NCBI GenBank assembly: GCA_039096225.1
Contig: JBBPEB010000014.1
Coordinates: forward strand, 1,550,001 to 1,614,000
Origin: Blastocystis sp. Blastoise
Lineage: Eukaryota; Protista; Bigyra: Opalinata
DNA: 64,000 nucleotides
Direction: 5' to 3'
Position numbers and translations under genes: made by a program. Under the pieces are notes generated by a model that did not search any database, was not told where the DNA came from, and was given only the letters and a program-made list of their open reading frames with translations. Shown here in pieces: positions 1-64,000 of this stretch. The stretch's first letter is position 1. Every line of letters begins with the position of its first letter.

Positions 1-92
1 TATATAAAAATATATAAAAATATATATAAAAATATTTAAAATTATATATATAAAAAAAAATCCTTAAAAATAAAATTGAATATAATAAGAGT

Positions 93-123
<31 letters not shown>

Positions 124-124
124 C

Positions 125-1320
125 TTGTAATTTTTCATGTTTCAGTCGTTCCTGTTCCTGTTCCCATTCACTTATATATGTACTTATTTTTGATTTCTCC
201 TGTTCTATCTTCTCTCTATAGAATAATAAATATAATAATAATAGAGTAAACAATAGTAATAACTATGATTTCTACATTTATAAACACTTTTAAATTATAT
301 AATAAATAATAAATAATAAATAATAAATAATAAATAATAAATAATAAATAATAAATAATAAATAATAAATAATAAATAACAAATAATAAATAATAAATAA
401 CAAATAATAAATAATAAATAATAAATAATAAATAATAAATAATAAATAATAAATAATAAATAATAAATAATAAATAATAAATAATAAATAATAAATAATA
501 AATAATAAATAATAAATAATAAATAATAAATAATAAATAATAAATAATAAATAATAAATAATAAATAATAAATAATAAATAATAAATAATAAATAATAAA
601 TAATAAATAATAAATAATAATATACTTATCATTCATTAAATCAATATCAATATTTGGATCTTTGCTTATTTTCTTCTGTATACATTTCTTCTTAGGAATA
701 TATACTTCTTCTTCTTCATCATCTCCTTCTAAATTAAATGATAATTTCTGAGCATGCTTATCTCTTAATTGATCTAATTTATCACGTGCATTCTTTCGAC
801 GAACTTCAAATCTATAATTAATTATAACACGTATAAATAAACTATAATAAAAATTTTTTTACGCTTCTTTTGATTTCGCTTTCTTTGCAGCTTTTTCATG
901 TTCTAGTTTTTCTCTTGCATTCCTATAATCTTCTACTGAATGTAGACCTACAGTTACCTTCTATATATTATAAGATAATTATAAAAATTATTTTTAAAAC
1001 TTGATTTTTATAATAAAACATATACAGCTAGATGATCCATCACAGAAAAATGACATTCTTTAAATTGCTCATTCAAAGGCTTGATCGAATTAGTGTACTT
1101 TTCATCAATCTCTTTCTTCTCTATACAAAATGTATATAAATATATACTCTATCTCCTTTTTAATATTAAAGAATAGCGAATTAAAGATAGATAAATAATT
1201 ACTAGCTTCAAATTCTTTGATTTGCTTTTCACGTTGTAAAGCCATCATCGCCGCTTCTTTCCCTGCAACATTACCCTCTTGTGTATAGATACCAGTATCT
1301 TTCTTGACTTCACTATTCAT
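125..1320 (-). CDS. FAM50: FAM50/XAP5-family nuclear protein; 5 exons visible, 3' end runs off the left edge
   Basis: GT-AG spliced translation MNSEVKKDTGIYTQEGNVAGKEAAMMALQREKQIKEF...VTVGLHSVEDYR...KLSFNLEGDDEEEE...KISKDPNIDIDLMND..E..EWEQEQERLKHEKLQ matches the FAM50 motifs VGLV, LSF, KNPDVDTSFLPD and EWEAKQEKIK. Confidence 0.85.
301..620. repeat. (AATAAAT)n 7-mer tandem repeat in a FAM50 intron
   Basis: Directly visible; it generates the spurious IIYYLLF ORFs. Confidence 0.95.
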
Positions 1321-1515
1321 TATGAAAGAGTATTATGAAATTTAAAATAACCAAATGAATTTCCAAGAATCTTCATTCATTCTTCCCTTTAAATTAATTT
1401 TCGTTCATTCTTCTTTTTCTCCAATATTAACATACCTAACAAATACTTATATGTATAGTTTTTGTTAAAGACTCTAGTAAATATTCATCACTTTTCAGCA
1501 AGACTGAATCAAACG

Positions 1516-1541
1516 AAAAAACTGTATACATACAGTTTTTT
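1516..1541. promoter_or_regulatory. Palindrome AAAAAACTGTA-TACA-TACAGTTTTTT in the divergent FAM50/kinase intergenic region
   Basis: Perfect 11-bp inverted repeat; the half-site TACAGTTTT recurs upstream of other genes. Function is inferred. Confidence 0.4.
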
Positions 1542-1653
1542 TTAAATCAAATTATATACACTCAAATATCAAAGTCTAATCGATCTTGAGTTGACTTTAT
1601 TCTACATCTAGAATTCACTTTAAATTGATTATTATAGAACAGCGAAATAGAAC

Positions 1654-2822
1654 ATGGACAATAATCAAAATGTATTTATTCATTAATATATTTATTATAT
1701 GTGCCAAATTTAGGTTGCTAACATCAGAAAAGAAATAAATGACCTGATGAATGATGATCAACTATACACCTTCCAGATCAGTTTTTGTATATTCGTCGTT
1801 TCTATTTGTTATTCTCTTAATTTATGCTTTATTTGTCGAGACCAATAATATAATGTATAACTATTCATTTTTATAGCATTTTATCACGAGAGTTGGTATT
1901 TTTATACAGTTGGTATACGTTATCCTATCGTGAAGAATAATGATACTGAGTTTATTATTGTTTATTTGACATTTTACACCAATTTTATTGTCAAAACACA
2001 GTTTTGTATCAAGATTTTACCATTGAATCAATATACAAAGTTTGATACATCTACTGGTGTCTATGATGACTCTGGATATGTAGTTCCTAATGTCATGTCA
2101 CAAATTAATAATGTATGATGATAATTAAAATTCTTTTTACTTTTTTTAACATTTTTTTTTTACATAAAATGTATTTAATATATATCCTCTATTATTCAAG
2201 GAAGAAACATTAATTCAATTATGTGAAAAAATTCGTAAAATGATTCAAAATTATTATCCTTTTTATATCCCGTATATTTTTATATTTTATTTATATATTT
2301 ATATATTTATATATTATTAAATTTTTTTTTATTAAATTTTTTTTTATTTACATATGAATATGTATGTCATGTTTAGTTATATATTTTTTATTTCTATATT
2401 ATTATATATATAGTATGAATCCACCAATGAAGAGTGTTCTGAATTCCTCACTTCACTCCACTTTACAAGAATTTAATGCACTTCCAAAAGAACTTACTAA
2501 TAATAGTATATATATATATATTCATAGAATTCTTATTATATATATATATATGTATTTTCTTTATTTTCATGATATCGAATGAGTACTTTATTTATTATAT
2601 TCATTTAAACTATTCTAAATAATCTATATTATAATAGATATATAATTAGTTATTAAGATTATTAATATAAATCGTGAATTATTATATATCTCATTTATAA
2701 TAATATTTATATGATGTAATATATATATATATAGTTACATTAATACCATGGTCTCAATTAATTGGTGTTCAAGATATGGGGAAACAGGGAAACTTCGGTG
2801 CTGTGTCGAAGGCGTATTTTTA

Positions 2823-2861
<39 letters not shown>

Positions 2862-3379
2862 ATGTTCTAATTTAAAATAATATATACTTTTGTCATCATC
2901 ATACTTTGCTATTTTTATTTTTAGATTATATATTATTATTATATATTATTATTATATATCATTATTATATATATATTATATATACCAATAGTACATGGAA
3001 TAATGTAGATGTATGTGTCAAATTACTCAAAGAGATTCCCACGGGAAAAGCATTAGAGCGATTTATTCGAGAAGTGACCATTCAGTGCTCTATAAAAAAT
3101 GAACATTTAGTTCATGTATATATATATATATTACTTTTTATCATTACTTTTTTATTTGTTTCACATATTTAGTTTACTTCTATTTTATATTTATTTTACT
3201 TATTAATCTTATTCATTATGTTACAGTTATAATTAATATTAGTATACTTATTCTATTCATGATTATTTACCTAGGCTTATGGTATTAGTGTATCTCCTGA
3301 AGGTAAATATGCGTTAATTATGGACTACGCGTCACAGGGAACACTTGAAAACTACTATGCAAGTCGTCTGTAAAGATAT

Positions 3380-3411
<32 letters not shown>

Positions 3412-3530
3412 GAGGTGTAGAGTTACCTATAGATGATCGTAAGAAGTTGATGGTACAAGTCGTAGAAGGACTTCAATTCCTTCATTCTAATCATATTATT
3501 CATAGAGATCTTAAAGTATATATATACATA

Positions 3531-3565
<35 letters not shown>

Positions 3566-5013
3566 TATTAATATTATCTTTGACTATTGTAGTTTTACTT
3601 TCATTTTTGATATAAATAACAATGATTATCATAATTATAATCATATCAAAATTATAATATAAATATACTTATTACTCTATATAGCCAGATAACATTCTTA
3701 TACATAATAATAATGCTTATATTTCTGATTTTGGTCTTGCACGTACAGTCAATATCAATTTACATATGACAGGATTCTGCGAGAAATTTCAGTATATATA
3801 TATATATATATAATTATATATATTTCTATGTACATAATATATGTATATTAACTATATATACATAGTGGTGCTCCAGAAATCATAGAAGGGAAACCTTATG
3901 ATTATAAATGTGATATATATTCATTAGCTTTTGTTCTCTATTATATATGGACTGGATCTTCCATGCTAGATCATGCTTCTGTTCCTAAAGATGTATATAT
4001 ATAATAATAATAATTATTATTATTATAACTATTATAATTATAATCTTATTATAATATATTTTTTTAAATATATAAAATTATTAAAAAAAACATTTATTAT
4101 TAAAAATAATTCTATATGTATATAATTAATATTTCAAATATAAATATGAAAGATTAAAATATAAGTGAGTATTATATATATATATGTTTATATATATATA
4201 GATGATACCCTCATTTAAACGGGATAATTATTTATTATTTGATATTGATGATTCTCTTCCTCTATGTATATACATATATATATTATTATTATTATTATTA
4301 TAATTCTTTTAATAATAATAATATATATAGCATTAAGTAATGTTTTACATGGATGTTTAAATTATAATAGTCGTCAGAGACCTGAATTAAAAGAAATATT
4401 AGATGCTATATATCTTATATCGAATAATGATAATCAATATAGAATTAGTAAAAATTTAATTATTGAACAAGATGTTCATCATAATCTTTCAAAAAATCCT
4501 AATGATCCTATATATATAAGAATGAAAATGAAAGAAACATTAAATGCTAAGCAAGAAGATTCTTCTAATAATAACTCATTTTATAAAATGGGTGTGAATT
4601 ATGAAGATCAATTGAGAAATGAACAAAATACCTCATTTTATCTTAATCATCAACAAAATCCACAATCGAAAATGCGTAATATTAATCATAATATATCTGA
4701 ACCTAGTTTCTCATCAACTACAGAACAAATTATGTCAAACGACAAAATTAATAATAAAGATTCAAAAGAAATATGGAATTATCAACAATCTACTGTACAG
4801 TGTAATCCCAAGTCCGTTTTACAACCTCCTACTATATTCTATAATCATAACGATCACGACGATGAACGCACGAAGCTACTTCAAGAAAATCATATTTCTC
4901 CTACAGATAATGTCTATAATGCTAGTGAATTAGAAAAATCAAGCTCAAAGAACCAAACTAAGAACCGTAATAAAGGTGAAACATTAAATAAGAACTGCTG
5001 CAATACATTTTAA
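1654..5013 (+). CDS. TKL-like protein kinase with N-terminal UEV-like domain and C-terminal CCNTF (possible CaaX)
   Basis: Spliced exons give GKQGNFGAV, VCVK, FIREV, HRDLKPDN, DFGLAR, APE, DIYS and RQRP; the final exon is ORF 4264-5013. Confidence 0.85.
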
Positions 5014-5435
5014 CATTTTGAAAATCTTCAACTTGCTCTTTTATAAGCCATAAAATCTGCTATTTATATCTATACTCTCAGTAGAATGCTTATTCACTAT
5101 GCTATAAATGCTATAAGTATTCATTTCAATAATTGTCATTCACATTTAAACTCTCTCATTTTTTAAAAATTTCTTTTATTTTTATTTCATTATTATAATA
5201 TTAATTCATTTGTATTTTTGTTAAATGTATTATTCATTCATTAAGAAAAAGAATTAAAGTTCAATAAATGACTTTTAAATTATGAGTGTTTTTTTACAAA
5301 TTACCACGAAACTATTGCATTCAACTATGGGATCCCGTTTTTTGTTTGGATGGTTGGAAAATGACAAGGGAAGTGTAATGGAAATTAAAAAAAATGAAAC
5401 ACATATACATTTCACATTAAATTATCTAAATAACT

Positions 5436-6334
5436 ATGGCTGATCAAACAGTTGCTATTCCAGAGACTTCTCCTTCCGTAGAGAATGGAATTTCTGATAA
5501 GAAGAAACAACGTCTTAATATTACTATTTCTGCAATTAGTAACTTGAGCATTGGATACAACCTCTGTTGTATTAGTCTTGTTTTAGATATTATGGGTGAC
5601 GCCTATAATACTGATATAACTACTAGTAAGAATTACATGGCTGCTGCTTGTTTTGCAGGCGCTATTCTTGGTCAACTTACTTTTGGTTATATTGGTGATG
5701 TCATTGGAAGATCCAAAGGATTATATCTTACACAAATCTTATCTATTATTGGTGCTCTCGGTAGGTATGTAATGTAGATCTTATTTATTTATTTTTATTT
5801 TATTATATTTCATTCTTTATTGGTTTTAAATATTTATTTATTTTTATTTTTATTTATTGTATATTTATTTGATTAATTTTGAATACTATTTTATGTTTAT
5901 ATATTTTCCTAGTGCTGCATCATGGGAATGGGGTGTATTATCTCCTTTTATAATGGTTTCCTTTTGGAGATTTATATTAGGTATAGGTGTTGGTGGTGGT
6001 TATCCTTTATCTGCTGTTTTAGCTACAGAATCCAGTCAATCACAATCTAAAGGTTTTGTTGGTGCTTTTGTATTCTCTATGCAAGGATTAGCTGTTGTAG
6101 TCGTTCCTTTAACGATGTATATATTATTATTATGCTTCCAAAATGTAGACAATCAATATCTTTGGGTATACAGACTTGCTCTTGGTATATTCTTATATGT
6201 ATTGTGTTTATATGTTTATATATTTATTGTGTTTTTATGTTTATTGGGTTTATATGTTTATTATATGTTTATATTTATTATGATTATTTGTTTGTTGTAC
6301 TTATTATGTTTATTATTTTATTAACTTATTATGT

Positions 6335-6371
<37 letters not shown>

Positions 6372-6461
6372 TCTTGGTGCTCTTCCTGGATTAATTACAC
6401 TTCCATTTAAAACACATGAAACTTCTAAAAAGTCACCCACACCTACTCCTGCTGAAGAAAA

Positions 6462-6512
<51 letters not shown>

Positions 6513-6765
6513 CATAGGATAATAAATATTATTATATATTATTATTATTATTATTTAATATACTATATATATTTGATCACTACTATTATATATATTATTA
6601 TATATTATTATTATTATTATTTAATATAATATATATATTTGATCACTACTATTATATATATATATATATATAGCTCCTTCTGTTTGGTCCCTTCTTCGTC
6701 AATGGAAATATCTCTCGAAATTAATCGGAACAATGGGCACTTGGATGATGGCAGATCTTGTCTTC

Positions 6766-6819
<54 letters not shown>

Positions 6820-7060
6820 TATTATTTATATATTTTATTTATTTAAAATTAACACAATCGTATATTTATTAATATCTATTCCTTTATGATTCAATATATA
6901 TATATATATATATATATTATTATACTACTCTATCTATTCATATATCTACTTCTACGGTACTCTTATATTCTCTTATGTAGTTATTCACCAAGTATTCGGA
7001 GAACACGAAACGCATATCGATACTGCCCTTCATCAAACTATACTTGCTCTTATTGGATTA

Positions 7061-7099
<39 letters not shown>

Positions 7100-7122
7100 T
7101 ATATATCTTATATATATCTTAT

Positions 7123-7181
<59 letters not shown>

Positions 7182-7366
7182 TATATATTTCTTGTCCTAT
7201 TGGATTACCTGGATATTACATCGCTTGTTTCTTAATGGATAAAACAGGAAAGAAAATATTACAACTTCAAGGCTATTTCTTTGTATGTATTATATATCTT
7301 GTTATTGGTCTTCTGATGGGAACTGAATTACCTCCTTTTATACTCCTCTTATTGTATATATATATA

Positions 7367-7411
<45 letters not shown>

Positions 7412-7945
7412 CATCTTTCAAAATACTATATATATATATATAGATATGGTTTATCATTCTTCTTCTTAAATGTCGGTCCTAATACAACTGCTTTCCTTCT
7501 TCCTTCTTCTACTTTTGAACCTGAAGTTCGTTCCACGATGAATGGTATCTCAGCCGCTGGCGGCAAATTTGGAGCTGTCCTTGGTATATATATATATATA
7601 TATTATTTTCTATATACATTATTATTATTTATATTATTACTTATCAACATAAAACCATATATTTCTAAACATAACTATTATATAGGTACTTTTGTTTTAC
7701 CTATTATTCAAGATCAATATGGTTCTGCTGTCGTATATATTCTATAATTATTTTATATATATAAATTTCTAATTTTTAAAAAATAGATTATGTATATATG
7801 TTCCGGTTGTGCTCTTCTTGGTTTCTTATTAACTTATTTCTTTGTTGATAATGATTACACATTCTCTTGCAAAAAGAACAAAGAAGAACCTCTTATTCAA
7901 GCTGATGCCGAATCAGTTACTCAACCTATTCTTGAACAACAATAA
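5436..7945 (+). CDS. PHO84/PHT1-like MFS phosphate:H+ symporter
   Basis: GQLTFGYIGDVIGR, RFILGIGVGGGYPLSA, LIGTMGTWMMADLVFYG, LIGLPGYY, NVGPNTTAFLLPS..F...VRSTMNGISAAGGKFGA. Three internal junctions are non-canonical (see findings). Confidence 0.9.
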
Positions 7946-8197
7946 ACTTTATAAGTTATCATAACCTCAAACATATATATATCTATATATTATGTGTTTT
8001 CTTGAATATATTCAGTTGAATTTCTATACTTCTTGTGTTTTTTATTTATATACAAAATTTTCATTCTCGTTTTTCAATTCCATAAGATGTCTCAACTCAT
8101 TTTTCTTGATTAACATTTAGTCCATAAAAACTTAAAACGACGAAAAACAAAAATAAGTTTTCTAAAAGATATTTTTTCATTTTTTGCTGACGTCTTC

Positions 8198-8800
8198 ATG
8201 ATCATGATGTCTTTAACAAGCCTATTTCAATACATATTATTTGTATATACTTCAAATACATCTTCTGAATTAAAATTTAGTATTATCCGTTTATTGTCAA
8301 TGCAGTTGTTGTTTCCATTCTCTCAGCTTCTGCAGATATCTGTGCTCAATTTATTGAGGAAAGTATGTACACTTAATGGCTCATTTCATTTTGTAGGTAT
8401 ATCATTCAGAGACATTAATTGGAAACGAGTTCGCAAATATTTAGTATTTATTTATCATTTCCAACTTTTCTTAGTTTTAATATATATAATGATATAGTCC
8501 TGGGGATTTATTAATGGAATCTGCTCTTCTTTCTGGTATATTCGTTGTTAATCTTCTCTTTTTTTAGTTTTTATTAGGCTTATGTTTTTGAATTTTATGA
8601 TCCCTGGTCAAAACTATATAAAGAACATTGGAAAAGTTGCTATAGACCAAGTATATATATATTTTTTTAATATATGTATTTCATTTTTTTTTATATTTAT
8701 TAAATAAATATATATATATAGCTTTTATATGCTCCTGTAATTAACTTTGTATTTTTAAGTTATTGTAATTGGTACGATGTATGTTTATTATTATCTGAAA

Positions 8801-8888
<88 letters not shown>

Positions 8889-9337
8889 TGTTTATTATTT
8901 CTATTTTTATTATTATATACAGAATATTAAAACCAGTGTTTTCCCTAAATTAAAACAAATTTTAGTTGTAAGTTATTTCATAATAATAATAATAATAATA
9001 ATAATTATATATATATAGGTTAATTGGTGTGTTTGGCCACTTATTCAAACCGTGAACTTTTATTTTATTTATGAACAAGTATTTGATATGATTTTTACTT
9101 ATAAATATTTATTTTATTTATTTTTATATTTTATTATTATTCTATATATATATATATAATTAGTATCAAACAATTGTAATTGGAATATGTAATTTTATGT
9201 GGACAATTTTCTTATCTATAAATGAATCATCAAAACCTGTAGAAGCCAATAAAACAAAAGATATTGAGACACAATCCACCAAAAATGAAACGGTTACTTC
9301 TGAAGAACCCCAAGAAAAAGAATCACTTTTACATTAA
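8198..9337 (+). CDS. Mpv17/PMP22-family membrane protein
   Basis: Spliced PFIVNAVVVSILSASADICAQ...INWKRV...KVAIDQLLYAP...NWCVWPLIQTVNF...WTIFLS; all junctions GT-AG. Start ATG uncertain among 8198/8204/8207. Confidence 0.85.
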
Positions 9338-9658
9338 GTAAAACATATAATATACATAAACTAAACTGTTTTATTTAAATAATATTTATTTATATAGTTA
9401 TTTACTATTATTACTTTTATATAATTATTTAAAATTATTTTATGTTTTTATTATATAAGTATTATTATTGAAATTATATTGTTCTTCATATTAATTATTT
9501 GCATTCTTTTTTATTGTCAAAAGAAATTAATATATATATTGTTATCGTTAATAAAATTATCTTTATTAAAAAGAAACATTTTAAAAAAATATATATAAAT
9601 ATATATAATGAAGAGAATAAGAGAATATTTATAAACAATAATGAGAATGGAATATATT

Positions 9659-11688
9659 TTATTGATCTAATGTATATTGTTTTGCTTCTAATTCTAATGT
9701 AATAAGATCTAAATCGATATTATCCTTTTTAATCTCATTTTTATATAAATACTATATATAAAGATTTTTAGTCATATATAAATATTAATATTATTATATA
9801 TATACATCAATTTCATTTGAATATTTCATAAAGAAATCTTCAGGAAGTGTCTATATATATTTATTATTATATTATTAAATAAGTATATATATATATATAT
9901 ACCTGTACCCAATAAAGAAAAGGATTAATGAATAGTTTATTATATATATATTTAGAATCACTATGTTCAAATATATTTTGAATCTAAATATATATGTATA
10001 TATATATATAATATTATAATCAAAATATATAATAAATAAAATATTCTAATCAATATATATAATAAAAATAAATAAAATAATATAAATAATAAAATAAATA
10101 ATAATAATATATATCAATAAATATATATATACTTCTAATAAACACTTTAGAATTCTCCTTCTTCCAAGTTTATATATACATATTAAATCTTTAATACATA
10201 ATTTTGCAAATGCATATTTTCTTATATATGGATATATACAAACACGCTTAATAAACGTTAATAAAGAGGATTTGAGGGATTCACAGGGGGATAAATAACA
10301 TAATGTGGGGGATAAGATATAAATCGTCCAATTAGATTCAACAGATGGATCACTCTATATATAGAATAGTATTATTCTTATGAAATATATATATATATGG
10401 AGAGACAAAAAAAATGTAATGTAATAGAATATAGAAGAATAATAATATATTCTATATAATTATTTATTATGAATCAATACATATAAATTCTATTAATATA
10501 TATATACTTGAGTGAAACGTGTATCATATATATAAGCTAATAATATTTCACTAAGCATTCGTACATGACGATCTATGTCCTTCTCATTCATTTGTACAGA
10601 AACTGGCTTTATTTGACTTAATTTCTTCTTCTCGTCAGATGTAAAACTGCATGTTTCTGAAGTTTCTTCTTTATTTTCATTTGAAGGTAAAGCAGGTAAC
10701 TATATTATAGGGATATAGTGAATTGATTCTTCTTATTATTATTATGATTATTTTATTGTAGATTTTAAAAATTTATTAATATATATATATTGTGAAATTT
10801 AATTGAATAGGTTGAATTACAGGTATTGTTTTTTGTATATATGATTCAATAGCTATATATATATATATATATAAATGGAATAAAAGTTCAATATTCTTAG
10901 ATAGATATACGTGTAACAGTAGTTGTTGATATAGTGTTAGAATTGTGTTTCGGTTCTTGAAGTACCTCCGAAGAACATGGTTCTCCATTTTCTTCGATAA
11001 CTGTTATTAGAGGTTTTTTTGACGGTTTTTGATCTTGTTCTGATATAGTAGTATTATTAATATTATTATTATTGTTATTATTATTATTAGAAACATTAGT
11101 AATAGTAGATTTATCAATAGGAGTATTAACAGATATAATTGAATGAATATCTTTATTAGAGATAGAAGCCTTTGGAATAGTATTCTCATTTTCTGGAATA
11201 GTATCATTATCAGGAGAATCAACAGGAATAACTAATTTATTTTGTGATTCTTCCCCGTGGTTTTTTTCATTCTCTTTTTGTTTCTTTTGTTTACGTATAT
11301 ATCGATCGGCAATAGTCCAGTGAGGTATATATTGTAAATAATAAAAGAAACAAAAGTATAGTATAAGAATAGTATAAGAATAGCATAATCAATATGTATA
11401 TGTCAAATAATAATATAATAATATAATAATATAATAATATAATTATATAATAATATAATAATATAATACTATAATATCTAGTTATCGGTTCAGTATTATT
11501 AGTATATATAAATAAGATAATATGATTAATAATAATACTGACTACATAGGAATAAGTATATTAATATATATATATATATAGGATATCTTTAGCTTCTTGA
11601 TATAGATAATCTTCATCATCTATATAATTCTGCATATACATATCGGGATCAAACGAACGAATCTCTTCCTCTTCACGTATAGCTATAT

Positions 11689-11745
<57 letters not shown>

Positions 11746-12956
11746 TGAGATATTATTATTATTATTATTATTATTAATAATAATAATAATAATAATATTT
11801 GCAATTCTCATTATAATAATAGGTATACTCAGAGTGTATGAAGATAAACATATATAGACTGATATCAATAATAATAATAATAATATATATATATATACAA
11901 TTACGTTCTTGTTCTGTCATATGTTCTGGGTCGGGTAGTGACGTGAAATCAGATAAATCATCCTATATATATAATCATATACATATAATAATAATAATAA
12001 GAAGAAATATCATTATTAATATATATATTAATATAGTATATAAGAGGGAAAATAGTATATATATACATATAAAGCAGTGAAAACACTATGAAATTCATTA
12101 TTAAAACCATACTGAGTATTTTCTAAGGAGTCACTACTAACTATATATAGAATAATATATAGAATAATATATAGAATAATATATAGAATAATATATAGAA
12201 TAAGAAAAAAAAAGTAGTTAAAAACAATAATATATATATACTATCTTGTTCTATATTTAATAAATCTTTATTGATAATAATTTTCTTTTTATCAGAAGCA
12301 TTTTCACTAGATTCTAATGATTTTTTGTTCAGTTCTTGTTTATCCAATAAAACATTTTCTTTTTTTAAAAAATCTTCAACTTCATTTTCAATATCTTTTA
12401 CTTCACTTATCAATTCACTAGATATATAATCAAAGTAAAATAGTAATTTCATATAACGTTCGTAATATATCATAATAAAAAAAAATATTACCCTTTTACT
12501 CTATTGATTTTTGTAGGAGGTAATAATCGAGAAAATAAATCTAGATCAGGAAAATATTGTTCTTTGTTTTCCTTAGGTACGTGAACAATCATCGTTCCAT
12601 TTTCCTAAGTAAAAAATAAATATGTTTTCGAATTCATATAAATATATATATATATATATTCAAATACATTTTCTAGATCGTAGGCAGCCTTAGCTCGTTC
12701 ATCATCGACACATGAAAAAGGAAAATGAAGCTTTAATAAGTAAGGTTGACACCAAAATGAAAAATCTTGACCATCAATAACAAATTCCATATTACTTACT
12801 TTAACCTATCGTGTCTATAATACAATTTAAATGTATATATATACCCAAGGAACATGAATTTCAAGTATAACATACTCATCATCCTATAAATAATAACCAG
12901 AAATTCAGTTACTAATTATATACCTGAGAAATAGAGAATTTAGGAGTTAATGGCAT
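9659..12956 (-). CDS. SHQ1: SHQ1 H/ACA snoRNP assembly factor
   Basis: MPLTPKFSISQ...VPWVKVS..EFVIDGQDFSFWCQPYLLKLHFP (CS domain), YGFN, FDPDMY, YDTRFTQSDPSVESNWTI..LSP, R...YPYIR. Confidence 0.9.
11334..11586 (-). other. U12-type AT-AC intron in SHQ1
   Basis: Donor ATATCCTA, acceptor TATTTAC. Removal gives in-frame QEAKEYIPHW; I found no GT-AG alternative. Confidence 0.75.
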
Positions 12957-13073
12957 TTCTATAAGGACTTTATTTGAAAAAAGAAACGACTGAAGGATGA
13001 AAAACAAAAAGTCTGAAAAAAATTCAGTCCATGTCTGAATTGTTAAACATATAGATAACGTTTTTCTTTAAGA

Positions 13074-16151
<3,078 letters not shown>

Positions 16152-16628
16152 ATATATTATTCGAGAAATTCACTTAGTTTTATACTTTATAATATTTAAC
16201 ATCATTTCTTAACATAAACGACACGTTTTAAGCAAGTTTATGACCCAAATACTATGAAACCTAAAACTGTTCATCAATTATTCAATACGTTAATGAAGAT
16301 AATAATCTCTCCAAATCATCTAAATAACTCTTAAAGACATAAACCAATTTTTAATATAGATTATAAAAAATGGCATCACACGTCATGAATAAACCTCATA
16401 CACCTACTGGACACATCTTTGTTTTGCTTGTATTACTTGATTCTTGTGTTCAATCATGAGTTTTGGTTTACTTACTAGCTTTTATTTAAAATAGTAAAAA
16501 AAATTCTAAAAAACTGAATATTTCAGAATTACTCTATTTATGTTTCTTTTTTCCCATGTTTATGAAAAACGTCTACAGTTTTCAATTTGGAAGATTCTCC
16601 AAACAATAAGATTTAGACCATCTATGCA

Positions 16629-20150
<3,522 letters not shown>

Positions 20151-20657
20151 ACAGTATACTTCAATTTCTATATTGTTTCTTTTATTCACAAGTATATTAA
20201 TAAAATATCATCTTGTTATTCTATTCTTTTCAACTTTTTTCCTTTCTTTGTTTTAATATTATGTTTCTATTTTATTGTATACATTTTTTGGATTTTTCAA
20301 GTATATACCTGTTCACATTATGTCTTTTATTTTCTTCGTTATACTTTTCTTATACTATTCAATTATATTCATATTGTAGTATTTAATAATTCATATATAA
20401 ATAAGATTCTAAACAATTATATACACTACAGAATGAAATAATATATGACATGATACATATATAAAAATTAGAAAATGTTTACAAAAAGAATTATAAACAT
20501 ATTTCGTATATTAAAGATATCAAAAAGTGTAAAATAAAAACTATACAGAAAAAAGAACTAAAACATACAAAAAAAAATAGATAAAAATCGCACAAACTAA
20601 ATATATAGTTAGGTTTATATATATAATAAGAATAAATATATATATAATGAATTTATT

Positions 20658-21225
20658 TTATTCATCGGAATCATAAGCCTTAGAATGACGAACAATTGTT
20701 CTAGAAGATTTATAATATAGTTATAATATAGTTATAATATAGTTATAATATAGTTATAATATATTTATATAATATTTATAAAACATTTATATAATATTTA
20801 TAATATATTTATATAATATTTATAAAACAATATATAATATTTACAAAACATTTATAAAACATTTATAAAACATTTATATAATATTTATAATCGTATAAAA
20901 TATATATATACCTTCCGATAGCGCCAATCCACTCGTCTTTTGAAGATTCGTTATCTGCAAACATATAATAAGTAGCATTACTGGTAGTAACTTCAAGACA
21001 GTGTCTTTTATTGATCTTTTCATCAGCTGATTTGACAGTCAAACAATCAGCAAGGTCAATACAACCATGAGGATCATCTTGAGGGGATTTTGAAAAATAT
21101 AATTTGTCTCCTACAAGAGTAAAATAACGCATTCTCCAATCTTTCAACCATACACTTCTCTTAGTCAACCAACCAGAAAAATCAACTTTTTTACCTTTAA
21201 TACTCTTTGACTTATCAGCAGGCAT
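20658..21225 (-). CDS. Small PH-domain-only protein (2 exons)
   Basis: GWLTKRSVWLKDWRMRYFTL...LYFSK...PHGCIDLADCLTVKSADEKINK...ADNESSKDEWIGAIGR|TIVRHS. Confidence 0.92.
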
Positions 21226-22155
21226 TCTATATATCGTGAATACGTGAATAAATCAATTTTCAGAAGACATATATACCTATATGCGACAAAATAATAGAAA
21301 TTAAATAATATTACTTTTCTAAATATTTCTAATATAAGAGAGTATATAATTGTTTTGGGCCACTTCATTGGAGTTCTTTTTCGAGTATAAGGTCTCATCA
21401 TGCAAATTCTTTAAATCTCACTATATCAATATAATTATCCGTGGGATTCCCATTTTTTTGAAAAAACAGAATTGGATAAAAAGATAGAATAGATATTATA
21501 TTCGATACAGACCCGATTCATTATTAAATACATTTTTTTGTTTTGTTTTTTATTTTTGTTTTTGTTTGGCTGTATTTTGTTTAAAACATCTACAGTTGTT
21601 TTTTTTAAATATATATGATCAAGATTTGAAAATAAGATCATGAAGAGATGTTTTATATAAAAAGATAACGTTTAATTATTTTTATTTTTGATATTTTTAT
21701 AATATATTTTTGAAACAAAATGATCAATATATCAATTAAACTTTATATTTTGATTTACAAATAGAATACATCATCGTGACGGTGTTTTTCGTGTGTTTAT
21801 AAAAGTACAGTTTTATTTTAATAGAAAAGCATACAGTATTATATAATTATTTAATGCAACAATATAAACAAGTTGGTGAAAGAAGTCCTGTTGTCTTTAC
21901 AAGACTAACATGATAATGAGTCATGATTCGTTCAAGTATACGATTTCCAATATATAAATTATACATAAATATTGATTGAATATGAAATTTAAAAAATAAG
22001 GAGAGCAAACGTTCTATAAAGAAGCAAGAAAGAGAGTTTTTTAAAGATCCATTTCTTTTTTCTTTTTTAGGGAAAGGAAAACTGTATTCTCGTGGAAAAA
22101 AGAATAAGTTTATTTTTTAGATAAAAGTGTCTCTTTTGTTTTACATATTGATACA

Positions 22156-24110
<1,955 letters not shown>

Positions 24111-24517
24111 TTTAAGAATAAATTATTTTTTATAATGAATAATAACTACTATTATTCATTTATTTAATATATATATTAAAAATGTAAATTGATAATCCAT
24201 ATAAACTTGTTTAAAATTATAAATCTTTTCCTTTTTTTATACATTCTTCATCTAATTTTGCATTGTTATTATGTCTATATTTATTTATTTATTTAATTTT
24301 ATTTTGTTCAAAACATGATTATTGACCTTCTTCTATATCTATACTAGATGAAATATAGATATATTCACAATCTTAACTATATAAATCTAACAAAAGCAAA
24401 ATATTCTATAAATTGATTTTTAATCTACATATAACATGAAATAATGCAAATTGTGAAAGTTAATGAAAACAATGTTTTATAAAAAATAATATATATATAT
24501 ATATAAATAAAAAAGAC

Positions 24518-25380
24518 TTAATAAGTTTGACCTTCAGAAGGTTGATTAAGATTTCTACATGATGAAGAACCAATCTATATATATATAATAATAATAGTAT
24601 ATAATATATATATTATTATGTTATTTAAATAAAAATATATATATTATAAACAAAAATATATATATTATAAACAAAAATATATATATTATAAATAAAAATA
24701 TATATATTATAAACAAAAATATATATATTATAAATAAAAACATATATATTCTATAAATAAAAAATTATATACCTTAGAATAGATTTCTAATAATACTTTT
24801 TCAATAGTATAATCACAATTCCAATTCTTAAGTGTATCTAAGCCTGAAGGAATAACCTTTAGAAAATATATATTTATGTTTATAAAGAATTCTTAAAATA
24901 TATAATTTTATAAATTAATATACTTCTCCTCTAGAATTTACGAAAGGTAAATTAACTTTAGATACAAATGTAAACTTAGGAGGCTCATTAGGATAGTTAT
25001 CACTACAAAAAGCCTTTAGCTTAAGCATATAATAGAATCTGGTCTATATATATATCGTCAATAAGATAAAATTAAAATATAAGAGCGCGTTTGAATAAAT
25101 ATAAAACACAAATCAATTAAACATACTCCAGGAATAGGATTAATAGTGCATTCCCAATTGTGTAAATATCTATCGCTAAGATCTGGAAGTCCCCAAGAAA
25201 CTTGAGATACAGGTTTACTATACATTATTTGTAATGATAAGAAACAATATGTAGATTCAATTCAAAAAAGAGATATAAGATATGTAGCACTTACTTTTCC
25301 GGAGGATGTTCACTTTCGTGTAATTCGTTGAGTAACTTAAAATTACGAGGAACTATAATCTTATCAGTATTAATACTCAT
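24518..25380 (-). CDS. MMS2: Ubiquitin-conjugating enzyme variant MMS2/UEV1 (5 exons; missed by the ORF track)
   Basis: IVPRNFKLLNEL...VSWGL..LSD..LHNWECTI..IPGT....LKAFCSDNYPNEPP.FTFVSKVNLPFVN...LKNWN..YTIEKVL...LNQPSEGQTY*; no catalytic Cys. Confidence 0.92.
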
Positions 25381-26553
25381 ATTTTATATTCAATAAAAAG
25401 AATGTGAAGAAGCAGTTAGATAACAAAAACTATATACAGTTTTTTCTTAAATTATTTTGTCATTCTATATTTGGTATTTTTACTACGTATACTTTCTAGT
25501 AAAAGATATAGATTTATAATATAAAAACAAAAGGTAGTTAATACATGTATAACAAAAAATGTTTTTCATATTATATATAGTTTGACACATTTACTAAATT
25601 ATTATTGTTTTTACTTACGCAACATATATGTAATTCATAAATTACGATGATAAATATATTAAATGTTTTAAGACACATATTGAGTATTAAAACAGTAGTA
25701 GTTGTGAAAAAACTAAAATTTTGATGTCATGTTTTTATCCTATAGTCAATTGAATATACATATAAATGATAGTTAGATGCAACAGAACACATTTCATTCA
25801 ATACTTTAACAAATAAAATGATAAATTCAATAACTCATCTTTACAAAGAAGGTATAAAGTAATCATTATTAGGTGATATAATAATTGAATGTATATAAGA
25901 GAGTTTTAGAATTTGAATGATACTATATACATGAAAATAGAAAAATAGTTATAAATGTCACTATTTTTTAGTTTTCTTTCAACGTTAAGCAAATAAACAG
26001 AAAGTTTCAAATCATATTAACATAATAAATAAATGACAAACACATCGATAACAAGAATGAATACCGAAAAACATCCAAATCAATCAACCATTAAATGGAG
26101 GAAGTCTAGAATAAAAAATCTTTCTATAGAGCCGTTTTGATGAGATACCAAGTTGACTGATTATATTTGTTTCTGCCGTATATAAAACTCGATTTCCGTG
26201 AATAGTTCACCGAGGAAACAATAAACAGCATCACCACACAATTGACGATGAGATAATTGGTGGCTATCAAATTGTGTTTCCAATAATTGTGAGTTGATTG
26301 GATTAAGAATATAAAGTCACCATAAAATAAGTGGAGACAAAATGAAGTTTTTTTCCCTCATTCCACCATTAGAAATAATCTAGATTAATAATAAATTTCT
26401 AGAAAGATATTTATAAATAACCATTAAAATAAGAAAATAATAGAAAATATATCAAATGAATGGAGCTAGTAGGCAGATCCAATAATGCCATTCATCGACT
26501 CTATTGATTCTGTTTTTTTTTCTATTTGTTTCTAAATACAAAGATTAATCACT

Positions 26554-27626
26554 ATGGAAGATTCTCTTATAGAATTTCAATATCAAGACCAAGTTGAGAA
26601 AGTATATGTTACAAAGAATATGGACGTAGAATCTTTGAAACAAACTTTATATGCTGGATTTCAAATTGATAACTCGTTAGCTTTATCATTCTCTAATGAA
26701 AATGAGGAAAAAACATATTCTTTAAAATCCATTACTGAAGACCCTCTCCAATTTGAACATGACAAGTTATATATTCGCACATCTAGTATGTTTTGTTTAT
26801 TTTTTATATTTCTTTAGCTATCTTTTCATTTGATATATCAGAATCTAAATAATAAATCTATAGAAATTGAAAAACAGCAAATTCAAATTCAACAAGATTC
26901 TAATAAAGGAAAAAGAGTATGTCTATATATATCTAAATTCATAGTTTTTAAATAATATAATGAATTTTAAATTGTTGATTCCTAATGATTGTTATATTTC
27001 TATAGAGTCAAATTCAGAATTATTTAGTTTCTTTACAAAAATCTAAGAAATTATCTTCTTATTACCATTTGATTCTCCTGGTTCATTCTTTTCAGAATAT
27101 AGAGACATTTGAAGATATTATTAATTCCCAGAAAGGCAATGAAGAAGAATCGATTCGTCTTTTAAAAGAAAAGGCATCAAAACTTTCTGAAGCTCCTGAA
27201 ATGAAATACAATGTACTTCGATTAATTAATTTTCAAATTCATGAAAAGAAAATCATTGATGATATTCAATATAACATATTTAGTAAATTAATTGATGAAA
27301 AAAATCAAGATTTATATAATTATATTATCGAGTTTGAAGTATATATATATGTTATTATTATATTATATTGTATTTTTTTTTTATTTATTTTTTATTTTAT
27401 TTAGTTTTTCCTTTATAATATTTTATGGTATTAGTTTATAATTACTTATTTTTATATTATAGAAAAATGATGATTATAAAGATATTATTAAGAAGATATA
27501 TGCATCTATATTATCTATTCAATGTCAACAACAACAATCTCAATTAAATCTTAAATTTCAAAATTTATTATCTAGATCTCTTTCTTTTACACATATGAAT
27601 ATTCCTTGTCAACAATTCTCTTGCCA

Positions 27627-27682
<56 letters not shown>

Positions 27683-27688
27683 TTTCAG

Positions 27689-27721
<33 letters not shown>

Positions 27722-29775
27722 CTATTCCTTCAACACAAATACCTCTTAATGATTCTATTTCTACTAAAGATCCAAATAGTGTGCCTTCTGTTATTAGCTC
27801 TGAGAATACTATTCCTAATCCGTTAAATACGAATTCTGTTGATTTCTGTCCAATTGATTTTGTTATGTATCCTTCTCCTTCAAAATCAACATTATTTACA
27901 AAGAGAACATTAATTCAAGATTCTGTATATATATTATCTACTTCATTATTTGGTATTATTAATCGTGATGATGCTCTTATTTTATATACTGAATTATATA
28001 ATCAAAATATAATAACGAAATTTACAATTGATCTTTGTCGAGGTACTCGTGAAACTGATTTATTAAAAATATACTTAAAACGTTCTTGTCCTGATTTGAT
28101 GGCTCCTTCTCCCGTGGTTATTAAGGAAAATGAATTAGAACAATCAACGAAAGGTATTAATATTATAACACAAGAATATGAATATAAATATATAATGAGA
28201 TGGAGAGAAGACTTATATAAACGTCAAGTGATTACTGAAGATGAATATAATTATTTATTATTATTAATTGACACTCATTGTGTTCTTTGTCATTATTTAA
28301 TTAATATGTATAGAATTTATGGTGAAACTGAATTCTTAGGTATTTTAGAATATAGTATTAATATTTATATAAGCTTAAAAGATCTGAATAGACCTGAATC
28401 AAGAGAATTTTGTTTTCAAGAGAAAATTCATGAATTATGTAATAAGAATTTAATAAGTGAGAATGATAGCAATTTATTAATAACAATATATAGTAGTTAT
28501 AAGAGTTTACAAGCAGCTTGGGAGTTATTTGAAGAGAGTAACGATGAAAAAGAATTTATAGATACGTTAAATCATATATGTAAAGTAAATATAAAGAGTA
28601 TAAATGAAGGTATTATTCGTAGTCATTTATTTATGTTAATTAATACATTATTATCAGAGCGTCTTATTGATATTGAAACTGCTTTTGAATATAAGAAATT
28701 ATGTATGATTCCTTCAAAACCTTTATTTGGTATTTATAATATGTATTTAAGTGGTAAGTCTTACGAAGCTATTGTAGAGAGATTTAATAAGATATTAAAT
28801 ATTATGAATAAGATAGAAAATGATGAGAATAAGAAAGAAGAAGAAGAGAATCATAATAATATATGTAAGAATAAAACTAAAGAAATAAGAGAAGATACTG
28901 TTTCTGAAGTTATTGAAGAAGAAGAAGAAGAAGAAAATGATAACGATAATAATAAAAATGAGTTTGATAAAGAAATTCAAGATATTATTAGTCAAGAACA
29001 TGTTATTATTCAAGCTTTATATTCCAATAAACAGAAAGATTTCATGACCATTGTATGTTGTTTTTATTTTTGTTTTTTATTTTTTTAGTTATGTTTTTCT
29101 TTATTTATTATTATTTTTTTATTTATTTTATCATTATTATTATTATTATTATTATTATATTTATTATATTTATTATTATTATTATTATTATTATAAATAT
29201 AGATTGAAGACTATCGTAATATACATGATAAGAATCAGTTATTGAAATATTTTAACGAGTATATAGATATGTATCTGTCTATATATGATTGTTATTCTAC
29301 TCATAAAGACACTCAAGCTTATTATTTGAAACAAGAAGAAATACAAGCGATTATTGAATTATTACATCTTTCAAATAAAGTATATATTATTATTATTATT
29401 ATATTGTATATTATATATCATTCTATTTATATATTATTATTATTATTATTATCTACTATTCCATAGATATCTGACGATGATACTTCATTCTTATATTGTC
29501 TTTTAAAACACAATAATTCTTGTTTATTTGGATTAATTGATGAATATATATGTTGCAAGAATATATTCTATTTTAATTTCTATATACATAATTATATTGA
29601 AGATGAAAAGCGTGGTGTAACGAGTATGTATATCGATGCTGAATATACAGATAGTGAAGATGATGATGATGAAGAAGAATATGATGATGATGATGAAGAA
29701 GAAGAAGAAGAAGAATATGATAATAATGATAATAATGATAATAACAATAATAATACTTCTATTAATAAACAATAA
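26554..29775 (+). CDS. Uncharacterised protein: PB1/ubiquitin-like N-terminus, helical repeats, acidic tail
   Basis: Exons join by GT-AG, including the 497-aa ORF 27595-29088. Family not recognised. Confidence 0.7.
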
Positions 29776-30797
29776 TAATAGTATAAATCATTATATATCT
29801 ATATATATGTTTATTATTCTTTCATTGATTTGTTTTTGTTCTATTTTATATATTATTTATAAATACAAAAGATATAATTTTTGTTTATTATATACATCTG
29901 TATTTATTTTATCTTATTGTGTGTTATTCTGTTTTTCTTTTAAGAATAGATTTATGTTATAATTCTTTCTACTTTTCTTATCTGTTTTGCTTCTTTTTCT
30001 TTTCTTCTTTTGTTGTTATTGTTCTTATAAGTCTTCTTTAATTACATCTCAAATATCATTATTTTTGTATTTATTATTTATATTTTTTTATTCTTTAGTT
30101 TTTTTATTTGTTGTCTTGTTTTTCCTCTCTATTTTTATATATTAATTTTATTCTCTTTATATATATATATTTTATGCATATAATTATCTTACAAATAATG
30201 ATTCTTTTCTTCACTGTTATGATAGGTTTTATTTATACCTCCTTTTTATGTTATTATTCAATTATATACTATTGTTTTGTTTTGAATATATAATTATTAT
30301 AGCTATATTCTTATATATATATAAAATTATATGTATTGCTTAATTCTAAACTATGTTTCTCTTAAAGATATATAGAATTATTCTATATTGTATCCTATTT
30401 AAAACAAATCTATTAAATAGAAACATTTCATTACTATAAACACTTTAGTTTCCAAATTTCTGTAACGACATAAGTATATATTAAAATTTGTTGTCTTATA
30501 TATAAGAACAAACACATATTTAGGATATAACAATCAATAAGAATATAAAAAGATCTAGAATTATGACTAATATAGAAAAGAATAAATATATATTCAAACT
30601 GATATATCTATAGAAAAATGTATTAAATGAAGAAAAATAAAGACTAAGAATTTTTATACATAATATATATCCACTACAATACTAAAAGAATATTATATAT
30701 ATATGTATAAATAAATACTGAAATCACCTCATTATTATAAAAAATAATGTATAATTATATATTTTTAAATTAAATACTTAAATATATATATTAACAT

Positions 30798-31542
30798 TTA
30801 TAACTTAGATAATGTATTCTTTTTTAATTCTTCTTCATCAATATATATCTCATCTTCATAGGTTTGTTTCACGGGAATTAATATTTCGTAATCAATATCA
30901 ACAATACCCATTGTGGATTCCAGACCAGTTAAGCTTAATGCTGAAATATTACTACGTGTGTGACGTATAATAATATGATCTTCAGTTTTTGGATAATTAA
31001 TAGTTTCAGGAAGTAAAAAGATTATAAATGATGTCGATATAGCAAATATACCCAATATGTATTTATATTAAGAATATATAATATAGATATTAAAAGAAGA
31101 AGAAGAATATTTATTATAGATTTTGTAGAATATATATATATATATAATAGAGGATAAGAAGGATATATAATAAATAAGTCCATAATGAATAGGGAATACA
31201 GGATGATGATTACTCCAACTAAATACACTACTACTAAAGGAAGGAGCCTAAGTATTATTAGAGTTATTAGGAAAGTTATTTATATTTTATTATAATTCTT
31301 TTTTAGTTTATTAGAGTCATTATTATATTTATTATAGTTTATTTATTAGTATATATATCATTATTCATATATATAATTTATATAAATAGGTATATGAAAA
31401 CTATATAGAATACATTCAGAACAATTAATTTAATATATATATATACAATAAATCGTGCAAAAGATCCGATGACATTTGCAAGTCCATTGACGCGTCCTCG
31501 TAAACTTGGAATCACAGAATTAGCTATTAATATATTCACAGA

Positions 31543-31601
<59 letters not shown>

Positions 31602-32696
31602 CACAATAAATTATATACGAGAAACACATAATTCTTAATACATGAACAAGTTGATAAAAGAAAAATGAGCTTGCGAATTGAATCTATATATAAAAATAAG
31701 ATCAAATATATAACATATTATAATATACTATATATAACATATATATATTGATATTAGTATTAATATATTATAATACTATCTATATTCTATATAATATAAA
31801 TATACAGAGAGTTCAGAATAATTAAATAGAGAGTTGAGAGGATAGAGAAGAGATACAATTCCTACAGCGATATCAAATACAAATATAATATTCTTATAAG
31901 ACATAAGTTGAGATAAGAATGGAAAGACTAGTGCTATATATATATGTTTATAGTTATATAACAAGAGTAATAATGTTATATATATATAGTATATAATAGT
32001 ATATAATAGTAAATAATCCATTATAAAGAAAAGTAATGATTTATACTTTATGTTATATATATATATATACGTGTTGCTAAAGCAGTAAGAGGTGCAGTAG
32101 AAGCTGTTAACATGCCTATTTGTTCTTGTGTAAATTCAAATCCAAAAAGAGATCGTGGATTTAACATATATAATGGAAGAAGAGTATCGTGAGATAACTG
32201 AACCAAAGCTAATGTACCTATATATATATATAATATATATGTACTTGAAAATAAAAAAAAATAAACATAATAATTATAATTAATCCATTCATTTCAATAA
32301 ATTATAAATACTTAATAGAATGATAATAATATAGAAATCATTAAAAAAATTATTAATAACAAAATAATATACCAAACATAATAATACAAAGAAGAACATC
32401 TCTTTGTTTTAATAACCATAAATATCCACCTTCCTGTTTCTGTAAATTGAAATATTCCCGTGAAGAGAATGAAGAACGTCCTGATGGAAGCATTGGTGAA
32501 TGAGGAGTATAACTGCGATTCTTTATATATTATAATAATAATAAGTAGTATGATAATTAAAAAAAAATAATAAAAATAATAATAATATTTATATACATAA
32601 GAATTAAGATCTAAAGTTTCAGTCATCCAGAATGCATCCACAATAATATTACATATAATAAGAAAGAGAAGGACAATACAGGCAGGAACAAACGGA

Positions 32697-32740
<44 letters not shown>

Positions 32741-33437
32741 CACAAGTTAATCATAACTACACTATATATTATACTATAAATAATTCTAAAAGATATTAAT
32801 ATAATAATAATATTATGATAGCTCATACTAATCCTAAAAAAGGAATCTCTTCAATAAGTTCGGGAAAGAATTCTTTTGGTTTTGTAATATATCCACCAAT
32901 TATTGGCGCAATAAAATTTGCAAAAGTGACAAAAGACATAAGAATAGCAAATCCTTTTGAAAGTAGTTTTGGAGGACAAATTTCAGCTACCATTGTTTTT
33001 TCGATTGTAAGAAGTCCATCTGAAATACCCCAAAAAAATCTCAATACTAGAGAAAGCCAATAGTTTGTAGAAAAGGAAAATCCAGTTGAGAAAACCATAA
33101 TAAAGAACAAACTTAGAATAGTAGCACGCTTACGACCATACTTATCAGCATACCAGCCCCAAAAGAAACTTCCCATAACGTTTCCAAGAGAAAACATAGA
33201 GATCAAAAATCCAGAATACATACCAATATCAATCATAGGAACCTAGAGAATATGTATGTCATTGTTTACACCCAATTTATATACATCTGGTAAATAGAAT
33301 TTTGTAACAAAAGGAATGATTGGATTAAATAGACTGATACAAAAGCCACAAGTAAAAAAAGACAGACATATAGCAACCATATTTTTGAAGGGGAGTGACT
33401 CCTCCTTTTCAGGACTTCCTATTAAAGGTTTTTCCAT
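30798..33437 (-). CDS. MFS transporter (ZIFL/DHA1-like)
   Basis: GMYSGFLIS..SLG....SFFWGWYADKYGRK, RFFWGISDG, APIIGGY, RGRVNGLANVIGSFARFIAP, LPETIN. Confidence 0.9.
31059..31166 (-). other. U12-type AT-AC intron in the MFS gene
   Basis: Donor ATATCCTT (full U12 consensus), branch-like TTCTTAAT just upstream of the AC acceptor. Removal gives GLIYY|ILGIF; read-through hits a stop. Confidence 0.85.
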
Positions 33438-33969
33438 TTATACTTTTTTAAATAAAGAATAAAAATCAAAATTTAAACAATGTTGATGATAATTATATTT
33501 ATTTCTCTAAAAAGAACACTATACTTTTATAATTGGTTAATTTTCGATAAATAAGCTTCTGAAATCCATAAAACCATGAAAATTGTATTCATTATTTAAT
33601 TGGAGGAATGTGACACATTCTTTTTTATTACCATCAATTTTCTACAGATTAAACACAAAAAATGAATGTTGTAATGAACAAAAGAGAAAAAACACTATTT
33701 TCTTATATCCACTTAGAAACGAAAATTCGAAACAATATTTACTTCAGTTTCTCGTGTTGATTCCCTGTATTTTCTCTTTTATACTTTTATCTCTTGATTT
33801 CAACACATACACTTTTATTTTTATTTCCTATTTTGTGTGCATAAATAAAAGATAATATTTAAATATGTTGTAAAAAAAATATAACTTGAATTAGACAAAA
33901 TGAGAATAGTTGATGTGAATATCTTTATTTTATATAAGAAACGAATACATTTTAGTATTGAAAGTTTAA

Positions 33970-34075
<106 letters not shown>

Positions 34076-34474
34076 CTACATATATATGTTTATATATATA
34101 AAGAAAACTATTTTCGATATTGTCTTAAAGTATATAATTTCTTAAAATGAGAAACAGTAACTGTTGTTTGTTATTTCTTTAATAATTTCTTCATAGATTC
34201 TAATTTTTAAATGAATGTTTTGTTGGTAAAGTAATTAGAAAGATAGAAAACAAAAAACTATAATATTAAAAATATAAAAAAATGCAAACAGTGTTTTTAT
34301 TGACAAAAATGAATTGTCAAACAATACTAATAAATAAATATATATATATATATATATATATAAACTAAATCTATAGGAATAACATAAATGTATATATGTA
34401 TATATATACATTTATAGAAAAGTGTAAATCTATTATTATGATTATAGAAGGAAAAAGGAAAGCAAAAAAGTAGA

Positions 34475-36526
34475 TTAAGGAGAAATTTGATACATATCTA
34501 GAATATTTTGAATAGAAGTGAAATTAACATATAAGTTATATTCATCTTTTGAATAAGAAAATATACAATCAGCTAATATTGAATGATATAGAAGATCTAG
34601 TAAATGACTTTGTATATAATATAAGAATAAAGATTGATTTGAAGAACTCATCATTTCTTCATTATCATACAAGAATTCAATAATAACACTTCCAGGTCGC
34701 ATATAGAGAAGATTCGATAATAGAGAATCATGAGGAGAAATAACAATTGAAACAGTATTCCAAAACTTAATTAGAGAATCAACTGTAGAATATTGAGTTT
34801 CATCATAGACTACTAAAGAATAAGAAGTATTTTGATAATAACTATATAAATTTTGAATAATATCCTCTTCATTTAACACTTTCCCACTTCCTTTTCTTAT
34901 ATTTAATGTTCGTGATATATAGACTACTTTATTAGCTATAGGTAATTTGGTTTTAATAGCATGAGGTACTTTTAATAATCGCTGAGCACGTTTCCATAAA
35001 AGAGGATGAAAAGAAGGAGTAGCACAAGGTATAAATGCATTTTCTAAATATAAATAATGATCTCTTTTTGAAGATAAAGGTACTAATTGAGAACGACTTA
35101 TTCCTAATCGCTCATACATTTGAATTACTAACGGATCATAATTCTCTCGAATATCTACTATATATTTTAGAGTAGGCCAATTTAAGAAATATTCCATTTG
35201 AACTAATTTTGGTAATATACTATCAATAAATACAGAATACATATACCCTCCAGGAATACGTAAATATACATAAGTACCTATAAATAATTTAGAAGAAATA
35301 AAAGAAGGAGGAATAGGTATAGGATATGTAGAATTCCAATTACATTCATAATTATGAGGTATTTTCACATGAAAATTAAAATATAGACGACCTTGTGTAT
35401 ACATAGAAGAACAGAATCCTAGATGAAGAGATGGAGATTGACAATAACCACGAATATTACAATTAACTAAAGAATATTCATTACCATATACATAATGATC
35501 ATAATATAAAGGATCTTCACGACATGTAGAATATGAGTTTTGCAACATAAATTTATAATAATCAGAATTCATAAATTTTCTTGAATGTTCAGAATTATCA
35601 ATATTTAATGGAGGTAATAAATAAAAACTATTATATTTATAATATAAAACAGTAGCTGCATGAGTTACTTGTTTATCTGTTTTATTTAATGACTTTATAG
35701 ATTTTGTATAGAAAGAGAAATGATCTGAAATCGGATAAATAAATGTTTCGCAATGATGAATATCGAAAGAATCTTCTAACGGTAACGGTATTAATTTCTG
35801 AGAAGTAAATAAAAGAAAATCACTTTCTTTATATATATAATGAGGTGTATATGATTGATTATTTATATGAAAATGACAACCAGTTGAAGTATTTTTCAAA
35901 TGATGTTGAGATGACAGTTTATTTGAACAAATAGATTTAAAACCACGTAACTTATCAACTACAGTTTTATTCTTTATAGCTAACAATAACTCATAATAAT
36001 TCTTTGAAGTTTCATCAATATAATCTTCAACTATAATATCACGAACAACCTTTTTGGATTTCTTTGCAAATAACTGACCAATATATCGTAACTAAACATA
36101 AAGATTAGTTAGTTAAAAAATAAATAATATAATAATTTATATATTATAATAAATAAAGCAACAAAAATAAATATCTCAAAAAATATTTAGAATTATATAT
36201 TGAAATATACAGGTGAAACAGAAAAACTTATATCTTTTTCATTTACTCGACTGTCTACGTGGATTACTAAAATTATATTATCATTTAGAATGAAATAAAT
36301 TATATACATTCAGATAAATCATCATCAACAATAAATTTAGAATCTATATAACAATGAGAAATATATGTATATTTGAATGATTACTCTCAACTAGTTTTGT
36401 TTGCTCTATTTGTGAATGTTGATGAATGAAAATGCACCCGACGACAATAAAGCATATCCATATCAATGGTAATCCAATAGTAATACATCTCCAAAATGGA
36501 TTACGAATCAACTGACGATAATTCAT
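34475..36526 (-). CDS. Type II membrane glycosyltransferase family 61 (DUF563)-like protein
   Basis: N-terminal transmembrane anchor; KVVYISR...KVLNEEDI...IVISPHDSLLSNLLYMRPGSVIIE resembles the GT61 HGAGLTN..F..PG..VIE motif. Confidence 0.8.
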
Positions 36527-36612
36527 CTTAAAATTCCTAACTAAATTATCAAAAGAAAAAACTCATGTTTCAAAAATACAAAAGTATTTTTTGAAATCAA
36601 ATTACTAAAGTG

Positions 36613-38283
<1,671 letters not shown>

Positions 38284-38471
38284 GATAGTCGATTACAAAT
38301 CATCTGTTTTCTATCATTTTCTCCTTTTCTTTATTTTTTGTATTTTTCATATTCAACATTACTTTCTGTTCTAAAAATTAATATAATCTCCACAGTTATT
38401 CGTTTTGTTGTTAAAGTTAAAGAATATTATTTTATTATGGACTAAGAAAATAAAAAAAGTAAAAAAAGAAT

Positions 38472-38560
38472 TCCGAGCTGCCGGAATCGAACCAGCGACC
38501 CTTAGATTGCTGCAATGCAGCCACTACAGTCTAACGCTCTTCCAACTGAGCTAAGCTCGG
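38472..38560 (-). tRNA. tRNA-Tyr(GTA) with 16-nt intron (38508-38523)
   Basis: CCGAGCT acceptor stem, TAGCTCAGTTGG A-box, TTAGA-CTGTAG-intron-A-TCTAA anticodon arm, GGTTCGATTCC B-box, downstream T-run terminator. Confidence 0.96.
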
Positions 38561-39104
38561 TACTGAAATTAACTTTCTTTGTCTATTACATAAGAATTTA
38601 TATTATTTATTCTTTTATTTCATTCAAAAACTATTTTGATTGATACTGTAGTATTCGTTTAATTATTTTTATAAATTGAGTGAAATAGGATAGATGTAGA
38701 TAAATTTGAACAATATATATTATTATTTTATCATATTACACGTTTATTTTCTAATGATGTAAATTTTGACACTGTTTATTAGTAATAATAATATATTACA
38801 ATGTTTGAGAATTCAGGAAAAACAATTATAAGTTTGAATAATGACCGAACAAAATGATCACACAATAATTTGAAGAGAAAACAAAACACATGTACATTTT
38901 TATCAAGAATTAAAGATAAGACATGAAGTTTAAAAAGATAGATACCCTTTAATTCATAAAAAGTGAACAAAGAAAAAAGACGCAATAAAAAAAAGGTTAA
39001 AGAATCAAATAGCCAATTATATTAATAGAGTAAGAGTACAAATTGAATATAAATAAAGAAACTGATTCCAAGTTTTATATACTATTTATATAACATTTAA
39101 GTAA

Positions 39105-43744
<4,640 letters not shown>

Positions 43745-44253
43745 TTTTAATAATAAATCGTATAAAATGGATTCTAATATTAAAGAAAGATATTCAATAA
43801 AAAATTCATATTTTTCTCATTTCAAAAGAATATTGTTTTCTAGTCAAATATTGTGTTTCCCCGTGGAACTCTCGATTGATTCTGGGAAATCTTAGATTTA
43901 GCAAGATCTTCACTTATAATCAAAATTATTATCAGATGTTGTTGGCATTGTTTAAGAAACACGGGATTGGTTCTCTACTGGAAGAATTGCATTATTTCTC
44001 TGATAATAAACAACAGCAAACGAATAATAAAACACAAAACACACATTATATTTATTTTATTTTTCTTTATCATTATTATCAATTCTTTTATTTAATAAAA
44101 ATATAATTGTTTTGTTAAAAATGTTGAATAAATTTTAAAATAATAATAAACTAAACAAAATAGAATAAGAATATTGCGGAAAAAAATTATTATGTTCTAA
44201 TACAAAATTATTTAAATTATACTACAAGAAGTTTAAAATTCATATAAAGGAAT

Positions 44254-46439
<2,186 letters not shown>

Positions 46440-48146
46440 ATGATGGTAAGTGTTCATTTACATTAACAAGGTTTATACTATAAAATAATATATATGTATA
46501 GCCTGTTACAGTTGCCATGAAGGGTATGAACTTTGCCCGTTGTTTTGCCTCTGCTAGTAAGGTCAACAAGGTTTCTCTTGTTACTTACTTAAAGACTCAC
46601 GATATTAAAGGAAAGAGAGTTTTTGTTCGTTCTGATTTAAACGTTCCTCTTTCTAAGGATGGTAAGAAGACTATTACTGATGATACCCGTATCGTTGAAG
46701 CTTTACCTACTCTTAGAGTATATTTTTGTTCAATTAATATTTAATCTGTTTTTAAAGTGTGATTAATTAATATTTTTTAGTATTTTTTAATATTTGTCCT
46801 ATGAAAAATAATATATTGAGTATATTAATTTATTGATTATCTATAGCTTTTAACTGAACACGGAGCTAAAGTCGTTCTTTGTACTCACTTAGGTAAACCT
46901 AAGAAGGGACCTGATGCTGCTCTTACTCTTGATCCCGTATATATATATTTTTTTATTTATATTTGTATTTTTCTATTTTTTTTTTTTATTTATTTATTTT
47001 TTTTTATTTATTAATTATACTTTATAATATAGTAGATACATATTATTTATATAAATTTATTTTATACTATTTAGGTTGCTGCTCGTTTATCTGCTCTTTT
47101 AAATAAGAACGTTATTAAGACTTCTGAAGTTACTGGTCCTAATGTTGCTGCTCAAGTCAATTCTATGAAGAATGGTGATATTGTTCTTCTTGAAAACGTT
47201 CGTTTTGATGCTGGTGAAACTAAGAATAAGCCTGAATTTGTTCAAGCTCTTTGTGATTGTGTAAAACCTGAATTATATGTCAATGATGCTTTTGGTACTG
47301 CTCATAGAGCTCATGCTTCTACTGCTGGTATTGCCTCTAAAGTACCTGTTGCTATGTCCGGTATTTTATTAGAAAAGGAATTAAAGTACTTATATGGTGC
47401 TATTGATGAACCTAAGAGACCTCTTGCTGCTATTGTCGGTGGTGCTAAAGTCTCTACTAAATTACCTGTTTTAGAATCTTTAATGAATAAATGTGAAACT
47501 ATTCTTGTTGGTGGTGGTATGATCTTCACCTTCTACAAGGCTCTTGGTCTTAACATTGGTTCTTCTCTTGTTGAAGTATATATATGTTTTTTTTTTTTTT
47601 TTTTTTTTTACTAATAATAATTATTTATTTATTTTTATTCTATTAATTTTATATATATCTATTATATAGGAAGATTTAGTTACTAAAGCTGGTGAAATTG
47701 TTAAACTTGCTAAATCTAAAGGTGTTGAATTTATCCTTCCTACTGATGTTGTAATTGCTAATAAATTTGCTGCTGATGCTGAATCTAAGACTGTTGATAT
47801 CCATGCTATTCCTGATGGTTGGATGGGTTTAGATATTGGTGCTAACTCTGTTGATGCTTTCAAGGCTGCTATTAATAAGTCTAATACTATTGTTTGGAAT
47901 GGTCCTATGGGTGTCTTCGAATTCCCTAAGTTTGCTAAGGGTACTGTTGCTATTGCTGAAGCTATTGCTGAACGTACTGAAAAGGCTGGAGCTATTTCTA
48001 TTATTGGTGGAGGTGATTCTGTTTCTGCTGTTAAGAAGGCTGGAGTTGCTAAGAAGATTTCTCATATTTCTACTGGTGGTGGTGCTTCTCTTGAAGTCCT
48101 TGAAGGTAAATTACTTCCTGGTGTTGCCGCTCTTACCGATGCTTAA
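46440..48146 (+). CDS. PGK: Phosphoglycerate kinase with mitochondrial presequence
   Basis: ATGATG|GTAAGT first exon gives [22 protein letters not shown]; [59 protein letters not shown]. Confidence 0.97.
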
Positions 48147-48946
48147 ATTCTTTCATACATAGTTGCTTGAGTAATATCTCTTTTTTAAAGTATATTTTTT
48201 TGTGTAATATATACAATTTAAAACCGTAAAATATATTATTTGTTGTGTTTGCTTTTTTTATAAATTTAAAAATGTATATTTTATAAATATTAAAAAAATA
48301 GAAATTTGTTTAATAAAGTTATAAAAAAAATTAAGGATTTTCAAAACAAAAAATATAGACTAGAAGATAATATATATAAAAAATAACATTTTCTTGTATA
48401 ACCAAAATATATTTTGCTTTATTCTAATAAAAATTATATATATATACTTTTGATATAATAAAAACATTTGAACACATAATATACATATATATATATCACT
48501 TTTTCAGATTTCATTATATAATTAAACTCTTGTTTATATAATTTTATCAAATATGTGTCTACTATCCTATCTACGTTACATACATATATTTTTCTTATAT
48601 TATAAATCAATGTTGTTTTCAGAATACACAAAATTCCATTAATATCAATATATGAATATATCTATATTATCTTATGATATATTGTGACTTTATATAAATT
48701 AATGATATATTATCTACTCATACAGAAAACAAATATAATACGAATTAAGAAAACAAAAAATATTTTTGAAAATTTAAAAATAGTAACTATCAAATGAATA
48801 GTTTACCATGAATTTTTTCTTGTTCTAGTTCATTTTCTTTATAAATTTTATTCTTTTGATTAAAAGTGTAACAAATTGCTTATATTTTTGTATTTTAAAG
48901 AATTTATTTTATAAACTGTCATTGAAAGTAATTCTTAACACATAAA

Positions 48947-49412
48947 ATGAATAATTTTTCTTCTGTTGCAACACTTGTCTTTGAATTAGACAGTACGTAT
49001 TCATTCTCTTATGTTTCTTTTTCTTATGTACATAAATAGAATATATTGTTCTTCAAATGAATGATAAAAGACAAGTTTTTGGTATTTTAAGATCTTTTGA
49101 TCAATACTGTAATCTTGTTCTTGAACAATCTGCAGAACGAAAATATGTTGATGATAAATATTGTGATATTCCTTTAGGTGTTCAAATTATTCGAGGTGAT
49201 GAAATATGTATATTAGGAGAGATTGTATGATATTTAAAAATATAAATATAAAATCTTGAATTTAATATAACTATTTTTTTATAAATTTCATTTAGGATCC
49301 AGAAGAATTGATGAAACCTATTCCTGGTATGACTAGAACTACAATTGAAGGATTACTTGGTGGTGATGAAGAAGAACCTAATGAATCCGAAGAAACAAAA
49401 ACTGAACAATAA
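48947..49412 (+). CDS. LSM1: Sm-like protein LSM1 (3 exons; missed by the ORF track)
   Basis: ATLVFELDKYIVLQMNDKRQVFGILRSFDQYCNLVLEQSAERKYVDDKYCDIPLGVQIIRGDEICILGEID. Confidence 0.9.
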
Positions 49413-49743
49413 ATGAAATATTTTTAAATAATAAAAAAAAAGAAATATATATTAATGATAATAGTTATTGTTCTTTATCAACATTTTTTTTTTCTATCTA
49501 CATGACATTTAATAATAATTGAACTTTTACCTTTTTTCTTGTCTTTCTCTTTTATTTCATTCTGTGGATTAGTCATATGTTCTATAATTTTCTTTGCTCA
49601 TTTAAAAAAAAAATTAAATATATATCCGAATTGTTTTCTTTTTTTTTGGCTTGTAAATTACTTTTAAACAACAATTTCTTTATATTTCTTCATTATAAAA
49701 ATGAATAATCATGATATTTAAAAATTATATACATTACAATAAC

Positions 49744-50852
49744 TTAATGTTTTTTAGTTTGATTAGCAACTTTGTTAATAGAAGCTAAAATAGCATCTCT
49801 ATCACCTAAGTATCTATATAAAAAAAATACATAATATATATTAAGATAGTTTATTTATTCAATATATATATATTAAATAATAAGAATATATCGTATTTTC
49901 CTCTAAGAGGAGCAATAGCATCTTCATTAGCAATAACATTTCCTTCTTCATCAAAATCATAAACAAGAGGAACACCAGTAGGAATATTAAGACCAGTAAT
50001 ATCCTTTTCAGAAATATGATCAAGGTGCATAACAAGAGCTCTTAAAGAATTACCATGAGCAGCAATAACTATTCTCTTACCAGATTTAATCTTAGGGAAA
50101 ATTTCATTATCCCAAATAGGTAAGAATCTTTCACCTACATATAGTATTATAAAGATAATAATGATATACTATGAAGAAATAATAGTATATAAAAAAAGAT
50201 ATATATATATTTTTTATAACATACCAGTAGTCTTAAGAGATTCACATTTAGGAGCTTCTTCAACAGAAAGAGATTCATATCTATATATATATAATATATT
50301 TATTATAATATATTTAGTATTATATATAATAGTCTATAAATATCTACCTTCTATCATTCTTAGGATAATAAGGAGATTCTTCTTCAACAGCTGGAGGAGG
50401 TACATCATAAGAACGTCTCCAAACCATAACTTGATCGATACCAAATTTATCGACAGTTTCTTGTTTGTTTAAACCTTGAAGAGCACCATAATGTCTTTCA
50501 TTAAGTCTCCAAGTTCTAGTAACAGGAATCCACATTTGATCAGTTTCTTCTAAAGAAATCCAAAGAGTCTTTATAGCTCTCTTTAAAAGAGATGTATAGG
50601 CTTCATCAAAGACATAACTACCTTCCTTAAGAAGCTTACCAGCTTGATGAGCTTCAACTTCACCTATAAGAATATCAAACATAGAATAACAGTTTCATTC
50701 ATATAAATAATAATTATTATAAGTACATCAAAAAATACACCCTTAGCAGAAAGAGGAACATCAGTCCAACCAGTGAAGAGATTCTTACTATTCCATTCAG
50801 ATTCTCCGTGACGAATTAAAACTAATTGAGTGAAAACTTTTTTATCTGACAT
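49744..50852 (-). CDS. PGAM: Cofactor-dependent phosphoglycerate mutase (dPGM)
   Basis: [68 protein letters not shown]. No presequence seen; the last intron has a non-GT donor. Confidence 0.96.
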
Positions 50853-52045
50853 TATTAAGATAGAAACTATTAAAAAAAAACAATCTTTCTTCTTTCTCTT
50901 TTTTTTTTGGAACTTCAAGATATTTTTAGAGAACCAAACAAATGATTACACACCACATGTCATCGATGGTGTCATCACTATGAATAACGAATTATTTTTC
51001 ATTGGCTTCTTTTTTATTGGAATAACCATGATTTTTCGGTATTTTTTCTTAACAACACTTTTTTCATTATTCTTAATTGAATCGATTCATCTCTTACTAT
51101 TTAAATCTAATAAAAGCTAAAAATAATATTTAATCGATGTCCATACTTATAAGGTATATTCTAATCTTTATTTTTCATAGATTGCGAGAAAAATTATATA
51201 ATAATTATCCTATTTTTCACATATTTTGTTACTTTTTAAAGTTAGCATGAAGATAAATTGATTTAGTTTGCTAATCATGCCATTATTATTTTTATATCGT
51301 TCTTTATTATTTTATTTATAGAGTCTTTTCTACTTTAACTAATTTTTTATCCTATTCAAATTTAAAAGATCTTGAATCTCTATGTAGCAATCATAGAAAT
51401 ATAGTTCTTTATAAGAATCTCTCTTATAAGAATGCGAGTATCATGTTTATTCTTCTTTACTTGAATTGCTTCAAGAGTCTATTTTTAATACGATGTAGAG
51501 AACCGATTTATATTAAAATACTGTTGTATCATTCCTTTTATTCAAATGTATTTCAAGCTATCCTTTACATGAAATAATCATGAGAAACTTCATACTTCTC
51601 TTCATCACTGCATTTAAGGTTTCCTCTAATTAGATGATTATTTTTATAAGATAAAGACACAAATCAAGCTATAATTTGTCAATAATTTGTTTAGGAGTTA
51701 TAAAGAGAAAATTATATGTATTCAAGAATTGAAGACTTGAGGCTATGAGTGATTAATGTTTAAAAAAAACATTTTAATACGGGTCTTTAAAGTTAAATAA
51801 CGATAAACATGTTTTATTTAACAATAATTGGACTATTTTTTCATAATAGCTTCGCTGATTGGTTGCGAAAGAGATACTATTTGAAACCAACAAAAAAATG
51901 AGACATTGATTGGGGTTTTTTGAAAGTTTAGATTTTCCTATAGAAATAATGTAAAAAACCGTGATTTTTCACCTATTGAATGACAGTGCAATCAAATGGA
52001 AAGAAAGAACAAGTATTTTTCTTTATTTTTAATAGAATCTTAATA

Positions 52046-54173
52046 ATGGGTCAGCAACTCTCTTCTACAATGGATATCAACGAACCCAGAGCTACATTCC
52101 AGCTTCCTGGATGGTACTCTTCAGATGCTGAAATCACAGCTACAATAGTAAACATGCTTAATGCTTCTGTAGGTGCTTTGACTAATGGTGATAATGGCGT
52201 ATATCAAAGAATTTCTCAATTCTATCCAAATTATACTCCAATGATTTTTGTTAAAAAGCAATTTCAAACTAGATTATCCATTTTACATCCTGGATTTTTA
52301 AAATTCCTTAATTCAAATAATCCTAATCAAATGAATACCACACAACAAGATAATCCACAATTAGAAGTATAGTTGATACTATTCATTCATTCATATATTT
52401 ATTATTTTCTTTTTATATTATATATATATATTGATCTATATATAATCATATATATATATATATATAGAATTATTTTAAAACATTAGTAATAGATGGACCT
52501 GCTTATCTCTCTCAACTTCGTACAAAAGCTGTATATATATATATTTTTTTAAATATTCATTTTCTTTTTAATTATTTTGTTATTTTTAAATATTTAATTT
52601 CATGTATATATAATATTTTTTAATTTCATATATATAATATTTTTTAATTTCATATATATAATATTTTTAATTTCATATATATAGTATTTTAAATTTCATA
52701 TATATATTATTTATTTTGCTTTATATAAATAGACAATAATAGATTTCTTACATAAATTAGCTCAAGATTATCATACAATGTATAAAATGAATGTTTTCCT
52801 CTTTGCAGAGATCTCTTCGACTATTGTCGATATTATGTCAGACTGTCTCGGGTAAGAATAAAATATATACATTTATTTATTATTAAATTATTATTTATTA
52901 TTATAGTTGACAAATTATATATTTTTTTTATATATTGATTGTTAAGTTTTCTTCTCATTTAGATATATGTATATACTATTTAATATCGATTATAGTTATG
53001 ATTTCGCTGCTACTTATCAAGCTGCCTGGTATCAATATTTCTCTTGTCTTATTACTATCATGAAATCATTCCCAAGTATAGATTATATTATATTATATTA
53101 TTATATTATTATATTATATTATTGTTATTATTATTATTATATTATTGTTATTATTATTATTATATATTATTATTATTATTATATATTGTTATTATTATAA
53201 TATGTTGCTATTATTATATTATATTATATTATTATTATTATATATATAGATATTCAAGATGGAGCTAGTGTTTCCTTTATGACTCTTCGAGAATATATGA
53301 TTAATAAAAGTATATATATGTATAATTTTTTATCTTTATTTAAACGGTATTTATCTATATTTATTTTTCTTCTTCTTACTATTATTATACTTATTTTTAT
53401 TATATAGATTACCCCTTTATTGAGTTCTCTCAGGAACTTCTTGGCGTGAATCATCAGGTGATCGACTTACAACATCAATGGCTAGTCACTCTTCTTAATG
53501 TATATATATATATATATATATAATAATAATTATTATTATTATATAAGATCTATTTTTTTAAATACTAATTAAATTATTCTTAGTATTATTTATTTTTTTT
53601 TAATTGATTTTATTCCTTCTATATTATATAGGTATTAAATTGCATTATTTTAGATGATAACAACTTAGGTATTAATATGAATGATATATTTACCGCGCTT
53701 CGTGACTACAGTGCCCTCCATTTCTTCGAAGAAGAACAAATATTCTGTAAAGCAACGTATTTTTTATTATTCTATATATTATTATTATTATTATATTTAT
53801 TATTATTATTATTATCTGAGATAATAATATTATTATTATTATCTGAGCTATTATTATTATACTTATTATTATATTTATTATTATTATTATTATTATTATA
53901 TAGTGATTATCCTGAACGTGATTTTCATCTTCAACAACATCAAGTAATCTATATAAATAATATATAATTTATATAATTTATCTATAGGATTTCTTAAAGA
54001 AAGTAATTAAGACATCTAATGACATACAAGTAGTAACAAACGATGATCAATATCGTCAACTACTTCAAAGTACACTTACATATCTTGTACGATGGTTAAC
54101 CAATCATATTCGAGTTGTAGATAGAACTATGATGAAATATTGCTCAAAAGACAATTCAAATGCTAAAGTGTAA
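52046..54173 (+). CDS. Globin-like + hemerythrin fusion protein with N-myristoylation motif
   Basis: Nine exons joined by GT-AG with no stop. Hemerythrin motifs IDLQH, LHFFEEE, H.QQH, WLTNHIRVVD. Globin-like LHKLAQDYH....F..IS..IV..M..CLG.DF......AAW...FS.L..IM. Starts MGQQLS. Confidence 0.8.
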
Positions 54174-55020
54174 TTATTTCATACTCTCACAACATTCTCT
54201 AATCATTTGTCTTTCTATTAGCATCTTTATTTTTTTGCTACATTTTGTTGCTACTTTTTTTCTGTGTACTCTGTATATATCTTTCTTATTGTTTTTTAAA
54301 TATAAATTATATTATTTCATTTATTATTTTAAAATTCTATAAAAAACATATCAACTCAAAACAAAACACATAATAATATGTTAAATAATTGTCTCTTCTT
54401 TAATCAATTTCATTATTGAAATTAAAATTTCTATTTTTACAAAATACATAATCTAGCACAATAAAAAACAATTACACATTATATTTAAAATAGGATACTA
54501 TTCATAAAAATGGAAACAAAAAGCAAGAATGACATCAATTCTGACCTATGGCATCGTTTATAACTATTTCATCTATCTGACATCACGATTCTCAAGAAAG
54601 TGCATTAAGATTGTTGAAGATTCTCAATATCCTTCTGTATACTTTCGATTTCATTAATAATTTGTTGGTTTCTTAACTCCAAATCCTTCTTCTTTTCTGT
54701 CAATTGGTGAATCAAACGTAAAGCTACAAGTGTATTTTCACGATGAATCCTCTTTTCTTTTTCAGCATCCATAGTGTAATTTTAAATCAAAGAAAGTCAC
54801 TAAATAGGAAATAAATATCAAAAGAATTCAACTGTTATTAAAAAAATCAAACTAATTTCCATTTTTTGAGTCAAACTTGAAATAAAATCAAAGAAAAGTA
54901 ACATTTCCTTTCTTGTGTGCTTATTTGTGAACTTCATTAATTATCCTTTACAGTTAATATCATTTATTCAATAAATTGTCATAATCTATACTTTTATCAC
55001 AACATCTAATTAAAATTAAA

Positions 55021-64000
<8,980 letters not shown>

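Follow-up and report, generated by a model that had tools for sequence, protein, structure and literature searches.

Can the globin and the hemerythrin folds, the textbook pair of unrelated oxygen-binding solutions, be joined in a single natural chain? Such a combination is unexpected, and the question is raised by a gene of Blastocystis, the human gut's commonest eukaryote and an anaerobe whose mucosal oxygen tolerance is poorly understood. The gene lies at positions 52046-54173 of the 64,000-nucleotide stretch of DNA that was analysed (the window), on the forward strand, as do all of its features given below. An earlier note, made from the letters alone, had read it as a fusion of the two folds in an anaerobic gut protist, and the source is indeed a Blastocystis from a tortoise.

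Gene model and conservation of the fusion

Nine coding pieces separated by eight GT-AG introns give a stop-free coding sequence of 1086 nt (361 aa in the window translation) that ends with a TAA at 54171-54173. The exon borders and phases fit, and the spliced model is letter for letter the NCBI protein P0005 (361 aa), in agreement with the nine-exon gene proposed in the earlier note. As the note also remarked, the gene appears only in fragments in the mechanical list of open reading frames, and every motif quoted there (MGQQLS, LHKLAQDYH, CLGYDFAATYQAAWYQYFSCLITIM, QH, HFFEEE, H..QH and NHI..VD) is found in the protein; the acceptor of intron 4, placed at about 53229, has to be moved to 53249/53250. 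The NCBI entry names P0005 hypothetical and records hemerythrin as its sole domain. The introns are 44-202 nt long with a GC content of 5-13%, compared with 32% in the exons and 22.5% in the whole window, and the gene is present in one copy in the source genome. The annotation pipeline retained introns only if they were supported by RNA-seq (PMC10690189). In two RNA-type runs, 37% and 22% of the words sampled from the stretch were found, with exons making up 45% of the stretch.

The two-domain gene was recovered from at least six Blastocystis lineages. A search with the whole protein found P0006 (365 aa, 98% coverage; Blastocystis ATCC 50177/Nand II, subtype 1) and P0007, and a metagenome scan yielded 14 further loci, each with collinear matches to both halves. 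These loci represent four sequence types with a GC content of 38-55%, and they come from human-gut assemblies where the records give an origin. When exon 1 was searched against 1.84 billion representatives, the only matches were two intron-read-through fragments of a relative and two repeat-rich chance matches. The contigs of these fragments (L002-L004; short introns, about 31% GC) have the same exons as far as the first hemerythrin exon.

It is extremely improbable that the gene model has falsely merged two adjoining genes, since a poly(A) mRNA of a relative covers both halves. This sequence, from a human-gut lineage (L022), ends in a poly(A) run and matches twelve exon blocks of a genomic locus (L031) at 100% identity, with eleven introns removed; its 286-codon open reading frame extends from the C helix to the stop and includes both domains. 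The single transcript assumed in the earlier note, as opposed to transcripts ending between the domains, is thus seen in a relative. The merging of two genes is also contradicted by the identical domain order in at least six lineages, by the independent RNA-guided annotation that arrived at the identical protein, and by common intron positions that flank the conserved linker on both sides. L031 has seven of the window gene's eight intron positions, and the introns after residues 107 and 128, on both sides of exon 2, are common to the human-gut lineage. It follows that the two domains were already joined when the tortoise and human clades separated, and that the hemerythrin half was not acquired recently.

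Some peculiarities of transcript processing were observed among the relatives. At intron 1 (L022:1-232 against L031:4069-4130) the transcript removes 62 nt, versus about 34 nt implied by the protein alignment; the farther acceptor is used and the frame is shifted, which may reflect alternative or faulty splicing, or else a quirk of the assembly. Two introns of L031 (4952-4990 and 5113-5150; 38-39 nt) begin with ATATCCTT and end with AC, and look like U12-type (minor) AT-AC introns. The other introns of this locus are ordinary GT-AG introns of 28-30 nt, and the window gene has long GT-AG introns (53500-53631 and 53757-53903) at the positions of the two AT-AC introns. Polyadenylation creates stop codons in human Blastocystis subtypes, and this fits the subtype 1 orthologue (L021:6400-6480), whose annotated protein has no genomic stop codon and whose frame continues, where the window gene has its TAA.

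Two folds in one chain

As judged from both sequence and model, residues 216-352 form a four-helix bundle of the canonical bacteriohemerythrin type with a full set of predicted di-iron ligands. Helix 1 is encoded by exon 6 (53408..53499, residues 215-245) and helix 2 by exon 7 (53632..53756, residues 246-287); the short exon 8 (53904..53943, residues 287-300) is followed by exon 9 (53988..54173, residues 301-361 and the TAA) with helices 3-4. The whole protein matches TIGR02481 with 75.2 bits (E = 4.6e-21; cut-off 51.75) and Pfam PF01814 with 33.9 bits (E = 4.9e-8; cut-off 25.3). In a sequence search of the PDB, the hemerythrin domain of DcrH matched residues 220-351 (E = 4.3e-10), and seven residues align to its iron ligands: His237 in exon 6 (codon 53473-53475), His275 (53719-53721) and Glu279 (53731-53733) in exon 7, His295 (53926-53928) and His299 (53938-53940) in exon 8, and His340 (54105-54107) and Asp345 (54120-54122) in exon 9. 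All seven positions, which the earlier note had picked out, are invariant in P0005, P0006 and P0007, three full-length sequences that are about 31% identical overall.

A fold search of 48,161 chains that does not depend on Foldseek matched residues 216-358 to hemerythrins with Z of 15.8, 15.4 and 13.9 (4xpw, Z = 15.8, 131 of 131 residues aligned; 2avk, Z = 15.4), Foldseek against the PDB gave a TM of 0.79, and a shape search of the ESM Atlas gave a bacteriohemerythrin cluster with a TM of 0.81. The closest bacterial hemerythrins found share 31-33% identity. Six-frame searches of the genome with PF01814 and PF00042 gave no match, because introns split the domains, and are uninformative on absence; likewise, a Pfam scan exon by exon gave almost no match because the exons are too short.

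The N-terminal half is more divergent. Exon 1 (52046..52366, residues 1-107) encodes the leader with an acylation motif, the A, B and C helices of the globin and the beginning of the CD insertion, with helices at residues 32-47, 50-57, 65-80 and 82-90 in the model. The E helix starts in exon 2 (52468..52530, residues 108-128), the F and G helices and a conserved SDCLG motif are in exon 3 (52733..52851, residues 129-168), and the H helix is in exon 4 (52996..53075, residues 168-195), after which exon 5 (53250..53309, residues 195-215) contributes the conserved inter-domain linker SF..LRE.M. The Pfam Globin profile (PF00042) matches neither the whole protein nor residues 1-215; on residues 125-195 only, it scores 13.8 bits, below the cut-off of 22, and this match spans profile positions 61-115, the register of helices F to H. 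A phmmer search of the PDB placed neuroglobin at the top (E = 0.0044; residues 76-190 on neuroglobin 30-144), and globins made up 22 of the 24 matches. Neuroglobin was also matched by a profile of P0005 and the exon pieces of the relative (E = 8.9e-4) and by the full family profile A7 (E = 6.5e-4), the latter with globins as 21 of 24 matches. In the hhalign comparison with ten spirochaete globins, the single sequence gave P = 0.05 and the family profile P = 1.1e-4, with His142 on the invariant His of these globins, and the language-model neighbours of residues 50-195 are globin clusters throughout (0.90; 185 shared features). Four MAFFT alignments were set aside, three with misplaced short exon fragments (A1, A3 and A4) and one in which bacterial hemerythrins landed on the globin half (A8).

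The structure was modelled with AF2 from an alignment of Blastocystis sequences only (A9), from which bacterial hemerythrins and globins were excluded, the globins because the result would otherwise be circular. This model has a mean pLDDT of 80.6 and a pTM of 0.81, with low confidence at residues 1-17, 93-101, 197-203 and 356-361; a single-sequence model reached a pLDDT of 41, and its Foldseek search was not used. Among the best 50 Foldseek matches in the PDB there are hemerythrins and globins only (neuroglobin 4mpm, TM by target 0.67). In the search of 48,161 chains, residues 27-197 matched about 30 different globins or globin-like domains at Z of 10-13.4 and nothing else, with 135-148 of 140-152 residues aligned; the best was Lucina HbII-III (Z = 13.4, 148 of 152 residues, rmsd 3.2), and the non-heme globin of RsbR was matched at Z = 10.0. 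The Atlas shape search also gave a globin cluster (TM 0.67).

A generic helical domain, with a likeness to globins that arose by chance or as a modelling artefact, might account for the Pfam score under the cut-off and for the ESM Atlas's own model of the protein, which has no globin neighbour (TM < 0.45). The fold-search tool moreover notes that chance Z of 10-13 is frequent for helical models. A Z of about 13 is near the level at which this tool warns of arrangements common in all-helical models, so what carries the argument is that only globins are matched here and that these matches agree with the register seen in the sequence. The same helix register emerges from the sequence comparison with the PDB, the profile-profile comparison, the language-model features and the fold search with a globin-free alignment, and the N-terminal fold matches are globins only, at the coverage given above. 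We thus regard a chance likeness as very unlikely, and residues 27-197, by sequence and model, as a highly divergent globin-fold domain of the 3-on-3 type, as the globin-like helix pattern described in the earlier note had suggested.

The heme question

The candidate proximal (F8) heme ligand is His142 (codon 52772..52774 in exon 3), which aligns to His96 of neuroglobin and is preceded by a one-residue insertion relative to globins. At the distal E7 position the window protein has Tyr109, encoded by exon 2, and P0006 and P0007 have Phe. The residue aligned to CD1 is Leu88, one residue away from Phe87; P0006 and P0007 show a gap or Lys at the CD1 position and no counterpart of Phe87, and the rows of the human subtypes in the alignment contain no CD1 Phe. 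P0005 and the second lineage L003 have His at the proximal position; two of the human-gut types have Tyr instead, and another two have Asn. The tortoise protein and its subtype 1 orthologue are 41% identical over their hemerythrin halves and 23% identical over their globin halves, which evolve about twice as fast. Because the proximal His is not conserved and the globin half is fast, heme binding seems possible for the window protein and unlikely for the human subtypes, as far as their sequences indicate; it does not appear to be a conserved feature of the family and may be lost or lineage-specific. The 'dual O2/NO sensor' of the earlier note is hence not sustained, with a proximal His only here and in one relative and Tyr or Asn in four human-gut lineages that have no CD1 Phe in the alignment. 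The earlier note had itself voiced the doubt that so divergent a globin, with an extra residue before the proximal His, binds heme.

A putative dual-cofactor protein, in which the globin of the tortoise clade holds heme b via His142 and the hemerythrin holds di-iron, is a tentative possibility that we do not favour. Each membrane-tethered chain would then have two centres for gas binding or redox chemistry, which might for example act as a heme-to-diiron electron relay in the removal of O2 or NO. Every globin alignment sets His142 on the proximal His, but an extra residue lies ahead of it, and the His that is retained in L003 is replaced by Tyr or Asn in four human-gut lineages. A Phe adjoins the CD1 position and Tyr109 is at E7, features compatible with a heme pocket, yet the globin half as a whole has diverged much further than the hemerythrin half (the 23% and 41% given above). 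The genome has cytochrome b5 domains and the organism therefore uses heme, while no ferrochelatase was found in the genome by a search that exon splitting weakens. Three cytochrome b5 domain matches lie within 2 kb of each other (G000:C31:1032370-1034385), as a tandem array or a multi-domain gene.

It is also conceivable, although doubtful, that heme b on His142 and the di-iron site of the tortoise-clade protein form an intramolecular redox pair at the membrane, and that the heme half was later lost in the human-associated subtypes. With both centres loaded, the protein would represent a type of enzyme not seen before, one that consumes O2 or NO, or else a gas sensor with two thresholds. We prefer a membrane-tethered hemerythrin with a globin-fold partner. 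The series of His, Tyr and Asn at the proximal position makes the family a natural test bed for the reuse of a globin fold after heme loss.

A proposed role and the known systems compared

A link to the membrane is suggested by the start of the protein. The N-myristoylation-type motif MGQQLSS (52046..52066), with Gly2 and a small residue at position 6, follows the rule of Met-Gly, a permitted position 3 and a small uncharged position 6. The window protein, L003 and subtype 1 start with MGQQLS, two other types with MGQQLA and one with MGQRLA; the motif MGQ(Q/R)L(S/A) is thus conserved in six lineages, and the residues after it diverge. An N-myristoyltransferase is encoded in the genome (PF01233, E = 1.8e-27, and PF02799, E = 3.7e-30, adjoining on contig C32). 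The fit to the G2/S6 consensus claimed in the earlier note is therefore reinforced, and the leader is most likely an N-myristoylated segment of about 26 flexible residues, as its sequence suggests. Myristate by itself is a weak anchor, and no second signal (Cys or basic patch) is evident in the protein.

We suggest, with somewhat better than even confidence, that this single-copy Blastocystis gene encodes a leader, a globin fold, a linker and a hemerythrin, with a predicted di-iron site for gas at the membrane. In order, the parts are the leader of about 26 residues (MGQQLS...), the globin fold (residues 27-197), a conserved linker of 18 residues and the hemerythrin (216-352), whose di-iron centre is probably the conserved ligand-binding site. 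This site would take up O2, or perhaps NO or peroxide, at a membrane surface of an oxygen-sensitive anaerobe, so that oxygen would be buffered or removed near Fe-S enzymes, or reported. The globin-fold domain would serve as a partner module. In the tortoise clade it keeps the proximal His and may still hold heme; in the human-gut subtypes this His is gone, and the domain there is therefore most likely heme-free, with a structural or regulatory part as in the non-heme globin of RsbR. Bacteriohemerythrins are O2-binding proteins with roles in sensing or in the protection of Fe-S enzymes. The Campylobacter work on hemerythrins (Kendall et al. 2014, as cited in PMC6397501) and the hemerythrins of anaerobic protists, which are thought to sense oxygen (PMC8136499), belong to the same field. 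Overall, a membrane-tethered hemerythrin for the handling of O2, NO or reactive oxygen species, with a globin-fold partner domain, seems to be the most likely function.

The hemerythrin could instead be an iron or redox sensor, or an enzyme, and not an O2 carrier or scavenger, with its state relayed to the globin-fold domain or to partners; the models for such a role are FBXL5 and the catalase-like or NO-related hemerythrin-like proteins. Domains of the hemerythrin-like type that have an identical set of ligands do act as iron and redox sensors or catalysts (PMC9388753), and no output domain is recognisable in the window protein, so that signalling by protein-protein contacts is conceivable. 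However, the top matches are of the O2-binding bacteriohemerythrin/DcrH type and not of the FBXL5 type, and we find this role quite unlikely for the window protein.

A cofactor-dependent phosphoglycerate mutase (PGAM) in several exons lies head-to-head with the gene on the minus strand (49851-50918, start near 50852), with 1.2 kb between them; this orientation, reported in the earlier note, is correct for the window, but the arrangement is not kept in the subtype 1 orthologue, which has an MFS sugar transporter as its neighbour (L021:2942-4475). A functional tie to PGAM was ruled out because of these different neighbours. Elsewhere in the window, a 57-codon open reading frame between glycolytic genes (49057-49230, forward strand) resembles an Sm/LSm-fold protein, and a run of about 90 Asn codons (an AAT repeat at 56389-56793) leaves several frames open on each strand, as is typical of the low-complexity DNA that tortoise isolates are reported to have.

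The earlier note knew of no described protein with these two domains, and this still holds for the sources covered. Our literature search, which included few subscription journals, found no globin-hemerythrin fusion and no link of either fold to a Blastocystis protein, and neither globin nor hemerythrin is mentioned in the main text of the genome paper (PMC10690189). Against a set of 5.8 billion proteins, queries with the whole protein or its N-terminal half returned only Blastocystis sequences, and a shape search of the ESM Atlas representatives gave no cluster spanning both halves; the combination is not common in the sequence collections searched. Chimeric hemerythrins are already known, and the joining of a globin fold to a hemerythrin is a new variant of these for which no description was found.

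Among known systems, the hemerythrin half is closest to bacteriohemerythrin and DcrH (PDB 2avk, 4xpx; DcrH is reviewed in PMC9388753), with which it has the four-helix bundle, the seven ligands and their order in common (Z = 15.4-15.8; about 30% identical to DcrH-Hr). The window domain, in contrast, is eukaryotic, split by introns and C-terminal to a globin fold, whereas the known bacteriohemerythrins are on a chemoreceptor, cyclase or phosphodiesterase, none of which is present here, or stand alone. FBXL5 and the hemerythrins that stand alone in anaerobic protists, with reports from Mastigamoeba and other anaerobes (PMC8136499), are likewise eukaryotic hemerythrin-type domains in iron or oxygen biology, but they have neither a globin-fold domain nor an acylation leader.

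The globin half has its best sequence match in neuroglobin, with the same 3-on-3 fold and the G-H helix motif CLG..F....AAW in common, and the N-terminal extension with a Gly2 acylation motif is shared with the N-acylated membrane globins of the globin X type (a motif of animal globins attributed to Blank and Burmester 2012 in PMC3730353). Compared with neuroglobin and globin X, no more than 13-16% of residues are identical, Tyr takes the place of His at the distal position, an extra residue precedes the proximal His, which is lost in sister lineages, and the window protein has a C-terminal hemerythrin and no palmitoylation Cys. Globin-coupled sensors and flavohemoglobins also have a globin at the N-terminus and another functional domain after it, although here the C-terminal partner is itself a gas-binding metalloprotein fold and not a transmitter (MCP, GGDEF or kinase) or an FAD/NAD reductase; with hemerythrin as its only C-terminal domain and no signalling transmitter, the protein falls outside the definition of a globin-coupled sensor. 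The non-heme globin of RsbR (PDB 2bnl), finally, comes from bacteria, where it is linked to a STAS domain within the stressosome, and its likeness to the window protein is one of fold (Z = 10.0) with no sequence relation shown; as a globin fold that has no heme ligand and acts as a partner or sensor module, it provides a precedent for the orthologues of the human subtypes.
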